Source of the DNA: a virus
Lineage: Duplodnaviria; Caudoviricetes
Virus record (IMG/VR): IMGVR_UViG_3300042922_000108
Location: 1-56,135 of that record
DNA length: 56,135 bases
Strand: one strand, 5' to 3'
Made by a program: the position numbers and the translations under genes
The notes under the pieces: generated by a model
What the model was told of the DNA's origin: nothing
The model's input: the letters and a program-made list of their open reading frames with translations, nothing else
The model's database searches: none
Part shown: positions 1 through 56,135 of the stretch, one piece after another
Layout of the letters: every line of letters begins with the position of its first letter
How positions within the stretch are numbered: the stretch's first letter is position 1

Positions 1-131
1 GAGTCCTGACGAAAATGGTCATGACGGCGAGCCTCTTGACAATTCTTCTTTTTTATGTTAAAGAAGGGTCTTTTCACAAAAAATCTGGGGGCCTTTTTTG
101 AAATGTGTGGGGATTTTGGTAGTTTGCAAGT

Positions 132-656
132 ATGTACGAGTTTGAAGAGCTAGATCATCTCTTTTCGAGGGTTGAGGTCACAGGATTCTGTTGGCTGTGG
201 ACAGGTTACATATCTAAGAACGGTTATGGTCGTGGAGGACACAAAAGCAAGGCTTGGCAACTTCACAGACTCTTCTATACCGTATTGATGGGACCAATAC
301 CGGAAGGTTTGGTGCTGGACCACCTGTGTAGGATAAGGAACTGTGTGAATCCTGACCATCTGGAGCCTGTTACCAAGACAGAAAACAGCAGAAGGGGCTT
401 TGGTGTAGGAGGGTGGCGGGAGAGAAAAAATCCATTTCCATCTCTACAGGAACGTAGATTCTGCAAACACGGTCACGATACTCAAGAAGTGGGCATCACA
501 ACCAAGGCTAGAAAGGACGGCAAGCTATCTCATCGCTGCAACGGGTGTGCTGACAGGTACAAATGTTGGACAAACCACGGCAAGACTGGACGAGGGTGTA
601 CTCCAACTTGTACTGTTCAACAGTTTCCGGTGGACATTCTTATGAAGATGGGTTAG
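132..656 (+). CDS. HNH homing endonuclease
   Basis: CWLW...GYG...HR...DHLCRIRNCVNPDHLEPVT..EN motif plus C-terminal CKHGH...CxxC module; TTGAAA/TAGTTT promoter ends 6 nt before ATG (leaderless). Confidence 0.9.
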   Translation: MYEFEELDHLFSRVEVTGFCWLWTGYISKNGYGRGGHKSKAWQLHRLFYTVLMGPIPEGLVLDHLCRIRNCVNPDHLEPVTKTENSRRGFGVGGWRERKNPFPSLQERRFCKHGHDTQEVGITTKARKDGKLSHRCNGCADRYKCWTNHGKTGRGCTPTCTVQQFPVDILMKMG

Positions 657-666
657 GCTCAAGCAC

Positions 667-885
667 ATGACTGGATATAACAAAGGCGATCAGGTAACCA
701 TCACCAACATTGCAGGACTAACGGAGGATGAGACTACAGAGGCTCACTACCGAATCATTGGTCAGACTGGCTATGTTCGAGAGTTGTCTACAGGGGATTG
801 GGTATACGTCACCATTCCCAGCCATCTCTATTACAGCAAAGGAAAAGGTGCCGCACTCAAGGCAAGTGAACTTGTTAAAGTGTGA
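667..885 (+). CDS. Small KOW/SH3-like hypothetical protein
   Basis: YNKGDQVTI...GQTGYV pattern; TGGACA-17-TAGGCT promoter directly before ATG. Confidence 0.7.
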   Translation: MTGYNKGDQVTITNIAGLTEDETTEAHYRIIGQTGYVRELSTGDWVYVTIPSHLYYSKGKGAALKASELVKV

Positions 886-1007
886 GATACCACACCCCCT
901 AGCGAAACATTTTATGAAGTCCTAAAAAACGACTTGCCAAATCAATTCTGATGTGGTTAGAGTTACACATGGCATTGAAAGAATCCTTGAAAGGGAGACA
1001 AAAAATA

Positions 1008-2486
1008 GTGACCAAGATTTACACTGCTGGAGAGCACGCACGAGTCATCAAGTCTGACCTCGCATACAAAGGCGAACTAGGCGATCAGACCGGCTTGGTG
1101 GGTACCGTTGTGCGCGGCACCGGACGGGGTAACGTTGACCTGACCTTCCCCCACACGGGTGATGCACACTTCTACTACCTCTCAAATGAGATTGAACCTG
1201 TAGGTACCACACCCGCTCCTGAGCCGGAGAAGGAATACCTGTTCCGTGAAGGTGACCACGTTCGATTCCTCGCTGGTCACAACGAAGACTGGACTGGTGC
1301 AGAGTTCACCGTCCTTGAAGACGTTGAAGACACGGGTAGTAGCTACTCACTTGTCCGCGTCAAGGTCACCAAGACTTCTGGCACCGCGTTCATGGAGAGC
1401 TGGTACAACGTAGGCGCAACTGCTCAGATCGGCGCTTCCAAGCTGGAGAAGTTCACTCCTGCCCCGGAACCCAAGTTCAAGATTGGTGACTGGGTGAAGG
1501 TTGAAGGCTACGCTGCCCCTACTTGGGACGGTACCGTTGGCAAAGTGGTGGAGAGCTACGGTAAGAGTGTTCTCATCAAGAATGAAGAGCACAATGAGTT
1601 CGGTCTGACCTTCCCTGTTGCCAGCCTCGTACCGGCTGAAGAGCCGGTGAAGCCGCCTAAGTTCAAGGCCGGTGACTGGGCCAAGGTTGGCGCTGGCTAC
1701 GGCAACTACAGCGGCAAGGTATTCGAGGTCAAGGCCGGTGAAGCTGAGTCCAAGAATGGCAACGTGGAGCTGCACCTGATTGATCCTGCAGGCCGCATGG
1801 CCGACTGGACCGGCTACTTCGCTACTTCCATCCTTGAGCAGGCTAAGAAGCCTGTCCCCACCTTCAACGTGGGTGACCGTGTGGAGTTCATTGATGACTA
1901 CAATGGCACACGCTCAATCGGTGACGCGGGTACCGTCACCTCACTGTCCAACAGCTACAACAACCAGACTGTAGGCAAGTTGGTGTACCTTACGATGGAC
2001 AACGGGGACACGATCAACGGTGTCTTTGCCTGCCGTCTGAAGCTCACTGACAAGCCCAAGCCGTGGGCTCCCAAGTTCAAGGTTGGCGACTACGTTCGCA
2101 CCAGTGGTTGGGGCCACACGTGGGACGATGTGACCAGCATTGTAGTTGCGGTTCCCCAGACGGTTCGTGAGTTCTACACGATTGCTCTGACAGCACCTTC
2201 AGGAGGACTCAAGAAGGATCATGAGGGACGCTTCACGGAGCGCAAGTTGATTGGTGCTCAGAAGCCTGCTGAGCCGCACTGGACTGAGAGCAAGCCTGTA
2301 GGCACTGTTGCTCAGGTTACCTACGGGGACAATGGAGACGTAAACCGCGTCATCCTCAAGACTGCTGAGGATGAGTGGCTGCACCTCTATCAGGACGTGA
2401 GAGGTGTTGTCTACACCGCCGCTAAGAGGAATAACAAAGCCACGAAGGTTCTGGCTAAGAACGTTGCATGGGCTGTAATCGAGTAA
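1008..2486 (+). CDS. Protein of tandem KOW/SH3-like beta-barrel repeats
   Basis: Six repeats beginning (Y/F)xxG(D/E)xxxx separated by Pro-rich linkers; GTG start after AGGGAG RBS. Confidence 0.75.
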   Translation: MTKIYTAGEHARVIKSDLAYKGELGDQTGLVGTVVRGTGRGNVDLTFPHTGDAHFYYLSNEIEPVGTTPAPEPEKEYLFREGDHVRFLAGHNEDWTGAEFTVLEDVEDTGSSYSLVRVKVTKTSGTAFMESWYNVGATAQIGASKLEKFTPAPEPKFKIGDWVKVEGYAAPTWDGTVGKVVESYGKSVLIKNEEHNEFGLTFPVASLVPAEEPVKPPKFKAGDWAKVGAGYGNYSGKVFEVKAGEAESKNGNVELHLIDPAGRMADWTGYFATSILEQAKKPVPTFNVGDRVEFIDDYNGTRSIGDAGTVTSLSNSYNNQTVGKLVYLTMDNGDTINGVFACRLKLTDKPKPWAPKFKVGDYVRTSGWGHTWDDVTSIVVAVPQTVREFYTIALTAPSGGLKKDHEGRFTERKLIGAQKPAEPHWTESKPVGTVAQVTYGDNGDVNRVILKTAEDEWLHLYQDVRGVVYTAAKRNNKATKVLAKNVAWAVIE

Positions 2487-2495
2487 CAAGCTGAA

Positions 2496-2549
2496 TTGAA
2501 GCACTGAGTGGGATGTGCTAGGGTAAAACCTAGTGCATCCCACTTTTTT
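2496..2549 (+). terminator. Intrinsic terminator overlapping the next promoter
   Basis: Stem AGTGGGATG.../...CATCCCACT then T-run; TTGAAG(2496)-17-TAGGGT(2519) lies within it. Confidence 0.7.
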
Positions 2550-2566
2550 ATTTAGGAGAGAAACAG

Positions 2567-3274
2567 TTGGAACGTCTTGAAAATGCATGGGCATCTTGGC
2601 AGAGCTTCATCACTGACCGCGAGGAAGCACGTGGGCAGGCAATGGGCAAGGTAGACCTCGAGAAGAAGCGTCGGCTTGCTGACTTGAAGGTGGAGCTGGC
2701 TCAGATCAGGGCCAAGATTGCCTCTCTGCAGGCCGAAATTGGGATGGAGAAGGTTTCCTACGTCAAGGGCGCGTTTGAGGCTCTGTGGCAGGTAGAGAAG
2801 GCCAAACGCAAGGAAGAACTGGAAGAGGCTATCAGCGAACAGATCAACCAGCATGGCAAGACTGGCTACCAGCTCGCACAGCATCTTGGTACGAAGAACA
2901 TCAACCTCTTCTACGATGTGAAGCACAAGAGTGACGTGTACCGTGGCGAACAGGCCAAGGAAATCAGCAACCTTGATTGGCAGTGGTCCCGCTTCACAGG
3001 CACACAGCGGTACGGACTAGCCAGTGTCTCCCACGGTGAATGGGATTATGTGCTGATGAAGGGCGTGGTTGACTCTGAGCTGGAAGGTAAGGAAGCAGTC
3101 TGGGACTTCAACACTGGTGACTACGTGTCCGGTGACAAGGCAGTATTCGAGAGCGACACCGCAAGCAATCGACGCAAGCGCGCGGACACGCTTGCATCGG
3201 TGCTTGATGGCACGTATGATGGCAAGATAAAGGAAAAGGAAAATCCCTACTGGGAAGAAGTGGAGACGTTTTAG
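2567..3274 (+). CDS. Hypothetical protein with N-terminal coiled coil
   Basis: 235-aa ORF, AGGAG RBS, TTG start. Confidence 0.75.
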   Translation: MERLENAWASWQSFITDREEARGQAMGKVDLEKKRRLADLKVELAQIRAKIASLQAEIGMEKVSYVKGAFEALWQVEKAKRKEELEEAISEQINQHGKTGYQLAQHLGTKNINLFYDVKHKSDVYRGEQAKEISNLDWQWSRFTGTQRYGLASVSHGEWDYVLMKGVVDSELEGKEAVWDFNTGDYVSGDKAVFESDTASNRRKRADTLASVLDGTYDGKIKEKENPYWEEVETF

Positions 3275-3669
3275 TGAATAAGAAGTTTGCAGCCATTGTT
3301 GCAGCAGGAGCACTCGTACTTTGTTTGACCGCTTGCGGTTCCAGCGCCAAGACTGTTGGTGAGAACGTCTCGAAAGAGGCAGATGAGTTCAAGGTGCAAC
3401 GCAAGATTGTCGGTATCAACGGCATCACCAACACCATTGCCTTTGAGGTAGAGGGCAAGTGCTCCATTGCAGATCAAGGGCACCAGCTTGAGGTCATCTG
3501 CAGGCATGGTCCTGATGAATACCGTAAGCACATGATCGGTCTGAGTGACAACACGCTCTACGTGGCAGAGCAGTTGGACCCCATTGACGTGAGCCGGTAC
3601 CACACCACAATCAAGATCAGGCCGGAAGCCCTCATTCCCGGTTTCCAAGTTGAGGCTGGTCAGCAGTAG
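3274..3669 (+). CDS. Lipoprotein
   Basis: Signal peptide MNKKFAAIVAAGALVLCLTAC with lipobox. Confidence 0.8.
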   Translation: MNKKFAAIVAAGALVLCLTACGSSAKTVGENVSKEADEFKVQRKIVGINGITNTIAFEVEGKCSIADQGHQLEVICRHGPDEYRKHMIGLSDNTLYVAEQLDPIDVSRYHTTIKIRPEALIPGFQVEAGQQ

Positions 3670-3677
3670 CAAAAGCC

Positions 3678-3745
3678 AAGAGCCCTGCAGGTGTATTACA
3701 ACCCTGCAGGGCTCTTTTGCATTTCTTTCAGATATGCCCTAGACT
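3678..3745 (+). terminator. Intrinsic terminator followed by sigmaA-type promoter
   Basis: AAGAGCCCTGCAGG/CCTGCAGGGCTCTT stem plus T-run; TTGCAT-17-TAGACT. Confidence 0.75.
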
Positions 3746-3776
3746 CTTACTAACACCAACGAGAGAAGGAAAAACC

Positions 3777-4112
3777 TTGGAAAAGCTCACCGTAGAACAG
3801 CGCCGGATGGTAATTGACTACTACGCAACGAAGCTGGTGGAAGAGTGGCCTGCTGAAATGAATGGGCTCGAGATTGAGCAGCGCTTGGAGGATGCTCACC
3901 GAGAGCTGGCATGGCGCACCAACAAAGCTATCTCATCTGAGCTCTTCAACAACCTCATTGAGTTCATGCTTGACTACCAAACCTTTGACCGCGATCCGGC
4001 TGGTTGGCTCAATGAGCACGGCTGGGCAGACACCGCACCGCGCCGGTACTACTGGAAGCAGCACATGAATGACATGATTTTCGCCCTCATCAACGACATT
4101 GCAGGAGTGTAG
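3777..4112 (+). CDS. Hypothetical protein
   Basis: TTG start after GAAGGA RBS; abuts helicase. Confidence 0.7.
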   Translation: MEKLTVEQRRMVIDYYATKLVEEWPAEMNGLEIEQRLEDAHRELAWRTNKAISSELFNNLIEFMLDYQTFDRDPAGWLNEHGWADTAPRRYYWKQHMNDMIFALINDIAGV

Positions 4113-5522
4113 TTGGAGCAGCCGTATACACCTCACACAGACCAGAGAACTGCAATTGACTTCATCCTCAAGCACAAGGCCGTCCTTATCAAAGGTGGTG
4201 TGGGCTCAGGTAAGACGTTGGTAGGGGTACAAGCAGCTCTGGAAGCCGGTGTGGAAACCTTGCTGGTGATCGGACCCCTCAATACGTGGAAGGGATGGAG
4301 AACCACCACGGAGAGGCAGTCAGAGGGTGCACGAGAGCTTCGCTGGATCAACTCACGCAAGGCAGGGCAGGAAGCCTTACAGGACCTCATGACAGGAGTA
4401 CCCGGCTGGTACTTTATCGGACGTGAGCTGTTCCGCAACTACTCGTGGCGCAAGGTCACGCTGGACATGGTTATCTGGGATGAGATTCACGGAATCTCCA
4501 ACCGCAAGTCCAAGTCCTTCAAGATCACCAAGACTGCCAAGGCTACGTACAAGCTGGGGCTGTCTGCCACACCGGCAGGTAACCACCTCTCAGGCATGTG
4601 GTCAGTCAGTACATGGCTGTGGCCTACCAAGACTCTCAGAAGCTACTGGTCGTGGATTACCCAGTACTTCATGACTGAGCCTGACCCTTACTCTGACTTC
4701 AACCCCAAGGTGACGATAGAGCGAGAACCCGGCAAGATGTGGGCAGAGCTACCTGCTGCCTACAAGATGAAGTCTGTCTATACAGCAGAACCGGTCATCC
4801 ACGAGATTGAAGTTGATATATCACCTGTCCAGCGGAAGCATTACCGCGAGCTGGAAGAGGAAGCCTTGACGTGGCTCAAGGGGCACCCGCTGGCGATTGA
4901 CGTACCCGCCGTCCTTCACACACGACTTAGGCAAGTGTGCTTAGCTGTACCCTCAGTCAAGCAGGACTGGATCAAGCGTAAGGACAAGGAAACGGGACTA
5001 TGGGAAGACGTTTGGGGCGACGTTGTTTGGTTTGACGAAGATGCCAAGTCAACCAAGATCGACGCCCTGCTTGAAATCCTTGGTGACCTGTACGTTGAGA
5101 AGCCTGTCCCTGTTCTCGTGTTCACAGACTCTCGCAAGTTCGCAACCATCACTACCAAACGTTTGCAGGCCAAGGGTTACCGCGCTCGCCAGTTCATCGG
5201 TGGTATGTCGGACGCAGAACGATTCTGGAAGCTGGACAACTTTGGTAAAGAGTACGATGTGCTAGTTGCTGTTATTTCAGCCATCGGTACCGGCACTGAT
5301 GGATTGCAGGACGTATGCAATACAGAAGTGTGGATGAACTTTGGTTGGAATGGTATTGAAAATGAGCAGGGATTTGGTAGGCTGTCACGGCAGGGACAAA
5401 CCAAGACGGTACAGCGGTTTATCATCCAAGCACGTGACACGGTGGAGACTCGCCAACGTGAGAAGCTAAGGTCAGACCAAGAGCTTTTGAGTATCGGTTA
5501 CAGAGATAAGGAAACAGTCTAG
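4113..5522 (+). CDS. SF2 (SNF2-like) DNA helicase
   Basis: GSGKT Walker A, DEIH, SATP, Q-x-x-GRLSRQGQ motif VI. Confidence 0.9.
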   Translation: MEQPYTPHTDQRTAIDFILKHKAVLIKGGVGSGKTLVGVQAALEAGVETLLVIGPLNTWKGWRTTTERQSEGARELRWINSRKAGQEALQDLMTGVPGWYFIGRELFRNYSWRKVTLDMVIWDEIHGISNRKSKSFKITKTAKATYKLGLSATPAGNHLSGMWSVSTWLWPTKTLRSYWSWITQYFMTEPDPYSDFNPKVTIEREPGKMWAELPAAYKMKSVYTAEPVIHEIEVDISPVQRKHYRELEEEALTWLKGHPLAIDVPAVLHTRLRQVCLAVPSVKQDWIKRKDKETGLWEDVWGDVVWFDEDAKSTKIDALLEILGDLYVEKPVPVLVFTDSRKFATITTKRLQAKGYRARQFIGGMSDAERFWKLDNFGKEYDVLVAVISAIGTGTDGLQDVCNTEVWMNFGWNGIENEQGFGRLSRQGQTKTVQRFIIQARDTVETRQREKLRSDQELLSIGYRDKETV

Positions 5523-5783
5523 TTGAATACCAGTTTTGAAGATGAAAAGCCTGTAGAAGCCTTCGGTGTGGAAGACATTGTGCGAGGTCTGCACGAGGGT
5601 GAAGCAGCCAAGAAGGAACTGGCTATCCTCAAGCCAGCGTTCGCCTACGCCCTGTCCAAGCTCGAGCGCAAGCAGTTGCGTATCCGAGCAGAGGATATGG
5701 AGCACATCGGTGAGACGTACACCCTCGAGGCAAAGAGTGACGGCAACCGTGGAGTCATTCTTAGGAGCGTGAAGGTACTGTGA
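5523..5783 (+). CDS. Hypothetical protein
   Basis: Tightly packed ORF in operon. Confidence 0.65.
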   Translation: MNTSFEDEKPVEAFGVEDIVRGLHEGEAAKKELAILKPAFAYALSKLERKQLRIRAEDMEHIGETYTLEAKSDGNRGVILRSVKVL

Positions 5784-6022
5784 GCGAACTGCTTGACGCT
5801 AGGGCTCCAGACGGACAGCCCACAGAGAACATTCGGCTGATGCTCACCAATGAGCAGGCACGTCTTGATGAGTGGGAGCGCTCATTGGTGGCAGCTCTAC
5901 GTTCTGTTGAGAGCTACACGGATATCATCAAGCGGAACCGCGAAACTGTGAACCGCCTGAAGATGGAACTCAGGACACGGTTGAGGGAAGAGCAGGAAGC
6001 CGTAGAGGTGAATGGCCTGTGA
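5780..6022 (+). CDS. Hypothetical coiled-coil protein
   Basis: GTGA overlap coupling. Confidence 0.7.
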   Translation: MSELLDARAPDGQPTENIRLMLTNEQARLDEWERSLVAALRSVESYTDIIKRNRETVNRLKMELRTRLREEQEAVEVNGL

Positions 6023-6306
6023 CAAAAGAGTTCGTACAGGTTCGGCCTGACAATGGTTACCTGATTCACGCGGTACCTGCAGATTCGGAGGCTTACCACA
6101 CAGCCAGCAACCAACCGCGCTGGAGTAAGAAGGGTGTCATCTGCAGGAAGATTCAAGGTAGGGATGCTCAGCGCTTCCCAAGCTTGACCTTCCGCTTGCG
6201 GGATGGAGAGCGTATCCCCTTCACGCGGGAAGAACTGCAGCGTGACGATATGCCGCAGTTCTGCACCACGTGTTCTGATCGAGTTTTACCGGCAATTGAG
6301 TCGTAG
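6019..6306 (+). CDS. Hypothetical protein with C-terminal CxxC
   Basis: GTGA overlap coupling; FCTTC. Confidence 0.65.
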   Translation: MTKEFVQVRPDNGYLIHAVPADSEAYHTASNQPRWSKKGVICRKIQGRDAQRFPSLTFRLRDGERIPFTREELQRDDMPQFCTTCSDRVLPAIES

Positions 6307-6592
6307 CGCAATCTTCGCCAAGGCTGCTAGCTACTGGCAGGACATGAAGCAGGACTACATCAGCTTTGTGGACTGCCAGTATCTAGCAGCCGTTGAAGCC
6401 ACCGCTGGTGTGCTTGTGAACAAAGACGGTAGGGCTAAGCACATTGACGGTTACACGCTCTTCTCGGGACCGCTGAGCAGGGCACAGAAGTATGCTTCTG
6501 AAGAGCTGCTGGAGTTCTGGGAGAAGAACCCACGGCGGACTCTGAGTCAGTTTGAAGAGCAATGGGTAGCAGGAATGGAAGGATTCGAGTGA
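6296..6592 (+). CDS. Conserved actinophage hypothetical protein
   Basis: LF.GP...A.KYASEEL..W...PR pattern recalled from actinophage proteins; TTG start inferred. Confidence 0.65.
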   Translation: MSRSAIFAKAASYWQDMKQDYISFVDCQYLAAVEATAGVLVNKDGRAKHIDGYTLFSGPLSRAQKYASEELLEFWEKNPRRTLSQFEEQWVAGMEGFE

Positions 6593-6669
6593 GCTGGTTC
6601 ACTGACACTGACGATGAGGTAGAGAACGATTCCGTTGGCTGGTTCAACGAACGCGACTATTGCGAGTGA
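6589..6669 (+). CDS. 26-aa acidic micropeptide MSWFTDTDDEVENDSVGWFNERDYCE
   Basis: GTGA overlap with upstream stop; GGAAGGA RBS; below ORF-track cutoff. Confidence 0.5.
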   Translation: MSWFTDTDDEVENDSVGWFNERDYCE

Positions 6670-6683
6670 GCTAAACTGTAGGG

Positions 6684-6785
6684 ATGAACGAACATAAATC
6701 CCATTGCCCTCGAGGGGCAAAGTCTCCCGTCGATAACAACTTCACCTGCACCTGTGAGCGCGTGGACGGAAGACCAAAGAAGTAG
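6684..6785 (+). CDS. 33-aa His/Cys peptide
   Basis: TAAACT -10 box 6 nt before ATG; HxxxC...CxC. Confidence 0.45.
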   Translation: MNEHKSHCPRGAKSPVDNNFTCTCERVDGRPKK

Positions 6786-6837
6786 TTGACACACGTAAGG
6801 CCTTGCACCTATTATTTTCTTAGGCGCAAGGCCTTAC
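6786..6837 (+). promoter_or_regulatory. Promoter whose -10 box sits at the loop of a 17-bp inverted repeat
   Basis: TTGACA-18-TATTAT; arms GTAAGGCCTTGCACCTA / TAGGCGCAAGGCCTTAC. Confidence 0.65.
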
Positions 6838-6859
6838 TAATGACTGGAGAGAAAAGAAA

Positions 6860-7225
6860 ATGACTAAGCCCTCAGCAAAGCTGGAAAAGCTCGCCACTAT
6901 CGCCCTGCAGACCAAGCAGAAGGCAGATCAGGCAGTGGAGATTGCCGAAGCCGCCAAGCTCGCGTTCCTACAGCAGCTCATTGCGGAAGACATGTTCAAC
7001 CCTGACACCAAGGCCGTTGGTCCGGTTCGCACCACCATCAGCCCCAACAGGTACTTTGACCTCGATGCGGCGCTCACGCTGGTCCCTGAAGAGGTGGTGG
7101 AAGAGTGCAAGGTGACGGTGGTTGATCCGAAGCTTCTGAAGCAGAACATGACACCTAAGCAGCTCGAAGCTGCAATGGTCAGCTACGAAGTACCGTTCAA
7201 GCTTGGCCTGAAGGTGGCAGAGTGA
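6860..7225 (+). CDS. Hypothetical protein
   Basis: 121-aa ORF with GGAGAG RBS. Confidence 0.75.
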   Translation: MTKPSAKLEKLATIALQTKQKADQAVEIAEAAKLAFLQQLIAEDMFNPDTKAVGPVRTTISPNRYFDLDAALTLVPEEVVEECKVTVVDPKLLKQNMTPKQLEAAMVSYEVPFKLGLKVAE

Positions 7226-7356
7226 GGCCACGTGTGAGGATCGCCACACGGCCATTCCAAGGGCAGCTAGGCACCCTCTCCAAGGGTGGGAAGCACATCA
7301 CTCTGGACGGCAGCAACGTGGTTCTCAGTTCTACCCGGCAAGCTTATAAGCTTTAG
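7222..7356 (+). CDS. 44-aa KOW-like peptide
   Basis: GTGA overlap; RVRIATRPFQGQLGTL resembles KOW motif. Confidence 0.45.
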   Translation: MRPRVRIATRPFQGQLGTLSKGGKHITLDGSNVVLSSTRQAYKL

Positions 7357-7386
7357 GTCACTTTAGGTGATCCTTATAAAACAAGT

Positions 7387-7419
7387 AGAGCCCCTATCCT
7401 TTCGGATGGGGGCTCTTCT
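7387..7419. terminator. Terminator hairpin between convergent genes
   Basis: AGAGCCCCTATCC-tttc-GGATGGGGGCTCT. Confidence 0.75.
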
Positions 7420-7424
7420 GTGTC

Positions 7425-7781
7425 CTAGCGCAATACCTTACCATTGCGGATTATGGGATGACGTTCTACCGGGAGTGAGTCGCCTCGCTCAAACATTAGC
7501 TGGTGGCCGCCATACCTAACCAGACTGGTTGCGATCATGTAGACCGCGATATTGAAACGATATTGGTAAAGCACACGCTTGTAACCCTGAAACCACCAGT
7601 CCAAATCCTCTCTTGCCCCGAAGCCGCAATGCTCCATCTTCAATGGCTGTGCTATTCCATCGTCCTTTGGATGAGGACGATTCCCCCCATGTGCTTCATG
7701 CATTGCATGTAGTCCACGGTGGTTGGAATCGTAAGGCCCAGCACCTTTCCAATTCTCAACTCTATAAACCGCAACGTGCAT
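7425..7781 (-). CDS. Hypothetical protein, possible ADP-ribosyltransferase-like fold
   Basis: Only - strand gene in this arm; leaderless ATG after TATGGT box; VYRVE..GPY...CGF...WF...QLMF pattern. Confidence 0.6.
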   Translation of the reverse strand: MHVAVYRVENWKGAGPYDSNHRGLHAMHEAHGGNRPHPKDDGIAQPLKMEHCGFGAREDLDWWFQGYKRVLYQYRFNIAVYMIATSLVRYGGHQLMFERGDSLPVERHPIIRNGKVLR

Positions 7782-7990
7782 GGAAAAACCATACGAGTGA
7801 CAAACCATGTCAAGCAAACCGACACGGCGCGACACGCCGAGTAGTCCCCAAAAGTGATTTAGAGTACACAGGTACCCGTAACCAAGTAGTGCCGGTTTGA
7901 AAAGACGAGTGTTGACCATGTATAGAAGCAGGACATAGATTTATCTCAGTAGCAAAGAGAGCTACCAACCACTAGGAAGAGGTAAACAAA

Positions 7991-9274
7991 ATGGCAACTG
8001 CAACCACCACCCGCAAGGCATCCACCACCGCTGGTAAGACCGCTGGCAAGACTACTCCATCCACCAAGCTCAGCGGACAGACACCGGCTCACGTGGCCGC
8101 TGTGAAGCCAGCACCGGCACCGCAGAACCCCGAAGTCAAAGAGTCCAAGATGGAGATTGAAAGCACCGTAGTTCCGGGCAAGGTTGCTTTCGCGGTGATG
8201 ACTCCAGACCGGCTCAAAGCTCTGGCATTCATCAGCACATACAGCTCCACGGATGAGCAGTCCACCAGCCCTCGCGGACACGGTTACCAGAGGGAGCCGA
8301 TGGAAGAGCGCTTCCCCGGTATCGGTCGCTACTACGCTCGCGGTGACAACCGCTTCCGTATCCCCACGCTGACTATCAGCGTCAGGGTCTACGACGCAAA
8401 GGGCAGGGCTCGCTTCAACACCCTGTTCAATCAGGGGAACATCAGCAAGATTCATCAGGAGTTCGGGCGTTCCGTCTTCTCCATCGTGGATGGACAGCAC
8501 CGCTCCGGTGGCCTATTCTGGGCTTGGAAGAGCATCGAAGACTTCAACGCCTACGTTCCCATGATGCTGAACTACGGCCTGACGTACCGGGAAGAGGCAC
8601 AACTGTTCGATGACATGAACACCACGCAGCGCAAGCTCCCGAAGGCTCTCATTGAGGCCACGAAGGTGCACACGGAAGCTGACAACGCTTCCCACGCCCA
8701 AACCATTCGAGCGGTGACGTTCGAGCTGGCAGAAGACGGTGATTCGGTCTGGAACGGCAAGGTCAACATGACCGGCAAGCCTCGAGCTGCTGAACCTGTC
8801 AGCTTTGAAGGCCTGCGCCGGTCAGTCGGTGACCTGCTTCCCGCCAAGGTCATTGGCAGGCTCGAGGATCGCGGCTACATTCCCAGCAACGTCGCCAAGC
8901 GCTTCTGGGGCATGGTAGCCAAGGCATGTGCTCCAGCGTGGACAGACCAGCCCCGGTGGGTAGAGAATGAAAACCGGGAGCAGGTGGAAGAGCCTGTCAA
9001 GTACCGGCTGAAGGACGTGGTTGGTGTCGCCGCCGTCTCGCTGCTGGGAGCCGATATCCTCCTGACAGCGCTGGACAAGAGCACCAAGGATGAAGATTTC
9101 TGGGACATTGTTTCCGAGTACGTCAGCAAGCTTGGAGCTATCGACTGGGAGAAGCGGAAAAACAATCCGTGGATGAGTACTTCAGCCGGATTCGGTGGAC
9201 AGCGCCAGTTGTACGACATGCTATATTCACTGGTGTACACGGACACTCAGCCGGGAGTACCGGCAGAGTCCTAA
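7991..9274 (+). CDS. DGQHR-domain (DndB/ParB-Srx fold) protein
   Basis: YQR and IVDGQHR motifs, EEAQLFDDMNTTQRKL; own promoter (TTGACC-18-TAGATT) and terminator. Confidence 0.85.
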   Translation: MATATTTRKASTTAGKTAGKTTPSTKLSGQTPAHVAAVKPAPAPQNPEVKESKMEIESTVVPGKVAFAVMTPDRLKALAFISTYSSTDEQSTSPRGHGYQREPMEERFPGIGRYYARGDNRFRIPTLTISVRVYDAKGRARFNTLFNQGNISKIHQEFGRSVFSIVDGQHRSGGLFWAWKSIEDFNAYVPMMLNYGLTYREEAQLFDDMNTTQRKLPKALIEATKVHTEADNASHAQTIRAVTFELAEDGDSVWNGKVNMTGKPRAAEPVSFEGLRRSVGDLLPAKVIGRLEDRGYIPSNVAKRFWGMVAKACAPAWTDQPRWVENENREQVEEPVKYRLKDVVGVAAVSLLGADILLTALDKSTKDEDFWDIVSEYVSKLGAIDWEKRKNNPWMSTSAGFGGQRQLYDMLYSLVYTDTQPGVPAES

Positions 9275-9280
9275 CAGACT

Positions 9281-9324
9281 GGGAACCCCTCACATCATCT
9301 GGGAATGTGAGGGGTTTCCTTTTT
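9281..9324 (+). terminator. Intrinsic terminator
   Basis: GGAACCCCTCACAT/ATGTGAGGGGTTTCC plus T-run. Confidence 0.75.
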
Positions 9325-9366
9325 CCCCTCGAATGTACTATGCTGTGGATAACGAAAGGAAAGATC

Positions 9367-9579
9367 ATGGGAACCACCGTTAGCGTTCCAGAACTCCCGA
9401 AGTGCGATTTCTGCTCACGAGCAGGGCTTGACGCAGAGGCACACTACGATGGCAAGACGGTCTTTGGACCGTGGGCCAACATGTGCTCAGTGCACTTCAG
9501 CACATACGGCTCCGGCCTTGGTACAGGGCTAGGACAACGACTCATCTTGAAGGAAGACAATGGAACTGAAAAGCGGTGA
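9367..9579 (+). CDS. Small Zn-binding phage protein
   Basis: CDFC...YDGKT..GPWANMCxxH...GLGTGLGQ; GAAAGGA RBS. Confidence 0.75.
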   Translation: MGTTVSVPELPKCDFCSRAGLDAEAHYDGKTVFGPWANMCSVHFSTYGSGLGTGLGQRLILKEDNGTEKR

Positions 9580-9736
9580 CAAGGTAAGAGTTGTCCTGCC
9601 GGGACAACGGATGCACAACCATGTAGGCACGATAGTCATGCCTCCAACCGACACCGGCAGAATGGTAGTTGAGTTTACAGAGGGAGACGCTTGGTTCCTC
9701 TATCCCGATGAAGTTGTAAAAGTAGAAAAGGACTAA
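9560..9736 (+). CDS. 58-aa KOW/SH3-like protein
   Basis: MELKSGDKVRVV...HVGTIV...YPDEV; below ORF-track cutoff. Confidence 0.65.
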   Translation: MELKSGDKVRVVLPGQRMHNHVGTIVMPPTDTGRMVVEFTEGDAWFLYPDEVVKVEKD

Positions 9737-9737
9737 C

Positions 9738-10061
9738 TTGAAGCTCAACAAGTACGCAGCCAACGAAATCACCGGAGAGCTGCCCAAGGGTGTGACAGCT
9801 ACCGCAACGCTCATCATCAAGCTCAAGGCCAAGTGCACAGCGTGTGGAGAGACACACGAGCATGAGGAAGAGACTGACGGTAGGTACAACGCTGACTACG
9901 CTATCCAACACAAGATGCGCTTCACCACAGTGAAGACCAATCGGGACACTCGTACCTACTACGGTATGGAATTCCTGTTGTGCCCTAGTTGCAACAAAAC
10001 CGCGCAAGACTTCATGACTGGCAAGATCAATCTGAAAGAGGAAACCATTGAAGCTGACTGA
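9738..10061 (+). CDS. Hypothetical Zn-finger protein
   Basis: CTAC and CPSC pairs. Confidence 0.7.
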   Translation: MKLNKYAANEITGELPKGVTATATLIIKLKAKCTACGETHEHEEETDGRYNADYAIQHKMRFTTVKTNRDTRTYYGMEFLLCPSCNKTAQDFMTGKINLKEETIEAD

Positions 10062-11145
10062 ACTCTTCACGCTGGGACAGCTCGAGCTTGAGCTACAGGA
10101 CGGCTACGTGAAGGAAACGAAGCATCCTACGCTTCCCCTCACCATTCTGAACTACACCGACAAGTGCACCTATGAGCAGCTCTGGAATGATGTGACAACG
10201 CATTGCCGGGGGCTCATTGTCAACAACGTGACGCACGAGGTCATTGCTCGCGGACCTCGCAAGTTCTTCAACTACGGTGAGCCATCAGCAGCAACATGGC
10301 CGCTATCTCAGATGGTAGAACTCAGTACCAAGGAAGACGGCTCGCTGGGAATTGGTTGGCGGTTCTTTGACGGTGCACAGTGGCATTACGGGGTAGCCAC
10401 ACGCGGTAGCTTCACGTCAGAGCAGGCACTACACGCTACTGAGCTTCTGACGGATGACGATAAAGGTTCCATTGATTGGGGTACAGACTTCCACACCCGT
10501 ATCTGGGAGATTGTCTACCCTGAAAACCGTATTGTGTTGGACTACGGCGGACGGGATGAGCTTATCCCTCTTGGTACTGTGAACCATTACACAGGGCTTA
10601 TCCAGTGGAGGCCCCGTAAGGTTGCGCACTCTGACGTACTGGGAGCTATCACCTTGGGCGAAGCGCTCGCGTTGAAGATTCCAGACAACGAAGAGGGCTA
10701 TGTGCTCGATATCCTCAACACACAAGGTGTAGTGGTTGACCACCTGAAGCTCAAGGGTGAACGGTACAAAGAGCTTCACGCAGCAATCTTTGGTCTGTCT
10801 GAGAAGGCTATCTGGGAGCAGATGGTAGAAGGCACACACTTTGACTTCATTGCTGCCCTGCCGGATGAGGTACAGCCGTGGGCTCATGAAGTCGCTGACA
10901 GTCTCAGTGATGCCTTTGAGGGGTACTACTACAAAATCAACTATGTCTACTCGAGCGTGGTGACTTTCGAGCACCGTAGGGGGCAGGCTGAATACCTCAA
11001 GGCACACCACCCTGAAATTATGTCTCCTGTCTTCAACCTGCTTGACGGTAAGGTAGACCGTATGGAAGAGTGGGTCTGGAAGAAGATCAAGCCGGGACAC
11101 GTACCGTTTTCCGCAAGCAACGCATTGGAGAGTGCATCAGTTTGA
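10048..11145 (+). CDS. RNA ligase (T4 Rnl1-like)
   Basis: CRGLI, KFFN, KEDGSLG adenylylation motif, ATRGSF, EGYV, KLKG. Confidence 0.9.
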   Translation: MKLTELFTLGQLELELQDGYVKETKHPTLPLTILNYTDKCTYEQLWNDVTTHCRGLIVNNVTHEVIARGPRKFFNYGEPSAATWPLSQMVELSTKEDGSLGIGWRFFDGAQWHYGVATRGSFTSEQALHATELLTDDDKGSIDWGTDFHTRIWEIVYPENRIVLDYGGRDELIPLGTVNHYTGLIQWRPRKVAHSDVLGAITLGEALALKIPDNEEGYVLDILNTQGVVVDHLKLKGERYKELHAAIFGLSEKAIWEQMVEGTHFDFIAALPDEVQPWAHEVADSLSDAFEGYYYKINYVYSSVVTFEHRRGQAEYLKAHHPEIMSPVFNLLDGKVDRMEEWVWKKIKPGHVPFSASNALESASV

Positions 11146-11166
11146 GTCAGTTGATTATGGTCACAC

Positions 11167-11586
11167 GTGCGTACAAGGGCTAGAGCTGATCCTGAGACAC
11201 GCTTCTTTGCTCAGGTAGACATAACTGGATTCTGCTGGCTCTGGAATCGTGCACTAACCCGCAAGGGTTATGCAATGTTCAAGTTTGATCCACAGCAGAA
11301 TAAGGCACAAGCACATCGTTGGATTTACGAGCACTTGGTAGGTCCAATACCAGACGGTTTGGTATTGGATCACCTTTGCCGCATTAGGCACTGTGTGAAT
11401 CCTGACCATGTTGAACCTGTCACCAACGTTGAGAACGTGCGACGTGGGAATGGTGATTACAACAAAAACAAGTTACACTGCAAGCGGGGACACAGTTACA
11501 CAGGAGATAACGTGTACGTCCACAACAACCGAAGACATTGCAGGGCTTGCAGAGCACTGACACACATGCAAAGGAAACAGAAGTGA
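11167..11586 (+). CDS. HNH homing endonuclease
   Basis: DHLCRIRHCVNPDH; C-terminal HCKRGH...CRAC; paralogue of 132..656. Confidence 0.9.
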   Translation: MRTRARADPETRFFAQVDITGFCWLWNRALTRKGYAMFKFDPQQNKAQAHRWIYEHLVGPIPDGLVLDHLCRIRHCVNPDHVEPVTNVENVRRGNGDYNKNKLHCKRGHSYTGDNVYVHNNRRHCRACRALTHMQRKQK

Positions 11587-12533
11587 CGACTCCATTTATC
11601 ATTTTGACTAGAGGGTTGCCGGGTAGCGGTAAGAGCACATGGGCTGACAACACCATTTCCATTCTGCGGAACACCGTCAAGGTGGAGCGTGACGAAATGC
11701 GCCAGCTCCACTTCAAGCAGTACGGCAAGCTGTCCACGGAGCAGGAAGAGCAGGTGACCCGTACTCAGGAAGCCTTGGTTCGCGCCTACATTGGTCAGGG
11801 CGTGAACGTCATCATCAGTGACACTCACCTTCCTGACCGCTCTGTGAAGCGCTGGCAGAAGATCGGCCTCGAGCTTGGTTCTGAGGTTCTGGTACAGGAG
11901 TTCCGCAACGTACCTCTTGAGACGGTGCTGAAGAACAATGCGGAGCGCAATAAGTACCAGAAGGTTGTACCTGAGTCTGTCATCCGTGACATGCACAACC
12001 GCTTCATCAAGGGCCGTGACCTTGACAAGGAAGTGACGTACACACCTCCTGCTGAGCTGGAGATTGAGCCCTACGTACAACCTGACTTTGAGACAGGTTA
12101 TGAGGCTGTCATCTTTGACATTGACGGTACTCTTGCTGTCTTGGGTGACCGCTCACCTTACGATCCCACCAAGTACCACCTTGACAGTCTCAATGTGGAC
12201 GTGAACGCTTCCCTCGAAGCACATTGGAAGCTTGGACGGGAAATCATCATCGTTTCAGGACGTGATGAGGCATACCGCTCTGAGACAATCGCATGGCTCA
12301 ATGAGAACGAAGTGAAGTGGGACTTCCTTCACATGCGTCCTACGGAGAACCGTAAGGACGGGAAGAAAACCGAAGACAGCATCATCAAGTACAACCTCTT
12401 CAACGAGTACATCAGGGGTAAGAACTACAAAATCCTTGGTGTGTACGATGACAGGCAGCGTGTCTTGCGTATGTGGCGCAAGCTGGGGCTCACCACATTC
12501 CACGTCAACGGTCCTGACGCGGGAAACTTCTAG
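11583..12533 (+). CDS. pseT: Polynucleotide 5'-kinase/3'-phosphatase (T4 PseT/Pnkp-like)
   Basis: GLPGSGKS P-loop plus HAD DIDGT, SGR, DDR motifs; GTGA overlap start. Confidence 0.9.
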   Translation: MTTPFIILTRGLPGSGKSTWADNTISILRNTVKVERDEMRQLHFKQYGKLSTEQEEQVTRTQEALVRAYIGQGVNVIISDTHLPDRSVKRWQKIGLELGSEVLVQEFRNVPLETVLKNNAERNKYQKVVPESVIRDMHNRFIKGRDLDKEVTYTPPAELEIEPYVQPDFETGYEAVIFDIDGTLAVLGDRSPYDPTKYHLDSLNVDVNASLEAHWKLGREIIIVSGRDEAYRSETIAWLNENEVKWDFLHMRPTENRKDGKKTEDSIIKYNLFNEYIRGKNYKILGVYDDRQRVLRMWRKLGLTTFHVNGPDAGNF

Positions 12534-12545
12534 GAAAGGGAAGCA

Positions 12546-12737
12546 GTGCCTAAAGAAACCAAGCGTTACGTTGCCGTAGTTGAAATCCTCGAGGTCACCG
12601 AAACGGAAGCCTACAAGGAATACAGCAACCACTACCCAGCCACCAAAGAGTCTCGTGAGCTTGCCAAGTTCACCGTCCGTGATGAAGCCCTGCTTGGGCT
12701 CAAGGAAAAGGTATCTTCCTTTACCGATTTGGTCTGA
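12546..12737 (+). CDS. Hypothetical protein
   Basis: GGAAAGGG RBS, GTG start. Confidence 0.65.
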   Translation: MPKETKRYVAVVEILEVTETEAYKEYSNHYPATKESRELAKFTVRDEALLGLKEKVSSFTDLV

Positions 12738-12745
12738 AAAACAGT

Positions 12746-12792
12746 TTGACAATGAGCAGCGAACTCCCTAAACTTGGGGAGTTCGTTGTTTT
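12746..12792 (+). promoter_or_regulatory. Promoter with -10 box in a terminator loop
   Basis: TTGACA-17-TAAACT; stem AGCAGCGAACTCCC / GGGAGTTCGTTGTT plus T-run. Confidence 0.7.
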
Positions 12793-12810
12793 ATGAAAGG
12801 AACAATTCAG

Positions 12811-13362
12811 TTGAATTGGAATGAATACCAGCAGGGCGCACTTACCACCGCGATCTACCCGCTGAAGCGTGAACTCGAATACACCATTCTGGGCTTGTCC
12901 TCTGAGGTTGGTGAAATCGGTGAAGTCTACGGGCGTGAAAAGCTCATGGGATGGGGCTTTACCCGCAAGGGCACCAACGAAATCCTTGCAGAGATTGGCG
13001 ATAACTGGTGGTACGCAGCCGCCGTTGCCGATGCGCTGGGCAAGCAGTTTGAAGAGGTCCGCACATTCAGCGGCCTGCTCCCTGAGAACTACCGGAGCCG
13101 TGGCCTGACCATCCTCACGCTGCAGAAACATGCCAGCAAGATTGCCGGTATCTTGAAGAAGTCCATCCGTGACAACGATGGTTACTTTGAAGCGAAGCAC
13201 ACTGACGCGGTGATGGCTGAACTGTTCCAGTTCACTCACCAGCTCGAGAACCTGACTGAGCAGTTCGGTTCTACCACTGAGGCTGTCATGGCTAAGAACC
13301 TCAACAAGCTCGCTGACCGCAAGGCACGCGGTGTGCTTCAGGGTAGTGGGGATAATCGCTAA
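12811..13362 (+). CDS. mazG: MazG-like nucleotide pyrophosphohydrolase
   Basis: EVGE, EIGD..WY, NLNKL.DR..RGVLQGSGDNR. Confidence 0.85.
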   Translation: MNWNEYQQGALTTAIYPLKRELEYTILGLSSEVGEIGEVYGREKLMGWGFTRKGTNEILAEIGDNWWYAAAVADALGKQFEEVRTFSGLLPENYRSRGLTILTLQKHASKIAGILKKSIRDNDGYFEAKHTDAVMAELFQFTHQLENLTEQFGSTTEAVMAKNLNKLADRKARGVLQGSGDNR

Positions 13363-13536
13363 GTGAAAACCTACATCATTACGCTTATCAACGGTGAGCT
13401 GGAAGAGTGCCGTTGTGACTCGATAGAGTTCACACCGACGCACATTGTTTTTGAGAGTGACAACGGTAAGACTCTCAACTACTCCATTCTTGCCACAAAG
13501 GTGCTACGAGTCTTTGAAGAAGGTGCAAACGAGTGA
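13363..13536 (+). CDS. 57-aa hypothetical protein
   Basis: Fills gap, GTGA overlap with next gene. Confidence 0.55.
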   Translation: MKTYIITLINGELEECRCDSIEFTPTHIVFESDNGKTLNYSILATKVLRVFEEGANE

Positions 13537-13907
13537 ACACCACTGAACAGAAGTACCTTCTCCTGCTGAAGACCTTGTATGACCCCAAGTCCACCAAGGC
13601 TGAGCTGTCAGCAGTAGGCAAAGCCATTGCGGAACTCACCGAGACTCAGCAGGTGGACTTCAACAACTTCCAGCACAAGGTGGGAGAGGTCTTCCTGCAG
13701 ATTCAGGCAGACCTTGACAAAGGCCTTGATGAACTGGCTGATGACTTCCCAGAAGAGACAGACCCACGCAAGTGGGAAGACGAAGACTGGGTAACCTTTG
13801 ACCTAGCAGTGTTTGAGCATAAGTACGAAGAGCTGTACCGTACCTACGCCGAACAGAAGCCCAACCTGCACCTCATGTGGAAAGAGATCGAAACCCGCCT
13901 TGCCTGA
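13533..13907 (+). CDS. Hypothetical protein
   Basis: 124-aa ORF coupled in operon. Confidence 0.7.
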   Translation: MNTTEQKYLLLLKTLYDPKSTKAELSAVGKAIAELTETQQVDFNNFQHKVGEVFLQIQADLDKGLDELADDFPEETDPRKWEDEDWVTFDLAVFEHKYEELYRTYAEQKPNLHLMWKEIETRLA

Positions 13908-14214
13908 GACATACTTTAGAGATTCCTTCCAAGAAAAGCTGTTTGAAAATCCACCTGAGTGCACCGAAATGAACCCCGATTACTTCTTCGCTGATCCTGA
14001 TGACGAAGAAGAAAAGTTCGGACGTTCTGAGCGTGCCATTGCGGTAGCAGCCTGTAACCGCTGCCCGTTGAAGATGGAGTGCTTTCAGTACGCCATCAGC
14101 AACAACATCACCGAAGGTGTGTGGGGCGGGGCAGTACCTCAGCAGCGTCAGGCCTATGCCAACAAGGTAAGGCTGAACATCAGAGCCACCGAACTGAAAT
14201 ACGGTGTCCAGTAG
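13900..14214 (+). CDS. whiB: WhiB-family transcription factor
   Basis: C..(PDYFF)..CxxC-x5-C plus GVWGG. Confidence 0.9.
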   Translation: MPETYFRDSFQEKLFENPPECTEMNPDYFFADPDDEEEKFGRSERAIAVAACNRCPLKMECFQYAISNNITEGVWGGAVPQQRQAYANKVRLNIRATELKYGVQ

Positions 14215-14897
14215 TGCAGCTCGAGGAACTGAAGAGTAGTATCCTCGAGCAGATCACGAAGCCCACCGACAGGGGGCAGCAGAAGAAAATCGGTCCATCC
14301 GAAATCGGTGGCTGTCCCCTGTGTATCGGTGAGAAGCTTGCATTAGCACACCCTGACTTGTACCCAGACCTTGAACATACGGAAAGATTCGGGCTGGCTG
14401 CGTGGGTGGGTAGTTGCGTGCATGACTTCATGGAACGTGGTATTGAGATTCCCAATGCTTACAAAGAGCACAAGAATCCCATCTACGATCTTGCTGGCTA
14501 CGGGATTATTGCGGGCTCCACTGACCTGTACGTTGACGGTCACGTTGTGGACTACAAATGTGTGGGGAAGTACAGCTACGACGCAATGAAGCTTGCGTAC
14601 CGGCTGGAGCCCAACAAGATACCCAAGACAGGTTACCGAGTCCAACAGCATTTGTACGGTTTGGGCTGGGAGCTTGCAGGGTATAAGGTTGAAGACGTGA
14701 GCCTCTGTGTCATCCCAAAGGAAAGCAACAATCCTGATGACATTCGATTCTTCTCAGAAAGATACAACCGAGAGGTTGCGGAGAAGGCACTCGCTAGATT
14801 AGAATTGATCTACAAGCGAGTGAAGCAGGGTAAGCTTGAAACTCTCCCGATGGATGAGGATTGCTACACCTGCACTCGGGTCTTATTCAGAGCATAG
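14214..14897 (+). CDS. Cas4-like PD-(D/E)xK exonuclease
   Basis: GPSEIGGC, GS.D...VDYK, QQHLYG, CxxC. Confidence 0.85.
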   Translation: MQLEELKSSILEQITKPTDRGQQKKIGPSEIGGCPLCIGEKLALAHPDLYPDLEHTERFGLAAWVGSCVHDFMERGIEIPNAYKEHKNPIYDLAGYGIIAGSTDLYVDGHVVDYKCVGKYSYDAMKLAYRLEPNKIPKTGYRVQQHLYGLGWELAGYKVEDVSLCVIPKESNNPDDIRFFSERYNREVAEKALARLELIYKRVKQGKLETLPMDEDCYTCTRVLFRA

Positions 14898-14905
14898 GGG
14901 CTCAA

Positions 14906-15106
14906 TTGACAATTGCTATTGGTGATACTGTCCGTGTCGTGGAAGGTGCAAACCATCCCGAAGTCAAGGCAGGTGCAATTGGTAAAGTACACCACTTAGG
15001 TGTAAAGTATCCGGGGGACATAAGGGTGAAATTCCCGAAAGACCCTGATTTGCTCTGGCTTTACCCAGAGCATTACGAAAGGATGGAAGAGAACACTGAG
15101 CACTGA
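14906..15106 (+). CDS. Small KOW/SH3-like protein
   Basis: IGDTVRVV...GAIGKV...VKF...LYPE. Confidence 0.65.
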   Translation: MTIAIGDTVRVVEGANHPEVKAGAIGKVHHLGVKYPGDIRVKFPKDPDLLWLYPEHYERMEENTEH

Positions 15107-15113
15107 AACTGAT

Positions 15114-15878
15114 GTGGCTGAAGAAAACGAAATGCTGGAGACTGAAGAGGATGACCTTTTCGACTTGAGCGATATTGCCACCATCGAAGAGCCCACACCG
15201 GCTCGCAAGCGCACCTCAATGCTTCTGTACGGACGGCACCGCGTGGGCAAGTCCACGTTTGTTGCCCAGTGTGCTGAAGTGGAAGGCATGTTCCCCATCC
15301 TGTGGCTCGCCACGGAAGATGGAACGGGAGCCTTTGAAGGCAAGTACCCCAAGGGTGTCATTGATGTGGTTCACATCAAGGAAGCTATGGACCTTGTGAA
15401 AATCGTCATGAAGGTCACTTCCAACAAGACGCGCTACAAGACGGTGGTTATCGACACTGCCGGTCAGTTCCAAGAACTCATCAAGCGTGACTATCGTGCG
15501 GCTAACCCCAACACGAAGAACGCTTACGAGGTCTGGGATAAGATCGCTGACGGTCTTACCCTTGTAACTGACAAGCTCCACAACAGCCAGTACAACTTCT
15601 TCCTCATAGCACACACCGCTAAGGAAAAGGATGATGTGCTGGGGCAGGTTCTCTTGAGCCCTCACTTCCTTGGTAAGAAGTCGATTGTGGAGATTCCCAA
15701 GATTCCTGATACCATTGCGTATCTGGAAAAGCAGGAAGATGATGAAGGTACGGGATACCGTCTTCTTCACCTCACTGCTTCTGGTAGGATTGATGCCGGT
15801 AGCCGGTATGAACACAAACTACCAGACCGTATGAAGAATCCGAAGATGGCGGATTACTACGCGGCCATCACTGCGTAG
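15114..15878 (+). CDS. AAA-family (Sak4-like) ATPase/recombinase
   Basis: LYGRHRVGKST, VVIDT, LIAH; between Cas4-like nuclease and SSB. Confidence 0.8.
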   Translation: MAEENEMLETEEDDLFDLSDIATIEEPTPARKRTSMLLYGRHRVGKSTFVAQCAEVEGMFPILWLATEDGTGAFEGKYPKGVIDVVHIKEAMDLVKIVMKVTSNKTRYKTVVIDTAGQFQELIKRDYRAANPNTKNAYEVWDKIADGLTLVTDKLHNSQYNFFLIAHTAKEKDDVLGQVLLSPHFLGKKSIVEIPKIPDTIAYLEKQEDDEGTGYRLLHLTASGRIDAGSRYEHKLPDRMKNPKMADYYAAITA

Positions 15879-15942
15879 CTTCATTATCAAGTAACACTGC
15901 ACTAAAAAATAACTCGAAAAACAACAAAAGGAAACACACATA

Positions 15943-16476
15943 GTGACTGAGCGTCCTTCATTTGACCTGACCGCCGAAGACCTTGACACCACCCGCAAGT
16001 TGGTGCCGGAAGGCTGGCACACGGTTGAAATTGATGACTGCGAAGACGATCTGGAGACTTCCAACGGGAACCTTCAGTACCTCGTGAAGTACAAGTCCGT
16101 GGATGAGAGCTTCAAGGGACAGCTTTGGGACTACATTGCAGTCACGAAGTCTTCCATTCAGAACATCATCAGCCTGACCAAGGCTGCAGGCCTGCCGGTT
16201 CCCACCAAGGAAAAGCCGGGTCCGTTTACCCCTCCTGAAGCTGATGACCTGATCGGCAAGGAACTCCAGATTGAAGTTGTCCACGTGGATGACTACAAGA
16301 AGGCAACTGACGATGAGGGCAATATCCTCAAGCGTGCACAGGTCCGTTTCGCCGGTCGTAAGAAGATCGGTGAGAAGGTAGGCAAGACTGCTGCCAAGGC
16401 AACCACCAAGGCTGGCGCTAAGGCTCCGGCTAAGGGCAAGGCCGCTGCTGCTGAGACTGACGGTTTCTCGCTGTAG
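15943..16476 (+). CDS. Single-stranded DNA-binding protein (DUF669-like)
   Basis: PEGWH.V.I, LIGKE..I.V, Lys/Ala-rich tail ending ETDGFSL; synteny. Confidence 0.7.
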   Translation: MTERPSFDLTAEDLDTTRKLVPEGWHTVEIDDCEDDLETSNGNLQYLVKYKSVDESFKGQLWDYIAVTKSSIQNIISLTKAAGLPVPTKEKPGPFTPPEADDLIGKELQIEVVHVDDYKKATDDEGNILKRAQVRFAGRKKIGEKVGKTAAKATTKAGAKAPAKGKAAAAETDGFSL

Positions 16477-16545
16477 CTGACGTGGTGGGGTAACGATGGC
16501 ACTACCCGTTACTTAAACGTTCAAGATAATGCGCCCACCACCCTA

Positions 16546-16573
16546 ACTCCTGAGCATGAGTGATAAACTGCTC
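16546..16573 (+). ncRNA. Compact H-type pseudoknot
   Basis: ACTC/GAGT stem; loop GAGCA pairs with downstream TGCTC. Confidence 0.5.
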
Positions 16574-16576
16574 CAA

Positions 16577-16718
16577 CGGCTGATAGTTCAATCTGGTGTA
16601 GGCGAACATATTGTTCTGTGACGGGCGTGAACACTCGAGGAACGTCACAGCAAATTACTGGGAGCTTCAGAACACTACCTTTGGTGGTAGAGATATGGGT
16701 TCAAATCCCACAAGCCGA
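16577..16718 (+). ncRNA. tRNA-Pro(UGG)-like RNA interrupted by a 71-nt D-loop insertion
   Basis: CGGCTGA-TA-GTTCAATCTGGT ... AGAAC-A-CTACC-TTTGGT-GGTAG-AGAT-ATGGG-TTCAAAT-CCCAC-AAGCCG-A. Confidence 0.6.
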
Positions 16719-16787
16719 CAAGAGCAGCATAGCGTTAGTAGCGGAAGTGAAAGCCAGATGGCTCTTGCCGGAGGGCGATAACCTCAA

Positions 16788-16820
16788 GAGGAAGCCAGTC
16801 GAAAGGCTGGCTTTCCTTTT
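16788..16820 (+). terminator. Intrinsic terminator closing the RNA cluster
   Basis: GGAAGCCAGTC-GAAA-GGCTGGCTTTC then CTTTT. Confidence 0.75.
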
Positions 16821-16882
16821 GCCCTAGCGGGATGGAATATGAAACATCTGCTAAGCTATGAGTTTGGATTGAAAGGAGCACA

Positions 16883-19105
16883 ATGACCGAGTACCGCACA
16901 TTCCTTGAAAGTGTCTGGGGAGAACTGCAGGGACAGGTCTGCATTTCGCGCATGAACAATGACCAACTGAAGAACCACAAGTTCTTCTCTTGGCCGGAGC
17001 AGGCAGACGCGATCTGGGACTACGTTGACAAGTACAAGCACGAAGACGTGTACTTCCCTCCTGTACTCTTCAAGGCCAACAAGAGACAGCGTGTGCTCGC
17101 CAGTCAGTGCCAAGTTGTGTACGGTGACGCGGATACCTTCAACCTTGATGACGTGCGCTGTGAGCCGTCCATCATCGTCAGGACTTCCCCCAACAAGACT
17201 CACCTGTACTGGATGATTGAGGGCATGGATAATGCCCAGCTTGCCGAAACGCTCTCGCACTCTGTCTCAGTAGCACACCCCAAGGCGTCCACAGGCTTTG
17301 ATGACGGATGGAGCTGCACCAAGCTTCTGCGTGTTCCCGGCACCACGAACACCAAGTACGTAGGCGAGACGGGTGAGGTCTACACCGTTGAGGTGGAGTA
17401 CACCGGAGTGACCTACACACAGGAAGAGTTTGAAGGGTACTACCCTCCTGTTCCTGAGTACACCATCGACTTCAAGCCCTTCCCCGAAGAGGCTTTCCCG
17501 TCCTACGCTGAGGTTCTGGGCTCCCTGCCTGCAAGCACACGGCTGGAAGGCCTGCTACAGACGGCAGCGTTCCCGAAGAAGTCTGCTGGCTCAGAAGCCT
17601 TGTACGCGCTCTACGTTGAGCTGATGAACCTTGGCGCGACAGATGAGCAGGTCTACGTCATTGCAGAGCGCTCACCGCTGAACAAGTGGAAGCGTGACGG
17701 ACACAGGGATGCTGGAGAGCGTCTGTGGGCAGACATTCAGCGCGCTCGCGTGAAGGATGGCTCACCGATTGATGGTGACGAAGAAGAGGATGATGAAGAC
17801 ACCATCATCACCGTTGCTCCCAAGCCGAAGACCAAGGGCTTTGACTTCCTGAATGAGGGGGAGAAGGAATCCCTGCAGCGCACCTTCATTGATGACTACC
17901 TGACGTGGACTAAGAGCAAGACTGACGCACCGGAGGCCTACCACATTGCTGGCGCGTTCACTGTGCTTTCCACGGTGTTCTCCGATTTCGGTCACGCTGT
18001 GCCTCACTGGGGAGACGTGCCGCTGAACCTGTGGTTCATGGTGCTGGGCTCCACCACGCTTTCTCGTAAGTCCACCGCCAAGGGTTACATGCTGAAGTGC
18101 ATCGAAGCCCTCGAGGGTGAGAACTTCAACTATGACTTGGGCTCCAAGTTCACGGCTGAAGGTCTGGATGAGGCTCTGCGTTCCAATGCCAACCGTTCCG
18201 CTCTGCTCCACATTGATGAGATTCAGGGCTTGATGAAGCAGCTTGACAGCAAGGCCTACCTTGCTGGCATCAAGGGCGAACTCACGGAAATCTACGATGG
18301 CAAGGTCACAGGCAAGCTGCGTGCTTCCGGTGAAGAGAAGGATAAGAAGCGCAAGGGTGCTCGCGTGGCGCTCAACCTGTTCGCAATGGGTATCCGTGAC
18401 CAGCTCGCGGACTACCTGACCGAAGATGACTTCCAGTCAGGCTTCCTGACGCGATTCATCTACGTGTCCGCCAAGCCGCTGCAGCGCACCGCTGAGACTG
18501 ACTACATCGGTCAGCAGGATAAGACAGAGCGCACCAAGGGCGATCCTGCCTTCCTGAACCTCATTGAGAAGCTGAAGGAAGCGCGTGACGTTTGGTCAGG
18601 GTGGAACGATCCTACAGAGCGCACCATTGCAGTGCCAATGAATGTGGAAGCACACGAGCGCTTCAACGCTTTCGTCACGGCTGCTATCGACGCTGCACAG
18701 GCTCAGTCCAAGGCCACGATCCTTGAGGCTGCTACCAACCGTCTGTCTACGTCCATCCTGAAGGCCGCTACGCTGCTGGCAATGGCTGACATGTGTGATG
18801 AGGTTGAGCTTCACCACATGCTGGCTGCTATCAACTACTGCGGTCAGTGGTTTGAGCACCTTGTGGAAATGACCAAGCGGATTTCTGAGAGCAACTGGAA
18901 GCGCCGTCAAGACAAGCTGATGGAAGCCGTGTTTGCCAAGGGTGGTGAAATCTCGTGGGCATCTGCCTACCGCCACTTCAACGCTGAGCTGAAGGCGCGT
19001 GAGTTCACGGAGCTGGTGCAGTCTCTCGAAGAGGCAGGCCTGCTCATCATGTCCAAGAATAAGAAGACCAAGACGCTGGTAGCCGTAATGGAAGGAACTG
19101 TCTAA
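16883..19105 (+). CDS. DNA primase/polymerase (RepB-like) fused to P-loop helicase
   Basis: DAD, TSP..H.YW, LLRVPGT.N.KY; C-terminal RKST, DE, GFLTRF. Confidence 0.85.
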   Translation: MTEYRTFLESVWGELQGQVCISRMNNDQLKNHKFFSWPEQADAIWDYVDKYKHEDVYFPPVLFKANKRQRVLASQCQVVYGDADTFNLDDVRCEPSIIVRTSPNKTHLYWMIEGMDNAQLAETLSHSVSVAHPKASTGFDDGWSCTKLLRVPGTTNTKYVGETGEVYTVEVEYTGVTYTQEEFEGYYPPVPEYTIDFKPFPEEAFPSYAEVLGSLPASTRLEGLLQTAAFPKKSAGSEALYALYVELMNLGATDEQVYVIAERSPLNKWKRDGHRDAGERLWADIQRARVKDGSPIDGDEEEDDEDTIITVAPKPKTKGFDFLNEGEKESLQRTFIDDYLTWTKSKTDAPEAYHIAGAFTVLSTVFSDFGHAVPHWGDVPLNLWFMVLGSTTLSRKSTAKGYMLKCIEALEGENFNYDLGSKFTAEGLDEALRSNANRSALLHIDEIQGLMKQLDSKAYLAGIKGELTEIYDGKVTGKLRASGEEKDKKRKGARVALNLFAMGIRDQLADYLTEDDFQSGFLTRFIYVSAKPLQRTAETDYIGQQDKTERTKGDPAFLNLIEKLKEARDVWSGWNDPTERTIAVPMNVEAHERFNAFVTAAIDAAQAQSKATILEAATNRLSTSILKAATLLAMADMCDEVELHHMLAAINYCGQWFEHLVEMTKRISESNWKRRQDKLMEAVFAKGGEISWASAYRHFNAELKAREFTELVQSLEEAGLLIMSKNKKTKTLVAVMEGTV

Positions 19106-19642
19106 GTGGAAGATCAGAAACTTGAAGCCCTGACTCAGGCAGAATTCTACTGGCGCAAGGCGTTCTACGCTGACAACCTGACCAAGCTTGCCTATGCTCA
19201 GGACTTGAACAAGTACGGTGCCTTCAGCCTGTCCCAGCTCGCAAAGGTGGTCCGTACCCACTCATCCTCACTCGCGCGTGAAGGCATCATTGGCGGTGTG
19301 CGAGGTGGACGCTTTGAGCCGGAAACCTTGTCTACTCTGATCCAGTTGCGTAAGCTCAAGATGAAGGATGACAGAATCCCCACAGCCTTGATTGAAACGG
19401 CTCTGGAGGGCGGCACGTCTTGGTCATGTGCTGCCTACCTCACTGGAATAGCGTACTCTAGCTACTACAAGCAGGGTGGGGAATCCACGAGCACAATCCG
19501 CGCAACGCCTTTGAAGCCCACGGAGAAGCAGGCAATCGTCATTGCTATGCGTGCCAACGCTGATCCTCACTTACTTGCACAGCAGTACAAAATCACAACC
19601 GCCTACGTTATGGAGATACACAGGGCACATGGAAACGTCTAA
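19106..19642 (+). CDS. HTH DNA-binding protein
   Basis: FSLSQLAKVV and C-terminal LAQQYKIT..YV.EI helices. Confidence 0.6.
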   Translation: MEDQKLEALTQAEFYWRKAFYADNLTKLAYAQDLNKYGAFSLSQLAKVVRTHSSSLAREGIIGGVRGGRFEPETLSTLIQLRKLKMKDDRIPTALIETALEGGTSWSCAAYLTGIAYSSYYKQGGESTSTIRATPLKPTEKQAIVIAMRANADPHLLAQQYKITTAYVMEIHRAHGNV

Positions 19643-19787
19643 GGTCTACATTCACAAGAATCCCGAAGGTCTGTGGGAGGTGGGAGTTGTCATTGTCGTC
19701 AACGGCGAAGAAACCTACCTCAACAAGCATGAAGCCAGCTCATGGGATGAAGCAGGGGAGTGGGTGAAGGCTAACTACGTTGCGTAG
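19629..19787 (+). CDS. Hypothetical protein
   Basis: Overlapping coupled small ORF. Confidence 0.6.
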   Translation: METSKVYIHKNPEGLWEVGVVIVVNGEETYLNKHEASSWDEAGEWVKANYVA

Positions 19788-21933
19788 CTACATTTACAGC
19801 TCCACACCGATGGAGCAGGAGCACATGGCCCTCCTGAAAAAGGCTAAAGAGCAGTCAGGCATCACGGAGCCCATCGACTTCATGCCACTGCCTGATGAGC
19901 CATTCAAAAACGTCCCAGTGCTTGCGCTGGGGCGTTTGACTCGTGAGGTCCGGTGCCGTGTCATCAATGCACCGTCTCCCGGCTCGCTGATGACCAAGGC
20001 TGACTCCCTGACGCGCATGACAGACGCGCTCAAGCTGCTGGTGAACGGTCCACAGCTCCCTGAAATGAACTACGTGGTGGAAGAGCGCATTGACTGGCTC
20101 TGCGGCATCCTACGGAACACTCACGGCAAAAAGGTCGCGTTCGATATCGAAACGTCCGGTGATGTGAAGTGGGATATCCCTGCTTACGATCAAGTCATTT
20201 CGGTGGCTATCTGGGGCGGCACTGGTCCCGTCATGGTCATCCCCGAGCACATGCTCAGGAACGATCTGATTGAGCGCGCCCTCAACAAGTTCCTACGGCG
20301 CAACAAGATCATCACCGCCAACGGCAAGTTTGACCTGTCCTACTTTGAGCCTGACCTTGTGAACTGGTTCGATATCATGCTGGCTCACTACGCCCTGTTC
20401 CCGGCAGGGAGCACACACGGCCTGAAGGACTTGGCTGACCAGTATTTCGGCTCTGGTGACTGGGATGAAGCCAACAAGCAGTACACGGTAGCCAAGACGT
20501 ACAAGGAAGCCGGTTCCCGCGAAGACGGGGCTTGGTGGAGCGCTCGCAAGTACAGCGGCGGCTCTGGCTACGAACGTATCCCGCGCGCAATGCTGTACGA
20601 GTACAACGCCTTTGACGTGTTCTACACGTGGTTCCTGTACGAGCTGTTTGAGGATTACCTTGCGGAAGACCCAGAGTCCCGCATGGCCTTTGACTGGCTG
20701 CTGGAGCTGGACAATGACCTGTTCCGTGGTGTGGAGCGCCGTGGTATCCGGCTGAATGTCGAGTACCTGAAGCAGCTCGAGGAAGAGATGACTGCTGAGC
20801 TGTTTGAGGCTGAGCAGGAGTTGAACCGCATTGCTGGGCAGGTCATCAATCCGCGCTCTCCCATACAGGTGAAGGACTGGCTGCACAGCCGTAAGAAGCG
20901 TGTCAAGGGCACCGGCAAGGCTGTCATTGAGAAGCTGATGAAGAGTGACCGGACTTCTGATGAGGTCAAGGACTTCTGCAGAGCATTCACCAAGTGCCGG
21001 TTCATCAGCAAGCAGCTTGGCACTTACGTCACGGGCTTCCTGAAGCATTGCCACGGTGACATGGTGTACCCCGGCTACAAGCTGCACGCGGCCTCTACAG
21101 GCCGTCTGGGAGGCTCTGGAGCGTCCATGCTCACAATCCCCCGCGACAAGCGTTTGAAGGCTATGGTGCTGCCTTCCGTGGACGGTCACGTGGTAGTGAC
21201 AGCCGATATGTCTCAGGCTGAGCTACGTGTGATGGCTATGGAGTCCGGTGACCCTTGGTTGATTGCAGCCTTCCAGCCTGACGCTGGCGATATCTTTGAT
21301 ATCCTCCTGCAGTCTGCAATGCCTCAGTACGACTGGGCAGAGCTACACGCTCGAGCTGATGACGGTGACGATCCGGGGCAGTTCTACGGTACGTGGCGCG
21401 CTCGCATGAAGGGCGTTGTGTACGGTGTGTCCTTTGGCCGTGGTGTGGCTGCTATCGCTGCAGCGCTTGAGGTTGAGAAGCACATTGCTCAAACGCTGGT
21501 AGACGGTTTCGTGCGTCCGGGCAGCAAGTTTGCTCAGTGGCGGGAAGAGATAGAAACCAAGGCTCTGACTGGTCAGGCCATCGTGACCAAGTTTGGGCGG
21601 CACTTCCAGTCGGAAATCATCACCGAGTACAACGCTCACGAGGTGACGAACTCTGCGCTGAGCTTCACGTCGCAGTCCACAGCCAACGATATCTGTCTGA
21701 AGGCGGCTGTGTGGCTGAATCCCCAGCTCGAGCAGTACGGCGCGTGGCTCATGGGTACCATCCATGACGCTATCTACGTGACCTGCCCTGAAGAACACAA
21801 GGTGACCGTGGGCAAGCTCATTGCTGAGGCTCTGAAGAGGGCAGGACGGGATGCCTACGGCGATACGGTTCCGTTCGCTGCTGACGCTGGCTATGGACCC
21901 AACCTTGCGAAAATCGAGAAACTTGCCGCATGA
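19780..21933 (+). CDS. polA: DNA polymerase, family A, with 3'-5' exonuclease
   Basis: DIET, NGKFD, YNAFD exo motifs; TGRL, DMSQAELR, RxxxKxxxYG, HD. Confidence 0.95.
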   Translation: MRSYIYSSTPMEQEHMALLKKAKEQSGITEPIDFMPLPDEPFKNVPVLALGRLTREVRCRVINAPSPGSLMTKADSLTRMTDALKLLVNGPQLPEMNYVVEERIDWLCGILRNTHGKKVAFDIETSGDVKWDIPAYDQVISVAIWGGTGPVMVIPEHMLRNDLIERALNKFLRRNKIITANGKFDLSYFEPDLVNWFDIMLAHYALFPAGSTHGLKDLADQYFGSGDWDEANKQYTVAKTYKEAGSREDGAWWSARKYSGGSGYERIPRAMLYEYNAFDVFYTWFLYELFEDYLAEDPESRMAFDWLLELDNDLFRGVERRGIRLNVEYLKQLEEEMTAELFEAEQELNRIAGQVINPRSPIQVKDWLHSRKKRVKGTGKAVIEKLMKSDRTSDEVKDFCRAFTKCRFISKQLGTYVTGFLKHCHGDMVYPGYKLHAASTGRLGGSGASMLTIPRDKRLKAMVLPSVDGHVVVTADMSQAELRVMAMESGDPWLIAAFQPDAGDIFDILLQSAMPQYDWAELHARADDGDDPGQFYGTWRARMKGVVYGVSFGRGVAAIAAALEVEKHIAQTLVDGFVRPGSKFAQWREEIETKALTGQAIVTKFGRHFQSEIITEYNAHEVTNSALSFTSQSTANDICLKAAVWLNPQLEQYGAWLMGTIHDAIYVTCPEEHKVTVGKLIAEALKRAGRDAYGDTVPFAADAGYGPNLAKIEKLAA

Positions 21934-22397
21934 TCTGGATTCTTAGATTTTGGGCGAAGGTTGACTACTCAGGTGATTGCTGGTTGTGGCCTGATGCTCT
22001 TACGGAGGGTTACGGCATGTTCAGCCGTGACAACAAGCAACATCTTGCCCATCGTATAGCGTATGAGCAAACTTACGGTGAGATACCAAAGGGGTTGATG
22101 GTGGATCACATGTGTCACACAAGGCATTGTGTAAGGCCTGACCACCTACGCGCTGTAACCCATAAGCAAAATCAAGAGAATCGGAAAGGTAATCAGAAGA
22201 ACAACACTTCCGGTTATCGCGGTGTGTGGCTACACAAACCGTCTGGCCGGTGGATAGCACGTGTGAAACATCACGGTAAGGTGCACCACTTAGGACAGTT
22301 TGACGATGTACATGAAGCAGGTAAGGTTGCTGCAGAGGCTCGTGAAGCATTATTCACCTCAAATCCGTTGAAAGGTGTTGACAAGCTAGTTGCCTAG
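21930..22397 (+). CDS. HNH endonuclease with AP2 domain
   Basis: AHR..Y, DHMCHTRHCVRPDHL, NTSGYRGV...W.A....LG.F. Confidence 0.9.
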   Translation: MIWILRFWAKVDYSGDCWLWPDALTEGYGMFSRDNKQHLAHRIAYEQTYGEIPKGLMVDHMCHTRHCVRPDHLRAVTHKQNQENRKGNQKNNTSGYRGVWLHKPSGRWIARVKHHGKVHHLGQFDDVHEAGKVAAEAREALFTSNPLKGVDKLVA

Positions 22398-22402
22398 CTG
22401 GA

Positions 22403-22445
22403 ATAGTAGGGGTATCGGCCAAGAGGCCGGTACCCCTATTGTTTT
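22403..22445 (+). terminator. Intrinsic terminator
   Basis: 18-bp stem ATAGTAGGGGTATCGGCC/GGCCGGTACCCCTATTGT plus T-run. Confidence 0.75.
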
Positions 22446-22456
22446 GGAGATAGAAA

Positions 22457-22822
22457 ATGCGTCACACGGAACTTCCTGAAGAGATTTCAGACTTTTTCCC
22501 TCTTATCAGTGCTCAGGAGAAGATGGATGCCTTCTGGGAGCTGATCGAGAACCACTATGAGGAAGAGTGGCGAGTAGAAATCAGCGGTGCTGTCTCCCTG
22601 CTGGTCGATGACCACATGCTGGAGCGTGTGCTTCACGACAATGTTGCCGTTGCGTGGTTCAAGTTCGGCAGCAACTTGGGCGGCTGGGATGAGAATGACC
22701 GCCGCTACTTCACCAGCCGTCCTGAATGGCTCAAGGGACTCTGGAGCATTGAGGGCATCTACAACGACAAGCAGGCCTACGTTGGCGGGGAACGTACCTA
22801 CCACTTTGAGCCGGAGGCCTAG
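22457..22822 (+). CDS. Hypothetical protein
   Basis: GGAG RBS, ATG. Confidence 0.7.
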   Translation: MRHTELPEEISDFFPLISAQEKMDAFWELIENHYEEEWRVEISGAVSLLVDDHMLERVLHDNVAVAWFKFGSNLGGWDENDRRYFTSRPEWLKGLWSIEGIYNDKQAYVGGERTYHFEPEA

Positions 22823-22829
22823 AACTCCC

Positions 22830-23030
22830 TTGCTCTGCACAAAACGGTCTCTAATTTCAAAAAGCGAAGCCAAGGCAATGCTAAAGAGTACGCTGGAGTC
22901 TCCTAGCAATGCTAGAAAGGAATGCCGGTTCTACAAATGCGAAAAGTGCAACACTTTCCACCTGACTTCAATGCCGCTCGAGAGGTATCTTGCGGAAAAG
23001 GAAAACACCACCGGAGCGGATATTTCCTGA
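22830..23030 (+). CDS. Small Zn-finger protein
   Basis: YKCEKCNTFHLTS motif; GGAGG RBS before TTG. Confidence 0.65.
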   Translation: MLCTKRSLISKSEAKAMLKSTLESPSNARKECRFYKCEKCNTFHLTSMPLERYLAEKENTTGADIS

Positions 23031-23033
23031 ACC

Positions 23034-23363
23034 GTGAGTGAAGTCTGTGCAAATAACCATGTAAGAACTGAACAGAACACCAGCCTTGTCAAATGCGGCA
23101 GAGGTGAGAAGCGCAAGCGCGTGTGCTTGGACTGCCGGAATGAGGCGCGTAGGAGTGGTAAACCTGCAGCACATGAGCTGCAGAAGCAGCGTACTGACAA
23201 CCTGCATGAGGATATCGAAGACCTCTTGAGGTTCGGTGCCACATTCGAGGAAATCTTGAACCGTGGAGGTTTCAGTACGTGGAAGAGTATGAAGTCTTCA
23301 CTGAAACGACGTGAAAGGTTTGATCTTATCGAAAAACTGGAACTGAAAAAGGAAAACGTTTGA
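23034..23363 (+). CDS. Zn-module plus helical (HTH-like) protein
   Basis: CANNH...NT...CLDCR module like HNH C-terminal domain, no nuclease core. Confidence 0.6.
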   Translation: MSEVCANNHVRTEQNTSLVKCGRGEKRKRVCLDCRNEARRSGKPAAHELQKQRTDNLHEDIEDLLRFGATFEEILNRGGFSTWKSMKSSLKRRERFDLIEKLELKKENV

Positions 23364-23854
23364 GAATCTTAGGTATTGATCCGGGTCTTGCTACCGGAAT
23401 GGCTATCTACGATACGGACACTCTGAGCTTTGTTCGTATGGATGAGACACCACAGGGGATTTACGGCTTCAAGCCTGTCTACAAGGCTTTCATGGGGACG
23501 GCTTTCAGCAATCCGTTTGGGATAACCCATGTGACTTGTGAGAACTTCACCTTGCGGAGCAGCAATAAGTTCACCGCTGACCTTCACGGTGTGGAGATTA
23601 TCGGCTGGATGAAGGGCGAGAATGAGTGGGGAGCCAACGCAAACCCTGAGCCCTCTCAGCACATGAAGCTGACAAAGCTGGGTACGAAGGACAACAAAGG
23701 AAAGTCAGTTGTGACCAAACTGATGAAGGCTCAAGGCTTCAAGGTCGGTAAAGGTCACACTCGAATGGCAGGCAGCGTAGCTCTCTGGTACGCTGCTATG
23801 AGGCTGAAGCACATGCCGACGCTTGAACTGCTCAAACCAAAGGAAAACAACTAA
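23360..23854 (+). CDS. RuvC-like Holliday junction resolvase
   Basis: ILGIDPG..TG, CENF. Confidence 0.75.
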   Translation: MRILGIDPGLATGMAIYDTDTLSFVRMDETPQGIYGFKPVYKAFMGTAFSNPFGITHVTCENFTLRSSNKFTADLHGVEIIGWMKGENEWGANANPEPSQHMKLTKLGTKDNKGKSVVTKLMKAQGFKVGKGHTRMAGSVALWYAAMRLKHMPTLELLKPKENN

Positions 23855-24091
23855 GTGTCTCGTCAGATTGACAAGCTTCCCGAACACACCTACATGGTGG
23901 TAGTCGAATTCGAGCCCAAGTGGTTGGAGGGGCAGACTATCAAGAGGTATCATGGCCCGTACTCGACGTTGGGTGCAGCCAAGGGGAAGCGTACCACCGA
24001 AATCAACCACGGCAGCTACTATGCCAAAGACCCAAACAATGTCTATATCCTGAAATCACCTGCTGGGGAGTGGGAGAAGGTAGAACTGTGA
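23855..24091 (+). CDS. Hypothetical protein
   Basis: GPYST.GAAKG pattern; RBS. Confidence 0.65.
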   Translation: MSRQIDKLPEHTYMVVVEFEPKWLEGQTIKRYHGPYSTLGAAKGKRTTEINHGSYYAKDPNNVYILKSPAGEWEKVEL

Positions 24092-24321
24092 CTATTACGA
24101 AGGAAACGCTCATCTGCGCCAAGTGCGGGAGCGAGCATGATTCTGTTCCAGAGGAACGTACCGATATCTGGAACGGAGTAGAACAGCGCGGAGTGTGGGC
24201 AGGAGACTTCACCTACGTCCGTGACTTCTACAAAGGCGAGTACGCGATACTCTGCCGGAAGCATGACCGAGACAGCATCAGCAAGACAAGCGTGAAGGAT
24301 CTTTACAACAGTGGCCTCTGA
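24088..24321 (+). CDS. Hypothetical Zn-binding protein
   Basis: GTGA overlap; CxxC...CxxH. Confidence 0.6.
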   Translation: MTITKETLICAKCGSEHDSVPEERTDIWNGVEQRGVWAGDFTYVRDFYKGEYAILCRKHDRDSISKTSVKDLYNSGL

Positions 24322-24790
24322 GTTCAAAATCGGTGACAAGGTTCGCTTCAATGACACCAAGCATCCAAGGTGGGTAGGTCAGGAGGGCGAAATCCTAGAA
24401 CTACATGTAGGTGAAGGTGTTACATACCGAATCACGAAGGCTGCTCCTACAGACCTTGGGCCACAGTGGAATACTGTAGGTAAAACCGTCCACAACGGTT
24501 TAGACCAAGTTGAGAAGATTCTTCCGCTGCCTGTAGGTAAGGCTAAGGGTGGACTCACCAACGAAGCGGTTGAGCATCCAGCACACTACGGTGGTGCTGA
24601 CAATCCTTACGAGGTCATCAAGGTTGCCGAAGCGTGGGGCTTGGACAAAGACGCTTACCTGTTCAACGTCCTGAAGTACATCGGACGGAACGGTAAGAAG
24701 GACGGTAACCCGCCGCTGCAGGACTTGAAGAAGGGTCTGTTCTATTACCAGCGCCGCATCAAGCAGTTGGAGGAAGAACAGAGTGCCTGA
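24311..24790 (+). CDS. KOW/SH3-like module fused to DUF3310-like domain
   Basis: FKIGDKVRF N-terminus; VEHPAHY...NVLKYI.R.GKK...DLKK..Y. Confidence 0.8.
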   Translation: MASEFKIGDKVRFNDTKHPRWVGQEGEILELHVGEGVTYRITKAAPTDLGPQWNTVGKTVHNGLDQVEKILPLPVGKAKGGLTNEAVEHPAHYGGADNPYEVIKVAEAWGLDKDAYLFNVLKYIGRNGKKDGNPPLQDLKKGLFYYQRRIKQLEEEQSA

Positions 24791-24869
24791 GTGGTTGCAG
24801 TGGATCATGCTTACCTTGCTGTGGGGAGCTATCATCGTCTTCCTGTGGCGGACTGACAAGGCAAGGTAA
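24783..24869 (+). CDS. 28-aa single-TM peptide
   Basis: MPEWLQWIMLTLLWGAIIVFLWRTDKAR; GGAGG RBS. Confidence 0.55.
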   Translation: MPEWLQWIMLTLLWGAIIVFLWRTDKAR

Positions 24870-24895
24870 ACTAGAAGAGGAAGGAGGTTCTTCTA

Positions 24896-24970
24896 GTGAC
24901 TGTTGAAAGAGCAATCGTTATCGGTATTCTTGTCATTGTCCTTGTTTTCGTAGCTACCGCCCTCCTGTAA
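24896..24970 (+). CDS. 24-aa single-TM peptide
   Basis: MTVERAIVIGILVIVLVFVATALL; AAGGAGGT RBS; followed by terminator. Confidence 0.6.
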   Translation: MTVERAIVIGILVIVLVFVATALL

Positions 24971-24976
24971 CAAAAC

Positions 24977-25015
24977 GAAAGACCAGCCTCGGAGTAGTGA
25001 GGCTGGTCTTTCTTT
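24977..25015. terminator. Terminator at convergence of the two arms
   Basis: GAAAGACCAGCCTC/GAGGCTGGTCTTTC. Confidence 0.8.
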
Positions 25016-25280
25016 GTCTTCAAGCACATGAGCACAATGCGCTAAAGTACGTTTTTTACTTGTGTGTAAGCTCAAAGGTTATTTTCTATGTTCAATACTC
25101 TTACTCTCTCTAATATAAATAATATATAAGAAAGAGAGTGAGAACACTTGAAAAAACTACCCTTGCTTTGGTGGACACCCTGCACACGGTGGGAAGCTGT
25201 ACTGCAGTGTCTCAATGAAGGCACCAGCCTCAGCGCTGTACTCAACTGGTTCTAGGACAACACTGAGGTCTGGGCCGGTC

Positions 25281-25604
25281 TTAGAGTCCGGTGACTGTGG
25301 CGCGGTGGTCTGGGCCATCCGGCACCCTATCCAGAGTGTTCACGGTCAACACCGGCTGAAGCTGTGTGCTCTTGTCGATGTTGCTGGGAGTGACCTTCAG
25401 ACGCAGCAGGAAGCTCGCCAGCGAAGTCAAAACCGATTTCCCGATGAGTATGCCGAACGTCGTCCAAAAGGCAGCAGAACTGATATCAGCGGTTGTCAGG
25501 AGGTCCGTCAGGCCAAGCCCGATCATTGCAGCAGCGTCTACACCAATGGCGGTGTAGAACGTGCGCCACGCCCTTACGAGAGCGTCCAGAGTCTTCTGGT
25601 TCAC
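25281..25604 (-). CDS. Holin
   Basis: RAWRTF motif, two hydrophobic segments, follows endolysin. Confidence 0.75.
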   Translation of the reverse strand: MNQKTLDALVRAWRTFYTAIGVDAAAMIGLGLTDLLTTADISSAAFWTTFGILIGKSVLTSLASFLLRLKVTPSNIDKSTQLQPVLTVNTLDRVPDGPDHRATVTGL

Positions 25605-26558
25605 TTAGGCTCCTTCCTCTACGCTGATGCCAACCTTGACGGTACCCAACTTCTCCAGAAACGCCGCGTAAGCGGCTTCTGCGGCACCAGCGGCATCCTC
25701 AGCCGGAGCAGCCTTTACAGCGTCCACAATGGCCCTTGCAGCGTCAGCCACAGTGCGCCGAGAGGCTGTGTGCTGGAAGTCGTTGTAGGTGACCAGCGTT
25801 TCAAGCGTGGTCTTTGCGTCCCCAACCTGAGCAGTCTCAGGATCGGCGTAGCCAACCTGCTTACCGAAGACAGCGTTAGCCGTGTCCGTGGGCAGTTCGC
25901 CCTTCAGCCGGTCAAAGACGTGGTTCATAACGCCCTCGAGAGAGCTGATGATGTGCTGAGCTTCTGCTGCAGACAATTCGTCCTCCTGTGTGATTCCTTC
26001 TAGAATTCCCTTGGTGTACCGGAAAAACTTCTCCCAGTCGAAATTGACACCCGGATCAGAGCGGCTGATACCGGAGTCGCCGTGTGCACAGAAGCCGGGA
26101 ACTCGAGCCCTAGCCTGTGCACCGGAAATGCGTACCAGTGGTACGGTGATGCCGTAATTGGTCTTCATGTACGTCACGAACTCAGCGGCGGACGCTGCCA
26201 TGTTCCAGTACACGCGGTCTTCACGGTCTGCTGGCATGTTCCGCCAGTCAGAAGTACGCAGAGCTGCAGAGATACCTACAGCCCAGTTGTTCGTCTCAGT
26301 GTCCTGCCAAGCCTCGTACTCCCAAGGGAGCATACGGATAAGGCTGTCAGAGTCCACCAGACGGTGGTAACTGCCCCAGTCCGCGCGCTCTGCAATGAAC
26401 TTTGCACAAAGCTCAGCGGAGAGGTCTTCCCCAACATCGTCACGAGCACACTCAGCGGTGTGGATGATCGCGGTGCCTGACAGCTTTGCCCCACCCCTAC
26501 GGGGGAAGGTGTACTGTGCGGTACCGGGATCGTAGTCAAGCAGGTAGTATTCACCCAT
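25605..26558 (-). CDS. Endolysin, N-acetylmuramoyl-L-alanine amidase (Amidase_2)
   Basis: IIHTAE, SYH, AHGD..SDPG Zn-amidase motifs. Confidence 0.85.
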   Translation of the reverse strand: MGEYYLLDYDPGTAQYTFPRRGGAKLSGTAIIHTAECARDDVGEDLSAELCAKFIAERADWGSYHRLVDSDSLIRMLPWEYEAWQDTETNNWAVGISAALRTSDWRNMPADREDRVYWNMAASAAEFVTYMKTNYGITVPLVRISGAQARARVPGFCAHGDSGISRSDPGVNFDWEKFFRYTKGILEGITQEDELSAAEAQHIISSLEGVMNHVFDRLKGELPTDTANAVFGKQVGYADPETAQVGDAKTTLETLVTYNDFQHTASRRTVADAARAIVDAVKAAPAEDAAGAAEAAYAAFLEKLGTVKVGISVEEGA

Positions 26559-26947
26559 TACTCGAGCCCTTCAGGTCGCGGTAGCTGCTTTGCAGCAGGT
26601 ACCAGTAGTTCAAGCTTGCCGATATGAAGAATGGCCTTCAGAAGAAGACGTTCCTTGATACCAAGCTTTTCTTCCTGCTCAGTCAAGCGGGTCTTCACGT
26701 CTCTGAGTTCGGCGTGTACTTCACGCAACTGGTTTGTGAAGGCCTCACTCTGTGTGTTGATCTGCCCTTGTAGGTTGTCAACAATCGCATCCCACGTGTG
26801 GTTGATATCGCGGTTTGCTTCATTCTCTGTGGTCTTGATACCGAGCTTGCGTGTTACGAAAACACCAAGCAGGGCGGCGAGCCCTCCACCCCCAAAAATT
26901 ACACCAGCGGCTATGCCGGTGAACTGAAGTATTTGCTCACCTGTCAT
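26558..26947 (-). CDS. Membrane protein with coiled coil (lysis cassette)
   Basis: N-terminal TM with GGGG, then coiled coil. Confidence 0.75.
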   Translation of the reverse strand: MTGEQILQFTGIAAGVIFGGGGLAALLGVFVTRKLGIKTTENEANRDINHTWDAIVDNLQGQINTQSEAFTNQLREVHAELRDVKTRLTEQEEKLGIKERLLLKAILHIGKLELLVPAAKQLPRPEGLE

Positions 26948-27365
26948 CTTCTAAGTCCCTACTCAATGCTGCCATTTTCACGTTCTTCAACCAGTAGACA
27001 GTCAAATCAACGATACGCACCACGAGCAGGAAGAGCAGCATAGTGAAGATACTGGCAGCGGAAATGTATTTCACATCACCGAGTGCCTTTACCCACAAGC
27101 CAACTACGTAGACAGAAATGCCAGCAGCGAGGAAGTAGAGCGATATCCACTCCCAGACGTATTGCTGCCAGAGAGTGGCAATCAAGCACACCAGCCCGAA
27201 GATTGCGAGTGTCGAAATGATGACAATGGTTGAAGGAGTAATTGAAGCAGGAGTAAAAAGAACAACAGCCACGCCAGTCAGTGATGCAAATGCATAACTG
27301 AGAATCCTTGCAGTGCGTACAGCGATCACTGCCCACTTTGGGTAATTCTGGACAGCAAATGGCAT
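26937..27365 (-). CDS. Four-TM membrane protein (lysis cassette)
   Basis: Four hydrophobic segments. Confidence 0.75.
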   Translation of the reverse strand: MPFAVQNYPKWAVIAVRTARILSYAFASLTGVAVVLFTPASITPSTIVIISTLAIFGLVCLIATLWQQYVWEWISLYFLAAGISVYVVGLWVKALGDVKYISAASIFTMLLFLLVVRIVDLTVYWLKNVKMAALSRDLEDDR

Positions 27366-27396
27366 TCTGTTCTAGCTCCTAGATTGTTAAACGACA

Positions 27397-27444
27397 ATTC
27401 CCCTACATCAATGGTAACATTTTGTCAACCTGATGCAGGGGAAT
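27397..27444 (-). promoter_or_regulatory. Putative lysis-cassette promoter enclosed by inverted repeat
   Basis: TTGACA-6-TACCAT lies between ATTCCCCTACATCA and TGATGCAGGGGAAT. Confidence 0.5.
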
Positions 27445-27456
27445 AGCTTGTGTAGG

Positions 27457-28014
27457 TTAGTTCAGCGCCTTCAGCAGCGACACAGACAAAGTGTTGAATG
27501 TCTGGGAGTTGGTGTTGAAGTTAGCGTTTGTGCTGGAGTCGATGTAGGTACGAGTCCAGATGGTGTCACCGGCCACACAGTTGACCACGGAAGACGTAGA
27601 CAGACCCACGTTGTTGGACGCGGAGCCCTTGAACTGAAGCACCTTGCCGTACTCATTGCCTGACTTGACGATACAGATTTCACCGTAGCCGTCAGGAATC
27701 TGAATAACCACGTTCACACCTACGTAGTAGAGCCCCGGAGTCTCAATGGTGATGATGCCGTTGGAGAACGTAAAGCCGGTGTTGAATGTGCTGGGGCTAT
27801 CCAAACCAAACTGCACAGTGGTCAAGGCCTGCTTTGTGAGAGTCTGACCACTCGCGCGGGTAGCGAACAGACCAAGAAATGTTTCCTGAGCCCTAAGCCT
27901 CTGACCGATGCCTTCTTCAATGGAAGAGGCCATTGTAGCCAAGTTCACATTCTGCTCAGCCGTGTCATCCTCATCTGGATACCAGATTTCGTCTATAGGG
28001 GTAAATGCTCCCAT
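27457..28014 (-). CDS. Minor tail protein, C1q/TNF-like beta-sandwich
   Basis: PGLYYV...GDTIW pattern; end of tail module. Confidence 0.7.
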   Translation of the reverse strand: MGAFTPIDEIWYPDEDDTAEQNVNLATMASSIEEGIGQRLRAQETFLGLFATRASGQTLTKQALTTVQFGLDSPSTFNTGFTFSNGIITIETPGLYYVGVNVVIQIPDGYGEICIVKSGNEYGKVLQFKGSASNNVGLSTSSVVNCVAGDTIWTRTYIDSSTNANFNTNSQTFNTLSVSLLKALN

Positions 28015-28202
28015 TACGCGGTTTCTCCACTCGTAGTGTCAGGTACAGGCAATTCCTGTTTCGGCTCGAAAACAATTCTACCTTGCGGTGAATTATCGGC
28101 CTTGCTGAATCCATTGAATTTCAGCAGAGCGTCTTCAATAGCACACAGCCGAAGTGTCAGGGATTCCACTTTGGTAATAAGGTCAGCGGTTGTCGCGTCC
28201 AC
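28014..28202 (-). CDS. Small hypothetical tail-module protein
   Basis: Coupled 62-aa ORF. Confidence 0.55.
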   Translation of the reverse strand: MDATTADLITKVESLTLRLCAIEDALLKFNGFSKADNSPQGRIVFEPKQELPVPDTTSGETA

Positions 28203-28210
28203 TAGGACTC

Positions 28211-30391
28211 CTATGAGAGGTAAGGTGGCAATGGAGCCAAGTTGGTGTCTTTGATCTTCTTACCGGCGTTCATGGCATTCTGCTGGGCAATTGTCTTACC
28301 CGTTGCATATTCACCATTCAAAATCCGGTGTGTGTTGTACCGCACTGCTTTGGAGACGTTCGTTATGGACGGTCCAATGCTGTAAGATTCCGCGCGGTAC
28401 GCTGAGCCGTTGTAGTACACATTGTGGTCATCCACATTTGCAGAGAAGATCAGAGCTGAGCCGATGAAGTTGAACTCAGACGTTTCCTTGCGGGGAATGT
28501 CATAGCTCAGCGTGGAATCACCAGTACCATAGGTCACCGCAATCTTGTGGCCTGCATTGAACGCCGTGAGCTTGTCAGTAACGAAGACCGAATCAAACTT
28601 GGTACCCACTTCTTCAGAGGCATCAGGGTTGCCGGTGTAGACGCGGACGGTCTTCTCTTTGCCGAGCTTCAGGCCTTCACCGAAGACGTAGAGCGCGGGA
28701 CGGTCAGCCACACCCTCAGAGATACGGTAAGGTGCCCGAGAGGATTGGATGGCCGGAGCCTGAATGGTGATTTCGATTTCACCAGCGTTGCGCGTAGGCT
28801 GCACCGTGAGCGAGCCGCCGTTGTCTTTCCACCACTGGGGATCGACAATGAAGCCATCGTTGCCTGTGACCACGTAAGCCCCGTAGGAGTTCGTGTACGG
28901 CACTGGGACACCACCGACAGGCACCGGCTGGTTGAGCGTCAGGAACGTAGTTCCCTCAGTCTGTACCACCTCCACCAGCTTTTCCCCCGGCTCCACCGTG
29001 TAGACCGAATCAGCGCGCCACAACTCAGTGTTGTAGTAGGCACTGGTGTTCTGCTTAGGCTGTTCACGGTAGACAACTTCCACAGTGCGAGCCTTCTCAC
29101 GCTGGTTGGCGGACTCGCTGACGTTGGACTTAGCGAACGGGAGCATTGGCTTGTAGACGTTATCCCACTGCCCTGCCCGTTGGAACTTGCGCGGAGCGAA
29201 GTCAATCCGGTCATTACCGAAAGAGATATCCAGCTCACACAGCGAGCACAGTTCCTTCAGCTTCTCCCAGACGTTGCCGGTGAATCCCGGTACACAGGTC
29301 AGAGGCTTGGCATTACTGTCAAGAGTGATGGAGATTTGATCGTGTGGAGCCTCAAACGGAATCACGTCACCTTCACTGATGTGGAACAGGGAAGGGCTCA
29401 TGTCGATGCCAGCCTGAGCAGTGTCATAACCAAAGTCAATGGTCCGAAGCTCTGGACGGGTACGCAGAGTGGATGCCACAGAAGCAGTGGTGCTCTCGTA
29501 CACAACGTTCTGGCCGGTGTTCTGGTCATAGCCAATCGCGCGGATAGTCACGCTGATGTTGGAAGCAACCGTAGGGTGTGCTTTGATGAGCACATACACG
29601 AAGTCACCAACCACCGTTGTGCTCACAGGCACCGTCAGCGTAGCCAGTACCGTGTAGGCCCCATCACCAGTGCGCTGAGACAAGGTGATGACGCGGCCAA
29701 CCTGCATCAGCCGGTAGGTGGCAGTGTTGTTCAGCCGGTAGTTCCACGTACCAACCAGCACCTCAGTGTTGTAGTCGGTCTGGTGCCACGGATTGAGCCC
29801 CATCCCCCAGATGGTGGACTGAGCCCTGTTGACCTCAATACGGCCAAGGTTGCTGCCGTAGGTAGGCTTGTACCGGCTGTGGTCAGCAGGCCACTCCGAA
29901 GACGGAGCCATGACCCACGTTGCATCCGAGCGTGAAGAGTAGCCAACCTGAGCATTGGTGATGTAGTGCTGCAGGTTTCCCGGCACGCGGAACTTGGGCA
30001 CACCAGCCATAAGCAACCACTGAGTGATTGCCGTGGGAGCCATGTTCACGTCAAAGGTGCTATCCGTGTAGACAGGGTATGTGGTCTGCTCAGTGTTCAG
30101 ACGCTCGAACACCGTGTTCATGTCCAGCTTGGTCAGCCCTGACTTTGCAGAGCTGCCTACGGAGACAACCGCACCTTCCATGTCCTGACGGTCTGAGTCG
30201 GTCAGGACAACAGGATCGCCAAGGTGAGTCTTGGAATCCTTGCCCACGTTCGTCACCGTCGCGGAGAACGTAGGAATCTGACCGCTCGAGTCAGAGGGGT
30301 TGGTAGGAATGTTGGACTTGGAAATGGAATAGGCAGCAAGCTTCCCAATGGGAGTCCTGCTACCGTCCGCCTTGATGAGACTTGCTGGCAT
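28211..30391 (-). CDS. Minor tail protein
   Basis: 726-aa beta-rich ORF second after tape measure. Confidence 0.8.
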   Translation of the reverse strand: MPASLIKADGSRTPIGKLAAYSISKSNIPTNPSDSSGQIPTFSATVTNVGKDSKTHLGDPVVLTDSDRQDMEGAVVSVGSSAKSGLTKLDMNTVFERLNTEQTTYPVYTDSTFDVNMAPTAITQWLLMAGVPKFRVPGNLQHYITNAQVGYSSRSDATWVMAPSSEWPADHSRYKPTYGSNLGRIEVNRAQSTIWGMGLNPWHQTDYNTEVLVGTWNYRLNNTATYRLMQVGRVITLSQRTGDGAYTVLATLTVPVSTTVVGDFVYVLIKAHPTVASNISVTIRAIGYDQNTGQNVVYESTTASVASTLRTRPELRTIDFGYDTAQAGIDMSPSLFHISEGDVIPFEAPHDQISITLDSNAKPLTCVPGFTGNVWEKLKELCSLCELDISFGNDRIDFAPRKFQRAGQWDNVYKPMLPFAKSNVSESANQREKARTVEVVYREQPKQNTSAYYNTELWRADSVYTVEPGEKLVEVVQTEGTTFLTLNQPVPVGGVPVPYTNSYGAYVVTGNDGFIVDPQWWKDNGGSLTVQPTRNAGEIEITIQAPAIQSSRAPYRISEGVADRPALYVFGEGLKLGKEKTVRVYTGNPDASEEVGTKFDSVFVTDKLTAFNAGHKIAVTYGTGDSTLSYDIPRKETSEFNFIGSALIFSANVDDHNVYYNGSAYRAESYSIGPSITNVSKAVRYNTHRILNGEYATGKTIAQQNAMNAGKKIKDTNLAPLPPYLS

Positions 30392-31263
30392 TAGCTTTCA
30401 ACCTCTATAAAGTCAAGTGATAGACCAATCCTATCAATGGTGCTTGACACCAGCTCACCACCTGCGCTAGATGCAAACTGCACCGCACCAATGCCAGTTC
30501 CTACCGGCATCCAAGCAGAGCCGGATTCATAGACCGGAGTGGTACCCAAGCACATGCCGAAGACCTGCAGCGTGGAGCCCAGCGGCATGTAAACGTCAAG
30601 CTCGATCATGGTGGTTGTGGTGTTGGTATCCGCCACCATCACGTGCGAGATATTGAAGCTTCCGGCACCGACAGTCTGCAGCGTTGTCCAGACACCAGTG
30701 GTGCCGTTGTAGCCACGGACCTTGATACCTGCACCGCCCGTAGCAGAGCCATCCACAATGAAGTGGTAGGCCTTGCCGGGGATACGGATTACGCGCGTCT
30801 TCAGAACGCCCTCAAGGGGCACTGAAGAGCCTGCAGCTACCTGAGTGAACTCTGCGTACCTGTTCGTAAATGCTTGGCTAGGAAAGGCATCTGAGGGCAG
30901 TTGAACGCTTGCGCTGTTCACCGTTGGGCGGCACCAGCCACCTGACTGATGTGCTAACTGCCAGCCGTTAGACCAGCGGGGAGGAAGGACATTCAGCAGG
31001 CTTGCCGTGGGATCGGTGAGGTAGAAAGGTCCGGGTCCGAACTGACCGTTGTAAAGGTCAATGAGGTGTCGGAGCTTGGCAGAGTTGCTGCCCCACGTCA
31101 TGTTGAAGGACTTGAAGGCGGTAGGCGCACGATAAACGCTACGCCCACCGCTCACAAGTTCTGTAACTTCAGTGTCGGTTTCGCTTGCGAAGCCCATGCC
31201 GGATTTCGGAGCGGGAATCTCCTGAATGTTCTCTAGCACACCGAAGTACATTTTCTCAGCCAT
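30391..31263 (-). CDS. Minor tail protein (distal tail-like)
   Basis: Directly after tape measure. Confidence 0.75.
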   Translation of the reverse strand: MAEKMYFGVLENIQEIPAPKSGMGFASETDTEVTELVSGGRSVYRAPTAFKSFNMTWGSNSAKLRHLIDLYNGQFGPGPFYLTDPTASLLNVLPPRWSNGWQLAHQSGGWCRPTVNSASVQLPSDAFPSQAFTNRYAEFTQVAAGSSVPLEGVLKTRVIRIPGKAYHFIVDGSATGGAGIKVRGYNGTTGVWTTLQTVGAGSFNISHVMVADTNTTTTMIELDVYMPLGSTLQVFGMCLGTTPVYESGSAWMPVGTGIGAVQFASSAGGELVSSTIDRIGLSLDFIEVES

Positions 31264-31266
31264 TGG

Positions 31267-34200
31267 CTAACTAACTCCCTTGCTTGCCAAAATCCTCTGG
31301 CCTTCATTGACGCTGGAAGCAAGCTGTTCCGTATCAGCGAACAGGTTGATATCCCGTTCAGCGAGCCGGAGTATAGCCTGCAGGTTCTCTGCTGTCAATT
31401 CTACCAGCAGAGGCCCTGAAGCAGACCCGCCACCGCCGCGCCCACTGAGTGAACCGCCAGTGTTGAACGCTGGCATCTTCATACTGTTGATCGCGTGCAT
31501 GAAGTCTTCACCCCAGAAGTCCACCGCGCGCTTCTGCATGATGAACTCTTCGGACTGAACCTTGATGAGTCCTTTGCCGTCCACCGAAGCGAAACGGTTG
31601 TCAACACTCAGGTTCGACGGAGCCTTGCCCGGAATCACACCACCACCAGCGAAGCCGGGAACCGGACCACCACCAGAGCGCCGCGAGAAGGTACCCGGCT
31701 GGAAAGCAGTCATAGACGGATCGTCTTGGAAACCGCCACCCCGAATCTGAGTGTCGATACGGCGCATGGTGTCTTCCAGCTTGCGCGCGTCCACATCAAT
31801 GACTGCAGTACGTGGACGGGTAGCCCAGTCTGCTGCACCGTTGAAGCCGTTCACGGCTCCCATTGCGCCGTGGCCCGGACCGCCAACGTCAGCCGTGACA
31901 GTGGTTGGCTTGTGGTAAGGCACCGAGTTCACGACACCGATGTACCGTTCAAGCGAGCCCTGAAGCTGACCAACAGCCCACTGGTTGTAACCCATCTGCC
32001 CCACGTCGATCTGGAACTGACGTGTCAGACCAGCGGCGTAGTTGCGGACCTGATCGACAGACGCACCAGTGTTGGCGTAAGCCACAACCATGTCCAGCAT
32101 CTTGGACTCGAGGTCACGGAGTGCAGCGCGGTTGGCGATAGCAGCATCCGAGTAGCCGTTGAGTTCACCGATGCCAGCACGCAGAGATATGATCTGAGCA
32201 TTGTTGGCAGCAATGTCCTTACGCTTTGCATCAGCAGCGTTGAGAGCTTCCTGCTCCTGCTGAGCATAATCAGCAGCGCGGTCAACCTCGCCATACTTCA
32301 GCGAGATATCCTTCTCAATCTGTGCCTTGCGAGCGTTGACGACTTCCTCTTGAACCTCATCATTCAGCTCTTTTTGCTTGCTGATAAGTTCGTCAATCTG
32401 GCTCAGCTCATCTTCACGCTTCTTGTTGATAGCGTTCAAAGCCGAGTGGTAGTCATCCGTGGCCTTCTGCACACCGTACTGCTTGTCAAAGGCTGAGGTG
32501 AGCCCCTGCTTCAGACGGTTGGCATAATCATCTGCGGCCTGAGCTGCATCATCAATACCGTTAGCCATGTCTTCACCGGCTTTTTTGCCAGCGTCCCCGG
32601 CACCCTTGGCAGCATTCTTGACCTTGTTGTACCCGTCATTCAGGGAACCAAAGTTAGGAGCAGCAGACGGTGCAAGCTTAGGTGCAACCTGAGCAGGAGC
32701 AGCAATCTGGGCAACAGGAGCCGCCGACATGGTAGGCCGCGCAATAGAAGCGGGTACGTTGCTGGTAACACCAGTCACACCCTTGAACAGAGGCTTGGTG
32801 TACTTAGCCAACGTCGGTGCCGAAGCTGCCACACTGTTGTACGCGCTCTGAACTGCTGCAAGCTGCTGGCTTGCGTAGCTGGCAAAGTTACGGACGTTGG
32901 TGATGGCAGCAGAAGTGTCCGCACCAATCGGAGCTGTGTACGTCTTGTTGGTGATAGACGTAATCAGATCGTAGATTTCTACGGACTTCTCATGTGCTGG
33001 ATTGGTCAGAGCATCCATGACCACTTCATACGGGTAACCCGTAATGAGAGCCAAGTTCTGAGCAAGCTGCATCATCTTGCCGGTAGCCGTTGAGGTGTTC
33101 GCACCGATAAACACATCAGGTTCAGGGAGCGAGCTGATGAAGGACTGTACCTGATCCCGAGCGGACACAGCAGCGTTGGCAGCAGCACCCTGAGAAACTT
33201 GTACCGGAACTTCCAGCGGAGCCCCTGCAAGCAGCGTGGTTCCGAAGATGTTCTTAGCCTGCTCAGCCATGATCTGGACGTTGGCTGGATCAACACCGCG
33301 CGCGGTCATCTCAGCTACAAGGCCTTCAACGAACGCAATGTAATCGGCGCTTGCCTGCTCAACACCCTTTTCAGTGTTCTCAATGAGCCACTGCTGCTCT
33401 TGTGCTGCAGCCTTCAGAGTGTCGCGGAAGGCATCAACGTTTGCACGTCCACCCTCTGTGCCGGGTCCAAAGTCGGCGGACTCAGCAAGTGATTCACCCA
33501 AGCCCTGCAAGGCAGACTGAGTGTTGCCAGCAGCGTCCACCATGCCGAAGATGCCATCAATGAGCTGGTCAAGCTTCTCAGCAGCAGTTAGGGAATCATC
33601 ACCGACTTCACTAATGGCAGCGCCAATACCTTCAACATCAGGAGTGGCAGCAGCGGTTGCGTCCCCAACATTGCCGCCCGCCTTGGCTACGTCATCAAGA
33701 TTCTTTGCACTGGTGACGCTAGAAGAGCCAACCTCGCTGACCTTCTCACGGAGGAAGCCAAACTGAGCAGCAAGAGCTACAGCCTTGGGATCAAGGGAGT
33801 CAAGCACAGCGGCGGCATCAGCAAAGCCCTTGCTACGTGCAACCTCATCCAGCAAAGCGTTGACAGCCTTGCCAGCATTCTCGCCCTGCTGAGCAGCCTT
33901 CACAAGCTTCTCGTAAGGGACACCGGCATCCCGAGCAACCTCAATCAATTTCTTGTTGAGGCTACCCAGTGCAATCACACCGTCAGCGGCAGTGACTTTG
34001 ATGTTGCCCAAAGCCTGAGCTGTACCTGCCAGAGCTGCAGCATCACCGTTCTGAGCAGCCCGAGCCATTTCATCAGCAGCACCAGAAATCTGTTCCTTGG
34101 CATCCAACCAAGCAAAGCCAAGCAGACCGACAGCCATAATCAGCGCGCCTATCGGACCACCAACCAGCCCAAGCATTGCACCACCTGTGCTCTTGATGCT

Positions 34201-36261
34201 GCTTGCCATCCCACGGAAGCCTGTACTGGCACGAGCGGTAGTGTTAGCTGTAGTGAGAAGACCAGCATTAGCAAGGTGAATCTGCCCGTTGGTTGCCTGA
34301 GCAGCGAAGCCCATAGCCTTGAACGCACCAGCCTGAGCCACGAGAGCCTGAGCACTAGCCTGAGTTATACCCTTGTGCATGAGCATGGTGACAGCAACCT
34401 GCTGGAGGATGCCCTTTGCAGTCAGACCGGCAGCGAGTGTACCCTTGCCAAGTACCTGCTGGAAACCAACCAGACCAGCAAGCACAAAGGCCTGCGCAGC
34501 CTTGAACGCGAGCAGGATACCGACAACGGAGCCTAGACCCAAAAGAATGTTGATGGTGGCAGTGAAGCCGGGAGTAGCCTGTGCAAACCTGTCCATACCG
34601 TTGACGATGTTAAGCACACTGCTGGCAACTGCATCCAGACCCGGCAGGGAGCCCTTGCCGATGGTGTCTGTGAAGTTCTTGATGGAGTTGGCAATACGCT
34701 TCAGCTTGGCATCAACAGTGTTGAAGACGCCCTCAGTGGAGCTGTTGAGGAAGGTACCCTCATTGAAGGCCTTGTTCGAGTTTGCCAGCGAGTCCGTGAA
34801 TACGTCGTAACCCTGAGACAGTCCAAGGATGAACTGCTTGTCAAAGACGTTCTTAGCTCCAATGTCATCAAGCACAGCAGACGCGGAACCAGTCTCAGCG
34901 ATTGCAGCCTTGATACCGCCGATGTACTTGTAGAAGAACTGAGACGGATCATTCTTGAAGAGAGCCTGAGCTTCATCTGCAGCCAGTCCGGTGTACTTGC
35001 CGAACTGGTTGAAGGCTTCTCCACCCTCATCAGCCGCGCGGGAGAGCCCCAGCATAATGCGCTGGAACGCACCACGAGCAAGTTCAGGACGGATGCGGAC
35101 AGATGCCAGCGCACCGGACATACCAACAATCTCATCAGCAGCAAAGCCGAAGGTTGCACCGGCAGCAGAAATCTGGTTGTTGACTGCAATGATTTCAGAT
35201 TCAGTTGCAGCAGACTTCACACCGACGTAGGCAATTGCCGAGCCGATCTTGTTGAAGAAGTCTGGGTCTTTACGCATAGGATCGTAAGAGTTCTGCAGAC
35301 GGCCAAAGGCAGTGGAGGCTTCATCCAGCGAAACGTTAGAGGCAGCACCGAAGCGTGCGACAGTCTCAGTGAACGCGCCTACGTCCTGCCCAGCAATACC
35401 GAGCTGACCACCGATGGTGGCAATGTTAGCGAACTCACCGAAGGTCAGAGGAATCTCAGTTGCCAGTGACTTCAGGTCTTCCCGAAGCGTAGCTATCCCG
35501 CTGCTGCTCTGAGACAGCGAGTCGTTAGTACGGACCACCTGAGCGAAGTCACGTTCGTAGGCAATAGCCACAGCAGCCGTAGCGACAGGGATAGCCTGCA
35601 GAGCCATTGCCAGTACAGTATAGGTCTGCCCCACATCGTAGAGCAGGTACCGGGAGTTGGACAGCGAGTCATTGAGTTCCAGCGTGCCGGAAGCAGCCTT
35701 ACGTGAGCTATCAGCTAGCCGAGCAGTGCGTGCGGCAGCAAGATCGGTTGCGGAAGCGGTACGGATGGCTGCTGTAGCAAGGTTCTGCTGAGCAACTGCA
35801 CCGCGAGCCATTTCCGAAGCCACACGTGCCTGAGTGACCGCTTCAGTAGCAGCCATACGCACACGAGCTTCAGCGTCACGCCGTGTGCTAGTTGCAGCAG
35901 TTGAGAGCCCAGAAGCAAGCGACTGCTGACGGATTTTGTTTGCCTTGGCTTCAGCGAGGGCCGTGTCATTGGCAGACTTCTGACGCTTGGACTGGTTGAC
36001 AATCATTTGACCGTCAGCCTTGGCAGCGAGCACAGTAGCCTTGGCGCGATCCTGCTCAGAGCGGATCAGAGCAGCGTTGGCACGCGTAAGCTCAGCCATG
36101 CTCTTGGTTACCTTGTCAAGGTCACCCTGCCCAGTCTGCAGCGACTTGTGGAGGTTCTGCAGCGTCTTATCAAGATCACGAGCAGCGGAGTCAAGCTGAC
36201 GGATGCCTGCTTCAGACTCTTTTGTGCTAATGACAACGCTAGCGTTGAAGTCGTTCGACAC
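31267..36261 (-). CDS. Tape measure protein
   Basis: 1664 aa, Ala-rich helical, TP901-type core (IATIGGQLGI), follows chaperone. Confidence 0.95.
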   Translation of the reverse strand: MSNDFNASVVISTKESEAGIRQLDSAARDLDKTLQNLHKSLQTGQGDLDKVTKSMAELTRANAALIRSEQDRAKATVLAAKADGQMIVNQSKRQKSANDTALAEAKANKIRQQSLASGLSTAATSTRRDAEARVRMAATEAVTQARVASEMARGAVAQQNLATAAIRTASATDLAAARTARLADSSRKAASGTLELNDSLSNSRYLLYDVGQTYTVLAMALQAIPVATAAVAIAYERDFAQVVRTNDSLSQSSSGIATLREDLKSLATEIPLTFGEFANIATIGGQLGIAGQDVGAFTETVARFGAASNVSLDEASTAFGRLQNSYDPMRKDPDFFNKIGSAIAYVGVKSAATESEIIAVNNQISAAGATFGFAADEIVGMSGALASVRIRPELARGAFQRIMLGLSRAADEGGEAFNQFGKYTGLAADEAQALFKNDPSQFFYKYIGGIKAAIAETGSASAVLDDIGAKNVFDKQFILGLSQGYDVFTDSLANSNKAFNEGTFLNSSTEGVFNTVDAKLKRIANSIKNFTDTIGKGSLPGLDAVASSVLNIVNGMDRFAQATPGFTATINILLGLGSVVGILLAFKAAQAFVLAGLVGFQQVLGKGTLAAGLTAKGILQQVAVTMLMHKGITQASAQALVAQAGAFKAMGFAAQATNGQIHLANAGLLTTANTTARASTGFRGMASSIKSTGGAMLGLVGGPIGALIMAVGLLGFAWLDAKEQISGAADEMARAAQNGDAAALAGTAQALGNIKVTAADGVIALGSLNKKLIEVARDAGVPYEKLVKAAQQGENAGKAVNALLDEVARSKGFADAAAVLDSLDPKAVALAAQFGFLREKVSEVGSSSVTSAKNLDDVAKAGGNVGDATAAATPDVEGIGAAISEVGDDSLTAAEKLDQLIDGIFGMVDAAGNTQSALQGLGESLAESADFGPGTEGGRANVDAFRDTLKAAAQEQQWLIENTEKGVEQASADYIAFVEGLVAEMTARGVDPANVQIMAEQAKNIFGTTLLAGAPLEVPVQVSQGAAANAAVSARDQVQSFISSLPEPDVFIGANTSTATGKMMQLAQNLALITGYPYEVVMDALTNPAHEKSVEIYDLITSITNKTYTAPIGADTSAAITNVRNFASYASQQLAAVQSAYNSVAASAPTLAKYTKPLFKGVTGVTSNVPASIARPTMSAAPVAQIAAPAQVAPKLAPSAAPNFGSLNDGYNKVKNAAKGAGDAGKKAGEDMANGIDDAAQAADDYANRLKQGLTSAFDKQYGVQKATDDYHSALNAINKKREDELSQIDELISKQKELNDEVQEEVVNARKAQIEKDISLKYGEVDRAADYAQQEQEALNAADAKRKDIAANNAQIISLRAGIGELNGYSDAAIANRAALRDLESKMLDMVVAYANTGASVDQVRNYAAGLTRQFQIDVGQMGYNQWAVGQLQGSLERYIGVVNSVPYHKPTTVTADVGGPGHGAMGAVNGFNGAADWATRPRTAVIDVDARKLEDTMRRIDTQIRGGGFQDDPSMTAFQPGTFSRRSGGGPVPGFAGGGVIPGKAPSNLSVDNRFASVDGKGLIKVQSEEFIMQKRAVDFWGEDFMHAINSMKMPAFNTGGSLSGRGGGGSASGPLLVELTAENLQAILRLAERDINLFADTEQLASSVNEGQRILASKGVS

Positions 36262-36314
36262 GCTTACCGTCCTATATCATAGAAATTGTACTGTGTCAAT
36301 CCTATCACTGACAC

Positions 36315-36340
36315 AAAAAAGCCCTCCTTTTGGGAGGGCT
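36315..36340 (-). terminator. Intrinsic terminator
   Basis: GCCCTCC stem with T6 on - strand. Confidence 0.7.
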
Positions 36341-36343
36341 CTT

Positions 36344-36781
36344 CTATTTCTCGCTGCTGGCTTTTTGTTTTAGTGCCTTGGCAACCATTTCATTTTGGAA
36401 GTCTGCTCGAGTTGGGAGCTTATCTTCACCTTCAACAGGAACAGCCTTTACAAACAAAGTCCGTCCCGGCTTATCCTGCTTGATATTCTTCTTTGCCTGT
36501 TCATCCCATTTGCAGGACTCACAATCAATGTGGTCATGCTCAAAGTCAATCAGTGCATTTTCAGAATATGCCCACCAGATGGGAACCTGACACTTTGGAC
36601 ACTTCTCAGCATCCAAAGTCTCATACGCGGTAATGATTGCGAAGTCTGCCCAGTGGGGCTTGTTTCTCTTCTTGTAATCGCCCATGATGTAACGGGCGGG
36701 AGAGAAGCCCCACTCTTTGGCAAACTTGATGAATGCTAGATATCCACGCTGGCTGGGTCTGCTGAGAGCTTCGACAAAAAA
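36344..36781 (-). CDS. Tail assembly chaperone C-terminal extension (gpGT-like) reached by -1 frameshift
   Basis: Slippery T TTT TTG at 36781-36775; -1 frame is open through to 36344. Confidence 0.8.
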   Translation of the reverse strand, partial: FFVEALSRPSQRGYLAFIKFAKEWGFSPARYIMGDYKKRNKPHWADFAIITAYETLDAEKCPKCQVPIWWAYSENALIDFEHDHIDCESCKWDEQAKKNIKQDKPGRTLFVKAVPVEGEDKLPTRADFQNEMVAKALKQKASSEK

Positions 36782-37428
36782 TCTGCGTCCGCTGCAATTG
36801 CATTGGAGAAGAGGCCATTGGCGAAGGTCAGGTTGTTGGCGGCGTCGAGAAGCTTGGCAAACTCAGACTGAAGCACAGAGCCCTGCAGCTCTTCAACCGT
36901 CTCAACCTTGACACCACCCTTCTGAGTGGCACCTTCAGCGTTGGTGATGGAAACCGTTGCCTTGGCGATCAGCTCAGCGTTGATCTTTTCGTTGGCCCAG
37001 TCGATACGCTCTTCTTCATCCAGACCCTCTTCCTTGGCATGAGCCTTGGACTTGCGCTGCCAGCTCTTGATGATGAGCTTCCACGCCTTGGGAGCGACAC
37101 CACGGAGCTTGAAGGTCAGAGCGGACTCAAGCACCTTGGCAATGAGTTCCTTCTGCTGCTCTTCCAGCTCAGCAATCTGCTTGTCGATTTCTTCCTTCTC
37201 AGGAGAATCCGCAATGCTACCGTTCTCACCAGCGGTGTGCTTTGCAGACTCGTAGCCAAGCTCAGTGATTTCAGCCAGCACCATGTTCAGTTCATGGGCG
37301 GCTTCACCGTCAATGAAGATCGTAACGTCATCTGTCGGGTAGCTGGTACCCTTCAGGGCAGAGGCAAGATCAAAGCTTTCCTCAGACTTGAGTTCTTCAA
37401 CCTTGGCTTCTACGTTTACTTCAGACAA
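36736..37428 (-). CDS. Tail assembly chaperone (gpG-like)
   Basis: Between major tail and tape measure; slippery site near 3' end. Confidence 0.85.
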   Translation of the reverse strand: MSEVNVEAKVEELKSEESFDLASALKGTSYPTDDVTIFIDGEAAHELNMVLAEITELGYESAKHTAGENGSIADSPEKEEIDKQIAELEEQQKELIAKVLESALTFKLRGVAPKAWKLIIKSWQRKSKAHAKEEGLDEEERIDWANEKINAELIAKATVSITNAEGATQKGGVKVETVEELQGSVLQSEFAKLLDAANNLTFANGLFSNAIAADADFLSKLSADPASVDI

Positions 37429-37464
37429 TTGACTCTCCCTTTATTGTGTGCTATGTCTGCGACT

Positions 37465-37515
37465 AGCCTATCATAGGCACGAAAAAGCCCCTCGAGCACA
37501 TAGCTCGAGGGGCTT
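37465..37515 (-). terminator. Terminator followed by extended -10 promoter TGaTAGGCT
   Basis: AAGCCCCTCGAGC stem plus T-run; promoter at 37473-37465. Confidence 0.7.
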
Positions 37516-37526
37516 CTCAGGAAAAG

Positions 37527-38027
37527 CTAGGCGACTACCGGCTTGTTAATTGCCATCTGTCCCTGTGGACGGAAAGGAACCGTGAACTGGATCGGAGCGC
37601 CGCCGTCACCTTCAACGTCCTGACCGTAGTCAGAGAAGAAGCGGAAGACGGAGATAAGCTGACCAGCAGCCGGAGCTACGGTGGACTTGTAACCGTGGCG
37701 GGAAACCAGCCAGCCTTCTACACGGCCTGCCTTGAACAGGTTGTAAGCCGTGGTGAAAGCAGTAGGCGTGTCGCCAACACCGTCACGGAAGAAGGAGATG
37801 TTACCTTCGTAGTTACCGAACGTGGGAGTCTGGACGTTGCCTTCATCCACGATAGTCTTGCTATCATCGGTATCCGAGTCGGTTGCACCGAGCGTGTAGC
37901 CGGTGACGATTGCTGCAGAGATGTTGGTACCAGCGGTGAGCTGAGCAACCGTAACAGCAGCAGGGTTGGTAATACCAGCGAGCGGTACCCACCAGATGGT
38001 GGTATTGGGGCTCATCATTTTAGCCAT
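37527..38027 (-). CDS. Major tail protein, copy 2
   Basis: 166 aa, MAKMMSPNTTIWWVP; tail tube position. Confidence 0.85.
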   Translation of the reverse strand: MAKMMSPNTTIWWVPLAGITNPAAVTVAQLTAGTNISAAIVTGYTLGATDSDTDDSKTIVDEGNVQTPTFGNYEGNISFFRDGVGDTPTAFTTAYNLFKAGRVEGWLVSRHGYKSTVAPAAGQLISVFRFFSDYGQDVEGDGGAPIQFTVPFRPQGQMAINKPVVA

Positions 38028-38040
38028 TGAGCATCAGTCC

Positions 38041-38541
38041 TTACGCTACAAGTGCGCGGTTCAAGTCCATTGCGCCCTGTGGGAGGAATGGAACGGTGAA
38101 TTCAATCGGGCCACCATCTTCAACCACGTCCTGTGGGTAATCGGAGATTACCTTGTAGGAAGAGACAGTCTGCGTGGCAGCAGCGGCAACGCTGGACAAG
38201 TAACCCAGACGACGCACGAGCCAACCGGAAGCGCGACCATCCTTGAAGAAGCCGAACGCCTTTGCATAGTCAGACGTAGTGGCTGCAACGTCAGCATCAC
38301 GGAAGAACGTGATGTTGGCTTCGTAGTTGTAGTACGTAGGCAGCTCGACGTTGGCACCGTCACAGATAGACGTAGAGTCATCCGTGTCAGAGTCAGTAGC
38401 GTTCAGTGTGTAACCGGAAACCACAGCACACGAGATATTACGTGCAGCCGTCAGGAGAGCTGCAGAAGGTGCAGCAGGATTCCAGTTGACGTTATCCGGT
38501 ACCCACCAGATAGTGGTGTTCGGGCTCATCATTTTAGCCAT
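38041..38541 (-). CDS. Major tail protein, copy 1
   Basis: 166 aa paralogue with identical first 15 residues. Confidence 0.85.
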   Translation of the reverse strand: MAKMMSPNTTIWWVPDNVNWNPAAPSAALLTAARNISCAVVSGYTLNATDSDTDDSTSICDGANVELPTYYNYEANITFFRDADVAATTSDYAKAFGFFKDGRASGWLVRRLGYLSSVAAAATQTVSSYKVISDYPQDVVEDGGPIEFTVPFLPQGAMDLNRALVA

Positions 38542-38791
38542 TGTCGGCACCATCCTTGGCGGTGTTAGTAGCGGGGGCAGGTGCATCCTCGAGCGGGGGT
38601 CCTACCGGACCTTCAGGGATCACGCCGTTTTTGATCGGCTCACCGTAGACTTCAATTTCACGCTTTCGCTGCGCTTCCTTGATCTGCTTTTCGGTGGCAA
38701 GCTCAAGCGCCTCATGATTTTCAATCTCAATTGGCAGAACTTCAGTGATGATGCCGGTCAGCTTGTGAACAGCTAGCACTCTTTCAGTCAC
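38534..38791 (-). CDS. Hypothetical structural-region protein
   Basis: AAGGAG RBS, GTG start. Confidence 0.7.
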   Translation of the reverse strand: MTERVLAVHKLTGIITEVLPIEIENHEALELATEKQIKEAQRKREIEVYGEPIKNGVIPEGPVGPPLEDAPAPATNTAKDGADNG

Positions 38792-38833
38792 TTGTCAACT
38801 CCTTTTCTCTCTTACAATATTAGCATGAGGTTG

Positions 38834-39274
38834 TCAAGCCCCTGCTGTATCACTATTCTGGTAATAACGCAGTGATTGGTTAGAGCCGTAGCGGGTGGGA
38901 TTTCCCAAGTGGGAAAGCTTGCCGGTACCACCAAACAGTGCAAAGCGGATTTCCCCGCAATTGGCAGGCTTGTATCCCACCAGCTTTTTCCTGACCAGCT
39001 CCACCACCGCTTTAGCAGCGCGCGGTGTGCTCCCAACTCCCTGAATCACAATTGTGGTTTCACCAGTGTCTTTGTCAGCACCGGCAATTCCATTCACGCG
39101 GCGGGGAGCTTCTACCAGACCACCGAATGAGATAGTCACAAACGGCCTAATCTGATCGGTGCCGGGAATTGTTTCTGGGATAACCTCATCAGGCAATTCA
39201 TCATCGTAAACACCGATATGTGGAATTGTTTTGACGAGAGCCAGAATTTCGTCTTGGCTATCTATCAGGCTCAT
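38834..39274 (-). CDS. Tail terminator
   Basis: Size, synteny, VYD...P...PFV pattern. Confidence 0.7.
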   Translation of the reverse strand: MSLIDSQDEILALVKTIPHIGVYDDELPDEVIPETIPGTDQIRPFVTISFGGLVEAPRRVNGIAGADKDTGETTIVIQGVGSTPRAAKAVVELVRKKLVGYKPANCGEIRFALFGGTGKLSHLGNPTRYGSNQSLRYYQNSDTAGA

Positions 39275-39696
39275 TTGATTCCCTTATTGTCCAAGTGCCT
39301 TTGCACAGCTACCAATGAATTGGTGAGCGCGTGCATTGCACTGACCTGAATGTTTCCGCGCCGTGTAGGTACGGTTCCACCGTGTTCCTGAATTCCGTAA
39401 TACTTCTGCTTGCGTCTGATCCAGCCGAACTTGACAGTGATGTTCGTACCACGCTGGGTAACATCAGCATCAAAGTCTTCGTACATCTGACCAGTCCAGA
39501 TACGGTTACCCTTGGGCTCAATGGAAAGGTCAGACGGAGTTGTGGCAATGGTGTTCTGGCCGGTATTCTTGGCAATGATGCCAGCAACAAGAGCGTTCTC
39601 TACAGCATCCTTACGAACGTCATTCTTGACACTCTTGTTGAACGCGAGTAGGTTACGCCGCAACTGTGTGCGCCCTTCAATACCAGCCCTAGCCAT
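39271..39696 (-). CDS. Neck/tail completion protein (HK97 gp10-like)
   Basis: R.WTG.M, Y..QEHG motif; synteny. Confidence 0.7.
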   Translation of the reverse strand: MARAGIEGRTQLRRNLLAFNKSVKNDVRKDAVENALVAGIIAKNTGQNTIATTPSDLSIEPKGNRIWTGQMYEDFDADVTQRGTNITVKFGWIRRKQKYYGIQEHGGTVPTRRGNIQVSAMHALTNSLVAVQRHLDNKGIK

Positions 39697-39800
39697 TACT
39701 TCCTTGGGGGTTGTGGTTTACTGCCTGCTGGCATTGTCTTAGGTTTGATCCGCACTGAAGCAGCCTTCTGCCCTAGCGGTGTAATGAATACGGCTAGCAT
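39696..39800 (-). CDS. 34-aa basic peptide
   Basis: TAATG coupling on both sides. Confidence 0.5.
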   Translation of the reverse strand: MLAVFITPLGQKAASVRIKPKTMPAGSKPQPPRK

Positions 39801-39949
39801 TACTCCTGCTGTTCCGGTTCTGCCTCTAGCCCATAGGGCTCACCAGACTTTTCAGGATCGCAACGGACCTTGGCGTTGTAGCCGTTCTTCATGTGGACAT
39901 ATACGATGCCGTCACCAGCGATCTGCTGGCCGCAATTCTTACAGTTCAT
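39800..39949 (-). CDS. 49-aa Zn-binding peptide
   Basis: CKNC...H...C; TAATG coupling. Confidence 0.55.
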   Translation of the reverse strand: MNCKNCGQQIAGDGIVYVHMKNGYNAKVRCDPEKSGEPYGLEAEPEQQE

Positions 39950-40389
39950 TACCCCTGCTTCATGTTGTTCTGAGCTGTAAGCACACGCTCCCAAGCATTG
40001 CTGCTGGACTCATCACCGTGTACGTAGTAGGTGGCTCCCACCTTCTCAGGATCGGCACCGTTGAGAAGAACCGTGATCCTGTCATTGACCTCTACGTTGA
40101 AGTCAGCCCCGGAAGGAAGCTCATTCTCGCTGAAGCCAATGGCAATCCTCATGCGCTGGAACTTGGCTGCGTCTTCAACAAAGTCACGGTTGGTGGGGAA
40201 AGCAACCTTCTGGATGCGAGCCCTGCCAAGATAAATCTGTTCAGTGGTGCCGCCGTCGATCTGTCCGGTTTCCACGTTGTACTCACCGCGTGTCAGTACC
40301 CTCTCAATCAGCACACGAGCTATGTGTGTGCTGTTGACTGTCTGCCTGTGGTGAAAGGCAAACGCTGGATGCAGAGCCCCGCCCCTCAT
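39949..40389 (-). CDS. Head-to-tail stopper (DUF6093-like)
   Basis: IYLGRARIQ motif; synteny. Confidence 0.7.
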   Translation of the reverse strand: MRGGALHPAFAFHHRQTVNSTHIARVLIERVLTRGEYNVETGQIDGGTTEQIYLGRARIQKVAFPTNRDFVEDAAKFQRMRIAIGFSENELPSGADFNVEVNDRITVLLNGADPEKVGATYYVHGDESSSNAWERVLTAQNNMKQG

Positions 40390-41042
40390 CGGATAGGCCA
40401 ATTATTGAGGTATTCATAAGCTTTCAATACTATGTCCTTATCGTCACGTAGCATCCCAATTCCTGAGTTGCATTGTCTACAGAGGATGCCCCTTACACAC
40501 GCACCGCATGAGCCTACTCCTGCACAACATGACCTATCGTGGTCAATGGCATATAAAGCGGTGTCCAGAGACACTTCACAGATTCGACACTTGTTTTCCT
40601 GAGCATCTAATAGCGCCAAGAATGTTTTACGTGTGAATCCATATTTGCGAACTGATGAACATATCGCACAAAAGATTGCTAGGTTATCTGCACTACCCCG
40701 ACTCGAATGGTAATCACTTTCGGGTAACCAGTTCTCACACTCCACACAATGCTTCCGACCTAATGAATCCCGCTCACGGATAGCAGCAGTCTTCCGGTAA
40801 ATCTTGCGCGGTGCTGTTACTTCTTTCCCGTTGTGTGTTCTGCGGTAGTGCATCTCGCACTTCTGTTTCTTGACACTAGGGATATTGCAACCAGCTATTA
40901 CGCATAAGTAGTATCCACGAGTCTGGGGGAAGTGAACAGCTATCGGGTCACCTGTCTTGCGTAGGTGCTCATAATGCGCTTTACAGTAACCCAAGGCCTT
41001 GTGCTTAGTGTTGACACAGAAGTAGACTTTACAATTGAACAT
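40386..41042 (-). CDS. Endonuclease VII-family homing endonuclease
   Basis: QENKCRIC...IDHD..CC....C..CVRGILCRQCN.GIG; N-terminal C..C...C..HY repeats; lower GC. Confidence 0.9.
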   Translation of the reverse strand: MFNCKVYFCVNTKHKALGYCKAHYEHLRKTGDPIAVHFPQTRGYYLCVIAGCNIPSVKKQKCEMHYRRTHNGKEVTAPRKIYRKTAAIRERDSLGRKHCVECENWLPESDYHSSRGSADNLAIFCAICSSVRKYGFTRKTFLALLDAQENKCRICEVSLDTALYAIDHDRSCCAGVGSCGACVRGILCRQCNSGIGMLRDDKDIVLKAYEYLNNWPIR

Positions 41043-41051
41043 TACCTCAGC

Positions 41052-41453
41052 TTACCGCAATGGGTAGGGTGCAGGGTAATGCGTGTATGACACAATCTCA
41101 AAGGCTTCCAGCGCTGCATCCTCAACGTCTTCTTCCTTCTGGCGAGTGCGGAACTCACTAGCGATCTGACGCAGAGAGTTGGCAATCACTGAGCCGTCTG
41201 TGCTCAGGTCTTCGGTGCGGATTTTCTTTGAGACAAGCGCTTCATTGGCAGCGATAGCCAAGAGCGCGTCTGCTGCAGCACCGTACAGCTTGTCGCTGTT
41301 CAGCGCGAGGAAAGACTTGAGCTGGCCGTCATCCATCAAGTAATCCGCTGAAGCATCAGGGTTGGCAGGGTCTTTGTACTGCTCAGTCTGAGACAGCAGC
41401 GCGCGGAGCTGGCCCAGCGGAGTCGCATAATCGGGAGGGAAGATATTTGCCAT
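41052..41453 (-). CDS. Head-to-tail adaptor
   Basis: DYATPLGQLRAL...AAADAL..IA; leaderless promoter. Confidence 0.75.
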   Translation of the reverse strand: MANIFPPDYATPLGQLRALLSQTEQYKDPANPDASADYLMDDGQLKSFLALNSDKLYGAAADALLAIAANEALVSKKIRTEDLSTDGSVIANSLRQIASEFRTRQKEEDVEDAALEAFEIVSYTHYPAPYPLR

Positions 41454-41492
41454 ACATCAAGTGTAACAGTTTGTCAACCCTTGATTTTGAAC

Positions 41493-41591
41493 AAAGAAAA
41501 AGCCCCAGCCTGTGGAGAGTCAGGCTGGGGCTTCAAGTGCAGGAGCAAAAGCAGTGGAAAGGAAAGTAAACACTGCGCTCTAGAAACTGCT
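41493..41591 (-). ncRNA. Candidate sRNA A with CU-rich loops
   Basis: TGaTAGGCT at 41606-41598, interrupted hairpin with loop UUUACUUUCCUUUC, 13-bp terminator with loop ACUCUCCA; no ORF. Confidence 0.55.
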
Positions 41592-41595
41592 AGGT

Positions 41596-41796
41596 CTAGC
41601 CTATCATACTCTTCGAGCGCCTCAAGCGTCTACGCTTCTCTTCGATGTAAGCTCCACCACATGCAAAGAGAGCTACCCCGAGAAAGAGGTGCCCAAGCGC
41701 ATAGATAAGCTGTTGATGTAGCAGCGCACCGGCACCTAGTAGTGACACAGCTACCACGCTGAGAATGATTGAGTTGACTATCCAAGGGAATTTCAT
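41596..41796 (-). CDS. Small two-TM membrane protein
   Basis: Hydrophobic segments plus basic tail; own TATCAT -10 after capsid terminator. Confidence 0.65.
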   Translation of the reverse strand: MKFPWIVNSIILSVVAVSLLGAGALLHQQLIYALGHLFLGVALFACGGAYIEEKRRRLRRSKSMIG

Positions 41797-41813
41797 ACCG
41801 CTCATGATACAGC

Positions 41814-41840
41814 AAAAGCCCTGTACCGAAGTACAGGGCT
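41814..41840 (-). terminator. Major capsid terminator
   Basis: AGCCCTGTAC-TTCG-GTACAGGGCT-TTT. Confidence 0.8.
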
Positions 41841-41852
41841 CTTACTTTATGA

Positions 41853-43016
41853 CTAGCTGATTGGAGTCAGGTAATCGGGAGCAGCAGCGTTGGACTCGCC
41901 GGTGGATGCGTACATGGACGCTCCGAACCAGAAGCCACCAGCCACAACGTGGCGAACGCGGTACTCAATGTCATCGTTGAGCAGCGAGCCTTCCAGAGAA
42001 GGAACCTGACCGCCACCGAGATACAGGCCGGTGTTACCGGACTGACGGAACTCGGGAGCTTCGTGGTTACGCAGGAAGTTCACAACGATGGAGTCACGGA
42101 CACCATCATTGCCGCCAAGCGGAACGAGGAACCAAGTGGTAGCAGCGTTGGCGCTCTTGTTGATCTGAGTCAGGTAGTCGTTGACAACCAGAGTCACATC
42201 AGAGTTAGCAGCCGTGGTCTGGTACTCGAGGTTACCGTCAGTGACCTTGAGCTGGTTGAGCGCAAGGATGCGCTCTGCCGTGGTCTGCAGGTTGGTCGGA
42301 ACAACTAGAGCGAACCGCTGGACGGTCACGTAGTTGCCGTTGACCTGACGTGCCCGAACCTCGCGCTTGGCGAACTCCAGAGCGTTCAGGGACAGCTTGT
42401 AACGGGTACCGGAAACACCAGTGGTGCCCATTGCGTTGCCGTTGCCAGCGTTGAAGGTATCAGCGTTCACACCAGCAGCGTCAACCAGAACCTCAAGAGC
42501 GGAAGTCTCTTCCGTGGTCTTGGCGAGCTTAGCCATTTCGCCGGGGAGGGAGCCAATGAAGCCCCACTCATCGTTGATAACGTCTTCCCACGAGAACGGG
42601 ATGCGAGCACCCTTCTTACGGAGGGAAAGGCTCTTGCCCGAAGTGCTCCACCGGAAGGTGGGGTATTCCGTCAGTTCAGGAATGTTCGGCAGCGAGTGGA
42701 CAGCCGTACCGTAGCCACCGTTGTCGTCAAGGTCAACCTGACCGTTGAACAGGAATTCCTTCTTGCGCTTGGGCTTGAAGTCTTCAAACACGTCACGCTT
42801 GGCGAACTGGGTCCACGTGGTGGGCAGTCCAGCGTACTGCTTCAGCAGCTCAGCGGAGTTGGCGGCGGCGAAGGTGCGAGCAAGGTCCGAGGTGGAGATA
42901 GCTTCGTTGAGGACAAAGCCCTCAGAAACAATCTGCTTGATGCGGCCACGCGCGCGGAAGTCACCCTTGAGGGCATCACCAAAGATATTGGCGGCTTCGA
43001 TCAGTGCATTAGTCAT
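41853..43016 (-). CDS. Major capsid protein
   Basis: 387 aa; DFK, ELTEYP, W..INDE, LVVP, D.IEYRVRH motifs. Confidence 0.9.
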   Translation of the reverse strand: MTNALIEAANIFGDALKGDFRARGRIKQIVSEGFVLNEAISTSDLARTFAAANSAELLKQYAGLPTTWTQFAKRDVFEDFKPKRKKEFLFNGQVDLDDNGGYGTAVHSLPNIPELTEYPTFRWSTSGKSLSLRKKGARIPFSWEDVINDEWGFIGSLPGEMAKLAKTTEETSALEVLVDAAGVNADTFNAGNGNAMGTTGVSGTRYKLSLNALEFAKREVRARQVNGNYVTVQRFALVVPTNLQTTAERILALNQLKVTDGNLEYQTTAANSDVTLVVNDYLTQINKSANAATTWFLVPLGGNDGVRDSIVVNFLRNHEAPEFRQSGNTGLYLGGGQVPSLEGSLLNDDIEYRVRHVVAGGFWFGASMYASTGESNAAAPDYLTPIS

Positions 43017-43029
43017 TGTGCGTTAGTCC

Positions 43030-43440
43030 TTACGCGCTAGCAGTTACTTGACCCGGCTGCAGAATCTTCACGATTGCAGGACCGGTGCCGGTACCCTTGG
43101 CGCGGATTGCAGCACCGAAGAGGAAGTTGCCCGTTGCGGTTGCGGTCAGCGTGCCACCAGCAGTGATGTAGACCGGAGTACCGTAACCGGCGAGAGCGCC
43201 AGTAACGTCCAAGCGCCAAACACCTACGTGGCTGACGGAAGTGTTACCGGCCTTGTTACCGACACCACCAGTCGGTTGTGCAACACCGTTGTAGACGTTG
43301 GAGGTATCAGTAGCTCCACCAGCGTCGGTTTCAGCAACAGCGTTCAGGATGCCGATACGGAGAGGCTGACCGCTGCGTACCGAGTCAGCGACCGGTGCGG
43401 AGAGGTGGTTACCTTCCTTGAAAATCTCATTCAAAGCCAC
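43030..43440 (-). CDS. Capsid decoration/cement protein (DUF2190-like)
   Basis: V.SG.P..IG...VA.TD; G.PVY; directly upstream of capsid gene. Confidence 0.7.
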   Translation of the reverse strand: MALNEIFKEGNHLSAPVADSVRSGQPLRIGILNAVAETDAGGATDTSNVYNGVAQPTGGVGNKAGNTSVSHVGVWRLDVTGALAGYGTPVYITAGGTLTATATGNFLFGAAIRAKGTGTGPAIVKILQPGQVTASA

Positions 43441-43605
43441 TGTAGGCTCCTTTCGTTTCTTATAACAGAATACCACAAGGTTGTCAAGAGCCTTGTGGAA
43501 AAAGTTTTAGGGGCAGTCACCTTGTAAGATGACTGCCCCAATTAGCACACTGTGATGCTTCTCAGCTTTACCCCTTGTGCTTAGGGAGACAGGATCACCG
43601 CCTTT

Positions 43606-44556
43606 TTAGCTGGAGAAAACGCTTCCGATTGCAGCATTGACCTTCTGGGCCTCAGTGAGGTTGGTTTCCTCTTCAATGTGACCAGCGCCACCGGACTTGC
43701 CCGCTTCGGCAAGATACTCAGAGGCAATGTCCTTCTCAACCTTGATGGCCTCAGTCAGGTCAGTACCGGACTCAACAGCAGCGAGCACACGGCCCTCAGC
43801 CTTTTCAGACAGCTTGGCTTCGCGGAGAGCAGACGTGATTTCCTTGACGGAAGGACCAGTCTTCTCTTCGGGCTTCTGAGCTTCCTCGAGCTTGCGAGCA
43901 GCCTCTTCACGAGCGGACTTCTCTTCAGCCAGCGACTCATTCAGGGTGGAGATACCCTTAGTCAGACCGTCGAGCGCGTCCAGAAATTCCTTTGGCAGTT
44001 CCAATTCAGTTTCCTCTTCCTGTGCTTCTGCAAGCGCTTTGGCAGCAGATTGATTTTCATTACGGGCGGACTCGAGCAGCTTTTCAAAACCGCCACCAGC
44101 GCCACCAACAGTTACCACGTCAACTGAATGGACAGCGGTAAACTCTGCAAGCTCAAGGCCTTTGGCGGTTTCCACCATTGAGCCCTCAGCTCGAATTGAC
44201 ATTGCGATCAAATTAGCTTCAGCGCGTTCCTTGATGAACTCCCGTTCAGATTCAAAGAACTCCACATCAGCAAAAAGGTCTTTGCCGTCGAATTCGGCAT
44301 CCTCAGCGAGATATCCGATAATATCTTCAACACGGCGTTCCGGCTGACTCCATTTATCTTCAGAGCTGGGATGGTTACGGTAAATCCGTGTCCCCTTTTT
44401 GAAAAGGTGTTTACCCTTTTCCAGAGCTTCCTTTGGGTAGTAAGCGGAAGAACCTTGACGATCACCTTCAATGATCTTGATCCGCCACTTAGAACCTGAC
44501 TTGGAAGCTTCAGACAGAAGACCACGTTCAACAAGCTGAACAGTCAAATTCTTCAC
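43606..44556 (-). CDS. Capsid maturation protease-scaffold fusion
   Basis: GSS.YYP, NHP, MSIRA, SVDVVT.GGAGG then helical scaffold; GTG start after AGGAG. Confidence 0.8.
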   Translation of the reverse strand: MKNLTVQLVERGLLSEASKSGSKWRIKIIEGDRQGSSAYYPKEALEKGKHLFKKGTRIYRNHPSSEDKWSQPERRVEDIIGYLAEDAEFDGKDLFADVEFFESEREFIKERAEANLIAMSIRAEGSMVETAKGLELAEFTAVHSVDVVTVGGAGGGFEKLLESARNENQSAAKALAEAQEEETELELPKEFLDALDGLTKGISTLNESLAEEKSAREEAARKLEEAQKPEEKTGPSVKEITSALREAKLSEKAEGRVLAAVESGTDLTEAIKVEKDIASEYLAEAGKSGGAGHIEEETNLTEAQKVNAAIGSVFSS

Positions 44557-44625
44557 GCTCCTATTCTCTTCTACCAATGTTAGCAGACACCTCTTGACAG
44601 GACTCAGGACATATGCTAAAAACAC

Positions 44626-44661
44626 AAAAATACCTCTCCCCGGTAATGGGAAGAGGTATTT
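44626..44661 (-). terminator. Intrinsic terminator
   Basis: AAATACCTCT stem, T-run on - strand. Confidence 0.65.
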
Positions 44662-44693
44662 CTTTTGGGGCACTTAACCGGTCGATCTTGCCC

Positions 44694-44870
44694 CTACAGG
44701 AGTGGCAGAACGGCAGCGCGGACGGCCTCTATGACCTCCATGACGTGGCCGCTGTATTCATCCTCGGCCGCGCTCAGTGATCCATAGGCGGCAGTTATTC
44801 CACGCTTCACCGCCGCTTGAACCTCCGGCCTGTCAGATGCAAGTTCCGTGTCAATATCTTCCAAGTCCAT
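44694..44870 (-). CDS. 58-aa acidic hypothetical protein
   Basis: MDLEDIDTELASDRPEV...; GGGAG RBS; below ORF-track cutoff. Confidence 0.55.
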   Translation of the reverse strand: MDLEDIDTELASDRPEVQAAVKRGITAAYGSLSAAEDEYSGHVMEVIEAVRAAVLPLL

Positions 44871-44884
44871 GCTGTTATTCTCCC

Positions 44885-47215
44885 TTAGACGGTGGTGCCG
44901 GTGGCGTCGGTCCAGGCGGTTCCGTTGGACCAGATGGGCTTACCTAGTGTGGTGTCGTAGATCATCGCCCCAACACCGACGGTTGATGCTGACGGGCGTG
45001 AGCCTGTAGCTACCGCGAGGGAACGGAAAGCGCCCTCAGCCGTGACCGCCGCCAGCAGAACGTTGGAACTGTTCTGCCACTGGGTGAGCGGGGCAACCTG
45101 AGAAGCGAAGCCCTTAGCCACGAGGGGGACAGTTGTTGCCGACTGCACGGCCAGACCGACCGTGGGCCACGTGTTCCCTGCACCCGCCGCCGTGACGTTG
45201 GCGAAAGCCGGGGACATTTGGAACGGGGATTCGCCAACCTGCTTGGCGTTGTCGATCTTCAGCCCGCCGGTTGCACCGAACCGGGAGAAGTCTCCGGTGC
45301 CGGTGCCGTTCTTCGGCCCCAGCACCAGGAGCGGCTTAGTGCGCCCGGTGCCCGCGTTGAGCCGGAGCGTACCAACGTCGGTGCCGGTCCCGTCCGGGGA
45401 CTGGACCACGTTACCCTCGGCGTTGATCGTCTGCTTGCCGGTGAAGATGTTCTCAGCCAGGACAGCGCCGGGGGCGATGATCTGCATGCCCCAGCCCGGA
45501 TCGAGTACCTTCATCAGGTGCATGGCGATAGCGTGGTGCCCGTCGCTGTTGGGGTGGTAGTCGTCGAACATCAGCCCGGCCGCGTTCGCTTCCGCCCAGG
45601 TACCCCACCTGTGGTGGAGGTCCAGCAGGGGGGCGTTGAACTGGTCCGCGATTTCGTACAGCGCCCGGTGGTACTCGGTGAGCGCCGGGGAACCGGGTGG
45701 GGCGGAGCGGGGCGCCTGCCCGTCGTGACCTGCAACGATCAGCACCTTGGTGCCCTTCGCGGCGGCAGCGTTCATCACGTTGACCCATTCCGCTTTGTAC
45801 GCGGAAATCGCCATGCCTGAGTTTCCCCAGTCGTTGATATCGAGCATGATGATAGCCAGGTCGGGGGCGTCGTAGAACGAGATGGCCCTCCCGTCCGCAG
45901 GATTGCGGAGCTGGGAGATGTTGGCGATACCTGCGCCGGAATAGCCCGCGATGCTGACCTTGTGAACGCCACCAGTGATGATACCTTCCCAGCCGAACAG
46001 GGTGACGTTGCCCGTTGCGGGTGCGGTTATAACGAAAGTGTGCGGGCCGAGGGCCAGCGCCCCGGTGGTGTATTCGCCGATAGCGACCGACGCGGCGTTC
46101 GCGTCGATGTTGATTGGTTCGCCGCCGTCGATGGTGAGCGTAAACGTACCTTCGGTGGTGTCTTTGAGGAACAGCAACCGTAGCTTGTCGCAGGTGACCC
46201 CGGCGATGGTGAACGTGTTGCCTGTGCCTGTGGCTCGGCCCGTGTGCGTGGCATAGCCGACGTCCCGGTAATCGGTCCATGTCCCGGTGAATGTGGCCCG
46301 TGAGTCCGGCAGTGAACCCGCCCACACGGGCGTGATGCCGGTGCCCGCGGACTTGTACTTTTTGTCCATCTGGAGCCGGAACCGGGAAGCGTAGGCGTAC
46401 AGGTTGTACGGCGGAGACTGGGTTGCGCCGTAAGTGCGGGAGTCGCCGAGCACCTGAGTCTTGAAGACCTTGGAACCGTTGACAGCGCGGGCGAACTGCT
46501 GCCGTGCCGGGGCCAACGCGGTCGGGTTGTACAGGGACAGGTCAGTGTCGAAGTCGTGCGCCGTGGTAGCCCATGACGGGCGCTCACCACCACCGCCGCT
46601 TCCACCGCCGCCCGGCTTGGGCTTGAACTTACCCGCCGTGGCGTCCCAGGTAGCTACCTGGCCATCCGTCGCGCCGGTAGCGTCGCCGGGAAGGAACGTG
46701 GCAGAAAGTGCCGCAACTGTCTGGGTACCAGAGGTTACCTGTTCTGCCACTGCTTCATCAGTGGCACCTTCAACCACAACAGCACCAGTCTGTCCGTTAA
46801 CTGATGTTACGGAAGCAATAGGAGCCGTATAAGGCATAGCAGGTGCGCCGCCCGGAAGCTTGTCAAGGTCAACTAATTCCTGACCGCTTGCAAGCTGAAA
46901 AATCTTAGTTTTAGCAGGAAGGGTTGCCTTGTCTCCCTGATACTGAACCGTAGCGGTGTAGTACCAGTTGGTATAAGCATTACCATTCTCATCCTGAAAA
47001 CCTGCCTGATCGGTGTGAGGCAGTGTGAACTGCCCTGCAACACCGTCAGCCGTAGAGAGGTCTTCCAGCATGTTTACGAGAGGGGTACCCGTCTCAGTGT
47101 GCACAAGGAAAGCGCTAGGCGTGATTGTAACGAAAGACCGCAAGTGCGCGCCTGAGAACGTTACAGGTACACCTACCGTCAGCGTTGCGGTGGTGACACC
47201 GGCTGGTAGAGCCAC
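44885..47215 (-). CDS. Virion fibre/spike protein with SGNH (GDSL) esterase domain
   Basis: VTSVNGQTG fibre motif; LGDS, IND, DYHP...H catalytic blocks. Confidence 0.8.
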   Translation of the reverse strand: MALPAGVTTATLTVGVPVTFSGAHLRSFVTITPSAFLVHTETGTPLVNMLEDLSTADGVAGQFTLPHTDQAGFQDENGNAYTNWYYTATVQYQGDKATLPAKTKIFQLASGQELVDLDKLPGGAPAMPYTAPIASVTSVNGQTGAVVVEGATDEAVAEQVTSGTQTVAALSATFLPGDATGATDGQVATWDATAGKFKPKPGGGGSGGGGERPSWATTAHDFDTDLSLYNPTALAPARQQFARAVNGSKVFKTQVLGDSRTYGATQSPPYNLYAYASRFRLQMDKKYKSAGTGITPVWAGSLPDSRATFTGTWTDYRDVGYATHTGRATGTGNTFTIAGVTCDKLRLLFLKDTTEGTFTLTIDGGEPINIDANAASVAIGEYTTGALALGPHTFVITAPATGNVTLFGWEGIITGGVHKVSIAGYSGAGIANISQLRNPADGRAISFYDAPDLAIIMLDINDWGNSGMAISAYKAEWVNVMNAAAAKGTKVLIVAGHDGQAPRSAPPGSPALTEYHRALYEIADQFNAPLLDLHHRWGTWAEANAAGLMFDDYHPNSDGHHAIAMHLMKVLDPGWGMQIIAPGAVLAENIFTGKQTINAEGNVVQSPDGTGTDVGTLRLNAGTGRTKPLLVLGPKNGTGTGDFSRFGATGGLKIDNAKQVGESPFQMSPAFANVTAAGAGNTWPTVGLAVQSATTVPLVAKGFASQVAPLTQWQNSSNVLLAAVTAEGAFRSLAVATGSRPSASTVGVGAMIYDTTLGKPIWSNGTAWTDATGTTV

Positions 47216-47268
47216 TTTTACCCCTTTTGATTGTTGAAGCTACTAGCACAAGTCTAGCAGCTTGTCAA

Positions 47269-48864
47269 CTACCCGTTCCGGCCTTGTGAAGCCTTGTGTT
47301 GGCCTTGGGCAGACCTTGAGCTATTATCGCCGTAGGACGGAGCGTTGCTTTGAGCCTTCTTTGCTCCCTGCTGCGGGGTAGTCCCCGGACGTGTGGGAGC
47401 CCCTGCTGCCGGAGCCGGAGGATTCTGTGCCGTCTTCAGTGCGGCCTTACCCTGCTCAGTGTTGCCAGCGTAGACCAAGCCAAGCTCTTCCTCAGTGGGA
47501 AGTTCCTTGTCAGACTGGATTTCCAGCGCCACGCGGATAAGCTCACGGACCTCTTCAGCGTGCAGCACATTCAGCGGAGTGGCAGCGGTGATGGCCTGAA
47601 TGTTCCGGAGCAGGTCACCGGCTTCAATCTTGCCCCAGATGCATTTCACGTCAGCCTTGCCAACGTAGTCAAAGAGACGTTCGTAGAAGCCGCTCCAAAG
47701 CTTCTGACGGGCCTTCATAGCCTTCAAAGTCGGAGCCTCGAGTGTTTCTGCCGCCGAACGGTTTGAGGAGCCAGAATCGCTTGTCAGAGCCGTTAGAGGG
47801 ATATCCAGACCTGCAGCCACCATCGACGCAAGCGGGAGCCCAGCGTTGAAGTCCACAGAGCCGCCAGTACGCCCGATGGTGCTCATGGTGGTACCCATGC
47901 CCATGAGGGCGGTGCCGCCAACCTGTTCCTGCTGTCCGGTGAGCGGATCGCGTACCGGTTGTGCTGCAACCTTCGTGGCCGCGCTCTTGACTCCATTGGC
48001 CGTAGGCGCGGTGATCTTGAAGGCAAACCGGGAGTAGGCCTTGACCAGCGTTGCGGAGTTCTCGAGGAATTCCTTGTAGGCCTTTGTCCAGAAGATGACG
48101 GACATGAGGTCAGGTGCGCCCCACTTCCAGCCAACCTGCTTGTTGACAGCAGTGTGGATGAGAGCGGAGTTCCAGACAACAGGCTTGCCCTGAATGGTGA
48201 AAGGCTTGCCGTTCTCAATGTCGTAGTCATCAGCAGGGAACCACACGATTACGTCATCAGCGGTGACCTGTCCGGTGCGGTAGCTCTCGCGGGAAACCTT
48301 GAACTCGCGGCGGTAGAACCAGATATCCTCTTTGTTCTGAGGGTTGGTGACTACACCAGTGATTTCCTTCATGGGTACGCGCGTGACCTTGGCTACGGCT
48401 GTTCCGGTTTCGGAGAGTCGCCGCCTTCCGCCACCCGGCTTGGTGACCAGCGTGAAGAGGTTGCCGTCCGTGGCAAGTACCGCTTCAAGCTCTGCCTGAG
48501 CCTGTGGACTGAAGTAGAACTTCTTGTTGGCCTTGTCGGTCAGGAAAGCGTCTTTTTCCTCGAGCCCCTGAAACTTGACACCCTCGCCCCAGACGTAGGT
48601 GGTGCGGACACCGATACCCCGCTTGATAAGCGGGTTGATGGCGACAAGGCCGCGCGTGGTCTGTGAAATGTTCTTCACGGTATCCAGACGGATTTCCGCT
48701 GCGTCTTCGGTAGGGCCAAGCGGTCGCCAGCCAATGTCATCAAGAGCCAACATTGCGTCGGCAAATGATTCCTGCAGCACCTCCACAGAATGTGTGAGTG
48801 CAGTATTTGATTCCTGCAGGCGTGCGATTTCCGCACTTGCCTTTACTTCAGCCAGCGATACCAC
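47269..48864 (-). CDS. Portal protein
   Basis: NPLIKRG, DGNLF, G..WG.PDL; follows terminase. Confidence 0.9.
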   Translation of the reverse strand: MVSLAEVKASAEIARLQESNTALTHSVEVLQESFADAMLALDDIGWRPLGPTEDAAEIRLDTVKNISQTTRGLVAINPLIKRGIGVRTTYVWGEGVKFQGLEEKDAFLTDKANKKFYFSPQAQAELEAVLATDGNLFTLVTKPGGGRRRLSETGTAVAKVTRVPMKEITGVVTNPQNKEDIWFYRREFKVSRESYRTGQVTADDVIVWFPADDYDIENGKPFTIQGKPVVWNSALIHTAVNKQVGWKWGAPDLMSVIFWTKAYKEFLENSATLVKAYSRFAFKITAPTANGVKSAATKVAAQPVRDPLTGQQEQVGGTALMGMGTTMSTIGRTGGSVDFNAGLPLASMVAAGLDIPLTALTSDSGSSNRSAAETLEAPTLKAMKARQKLWSGFYERLFDYVGKADVKCIWGKIEAGDLLRNIQAITAATPLNVLHAEEVRELIRVALEIQSDKELPTEEELGLVYAGNTEQGKAALKTAQNPPAPAAGAPTRPGTTPQQGAKKAQSNAPSYGDNSSRSAQGQHKASQGRNG

Positions 48865-48923
48865 AGCAGCTCCTATACCATAAATTGTCCTGCTGTCAAG
48901 TCTACAGTAATGATTTATGGCAC

Positions 48924-49001
48924 AAAAAAGCCCCTTGTTAGCGCAAGGGGCTTTTTCTGATGGAAGGCGCAGGTGCACCGCAATATCGTTGTCTAGGCGA
49001 T
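48924..49001 (-). ncRNA. Candidate sRNA B between terminase and portal
   Basis: Terminator (49021-49052), then TGgTAGGGT (49017-49009), about 78 nt without ORF, then second terminator (48924-48956). Confidence 0.6.
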
Positions 49002-49089
49002 AATAAACACCCTACCATACAAAAGAGCCCCGTTGCTCAGACGGGGCTCTTTCGTACTGCACCTCTACCAAAGGTGAGCCCTGAGCTTA

Positions 49090-50589
49090 TCACAAAGGAC
49101 TGATCTGTGTTTCCCACATTTCCAGCATGTCTTCCATAGCCATGCTGTACTCTTCTCCCGGCTTCAGCTTGGAGATAGGGTCTGTCGGATCGACACCCGT
49201 AATAGCACATGCGTAGCAGGCTGCGTCAGCGAAGTCAGGGGACTTCCCACGGCGCTTGATAATGTCATCCTTGGATTCGATCTGTAAGGAGCCGCGCTTG
49301 GCAAAGAAGTATTCGAGGTCACCTAGCTCATCCTCGAGGTCTTTGTCATCAATGGTAATATCAATCTCGCCCTTCCACATGCGCTCACGCATTGTGTCGT
49401 ACCAGTAGGCACGAGCGTTTACCCACAAGTCAAGGTCAGGGCTTGCAGCGTTACCTACCAGACCCACCGTCTCATAGCGGTTGTCGGATTGTGCTGCAAC
49501 CATGTCCACCACCGGACCACCAAGGCCAACACCGTCAATACGGACCTCAGCCGCACCGTGTTCCCAAGCAAGGTCACGGATTCTTCGCGCCGTCTCTACC
49601 GTGTTGGTTTTGTTCCACTTGGCTAGGAACCGCAAGTTCCCATCGTGGTACAGGTAGACCACAGAGTAGTCATCACCGTAGCGCGCGATATCGCAACCAA
49701 GTACAGGCTGAGTCTCTGAGCTGGGACGGATTTCAGTCTGCTGCCCTCTCATAATGGTTGCCATTGAGAAGAGGTTCTTACCACCGTCAGTGGTGAACTC
49801 GCCAAGCACCTTGGACTTGTAGCGCGGGGAATCCTCGCCCCACTGGTCCTTCTTTTCCTCTGCCCACTGGACAGACACCAGACCTTTTTTGGCCTCTTCC
49901 GGCATGTACTCGCCGGTAAAGTTGGGCGTATCATACGCCGAAATGGTGATCTTATGCCAAGACTTGTCGTCTTTGAGGAAAATGCGCCCAAACTCGGAAG
50001 AGGGGATATCCGGGTTGGCGATAGCCAAAATACGGTCATGGGAGCCTGTTGTAATGGCTTCTACACCAGTGAACAGGGTTTCGTTGACTCCACAGGCCTC
50101 ATCAATGACTGCAAGCACACCACCGCTCGAGTGAACGCCCTGAAAGCCTTGTGTGTTGGTGTCAGCAGGCTTCCTACCCCATGCCACAACCTCACCCTTT
50201 GAGTCTTTCCACTCATCATCCTGTGTGACTCGCCCCATGAGGTCATTCTTGCCGTGGTGCTGACGGATATAGCGCCACAGAATCTTGTTGACCTGCTCAT
50301 AGGTGGGAGCGGTAGAAACCACCACAGCCTCAGTGCCGTAGCGGGTATCTACCCACCAAGACACAACGATGGAGGCAAAGTAGGATTTGCCGGAGCCGTG
50401 GCAGGATTTGACGGCGGTTTTCTTGTTGTTCACCACCGACTGGGCAATAGCAATTTGCTTGCTCCATAAATGGATGCCCAATTTGTCCTTAGCCCACAAA
50501 GCAATATCATGCTTATAGAGTTCCTTGAGCTTATTGCTTTGTTCTACCGTTTTAGCTCTGGCTATTACTGCCTGACTGAGTACTCTCAT
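49090..50589 (-). CDS. terL: Terminase large subunit
   Basis: SCHGSGKS, IDEA, ANP, DIARYG.D, SPDFADA. Confidence 0.95.
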   Translation of the reverse strand: MRVLSQAVIARAKTVEQSNKLKELYKHDIALWAKDKLGIHLWSKQIAIAQSVVNNKKTAVKSCHGSGKSYFASIVVSWWVDTRYGTEAVVVSTAPTYEQVNKILWRYIRQHHGKNDLMGRVTQDDEWKDSKGEVVAWGRKPADTNTQGFQGVHSSGGVLAVIDEACGVNETLFTGVEAITTGSHDRILAIANPDIPSSEFGRIFLKDDKSWHKITISAYDTPNFTGEYMPEEAKKGLVSVQWAEEKKDQWGEDSPRYKSKVLGEFTTDGGKNLFSMATIMRGQQTEIRPSSETQPVLGCDIARYGDDYSVVYLYHDGNLRFLAKWNKTNTVETARRIRDLAWEHGAAEVRIDGVGLGGPVVDMVAAQSDNRYETVGLVGNAASPDLDLWVNARAYWYDTMRERMWKGEIDITIDDKDLEDELGDLEYFFAKRGSLQIESKDDIIKRRGKSPDFADAACYACAITGVDPTDPISKLKPGEEYSMAMEDMLEMWETQISPL

Positions 50590-51055
50590 TTTTCTTCTTC
50601 CAATATGACGCTCTAGCGCGTGCGCGCATACACTCGCGGCACTCTCTCTTACCTTTGCGGTGGAAGGTGTTCTCTTCAGTAAATGCGTGCCCATTCACAC
50701 AAGAGGTCTTGGCTGCATTGTCAGCAGCGAGTGTCCCACCTCTCAGCAGGTTTTCCCTGTGAGTCGCTACTGCCATGTGCTTTGGATTGCAGCACATACG
50801 GTGTGGGCACGTCTTACCAGACTCGCACTCAAGCGGATCATGACAAAGGTGGTCTAATACTGCCCCATCAGGTACAGGCCCAACCAGCCGCTCAAAGAAG
50901 TACTTGTGTGCTCTGTGGTTGTGGTAATTCTCGGTGAGCTGACCGTAGCCGTCACCATTCTGACCTAACGGCCACGGCCAACAGGCATCAGGATCAGAAG
51001 TGTCCAGACGCGCAAGGTGATCTTCAAATGTTTTACGGGGAGCGCCCACTGACAC
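50552..51055 (-). CDS. HNH homing endonuclease overlapping terminase start
   Basis: CWPW, GYG, AHK, DHLC...CCNPKH, CVNGH...CREC. Confidence 0.9.
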   Translation of the reverse strand: MSVGAPRKTFEDHLARLDTSDPDACWPWPLGQNGDGYGQLTENYHNHRAHKYFFERLVGPVPDGAVLDHLCHDPLECESGKTCPHRMCCNPKHMAVATHRENLLRGGTLAADNAAKTSCVNGHAFTEENTFHRKGKRECRECMRARARASYWKKKNESTQSGSNSQS

Positions 51056-51070
51056 CTTCTCTATAGTTAA

Positions 51071-51283
51071 TTACTCCATAGAGTCTACCATCCGCCAAAT
51101 ATACTCATCGAACGCGGCTTCATCGTGAGAATACAGCCAGAGAACCTTTAGGAGTTCTGTGATGAGCCAACTTGAATTCTTTGACAGATATGCCAGTTCT
51201 CGTACCGCCGCAAAATCAGGGCGGTTAGGGTAGCTATCAAAAACAGCATCCAGCAAAGCAGCTAGTTCATTTTCCTTCGTCAC
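51071..51283 (-). CDS. Hypothetical protein
   Basis: Coupled ORF. Confidence 0.6.
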   Translation of the reverse strand: MTKENELAALLDAVFDSYPNRPDFAAVRELAYLSKNSSWLITELLKVLWLYSHDEAAFDEYIWRMVDSME

Positions 51284-51837
51284 CTAAGTGCCCCCATTTC
51301 AGTTACAGCAGCGGTCTGGTCAAGCTGGTCAAGAGCCTTGTTGGTGTACTCGCCCAAGTCTTCAAGCAGGGAAGCCTTTGCCGCCTTCAGCGTCTTGGCA
51401 TTGTCGAAAGCCTCTTCGATCATGCCGCGCATCATCAGCTTGGACGTTTCGAGGATGGCAAGCAACTGCTCTGCCTGCAGCCGGTGGAGCTTGTCAGCTT
51501 CCAGCTCAGCGACTTCCTTGCGGGAGTGGTTGAGAGACTGGAGGGCTTCAATCCGGTCCAGAATCTTGAGGACTACCTCAAAGTCTTCAAGGAACTGGCT
51601 GCTCTCCAGCTTGATATTGGCCTTGTGAAGCAGGTTCTCGACGCGGAGCAGGTGAAGTACCCACTGCTCTTCCTTTGGCATCTGAACACGGCTGGAAACG
51701 TAATTGCGCCACTCAATGACGGCTTCTTCCACGGAAATACCGACTTCTGCAGCCGTTTCCTCAATGGTGAGCCCCATAATGCGCTTATCGACTACCTGTT
51801 TTGTCAGGATCGACATATTGTTCTGATATTCCGTCAT
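51280..51837 (-). CDS. Putative terminase small subunit
   Basis: N-terminal HTH (GLTIEETAAEVGIS), helical, upstream of terL; TGaTAGGTT promoter at 51876-51868. Confidence 0.6.
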   Translation of the reverse strand: MTEYQNNMSILTKQVVDKRIMGLTIEETAAEVGISVEEAVIEWRNYVSSRVQMPKEEQWVLHLLRVENLLHKANIKLESSQFLEDFEVVLKILDRIEALQSLNHSRKEVAELEADKLHRLQAEQLLAILETSKLMMRGMIEEAFDNAKTLKAAKASLLEDLGEYTNKALDQLDQTAAVTEMGALR

Positions 51838-51882
51838 TTGCTTCCTTCGTGGGAATGTGCTAAGACAAACCTATCATGACGC

Positions 51883-51935
51883 AAAAAAGCCCCTCGCTGG
51901 CACTGCCACGGTTACGTGGGCCTTTGAGGGGCTTT
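51883..51935 (-). terminator. Terminator with a nested hairpin in its loop
   Basis: AAAGCCCCTC...GAGGGGCTTTTTT enclosing CCACG-TAAC-CGTGG. Confidence 0.65.
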
Positions 51936-52049
51936 CTTGGTGTTCGCATGGAATTTATATCGACGGGCCATGCACCTCGCCATTGGTCAGCTAGCAGGTG
52001 GTTACTTAGCTACAGGATTTTCGGCCTATGATTCGTTCCACCCGCCGCG

Positions 52050-52122
<73 letters not shown>

Positions 52123-52202
52123 AAGTGTCCCGTTTTAGAGCTTCATGATTGACTCAGTTAGTGTGCCTCTATAGGTACGGGACCAACCTGTGTATTACCT
52201 TA

Positions 52203-53030
52203 TCACACTGCTACGGGAGCTTTGATTGCTGGATGAGGTCTGTACCCCAGCACCTCAAAGTCCTTCCAATCGTAGCTGTCAATGTCAGGACGACGGATCA
52301 GGACATGCAGTTGCGGGAACGGCCTGATTTCCCTCGTAAGCTGCTCCACCACCTGTGGAATGTGGTTTTCGTAGATATGTACGTCACCACCAGTCCACAC
52401 GAACTCGCCCACCTTGAGCCCTGTCTGACGGGCAATCATGTGTGTCAGGAGCGCATAGGAGGCAATGTTGAAAGGTACTCCCAGAAACATGTCCGCTGAG
52501 CGCTGGTAGAGCTGGCAGGACAGCTTGCCATCCTGTACGTAGAACTGGAAGAAGGCGTGGCAGGGAGGCAACGCCATGTCGTCAAGCTCTGCGGGATTCC
52601 ACGCGCTCACGATGTGACGGCGGGAGTCAGGATTGTGCTTGATGGACTCAATAACCTGTGCAATCTGATCGACTGCCGGATTACCCTTACCGTCACGGTT
52701 GAACACGTCAAGGGCTCCCCAAGAGCGCCATTGATGCCCGTAAACTGGCCCAAGCTCCCCGAATTCATCGGCCCACTCATCCCAGATGGTGACACCGCGA
52801 TCAGTCATGTACTGAGTGTTCGTGTTTCCTGTGAGCAGCCACAGCAGCTCTACCACGATGGACTTCCAGTGCACCTTTTTGGTGGTGATGAGGGGGAAGC
52901 CCTGCTGCAGGTCAAACCGCATCTGTGCTCCGAAGATGCTGCGTGTCCCGGTACCCGTCCGGTCAGTGCGCTTGGCACCATTGACCAGCACATGGTTCAG
53001 GAGGTCTTCGTACTCTGTGTTGATGGTCAA
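52203..53030 (-). CDS. thyA: Thymidylate synthase
   Basis: [32 protein letters not shown]. Confidence 0.97.
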
Positions 53031-53161
53031 ACTGCGTCCCGCTTCCTACGGTAGTATTCGGATGCTTCCCACCAACGTGTGTAGTGGTCCCTGTCGTTGA
53101 TGTTCGCCCACATGATTAGGTCTGTGAGGTCATACATGAACTGGTAATAAAGCCGCTTCAC
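53027..53161 (-). CDS. 44-aa hypothetical protein
   Basis: 4-nt overlaps with both neighbours. Confidence 0.55.
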
Positions 53162-53493
53162 TTCTCGTATCCGTTTCGTCGTGCCAGCGCGGTCAGGAAG
53201 AGCCTAGCACTGTACTCAAGGTCCGTGTCACTGATGTACTTAGCCTTGGTGAGCCCTTCCAAGCCGGATTGGTGCTCTCCAGCAGTGAGTTCTCGTGGAA
53301 GCAGGTAGTGCTCAGGCAGAAGCTCATACGCAAGCTGGTAGCTGTCAATCCCCTCAAATGAGGCTCCGATGATGGTTTCCCCGTCAATCTTGAGGTCAAT
53401 CCCACCCTCATCAATGACGATGGATTCTGCGTATGGAGCGCCAGCCTCGTCGTTTTCATCAACGGGCGGGACAACTGTAGTGTGAGTGCTCAC
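53158..53493 (-). CDS. Hypothetical protein
   Basis: GTG start coupled to upstream stop. Confidence 0.65.
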   Translation of the reverse strand: MSTHTTVVPPVDENDEAGAPYAESIVIDEGGIDLKIDGETIIGASFEGIDSYQLAYELLPEHYLLPRELTAGEHQSGLEGLTKAKYISDTDLEYSARLFLTALARRNGYEK

Positions 53494-54047
53494 TAATTTC
53501 CTTCTGGTATCTCGAACCGCACTTTGCGGATTTCCTTTTCTAATTCTTTGGAGCGATCTGTTGGCTTCATAGCCAAGTAGTAATCTCTGTTTTCTGCCCC
53601 ATAGACCACAGTACCTTTTCTTTCGGACAAAGGCCAACTCTTGTAATCCTTGCCGTGGTGTCGGCAATTCGGCCTGCGTAACACCAAGGCATAGTGCGGA
53701 CGCGCGCTGGCAAAGGTGTGTACCTCTTCATACCTGCACTCGCAACCTTCTCGCCATACCCACGGCTCTTCCTCACCACAGTTTATGCAGGTGTACCACT
53801 GTGAGTAGTGGTAGATGTGCTTGCAGCCCTTACGGAGGATCGCCCAAGCCTGATCCATCCAATCTTTGTGCTCTTCTGCGTGCACCTCAGCCAGCGTCTT
53901 GATACGCACTGGAGGCTGCTCTACCTTCTCAGCAGGCTTGTCGCGCCATTTGCGTGCGTCACCCTTGAACCAACCGATTACCGTGTATGGGTTGAATAAG
54001 GTGAAGACAACTAATGCTGAGAAGCAGAGCCACAAGAAAGTTTCCAT
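53493..54047 (-). CDS. Membrane-anchored Cys/His-rich protein
   Basis: N-terminal TM; CxH, CxxC, CxC; TTGACA-17-TAGGCT leaderless promoter. Confidence 0.7.
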   Translation of the reverse strand: METFLWLCFSALVVFTLFNPYTVIGWFKGDARKWRDKPAEKVEQPPVRIKTLAEVHAEEHKDWMDQAWAILRKGCKHIYHYSQWYTCINCGEEEPWVWREGCECRYEEVHTFASARPHYALVLRRPNCRHHGKDYKSWPLSERKGTVVYGAENRDYYLAMKPTDRSKELEKEIRKVRFEIPEGN

Positions 54048-54097
54048 GCTCTGAGCCTATATGCCCTCAAGCACACTGTCAATCTGTTTTGGGTACG

Positions 54098-54121
54098 AAA
54101 AAGCCCCGCTACGGCGGGGCT
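54098..54121 (-). terminator. Intrinsic terminator
   Basis: AGCCCCGC stem plus T5 on - strand. Confidence 0.7.
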
Positions 54122-54126
54122 CATCG

Positions 54127-54309
54127 TTAGAGAAGGCTGAGTAGCCAATACGAGACTGACGCGCTGGCTGCCACAATTACCATTGCGGTGTAATGGCCCC
54201 ATTTTCCTGTGAACCTCGCCTTACCAAAGGCAACAGCAAGCAGCATACCTAAGTAGTAGATAGCTATAACTGCAGAGAGTATGGATGCTGCCAGAATGAA
54301 AATGTTCAA
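54127..54309 (-). CDS. Small two-TM membrane protein
   Basis: Hydrophobic; AAGGA RBS before TTG. Confidence 0.6.
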   Translation of the reverse strand: MNIFILAASILSAVIAIYYLGMLLAVAFGKARFTGKWGHYTAMVIVAASASVSYWLLSLL

Positions 54310-54554
54310 TGCGTTCCTTTGCTTGTTTCTTGTAAAGCTTTGATTGTGTCGTGCGCCCACTGCTTGGCTTTGTAGTCGAAATGGTCACTGTAGAGCGTCC
54401 GCCAGCCAGTGCGGTTGACCTTCTTCCAGTGCCACCAGCGCTTGCGTACCTTCCAAGTCATCCAGCGCTGCACCAAGTAGACGGTATCTATGCTACCGGC
54501 AAACCCCTCAAAATCAGTGGTAATCCGCCAGCCTGCAGGTAATTCTTCGCTCAC
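54306..54554 (-). CDS. Trp-rich basic hypothetical protein
   Basis: GTGA overlap. Confidence 0.65.
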   Translation of the reverse strand: MSEELPAGWRITTDFEGFAGSIDTVYLVQRWMTWKVRKRWWHWKKVNRTGWRTLYSDHFDYKAKQWAHDTIKALQETSKGTH

Positions 54555-54823
54555 TGCTTGCCTGCTGCCACGCGCGCATCCCACCGTTTGGCAAAATCGG
54601 AAATCTGTTCCGAGGTTTGAAGGGTAGGCGTGCGTGCTTCCCGCGCTGCCTTGAGAATCAGTTCCGCAATGGCTTCCGCAGAGTCGGTACGGATCAGAAG
54701 CGCTTCACAACCGTTCACCCTTATGTCCATCAGTGTGGGAATGTCGCGGTCTACCTGTGCTTCAAAAACGTCTTTATCAGGATCGGTGTAGCTGAATATC
54801 GGGGTTTCAAATCTTTTCTCCAT
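54551..54823 (-). CDS. Hypothetical protein
   Basis: TTGCAT-17-TACATT leaderless promoter before ATG. Confidence 0.65.
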   Translation of the reverse strand: MEKRFETPIFSYTDPDKDVFEAQVDRDIPTLMDIRVNGCEALLIRTDSAEAIAELILKAAREARTPTLQTSEQISDFAKRWDARVAAGKQ

Positions 54824-54860
54824 AGGCCAAAATGTATCGCGGATTTTCTGAGTATGCAAA

Positions 54861-55223
54861 TCAAGCACACCAGCTTTGCTTCTGATTTAGTCGGCGGCTC
54901 GCATGGCTAAGCACAATGCAGTCTGCCAAGGGCATCCCCCTGTAGTCAGGGTAGTACCGCTTCACCGTGGACGTGCCAATACCGTAGGTGGCAATGATCT
55001 GCCGTATGGGCCAACCGTCCGCTACCGCTGCGTCGAGCAACGCCTTGCGCTCTGTGCTCATCTGCCGTCCGCTCTTCTCATTGCCGCCGCCCTTGGTGCC
55101 TGTCTTCGGGCGCTCACGGCGGTAGTTCTTCTGGTAGTCGCGCTGACACTGTATGCAGTTCCCCCACTTGCTCACGTTGTCAGGGGAGCGCTCATGCCCA
55201 TTCTTACAGTGTGTCTTGCTCAT
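54861..55223 (-). CDS. Zn-module plus HTH DNA-binding protein
   Basis: THCKNGH...N...CIQCQR, then GWPIRQIIATYGIGTSTVKRY; leaderless. Confidence 0.7.
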   Translation of the reverse strand: MSKTHCKNGHERSPDNVSKWGNCIQCQRDYQKNYRRERPKTGTKGGGNEKSGRQMSTERKALLDAAVADGWPIRQIIATYGIGTSTVKRYYPDYRGMPLADCIVLSHASRRLNQKQSWCA

Positions 55224-55248
55224 AACAGAATCGTAACGGAGGAAGGGG

Positions 55249-55479
55249 CTATAGGACAAATCGCCTTGTCGAAATATGTTTCTCAGTCACGGTGACCGTT
55301 GCAGTCTTGGCAGTCGTGCTCACAGTCTTCCGTCACATCGTAGTGATTGCAGCGGACACACTCAATGCAAGGCGGGTTGATATGGCAGGTACAGGAGTGG
55401 CAGGCGTAGTGCTTCTTCTTCTTCTTAGTCATGTGGGAAAGCCTATAGGACGGATCGCCTAAGCGAAATATGTTTCTCA
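55249..55479. repeat. 37-bp imperfect direct repeat (55249-55285, 55443-55479)
   Basis: CTATAGGAC..ATCGCCT...CGAAATATGTTTCTCA, 32/37 identical, each overlapping a - strand promoter. Confidence 0.85.
55283..55432 (-). CDS. 49-aa Cys/His-rich metal-binding peptide
   Basis: CHSCTCHINPPCIECVRC...; leaderless after TAGGCT. Confidence 0.6.
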   Translation of the reverse strand: MTKKKKKHYACHSCTCHINPPCIECVRCNHYDVTEDCEHDCQDCNGHRD

Positions 55480-55559
55480 AAAGCGCGCCCGATTTTCGGC
55501 TTACCTAAAAAATAAATCTGATTTAGTCGGAACTTTCGCATGAAAGTGACCTAAGTTTT

Positions 55560-56135
55560 CAATGCAGATGCATGTATAGCTATGCGTACCCTTGGAAGAG
55601 CTTGCATGCATATATACATCTCACCCATTACTTATACATGCATACGCATTGACCATATACATGCATACGCATGTACATGCACCACACAAAGAGCACGCAT
55701 GGCTAGTGCTTCCCCTGTTGCGTCTCTGTTGAGCGCGCAATTATTGCCCGTCGCTTGCGTGCTCAACTGTCTTTTAGCGCTGTAAGGCTCTGTATGCCTC
55801 GCTACGGGCCTCTAGTGCCTTAGCGGCACAATCTCCCATGTATGCCCTGTTAGTGCCTCTATGCCCTGCTCTAGGGCTTCCTATCCCTATGTACGGGCCT
55901 ACAGCCCAGCGCTCTATATATGCCCTGCTGTAGTGCCTATGGCCTGCCCTGTCTCCCATGCCCTATAGGGTGCCGCGACACGCCCGACCGCGTGGGGAGT
56001 TTTATTCTCCGAGTGTCGAAAATAAAAGTTCTATGTCTACTTTCTTTCTTTGATTATTAGAATCTCGAATATGTATATATATATATAAATAATAATAAAT
56101 AGATATAGAGAGAATGGTTTTTTCCACGACACGCC
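55560..56135. repeat. Non-coding low-complexity terminal region
   Basis: ATGC/CATA alternating tract, repeated ATGCCCT units, AT-only stretch, two CGACACGCC boxes. Confidence 0.65.

Follow-up and report, generated by a model that had tools for sequence, protein, structure and literature searches.

The gene at positions 16577-16718 of a 56,135-nucleotide stretch of soil-phage DNA (hereafter, the window) poses a question of purpose: what is a phage RNA for that has the shape of a proline tRNA, a loop too small for a normal anticodon, and a large extra arm in its D loop? Our best reading is that it belongs to a small family of phage RNAs, not described before, that probably derives from tRNA(Pro), and whose four other members (L146, L159, L168 and L169) lie on other phage contigs and align with it over the full length. 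We put at about three in four the probability that its product is a functional tRNA mimic that neither decodes nor is spliced.

The whole element is 142 nt long and lies, like every feature described here, on the + strand. A tRNA-Pro-like RNA had been predicted at this position, and the sequence bears this out, with all the listed features in place. The acceptor 5′ strand (16577-16583) forms five base pairs (16577-16581 with 16713-16717, including C1-G72), followed by two oppositions, G.A (G16582 against A16712) and A.C (A16583 against C16711). The D stem pairs GTTC (16586-16589) with GAAC (16670-16673), and within the same segment (16586-16597) the D loop begins on its 5′ side with AATCTGGT (16590-16597), which contains the GG of a normal D loop. 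The segment 16669-16674, made up of A21, the 3′ strand of the D stem and A26, is invariant in all five members. The anticodon arm (16675-16690) closes a 6-nt loop, TTTGGT (16680-16685), with the stem CTACC (16675-16679)/GGTAG (16686-16690). The remainder (16691-16718) comprises the variable loop AGATA, a 4-bp T stem (TGGG, 16696-16699, with CCCA, 16707-16710) around the T loop TTCAAAT (16700-16706), the acceptor 3′ strand (16711-16717) and the discriminator A16718 (A73). Since the bases 3′ of A16718 are CAA, CCA is not encoded; both this absence and the acceptor stem of about 5 bp had been foreseen.

Between D-loop positions 20 and 21 sits an extra arm of 71 nt (16598-16668), so that the claimed insert position and loop size also hold. 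Its basal helix joins 16598 and 16600-16603 with 16664-16668, and above it an internal loop, ACATAT ... TTACTGG, forms a conserved core. The apical hairpin (16616-16650) has an 8-bp stem, CTGTGACG (16616-16623) with CGTCACAG (16643-16650), and a 19-nt loop that contains the palindrome CTCGAG (16634-16639).

As had been anticipated, standard finders are blind to the intact element. Run on the whole window with default settings, ARAGORN called a single tRNA, tRNA-Asn at 52049-52122, and nothing at 16577-16718; Rfam at gathering scores likewise returned only that tRNA-Asn from the window, and a search of 16400-16900 gave no tRNA match at E<=10. The four homologues were not called by ARAGORN as they stand. 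Removing 16598-16668 by script changed the outcome: ARAGORN at its default threshold then recognized the expected cloverleaf as a 73-nt tRNA-?(Gln|Pro), and with their inserts removed four of the five members were called, each with a two-letter anticodon, which reflects the 6-nt anticodon loop. One Rfam hit, to mir-1000 (24 bits, E 0.0049), was set aside as a chance hairpin match, and at E<=10 no other non-tRNA family was matched, Y-RNA-like families included. ARAGORN with -m and a relaxed threshold found no tmRNA in 16540-16760; moreover, the 3:70 pair is G-C in all five members, not the G3.U70 of tmRNA, and the anticodon arm is present.

Decisive support for the predicted fold is comparative, and comes from compensatory changes in the four homologues. 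The five-sequence alignment holds 24 pairs with 97.5% of cells paired and 11 pairs double-changed, a level reached by none of 500 shuffles (0-2 in slid controls), in a comparison of five sequences of which three have nearly the same acceptor stem. Double changes fall on two acceptor pairs, four of five anticodon pairs, two of four T pairs and three pairs of the basal helix of the arm. The acceptor, anticodon and T pairs had been set from the window alone, prior to any homologue; the basal helix was drawn once two sequences were known. Between the window and L146, differences occupy 24 of 142 columns (a single 1-nt gap, otherwise substitutions), and 16 of the 23 substitutions form eight compensatory pairs, among them acceptor pairs 4:69 (C-G to G-C) and 5:68 (U-A to A-U), with no pair broken. 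All 33 pairs of this two-sequence comparison are intact (100% paired, eight double-changed, none in slid controls), and when 23 substitutions were placed at random 200000 times, a single placement left every pair unbroken. The outcome is the opposite of random decay without compensation. The D stem and the 8-bp apical stem carry no covariation evidence because they are invariant where alignable, and one anticodon-stem pair of L169 is A.A.

Covarying cloverleaf stems, a T loop TTCRAAT and a D loop with TGGT are found in 5/5 members, all of which retain the shell, carry the insert at one and the same place in the D loop and have a 6-nt anticodon loop. The G.A (6:67) and A.C (7:66) oppositions are identical throughout, as is the insert core ACAUAU/UUACUGG, and the T stem is always 4 bp long. 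In place of the 12 layers (7 + 5 bp) of a standard acceptor/T branch, every member has 11, made of five Watson-Crick pairs, G.A, A.C and four T-stem pairs; in place of a seven-membered loop with U33 and a three-base anticodon, each has 6 nt, with the sequence UUUGGU in three, CAUGGG in one and CAGCGG in one. Also common to all five are C1-G72, A73 followed by C74, and an NGG triplet in the anticodon loop. Judged by this comparison, the cloverleaf fold, the 6-nt loop, the 11-layer acceptor/T branch and a permanent arm of 63-71 nt are demonstrably under selection in five phage lineages. The loop and the short branch in every member sustain the earlier judgment that normal decoding is unlikely.

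Several observations favor RNA as the selected form. Column 25:91 is G.U on the + strand in every member, and each of the five copies points the same way as the genes beside it; because of these two features, we favor an RNA over a DNA hairpin. Between the window and L146 the RNA is identical at 118 of 142 nt and the adjacent primase protein at 52% (96/183), and by this measure the RNA is the better conserved of the two.

The extra arm behaves as a folded domain, as first proposed, with shell and insert core conserved and covarying pairs across the five members. Insert lengths are 71, 70, 65, 64 and 63 nt. Insert-keeping variants also occur in soil-metagenome contigs; in one of them the only indels in the insert are three of 1 nt each, none of which falls in the 8-bp stem. 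The apical stem of L146 is identical to that of the window and its loop palindrome is CCTAGG; four adjacent changes turn CTCGAG into CCTAGG and keep self-complementarity. Each member has an apical-loop palindrome of at least 6 nt, and each a different one. As to the proposed check of whether relatives keep the tRNA shell but vary the insert, the shell is kept and the apical hairpin varies, whereas the insert core is conserved.

Folding energy adds little. For 16577-16720 we obtained a minimum free energy (MFE) of -42.9 kcal/mol (z = -1.9), a modest advantage over chance; 9 of 200 shuffles fold as well, and the z values of the five members (-1.9 for the window, then -2.1, -0.38, -0.32 and -0.39) are unremarkable. 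For L159, the MFE structure on its own has the same architecture with the D stem formed. In the RNAfold MFE structure of the window's own copy, a helix AGUUC/GAGCU takes the place of the D stem; we rejected it because L146 breaks two of its five pairs yet keeps the D stem and the basal helix.

The surroundings of the gene raise the rival account that survives best. Upstream, and outside the RNA family, lies a leader pseudoknot (16546-16573) with a first stem, S1, of ACTC (16546-16549) and GAGT (16558-16561), a loop GAGCA (16552-16556), an A-rich linker (16562-16568) and a tail TGCTC (16569-16573) with which the loop pairs. It occurs once in the window and ends 3 nt before the tRNA-shaped RNA. 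In all we found at least 147 copies in at least 120 phage contigs, positioned right after stop codons and with a covarying second stem, S2; the matches listed include T7-like, T4-like, siphovirus and crAss-like phages, and the hosts span many phyla. Among the matches listed, an ordinary tRNA follows 4-33 nt later in 15 of 143 copies, and a type-III hammerhead follows in two clear cases. Soil-metagenome contigs diverge from the window exactly at 16573. As identities for the leader we rejected a hammerhead core (Y instead of G at position 8), a sigma-54 or sigma-70 promoter (spacing misfit, no conserved -35, wide phage range) and a preQ1-I riboswitch (no Rfam match).

Downstream, a hairpin at 16719-16767 combines a conserved base (CAAGAGC, 16719-16725, with GCTCTTG, 16761-16767) with a variable top; two close kin of the window, L001 and L012, share its ends and differ in the interior. 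Within it, GAGCAG (16722-16727) could also pair with CTGCTC of the leader in a 291-nt fold. Further on, a terminator-like hairpin, GCCAGTC-GAAA-GGCTGGC followed by TTTCCTTTT (16794-16820), was read by eye and is conserved in relatives; a consensus promoter and terminator scan of 15900-17000 flagged nothing, this hairpin included. By eye, a promoter-like TTGACA-17-TAGGTT stands upstream of the L168 copy.

The site of the element is a hypervariable spot among close kin of the window. Some carry other aberrant tRNA-like elements there, two of them lacking an anticodon arm by eye; three (L002, L003 and L018) have neither the leader nor any tRNA-like element. The neighbors of the five copies also vary: SSB and primase genes flank two, one follows a DNA polymerase exonuclease gene, and two precede terminase genes. 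We found no protein neighbor common to all five. One candidate partner, phrog_908, flanks the L168 and L169 copies and was rejected, being absent from the window's record and from 3/4 other records searched.

These surroundings could be read as a cis-acting processing signal, or tRNA punctuation, whose sole purpose would be to attract RNase P. Cleavage of the SSB-operon transcript immediately downstream of the pseudoknot would then leave the upstream mRNA with a protected 3′ end, in the manner of mascRNA and MALAT1. The 3-nt spacing, the placement of the leader directly after stop codons, its partnership elsewhere with tRNAs or hammerheads, and the aberrant tRNA-likes at the same spot in close kin all suit such a role. 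However, L159, L168 and L169 lack the leader, L168 having the promoter-like sequence of its own, and a conserved extra arm, a fixed 6-nt loop and a conserved insert core would be superfluous in a cutting signal. The operon can moreover do without both leader and tRNA-like element, because L002, L003 and L018 lack both. We regard this explanation as unlikely, with perhaps the odds of an outside contender.

A second alternative, raised in the original prediction, is that the insert is an intervening sequence, excised and its halves rejoined, for example by phage Rnl1/Pnkp, to give a tRNA(Pro)-like RNA of 71-73 nt. The window does encode an Rnl1-like ligase (10048-11145; phrog_562, 1e-57; PF09511) and a Pnkp (11538-12533; phrog_505, 7e-83), removal of 16598-16668 restores a normal 9-nt D loop, and D-arm introns are known from some tRNA genes of archaea. 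Against this, the record that carries L159 (79% complete) has neither ligase nor kinase, and the junctions show no endonuclease or bulge-helix-bulge motif: by eye there is an 8-nt loop on the 5′ side and 1 nt on the 3′ side, not two 3-nt bulges. At 71 nt the insert is far below the size of a self-splicing intron, as had been argued for group I and II introns, and Rfam gave no ribozyme or intron family at E<=10. Its conserved core and covarying basal helix suit a domain that is kept. Even the product would retain an 11-layer acceptor/T branch, and it would not be a decoding tRNA because the 6-nt anticodon loop remains after insert removal. Excision and religation thus fared poorly, and we consider splicing improbable.

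It is more improbable still that the gene encodes a working tRNA(Pro) with unusual decoding, such as a 6-nt loop that promotes frameshifting at CCN codons. All members keep C1-G72, A73 and the NGG triplet, which we take to be identity elements for ProRS, and tRNAs with 8-nt anticodon loops are known frameshift suppressors. Yet L169 has the NGG triplet in a shifted register, L168 and L169 both have A in place of U33, the acceptor/T branch lacks one layer and contains two non-standard oppositions, and an elbow arm of 63-71 nt would probably collide with the ribosome. Least probable of all is a decaying tRNA pseudogene or a DNA hairpin (an origin, recombination or packaging signal) without RNA function, for although ARAGORN and Rfam do not score the element as a tRNA, its site is hypervariable with other defective tRNA-likes in kin, and copies lie at replication or packaging module borders, the pseudogene half is largely refuted by the matching base changes that the homologues carry (eight compensatory and none broken against L146, 11 double-changed pairs among five members), because of which we judge that the element is not a decaying pseudogene, and the identical "defects" in 5/5 members, the G.U pairs conserved on one strand only and the unrelated flanks of the five copies, which count against a site that belongs to a single replication or packaging system, speak against the rest.

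Relatives of this family proved scarce. Cultured phages gave no BLAST match to 16300-17000 or to 16666-16720, and the exact pattern of the window's anticodon/T arm had none in viral contigs. The pattern CCTTTGGTGG..GGTTC returned, beyond L146 and L159, three matches, all in coding DNA and due to chance. An anticodon-arm pattern matched 26 times in 185,579 species genomes, in no case followed by a T loop, and we take these matches as chance; the hairpin-stem pattern found 15 loci in viral contigs, with L146 the sole homologue.

Among the closest known RNAs is the canonical bacterial or phage tRNA(Pro) (RF00005), with which the family shares stem order, the T loop TTCAAAT, the D-loop GG, C1-G72 with A73 and, in four of five members, UGG in the loop. 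It differs in having a 6-nt rather than a 7-nt loop, a 7/4 acceptor/T branch with G.A and A.C, a 63-71-nt D-loop arm and no Rfam tRNA match at E<=10. The stable RNAs called species 1 and 2 (rnaC and rnaD) of the T4 tRNA cluster are reportedly larger than a tRNA, with tRNA-like ends, maturation by tRNA enzymes and no assigned job. By this description the new RNA resembles them in being phage-encoded, tRNA-like and larger than a tRNA; we know of no 6-nt anticodon loop or D-loop arm in either. YrlA, a bacterial Y-RNA-like RNA, is said to have a tRNA-like domain and, in the place of the anticodon arm, a long helix that binds Rsr; it occurs in bacteria and some phages near RNA-repair genes. Our RNA likewise joins a tRNA mimic to a second structured module, but retains the anticodon arm, grows its extra arm from the D loop and lacks an Rfam Y-RNA-like match at E<=10.

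The eukaryotic mascRNA/MALAT1 pair places a non-decoding tRNA-like element, cut by RNase P, 3′ of a protective triple helix. The window's tRNA-like element similarly stands just 3′ of a compact structure, whereas three of five members have no upstream pseudoknot, and here the RNA itself is strongly conserved. Archaeal D-arm introns, which an enzyme absent from bacteria excises at bulge-helix-bulge motifs, and the engineered "tRNA scaffolds" used for RNA expression, which are artificial and have the anticodon arm replaced, also hold extra sequence inside a tRNA body. The scaffold idea matches a carrier role; in contrast to those constructs, this RNA is natural, keeps its anticodon arm and has its insert in the D loop. 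Finally, the 8/4 and 9/3 tRNAs of soil bacteria and phages, as described in PMC5389517, combine 12 layers with a normal anticodon loop, and decoding by them has been demonstrated. Their unusual acceptor/T geometry, 4-bp T stem and origin in soil bacteria and phages recall our family, which differs from them in its 7/4 layers, 6-nt loop and D-loop arm; by the 8/4 and 9/3 definition given there, no longer acceptor compensates for the 4-bp T stem here, as only 7 nt run from the T stem to position 73 on the 3′ strand. In the openly available articles searched, supplements aside, and in look-ups in PMC5737381 and PMC5389517, we found neither the RNA family nor the leader pseudoknot described.

How might a non-decoding tRNA mimic arise and act? 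Given its orientation, which matches that of its neighbors in all five copies, the element would be transcribed together with the flanking genes. It could be released by host RNase P and 3′ processing, receive CCA as a tRNA does, and accumulate as a stable L-shaped RNA. Such an RNA would be unable to decode because of its loop size and the bulk at its elbow. From there we infer a role as decoy or adaptor, with the odds split roughly evenly between two options. As a decoy or sponge in a conflict over tRNAs, the free mimic may occupy a host factor that recognizes tRNA(Pro). Alternatively, the tRNA body may be a stable carrier for the extra arm, whose self-complementary apex could pair two molecules. 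Specific models of anticodon mimicry are weakened because the loop sequence is not conserved in L168 and L169. Of the three readings first offered, a scaffold displaying a cargo hairpin fits best, as conservation and covariation fall on the shell and the insert core, and variation on the apical hairpin and the anticodon-loop sequence.

More tentatively, and with the odds against the proposal in its full detail, the family may be a new class of phage noncoding RNA: a proline-chargeable tRNA body disabled for decoding by a 6-nt loop and a shortened acceptor/T branch, bearing a dimerizing elbow arm, and acting as a decoy or inhibitor against host immunity that targets tRNAs or against an enzyme that recognizes tRNA(Pro). 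It would sit in a fast-swapping cassette site, marked in the window's lineage by a phage-wide pseudoknot.

At about 145 nt, the RNA is small enough for its processing, charging, dimer formation and partner binding to be tested directly, and the leader pseudoknot, if also undescribed, would be another RNA element open to experiment, and a widespread one. Because neither tRNAscan-type tools nor Rfam can see the family, similar phage RNAs have probably been overlooked. Phage tRNA genes are usually viewed as helpers in codon usage or as replacements for tRNAs cut by host defenses. Here selection keeps the tRNA body in five lineages in which the same decoding parts are disabled and an elbow arm is added, which suggests that the tRNA shape may have a job in phages outside translation.

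The RNA at 16577-16718 (plus strand) has every feature listed in the original prediction. Its acceptor stem comprises 5 bp from C1-G72 and is followed by A73, with CCA not encoded; the D stem is GTTC/GAAC, the anticodon stem CTACC/GGTAG encloses a six-base loop (TTTGGT), and the T loop is TTCAAAT. Within the 71-nt D-loop insert (16598-16668), CTGTGACG pairs with CGTCACAG to form an 8-bp hairpin stem that encloses 19 nt. Standard tRNA finders miss this element as it stands and find its cloverleaf shell once the insert is cut, as had been anticipated. Across the whole window, the sole tRNA called by ARAGORN is a tRNA-Asn at 52049-52122; Rfam at gathering scores returns that tRNA-Asn alone, and within 16400-16900 no match to the tRNA family reaches E ≤ 10. 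ARAGORN makes no call on 16540-16760 at default settings or with introns allowed, and we rejected its model at a much lowered threshold as implausible and different from the predicted fold. With the insert deleted by script, ARAGORN's default settings yield a 73-nt tRNA-?(Gln|Pro) whose anticodon has two letters, reflecting the 6-nt anticodon loop.

Using patterns built from conserved blocks, we scanned viral contigs and identified four true homologues: L146:13881-14021, L159:372-505 (minus strand), L168:2659-2793 (minus strand) and L169:7670-7803. Each shares the shell, carries a 63-70-nt insert at the identical D-loop position, and has an anticodon arm of 16 nt, six of them in the loop. None of the four was called intact by ARAGORN; with inserts removed by script, every family member except L169 was called (four of five), always with an anticodon of two letters. 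The RNAfold minimum-energy structure of the window RNA has an energy of -42.9 kcal/mol (z = -1.9), by itself weak evidence, and its helix AGUUC:GAGCU was rejected because L146 does not preserve it. For L159 alone, the minimum-energy fold reproduces the predicted architecture.

The comparison of the window RNA with L146 supports this fold. Of 142 aligned columns, 24 differ, one by a 1-nt gap and 23 by substitution. Sixteen of the substitutions make eight compensatory pairs: two in the acceptor stem (4:69, C-G to G-C; 5:68, U-A to A-U), one in the anticodon stem (A-U to G-C), two in the T stem (U-A to C-G; G-C to A-U), and three in the basal helix of the insert. Four more turn the loop palindrome CTCGAG into CCTAGG, and the remaining three fall in internal loops. 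No pair is broken; when 23 substitutions were placed at random 200000 times, this happened only once. Over these two sequences, all 33 pairs counted are paired and eight changed on both sides, against 0 in all six controls at slid register; over three sequences, all 25 pairs are paired and eight changed on both sides. Over all five, 97.5% of 120 cells (24 pairs) are paired and 11 pairs changed on both sides, with 0 of 500 shuffles as high and 0-2 in slid controls. The window alone served to define the acceptor, anticodon and T stems in advance, and the insert basal helix was defined after two sequences had been inspected. The D stem (invariant in the family) and the 8-bp apical stem (invariant between the window and L146) supply no variation to these counts, which exclude the unalignable apical hairpins of L159, L168 and L169.

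All five members share C1-G72, G2-C71 and G3-C70; the oppositions G·A (6:67) and A·C (7:66); U8 and A9; the D stem and D-loop TGGT; A21, A26 and the variable loop AGATA; and A73 followed by C. The T stem is 4 bp in each, giving an acceptor/T branch of 11 layers instead of 12. The anticodon loop always has six bases, with an NGG triplet inside a varying sequence (CATGGG in L168, CAGCGG in L169 and TTTGGT in the other three). As to whether relatives keep the shell and vary the insert, the shell is kept and the apical hairpin varies, as does the anticodon stem; the insert core, ACATAT ... TTACTGG, is identical in all five. A pseudogene reading is refuted, because the same "defects" recur in every member and the pairs covary: against L146, the comparison came out opposite to the decay without compensation that the original prediction had named as its mark.

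Each insert apex contains a different palindrome: CTCGAG, CCTAGG, CTGTGCGCACAG, GTGCAC and CCGCTGCAGCGG. Palindromes of at least 6 nt occur in 15-34% of shuffled apex loops, and the product of the five frequencies, 3.6e-4, overstates significance because the loops are related. The self-complementary apex (16634-16639 in the window, and the corresponding loops of the other four members) suggests that two molecules could pair loop to loop.

In the window record (56,135 bases, 94% complete by CheckV), the 406-nt gap containing the RNA has on its 5' side an SSB-like gene (15943-16476; phrog_378) and on its 3' side one for a primase/helicase (16883-19105; phrog_10514, E 2e-191). The same replication module includes, upstream, genes for an exonuclease and for an annealing protein resembling Sak4; a family-A DNA polymerase lies downstream. 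The L146 copy also has SSB on one side and primase on the other; the RNA is identical at 118 of 142 nt, compared with 52% protein identity for the adjoining primase. The L159 copy lies 3' of a DNA polymerase exonuclease-subunit gene, and those of L168 and L169 have a phrog_908 gene, absent from the window's record, on one side and terminase genes on the other; L169 has an ordinary tRNA-Cys 100 nt upstream. The RNA always has the orientation of its neighboring genes. Since the neighbors differ and no protein neighbor is common to all five copies, the RNA behaves as a self-contained gene. Elsewhere in the window, a DndB domain (PF14072, E 2e-11; associated with DNA sulfur modification) occurs in a 427-aa protein (7991-9274) that matches no PHROG.

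The window does encode the Rnl1-like RNA ligase (10048-11145) and polynucleotide kinase, Pnkp (11538-12533), by which the insert had been proposed to be excised and the RNA religated. With an HNH endonuclease between them, these form a T4-type tRNA repair set interrupted by a homing-endonuclease-like gene (10048-12533); two further HNH genes lie at 132-656 and 21930-22397. Both enzymes also occur in two relatives of the window found through their primase. A spliced-out intervening sequence nonetheless finds no support: we see neither a splice motif nor a ribozyme, the two enzymes do not track the RNA (both are missing from the L159 record, which is 79% complete), and the spliced product would retain a six-base anticodon loop.

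Upstream of the RNA, and once in the window, lies an H-type pseudoknot (16546-16573): a hairpin, ACTC/GAGT (S1), whose loop C-U-GAGCA-U is complementary to a tail, UGCUC, beyond an A-rich linker (S2). Scanning viral contigs with CCTGAGYA-N7-10-AAACTGCTC, we found at least 147 copies on at least 120 contigs (up to four per contig among matches listed), with the consensus of a variable stem, loop C-U-GAGYA-W, linker ..AAAC and tail UGCUC. S1 varies with covariation, and S2 covaries: with loop and tail sequence free and five S2 pairs required, there are 180 sites against 8 for a reversed-tail control, with variants including GGGTA/TACCC, GGACA/TGTCC and AGACA/TGTCT. Without the S2 requirement, 17 of 29 non-consensus sites have all five pairs, against 5.15 expected from permuted tails. 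No Rfam family matched this leader (0 hits for 16 pattern copies in five scanned loci). Cultured phages bearing it include Paracoccus phage ParMal1 (Autographiviridae), cyanophage S-RIM4 (Kyanoviridae) and Mycobacterium phage Labelle, with hosts among Proteobacteria, cyanobacteria and Actinobacteria.

Among the matches listed, 74 of 119 ORF-preceded leaders lie 5-19 nt past the stop codon of a same-strand ORF; an ordinary tRNA follows within 4-33 nt in 15 of 143 unique copies (10 Asp, 2 Arg, 2 Thr, 1 Ser), and clear hammerheads follow two copies. Hammerhead sequences of type III (CTGANGA ... GAAAC; L025 near 13780-13830 and L028, minus strand, after the motif at 2606-2629) begin ~10 nt past the pseudoknot, before the next gene. 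On an unrelated phage contig (L043, around 4667-4770), a leader precedes a 104-nt tRNA-like gene that ARAGORN does not call; all 7 bp of its acceptor stem are intact, and its anticodon region is longer by ~41 bases. In L146, a 57-nt element (13820-13876) between leader and Pro-like RNA is closed like an acceptor stem by GGGGG.../...CCCCC-A, and where the T arm would be it has a hairpin whose loop is 3 nt.

The SSB-primase gap is hypervariable among the window's kin, whose primases match at 82-83% identity (L001-L005, L011, L018), 87% over the first 77 residues (L013) or 69% (L012); L019, a fragment, also matches. No tRNA-like element was found in the gap of L002, L003 or L018; the remaining kin each carry a different one, among them L001 2756-2825 (43.7 bits as tRNA; 6-nt loop CGTGCC by our reading), L012 937-1022 (54.5 bits; two-letter anticodon by ARAGORN, 6-nt loop), L013 781-853 (30.6 bits; over-long anticodon loop), and aberrant elements at L004:2808-2904 and L011:~1288-1380. 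By eye, a second L012 element (~1110-1175) and one upstream of 2501 in L019 have acceptor stem, D arm and T arm without a normal anticodon arm. None of these elements has a normal 7-nt anticodon loop or full-length homology to the window's RNA. A hairpin at 16719-16767, whose ends CAAGAGCAGCAT ... GATGGCTCTTG are conserved and whose interior varies, recurs in L001 and L012; in the 291-nt fold its GAGCAG can alternatively reach across the tRNA-like RNA to pair with CTGCTC of the leader.

Soil-metagenome contigs compared with 16000-17400 break or switch sequence precisely where the pseudoknot tail ends (16573), and one joins 16573 directly to 16818 with no cassette; the leader thus marks the border of a swappable cassette. 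Another contig (X3 record 9) has the leader, 72 other bases, and a variant of 16576-16718 with 12 substitutions and three 1-nt indels (16614, 16633, 16638), all outside the 8-bp stem. The leader could protect the 3' end of the upstream mRNA, have a termination-linked role, or serve as a recombination seam for cassettes. That the element is purely an RNase P punctuation signal fits poorly with three family members having no leader, and such a signal would not require a conserved arm or loop length.

Our best reading, from sequence comparison, is a stable, non-decoding RNA derived from tRNA(Pro) that would carry a permanent arm at its elbow. It would be matured by RNase P, with its 3' end trimmed and CCA added, might be charged by ProRS, could dimerize via the arm apex, and may act as a decoy or carrier. 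It would work like known tRNA mimics such as YrlA, mascRNA, the stable RNAs of T4 and the tRNA-like domain of tmRNA, without passing the tests that define any of them; as a tRNA, it fails three defining tests. We found no description of this RNA family or of the leader pseudoknot in the openly accessible literature searched. The RNA belongs with the tRNA-like non-coding RNAs; its structure is odd and well supported, and its function is directly testable.

Follow-up and report, generated by a model that had tools for sequence, protein, structure and literature searches.

A conserved, covarying hairpin RNA with an anti-Shine-Dalgarno-like loop beside the capsid gene of a soil-phage group: a candidate small RNA

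Between the terminator of the major capsid protein gene and a leaderless head gene, the window (the whole 56,135-nt stretch of viral DNA analysed here) carries a segment devoid of open reading frames, and the question raised by this slot is whether the segment belongs to a neighbouring transcript or is an RNA gene in its own right and, in that case, on what it would act. The initial annotation had proposed here a candidate phage sRNA displaying two anti-Shine-Dalgarno loops, as part of a system that silences Shine-Dalgarno-led messages. We consider it very probable that the segment is a real, separately selected structured RNA gene, and we hold action by pairing with ribosome-binding sites as a tentative reading that falls at or just short of an even balance. 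The elements of the slot are the following.

41853..43016, minus strand: major capsid protein gene, the upstream neighbour (PHROG 133/4523 head proteins, E 1e-45)
41817..41840, minus strand: terminator T1 of the capsid gene, a 10-bp stem with UUCG loop, then UUUUG (sequence reading and hairpin scan)
41596..41805, minus strand: small hydrophobic (membrane) ORF, 69 aa from ATG 41805
41598..41606, minus strand: extended -10 promoter-like word TGATAGGCT, overlapping the last codons and stop of the small ORF
41493..41591, minus strand: candidate sRNA of about 99 nt, ORF-free, with predicted start at 41591 and end in the U run
41539..41590, minus strand: hairpin 1, with P1 GCAG/CUGC, P2 GAGC/GCUC and P3 GCAGUG/CACUGC (MFE and centroid agree)
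41557..41570, minus strand: loop 1, UUUACUUUCCUUUC, containing the family-invariant word UUCCUUUC
41499..41534, minus strand: terminator hairpin T2, 14 bp, then a U run (terminator scan)
41520..41513, minus strand: loop 2, the 8-nt loop of T2, ACUCUCCA
41493..41498, minus strand: U run after T2
41460..41468, minus strand: extended -10 word TGTTACACT of the next gene, ending 6 nt before ATG 41453
41052..41453, minus strand: 133-aa head-module gene, leaderless, the downstream neighbour (PHROG 18316, E 1e-42)

The initial annotation had described about 98 nt free of ORFs that form a three-tier hairpin and a terminator, and this description was borne out by the analysis: the segment measures about 99 nt and folds with an MFE of -43.3 kcal/mol (z = -6.8), a stability reached by none of 200 shuffles. 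Hairpin 1 is 52 nt long and carries a 14-nt open loop at the apex of its three tiers; the MFE structure makes up 57% of the ensemble, and the mean probability of being unpaired reaches 0.98 in loop 1 and 1.00 in loop 2. T2, with 9 of its 14 bp being GC and a U run behind it, has the make-up of a Rho-independent terminator and covers only the 3' 42 nt of the unit. Both loops are pyrimidine-rich with U dominant and are free of C runs, loop 1 holding at most two consecutive Cs. A hidden small ORF was considered and rejected, as the unit holds no ATG and indels among relatives disrupt every frame through the loop, leaving no conserved reading frame; antisense to the unit nothing is encoded except short, low-scoring ORFs. 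The start, end and abundance of the sRNA are predictions made from the letters, and among the listed sequencing runs containing the stretch, which were searched for RNA evidence, none is recorded as RNA; the four runs compared with the stretch consist of DNA contigs.

The predicted start at 41591 lies 7 nt past the extended -10. This word and the two repeats reported in the initial annotation are all present on the minus strand, TGATAGGCT recurring identically at 37473..37465 and TGATAGGTT standing at 51876..51868; with one mismatch allowed, TGATAGGCT has 13 matches window-wide against 9.7 expected, that is, no over-representation. It can be seen from the placement of the general pattern that 14 of the 35 sense-strand TGnTAnnnT words in the window fall within the 9% of non-coding DNA (P=9e-7), as against 2 of 21 on the antisense strand. 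The letters TG.TA...T ahead of the candidate RNA are invariant in 7/7 relatives carrying the unit, where they end 6-7 nt ahead of the first stem base and the n positions vary. In a contig 93% alike to the window the -10 word is unchanged, and the stretch 41610-41625 shows 6 letter changes and 2 insertions.

The same type of word serves the neighbouring genes. All ten genes listed as leaderless in the initial annotation do carry TAnnnT ending 6-7 nt before the ATG, in words of the TGnTAnnnT type, and the gene at 41453 is taken as leaderless because its -10 word TGTTACACT ends 6 nt before the ATG. This layout of the downstream gene is repeated in relatives, in all clades but one locus (L047); the TTGACA at 41477..41472 was considered as its -35 and rejected, being only 6 nt from the -10. 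On the upstream side, the capsid gene shows 67% nucleotide identity to Arthrobacter phage capsid genes, and a GC-rich hairpin with a T run occupies the T1 position in all relatives, closed by short tetraloops such as UUCG or GAAA. The small hydrophobic ORF more likely starts at the leaderless ATG 41796 (66 aa) than at ATG 41805, TATCAT ending 7 nt upstream of ATG 41796. It found no family match in PHROG or Pfam, is missing from L002/L007, L003, L004 and L025, and represents an insertion peculiar to this phage; homology between the slot's two membrane ORFs was rejected, blastp giving no match at E <=10.

The unit is kept in seven distinct sequences (the window, L002=L007, L003, L004, L025, L005 and L028), whose capsid proteins are 82-89% identical, and five of the seven have no membrane ORF upstream. 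Since the unit is kept in relatives without that ORF, it is not merely the ORF's 3' UTR, which disposes of the possibility, raised in the initial annotation itself, that the hairpin exists only in that capacity. A covariance model built on the family matches the window at 41495..41591 (76 bits, E 4e-17), the sole strong match in it. In the modelled pairs 96% of cells are paired and 12 of 25 pairs have changed on both sides; none of 500 shuffles equals the observed paired share, the both-side changes (counted by pairs or by cells) or the covariation score, 10 of 500 reach the observed value for further pair types, and controls with slid pairings give a paired share of <=51%. All five modelled pairs of P3 have changed on both sides among relatives, and in the 93%-alike contig P3 shows a further swap, from A-U to G-C (41574/41553), with the loop untouched; in T2, 6 of 12 modelled pairs have changed on both sides with 100% of cells paired. 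The fold, its conservation and its covariation go clearly beyond chance.

Beside the five covarying pairs of P3, the loop-1 word UUCCUUUC is invariant in 7/7 sequences and has an unpaired probability of 0.98, as befits a conserved single-stranded seed. A plain terminator does not account for the unit, since conservation extends to the promoter word and to hairpin 1, which is 52 nt long and has an invariant loop. As for the two anti-Shine-Dalgarno loops of the initial annotation and the conservation expected of them, the claim stands for loop 1, which is conserved and complementary to Shine-Dalgarno-type words, but only in part for loop 2: the T2 loop CUGACUCUCCACAG is identical in 5/7 relatives and is replaced by AAUACGGG in L005 and L028. 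More distant loci depart further, L040 and L041 having variant loops (UCUUCCUUC and ACCUCUCUCC, respectively) and lacking the inner hairpin P3 together with its loop.

Searches by sequence return little beyond this group. An exact search of viral contigs for the window's hairpin core gave 0 matches; a search with the terminator-loop 16-mer recovered four known relatives and L009, the latter rejected as a relative since it is a chance match inside a GC-rich coding region; and a gapped hairpin pattern found 15 stretches, namely five known relatives and 10 chance matches, as judged by eye. In the genome contigs of 185,579 species the combined loop pattern had 0 matches, and neither a capsid relative nor a prophage copy was found there. 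Against the phage collection of cultured phages, the RNA part of the query remained unmatched, all 15 records matching the capsid part only.

The slot itself is more widely occupied. Non-alignable but analogous RNAs lie in it in distant relatives, including the cultured Arthrobacter phages Amigo and Molivia, where TGCTAAGCT is the promoter-like word ahead of the candidate RNA. Flanked by homologues of the downstream gene, the slot holds a comparable RNA in 29 of the 49 loci found via that gene; in the other 20 (L060-L070, L073-L078 and L080-L082) no comparable element was seen, by eye or by model. The distant loops are also C/U-rich (UUGCUCC, CUCCUCC, UUCCUCC), the last of these being that of the Amigo-type RNAs. 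The type B RNAs, represented by 13 distinct sequences, show compensatory changes in 12 of 16 pairs of the terminator stem under an invariant apical loop UUGCUCC, and T2 and type B loops measure 7-10 nt.

What the loops could pair with is suggested by their letters. The loop-1 core CUUCCU is one transition from CCUCCU, the anti-Shine-Dalgarno of 16S rRNA (PMC12274833), and its complement AAAGGAAG is composed of the commonest ribosome-binding hexamers of these genomes. Within each clade the loop complement corresponds to the ribosome-binding word that its genomes use most, AAAGGAAG in the one and GGAGCA in the other: the commonest hexamers among 355 TIRs of type A genomes are AAAGGA (34), AAGGAA (33) and AGGAAG (23), and those among 349 TIRs of type B genomes are AGGAGC (47) and GGAGCA (46). 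AAGGAA occurs in 28/262 TIRs versus 19/442 elsewhere (p=0.0016), GGAGCA in 46/349 versus 8/355 (p=2e-8) and GGAGAG in 15/258 versus 11/446 (p=0.036), an association that comprises essentially two or three clades, is confounded with GC content (52-56% vs 58-66%) and is built on crude gene calls in which an anti-Shine-Dalgarno probe was used in the choice of starts. In AGGAAG and GGAGCA, the deviations from a perfect complement of CCUCCU fall where the sRNA loops match.

Individual sites were ranked for both loops, and the two best complements are the following candidate targets.

9354..9363, plus strand: GAAAGGAAAG, best loop-1 complement, in the ribosome-binding site of the 70-aa gene 9367, 3 nt before its ATG
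37430..37438, minus strand: GGAGAGTCA, best loop-2 complement, in the ribosome-binding site of the tail assembly chaperone gene, start 37428

The duplex at 9367 is computed at -14.0 kcal/mol with loop 1 versus -9.8 with a 16S-tail probe, and the chaperone site is the top-ranked TIR for loop 2 (-16.8 kcal/mol, z = -2.7; -9.3 with the 16S-tail probe). All complements cited in the initial annotation are present, including GGAAGAGGTAAACA before the DndB-family gene 7991 and TGGAGAG before 6860. Its caution that short matches of this kind are partly due to chance was also well placed, loop 1 performing no better than shuffled C/U loops: 7 TIRs have a run of >=7 nt versus 3.5 for shuffled loops (P=0.11), the longest run gives P=0.10, and the comparisons with same-composition shuffles span P = 0.10-0.24 overall. 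For loop 2 the comparison is marginal (4 vs 0.5, P=0.01). Capsid and major tail sites yield duplexes of only -3.3 to -4.8 kcal/mol, AAAGGAAA sites pair weakly at about -8 kcal/mol, and gene 41453 is outside the five best-ranked TIRs for either loop.

Comparison across genomes did not turn these candidates into firm targets. GAAAGGAAAG is kept in the homologue of 9367 in G002, whose own loop would pair over 8 nt only; no compensatory change was seen there, and loop-target covariation at 9367 was rejected. The chaperone word GGAGAGTCA is kept in G002 and G003 and replaced in G001, whose loop 2 differs, and the G006 chaperone site matches its loop over 5 nt only; kept in three genomes, replaced in one and misfitting in another, the site was rejected as a firm target. 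Targeting specific to the replication arm was likewise rejected as inconsistent across genomes, the site bias being found in G000 (p=0.013) and G010 (p=0.03) and absent in four other genomes. The initial claim of a phage sRNA system can thus be retained as far as a discrete non-coding unit with a conserved promoter-like -10 and a terminator is concerned, but its named targets are statistically inseparable from the matches of any C/U-rich loop.

The RNA does not fall into a described family. Screening of the whole window against Rfam 15 (4227 models, including 6C) left only a tRNA reaching its gathering score; with permissive filters over 41400-41900 the best match was NsiR1 at 25.3 bits versus a gathering score of 39, all matches being terminator-driven, and twelve related loci gave 0 matches to Rfam. 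Functional likenesses are found in sRNAs of Firmicutes of the RsaE/RoxS and streptococcal csRNA types, in which C-rich or anti-Shine-Dalgarno-like loop motifs occlude Shine-Dalgarno sites and the second hairpin is the terminator. These are host-encoded and belong to another phylum, and have no sequence or model match to the phage RNA. The DapZ or MicL type, 3'-UTR-type sRNAs with an internal promoter, has a parallel in the window, where the promoter falls within the final codons of the ORF upstream, and ORF and RNA have the terminator in common; however, that ORF is absent in 5/7 relatives, and the overlap is therefore a by-product of its insertion and not the origin of the RNA.

Among phage-encoded small RNAs with exposed loops, the c4 RNA of P1/P7 and the sar RNA of P22 pair with phage mRNA at or near the ribosome-binding site and block translation, each having one adjacent operon as target and being tied to immunity functions. 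Unlike these, the present RNA lies in the head module beside a leaderless gene, its candidate sites are dispersed, and no target was found in an adjacent co-transcribed or overlapping gene. The c4 RNA is named in a 2025 review, a search of which found no occurrence of "mycobacteriophage" or "Actinobacteri" (PMC12197685). Highly expressed non-coding RNAs are reported for Rhodococcus phage WC1 and mycobacteriophages D29 and Kampy (PMC10986025); they resemble the present RNA as intergenic non-coding transcripts of actinobacteriophages, that of WC1 being located mid-genome, and lack an assigned function; the comparison is one by description only, since structure, loop motif and any link to ribosome-binding sites are not given in that source. 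The 6C sRNA of Actinobacteria (M. tuberculosis 6C/B11) is alike in being a short hairpin RNA with open pyrimidine-rich loops from the same phylum as the likely hosts, and its C-rich loops bind purine-rich stretches of several mRNAs without Hfq or ProQ (PMC6486639). It is, in contrast, chromosomal and applies C-run loops to G-rich sites, whereas UUUACUUUCCUUUC and ACUCUCCA are mixed U/C loops in which no C run is found. No described counterpart of the capsid-linked RNA was found in the literature searched, and one may be in print elsewhere.

Several other explanations of the unit have to be weighed against a trans-acting RNA. It could be a cis-acting 3' module, a second terminator with a stabilising hairpin that insulates the highly expressed transcript of the capsid gene (and that of the membrane ORF) from the downstream head genes and has no function in trans. 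The position directly after the capsid gene and the strong terminator at the end suit such a module, and any transcript begun at the membrane ORF would, in the window, have its 3' end in the unit as well. The capsid gene, however, is already followed by T1 in all relatives, and insulation alone would call for no conserved TGnTAnnnT placed 7 nt ahead of the first stem and no 8-nt loop that stays invariant next to stems that covary; moreover, T1 loops are ordinary tetraloops, whereas the 7-10-nt T2 and type B loops are invariant. We regard this explanation as unlikely. A role as attenuator or leader of the head and tail genes lying downstream, with the promoter at 41606 feeding a terminator whose read-through is set by a factor binding hairpin 1, is still less probable, even though promoter, structured leader, terminator and genes follow one another on the same strand: the downstream gene has its own leaderless-placed -10 in all clades but locus L047, a read-through transcript would provide it with no Shine-Dalgarno site, alternative anti-terminator pairing is not seen in the folds, where the MFE structure dominates as noted above, and the 14-bp terminator stem is very stable. 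The proposal of a leader of the next gene was rejected on account of that gene's own leaderless promoter.

The remaining two alternatives concern what the loops would recognise. A protein-binding or decoy RNA, with loops mimicking the 3' tail of 16S rRNA so as to bind or divert a protein (S1, an RNA-binding regulator of the phage, or a host toxin with endoribonuclease activity against the anti-Shine-Dalgarno region), gains interest from the single transition separating the loop from CCUCCU and from the actinobacterial toxins MazF-mt11 (PMC12274833) and RelE1 (PMC12620021), which cleave the 16S tail at that region or adjacent to it; the recurrence of C/U-rich loops in non-alignable RNAs of the slot is equally compatible with motif recognition and with pairing. 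Against it, the MazF-mt11 site CACCU was sought and not found in the window RNA, no link between the RNA and any protein emerged in this analysis, and the loop words of the clades track the ribosome-binding words of their genomes, as predicted by pairing and not by a fixed host protein or 16S mimic, so that a decoy appears improbable. Least credible is general titration, a shut-off of host and early phage translation from which about ten leaderless phage genes would escape. It draws on the anti-Shine-Dalgarno-like loops, on the ten genes with a leaderless signature and on the leaderless gene adjoining the RNA in nearly all clades, and corresponds to the global silencing put forward in the initial annotation, which we consider implausible: most phage genes are Shine-Dalgarno-led, including portal, protease, tail and replication genes and hence structural ones, only 7 of 75 genes are leaderless by crude gene calls, and a single short RNA would have to be more abundant than the ribosome-binding sites of the whole cell. 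The loop also fits the phage's own ribosome-binding word better than the canonical one and therefore points at phage, not host, mRNAs.

The preferred reading, which we place in even balance, is accordingly that of a new family of phage-encoded base-pairing sRNAs that occlude ribosome-binding sites, the mRNAs concerned being probably those of the phage itself. Its footing is the observed fold, conservation, covariation, promoter letters, invariant loop and complementarity, and from these we infer a transcript starting at 41591 that pairs in vivo and represses, and also which messages are its targets. An independent RNA gene of about 99 nt, from promoter to terminator, would act in trans by base pairing, its open pyrimidine loop 1 engaging AAAGGAAG-type purine-rich ribosome-binding sites and thereby barring 30S subunits from them; GGAGAG-type sites would be added through the terminator loop CUCUCC in most relatives. 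The clients would most likely be the phage's own mRNAs, for instance those of gene 9367, the SSB gene 15943 and others of the replication arm, with the tail assembly chaperone mRNA as a client of loop 2; host mRNAs may be clients too. Repression would not extend to leaderless genes, nor to the capsid and major tail genes, whose sites read UAAGGAC. A bolder and rather doubtful extension is that of a ribosome-binding "dialect", in which clades word many of their sites (AAAGGAAG in one clade, GGAGCA in another) to fit their own sRNA better than the host 16S tail, the late capsid-linked RNA then switching off or re-tuning that class of messages as leaderless and differently worded structural genes carry on, with loop and site word co-evolving. 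In an equally bold variant, the loop would mimic the 16S tail and draw away host toxins directed against the anti-Shine-Dalgarno region.

Phage small RNAs in actinobacterial hosts are almost unexplored, and here a structurally well supported RNA gene is fixed in the head module of a whole soil-phage group, with counterparts in the cultured Arthrobacter phages Amigo and Molivia that make it amenable to bench testing. If pairing between loop and ribosome-binding site holds true, the RNA would be a chaperone-free, phage-borne translational regulator; it might time phage gene expression at the level of translation, and would offer a natural handle on the balance between leaderless and Shine-Dalgarno-led messages during infection.

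The window is an entire IMG/VR virus record of 56,135 bp (completeness estimate 94%, GC about 53%). Among named phages, its closest relatives belong to the genus Amigovirus and infect Arthrobacter, with 67% nucleotide identity in the capsid gene and 46–51% identity in the neighbouring 133-aa protein. A prophage copy or host genome of the window phage was sought and none was found.

Features of the window bearing on the RNA unit (coordinates, strand, description)
4113 (+): helicase, replication arm
15943 (+): SSB, replication arm
16883 (+): primase, replication arm
19780 (+): DNA polymerase, replication arm
44673 (-): protease, structural arm
43476 (-): decoration protein, structural arm
43016..41853 (-): capsid gene, structural arm, stop at 41853
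41840..41817 (-): terminator T1 with UUCG loop, after the capsid stop
41805..41596 (-): 69-aa hydrophobic, two-helix ORF between T1 and the RNA unit
41606..41598 (-): -10 word TGATAGGCT, overlapping the last codons and stop of the 69-aa ORF
3' of TGATAGGCT (-): RNA unit, 99 nt, without a reading frame
3' of the 99-nt unit (-): TGTTACACT, then, 6 nt on, the ATG of the 133-aa head gene
38027 (-): major tail protein, structural arm
37428 (-): tail chaperone, structural arm

The fold proposed for the 99 nt in the initial annotation was reproduced exactly. Helices P1 (GCAG/CUGC), P2 (GAGC/GCUC) and P3 (GCAGUG/CACUGC) enclose the 14-nt loop 1, UUUACUUUCCUUUC, and the unit ends in terminator T2, which has 14 bp, loop 2 (ACUCUCCA) and a U run at its 3' side. 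The fold energy of -43.3 kcal/mol, against a shuffle mean of -23.8 (z = -6.8), was attained by none of 200 shuffles. Across the ensemble neither loop is closed, the unpaired probability being 0.98 for loop 1 and 1.00 for loop 2.

Relatives were gathered by capsid-protein search, which gave six viral and eight metagenome loci. The unit is present in every relative at 82–89% capsid identity that reaches the region (loci L002 (= L007), L003, L004, L025, L005 and L028), L006 being truncated inside it. It follows T1 directly, with no intervening ORF, in L002/L007, L003, L004 and L025, while L005 and L028 carry an antisense ORF of about 100 aa in the gap instead. The hairpin is thus not confined to the 3' UTR of the membrane gene, since relatives devoid of that ORF keep it, and the comparison points to a conserved RNA unit rather than to the tail of that gene. 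The seven distinct sequences were used to build a covariance model, on which they score 76–109 bits; it detected no second copy in the window (next match 16.9 bits, E = 0.03). In the alignment of only these seven sequences, fitted to the model itself, 96% of cells are paired and 12 of 25 pairs show changes on both sides (P3, 5/5 pairs; terminator, 6/12 pairs). In 500 shuffles neither the paired share nor the covariation score reached its observed value, nor did the number of pairs or of cells changed on both sides; for further pair types the observed number was reached in 10 of the 500. Sliding the partners by 1–3 columns lowered pairing to 36–51%. These helices were also recovered by an independent MAFFT/RNAalifold run, in which 11 of 25 pairs are compensated. 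One further event of this kind comes from a soil contig about 93% similar, in which a P3 A-U pair has become G-C (41574 and 41553); its loop (41557-41570) and -10 word are intact, and 6 letter changes and 2 insertions fall in the 16 nt directly upstream of that word. It is very probable that the unit is a separately selected, structured RNA gene.

The gap between T1 and the RNA promoter is an insertion hot spot. It holds the 69-aa ORF in the window (41596-41816, -), which probably starts leaderless at 41796; a 79-aa hydrophobic ORF in L041 (819-1058), unrelated to the former (no blastp match); one antisense ORF of about 100 aa each in L005 (~4190-4560) and L028 (~3330-3700); and no insert in four relatives. 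The soil contig has an altered stop codon in the small ORF (41596) and many substitutions plus two insertions in the last codons (41596-41625), the overlapping -10 word staying intact. Further downstream, a 218-aa endonuclease VII/HNH-type ORF (40386-41042, -; PHROG 2633, E 6e-23), omitted from the window gene set by the codon score used, separates the 133-aa head gene from the following head gene; as these two genes abut or overlap in L002-L004, it looks like a homing-endonuclease insertion. A TTGACA (41472-41477, -), kept among relatives as GGTTATTTGACA, is unfit as the -35 of the leaderless gene at 41453, whose -10 word follows after only 6 nt. The window also carries one tRNA gene (52050-52122, -; Rfam tRNA model, 71 bits).

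Extended -10 promoters without a -35 are the usual form in Actinobacteria. The -10 words of the seven sequences (TGaTAGGCT, TGgTATAGT, TGaTAGTAT, TGgTAGAGT twice and TGcTAAAGT twice) keep TG, TA and T invariant, vary at the remaining positions and always end 6–7 nt before the first P1 base. Sense-strand TGnTAnnnT falls within the 9% non-coding bases of the window in 14 of 35 cases (binomial P = 9e-7); the antisense-strand count in non-coding DNA is 2 of 21. Leaderless genes have the same -10 type 6–7 nt before their ATG, and for the ten genes earlier proposed as leaderless TAnnnT ends at that distance in every case. Given the conserved, consistently placed word and the usual promoter form, a start near 41591 is predicted from the sequence, and with it an RNA some 99 nt long. 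In the window a transcript of the membrane ORF would also traverse the unit as far as T2, so that the sequence may be transcribed in two forms, within a 3' UTR and as a separate short RNA. The other two TGATAGG(C/T)T promoters (37473-37428, -, and 51876-51837, -; L084 and L085) have leaders sharing TAGCACA about 10–15 nt downstream, a word also retained in the chaperone leaders of genomes G002 and G003.

In loop 1, UUCCUUUC is common to all seven sequences, the window showing CUUUCCUUUC at the place of CUUCCUUUC in the others; loop 2 reads CUGACUCUCCACAG in five sequences and CUGAAUACGGGCAG in L005 and L028. The description of two anti-Shine-Dalgarno loops accordingly holds for the window and fails as a family trait, since loop 2 differs in those two loci. 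The 16S anti-Shine-Dalgarno is given as CCUCCU (PMC12274833). The loop word CUUCCU is one C-to-U transition apart and hence can pair with all partners of the 16S tail (one G-U), plus AGGAAG.

A wider search with the downstream 133-aa protein gave 49 viral loci, sorted by inspection.

Units between the capsid gene and the 133-aa head gene among the 49 loci
5 loci: the known relatives
L040, L041: 60–63% identity, P1/P2 and terminator kept, without P3
Amigo, Molivia and two uncultured kin, 4 loci: 150-175-nt unit after TGCTAAGCT
Type B, 16 loci, 13 distinct sequences: -10 word, 5' part with CUCCUCC or CUCCUG, long terminator hairpin
L045, L079, 2 loci: longer unit, related to type B
20 loci of greater distance: nothing comparable seen

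In L040 and L041 the C/U words are instead located in the terminator loop (UCUUCCUUC; ACCUCUCUCC). As in the window, a small hydrophobic ORF of L041 runs at its 3' end into the promoter word. The Amigo-type RNAs (L032 3365-3540, Amigo; L034 519-667, Molivia; L044; L083) have a first hairpin so variable that no two of the four phages share it, and a nearly constant 3' part of about 80 nt ending in a terminator with loop UUCCUCC, the stem in Amigo being unlike that in the other three. The type B terminator hairpin has compensatory changes in 12 of 16 pairs and an invariant apical loop, UUGCUCC, a word also found in the window type as the 3' strand of P2/P1. Neither Rfam, for any of these units, nor the first covariance model, beyond their terminators, gave a match, and so they are called analogous, not homologous. 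The feature common to the RNAs of this slot is recurrent, invariant C/U loops of 7–14 nt; in the capsid terminators T1 the loops are short and of ordinary kinds (for example UUCG, GAAA and CACAA).

Ribosome-binding words were compared in eight complete genomes with crude gene calls, four of the window clade (GC 52–56%) and four of type B (GC 58–66%). The top hexamers in the 20 nt before starts were AAAGGA (34), AAGGAA (33) and AGGAAG (23) of 355 starts in the window clade, and AGGAGC (47) and GGAGCA (46) of 349 in type B. These complement the invariant loops, UUCCUUUC/CUUCCU in the former and UGCUCC in the latter. Start regions that hold a complement of at least 6 nt to CUUCCUUUC make up 23% of the total in G000, G002 and G001 and 8–14% in the other five genomes, and a complement to GUUGCUCCC is found in 13–20% of type B start regions versus 1–9% elsewhere. 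The word counts compare as 28/262 versus 19/442 for AAGGAA (p = 0.0016), 46/349 versus 8/355 for GGAGCA (p = 2e-8) and 15/258 versus 11/446 for GGAGAG (p = 0.036), and CA follows GGAG in 44 of 142 type B sites. AGGAAG and GGAGCA depart from the perfect CCUCCU complement exactly where the RNA loops depart from CCUCCU. Such a match is what a pairing model predicts, with heavy caveats: the comparison amounts in effect to two or three clades differing in GC content, orthologous genes share sites by descent, and start codons were chosen with an anti-Shine-Dalgarno probe, a procedure that still gave different words per group. A replication-arm bias of sites was seen in G000 (12/35 versus 4/40, p = 0.013) and G010 (p = 0.03), and not in four other genomes.

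All complementary words listed in the initial annotation were found in the window. Among 79 window start regions from crude home-made gene calls, runs of at least 7 nt matched loop 1 in 7 regions versus 3.5 for same-composition shuffled loops (P = 0.11; longest run, P = 0.10) and loop 2 in 4 versus 0.5 (P = 0.01). Of the two best sites, GAAAGGAAAG precedes gene 9367, which is promoter-proximal and encodes 70 aa; its predicted duplex with loop 1 has -14.0 kcal/mol versus -9.8 with a 16S-tail probe. The other, GGAGAGTCA, precedes the tail assembly chaperone gene; it gives -16.8 with loop 2 versus -9.3 and, of 75 start regions, takes first place (z = -2.7). Pairing is weak at the start regions of the capsid and major tail genes (-3.3 to -4.8 kcal/mol). 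Comparative checks are mixed. The G002 homologue of 9367 keeps the 10-mer, though its own loop can pair with only 8 nt; the chaperone site persists in G002 and G003, both with the same loop 2, is replaced in G001, where loop 2 is different, by AAAGGAAAUGUCA, fitting loop 1 over 7 nt, and fits over only 5 nt in G006. Both sites would be candidate targets, as leads only.

Gene 9367 forms its own small unit (9275-9366, +) with a terminator hairpin, a promoter-like TACTAT and a short leader, a layout equally present in G002 (L033), and its product is Cys-rich (PHROG 23287). The product of the gene at 7991-9274 (+) falls in the DndB family, associated with DNA sulfur modification (Pfam PF14072, E 2e-11), and the start region of this gene has the bulged loop-1 match noted initially. 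The capsid (43016, -) and major tail (38027, -) genes have a near-identical start region, GCGTAAGGACT, then 8–9 nt and ATG, in which GCGTAAGGACT pairs weakly with either RNA loop.

With regard to function, we give roughly even chances, or slightly less, to the reading that the open pyrimidine loop or loops would pair with ribosome-binding sites, mainly on phage mRNAs. Within the likely host phylum, the nearest working model is the 6C sRNA, described as binding several mRNAs through C-rich loops without a chaperone (PMC6486639). The RNA is unlikely to be purely a cis insulator or stabiliser, and a protein-binding or decoy RNA is equally unlikely; an attenuator is more doubtful still. A global shut-off of translation led by Shine-Dalgarno sites, as originally proposed, is the least probable of all, because most phage genes, structural ones included, are themselves led by such sites and the loop matches the phage's own site word better than the canonical one.

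Phage-encoded sRNAs and anti-Shine-Dalgarno-type sRNAs are both known kinds. The window RNA belongs to no family described in Rfam, and our literature search found no capsid-linked actinobacteriophage sRNA and no phage sRNA with an anti-Shine-Dalgarno-like loop. A 2025 review (PMC12197685) contains neither 'mycobacteriophage' nor 'Actinobacteri', and PMC10986025 describes the non-coding transcripts of actinophages simply as expressed regions, with no function assigned. Overall, the interest of this RNA is raised by the wide conservation of its slot, by its counterparts in cultured phages and by a possible link between its loops and a genome-wide ribosome-binding "dialect".
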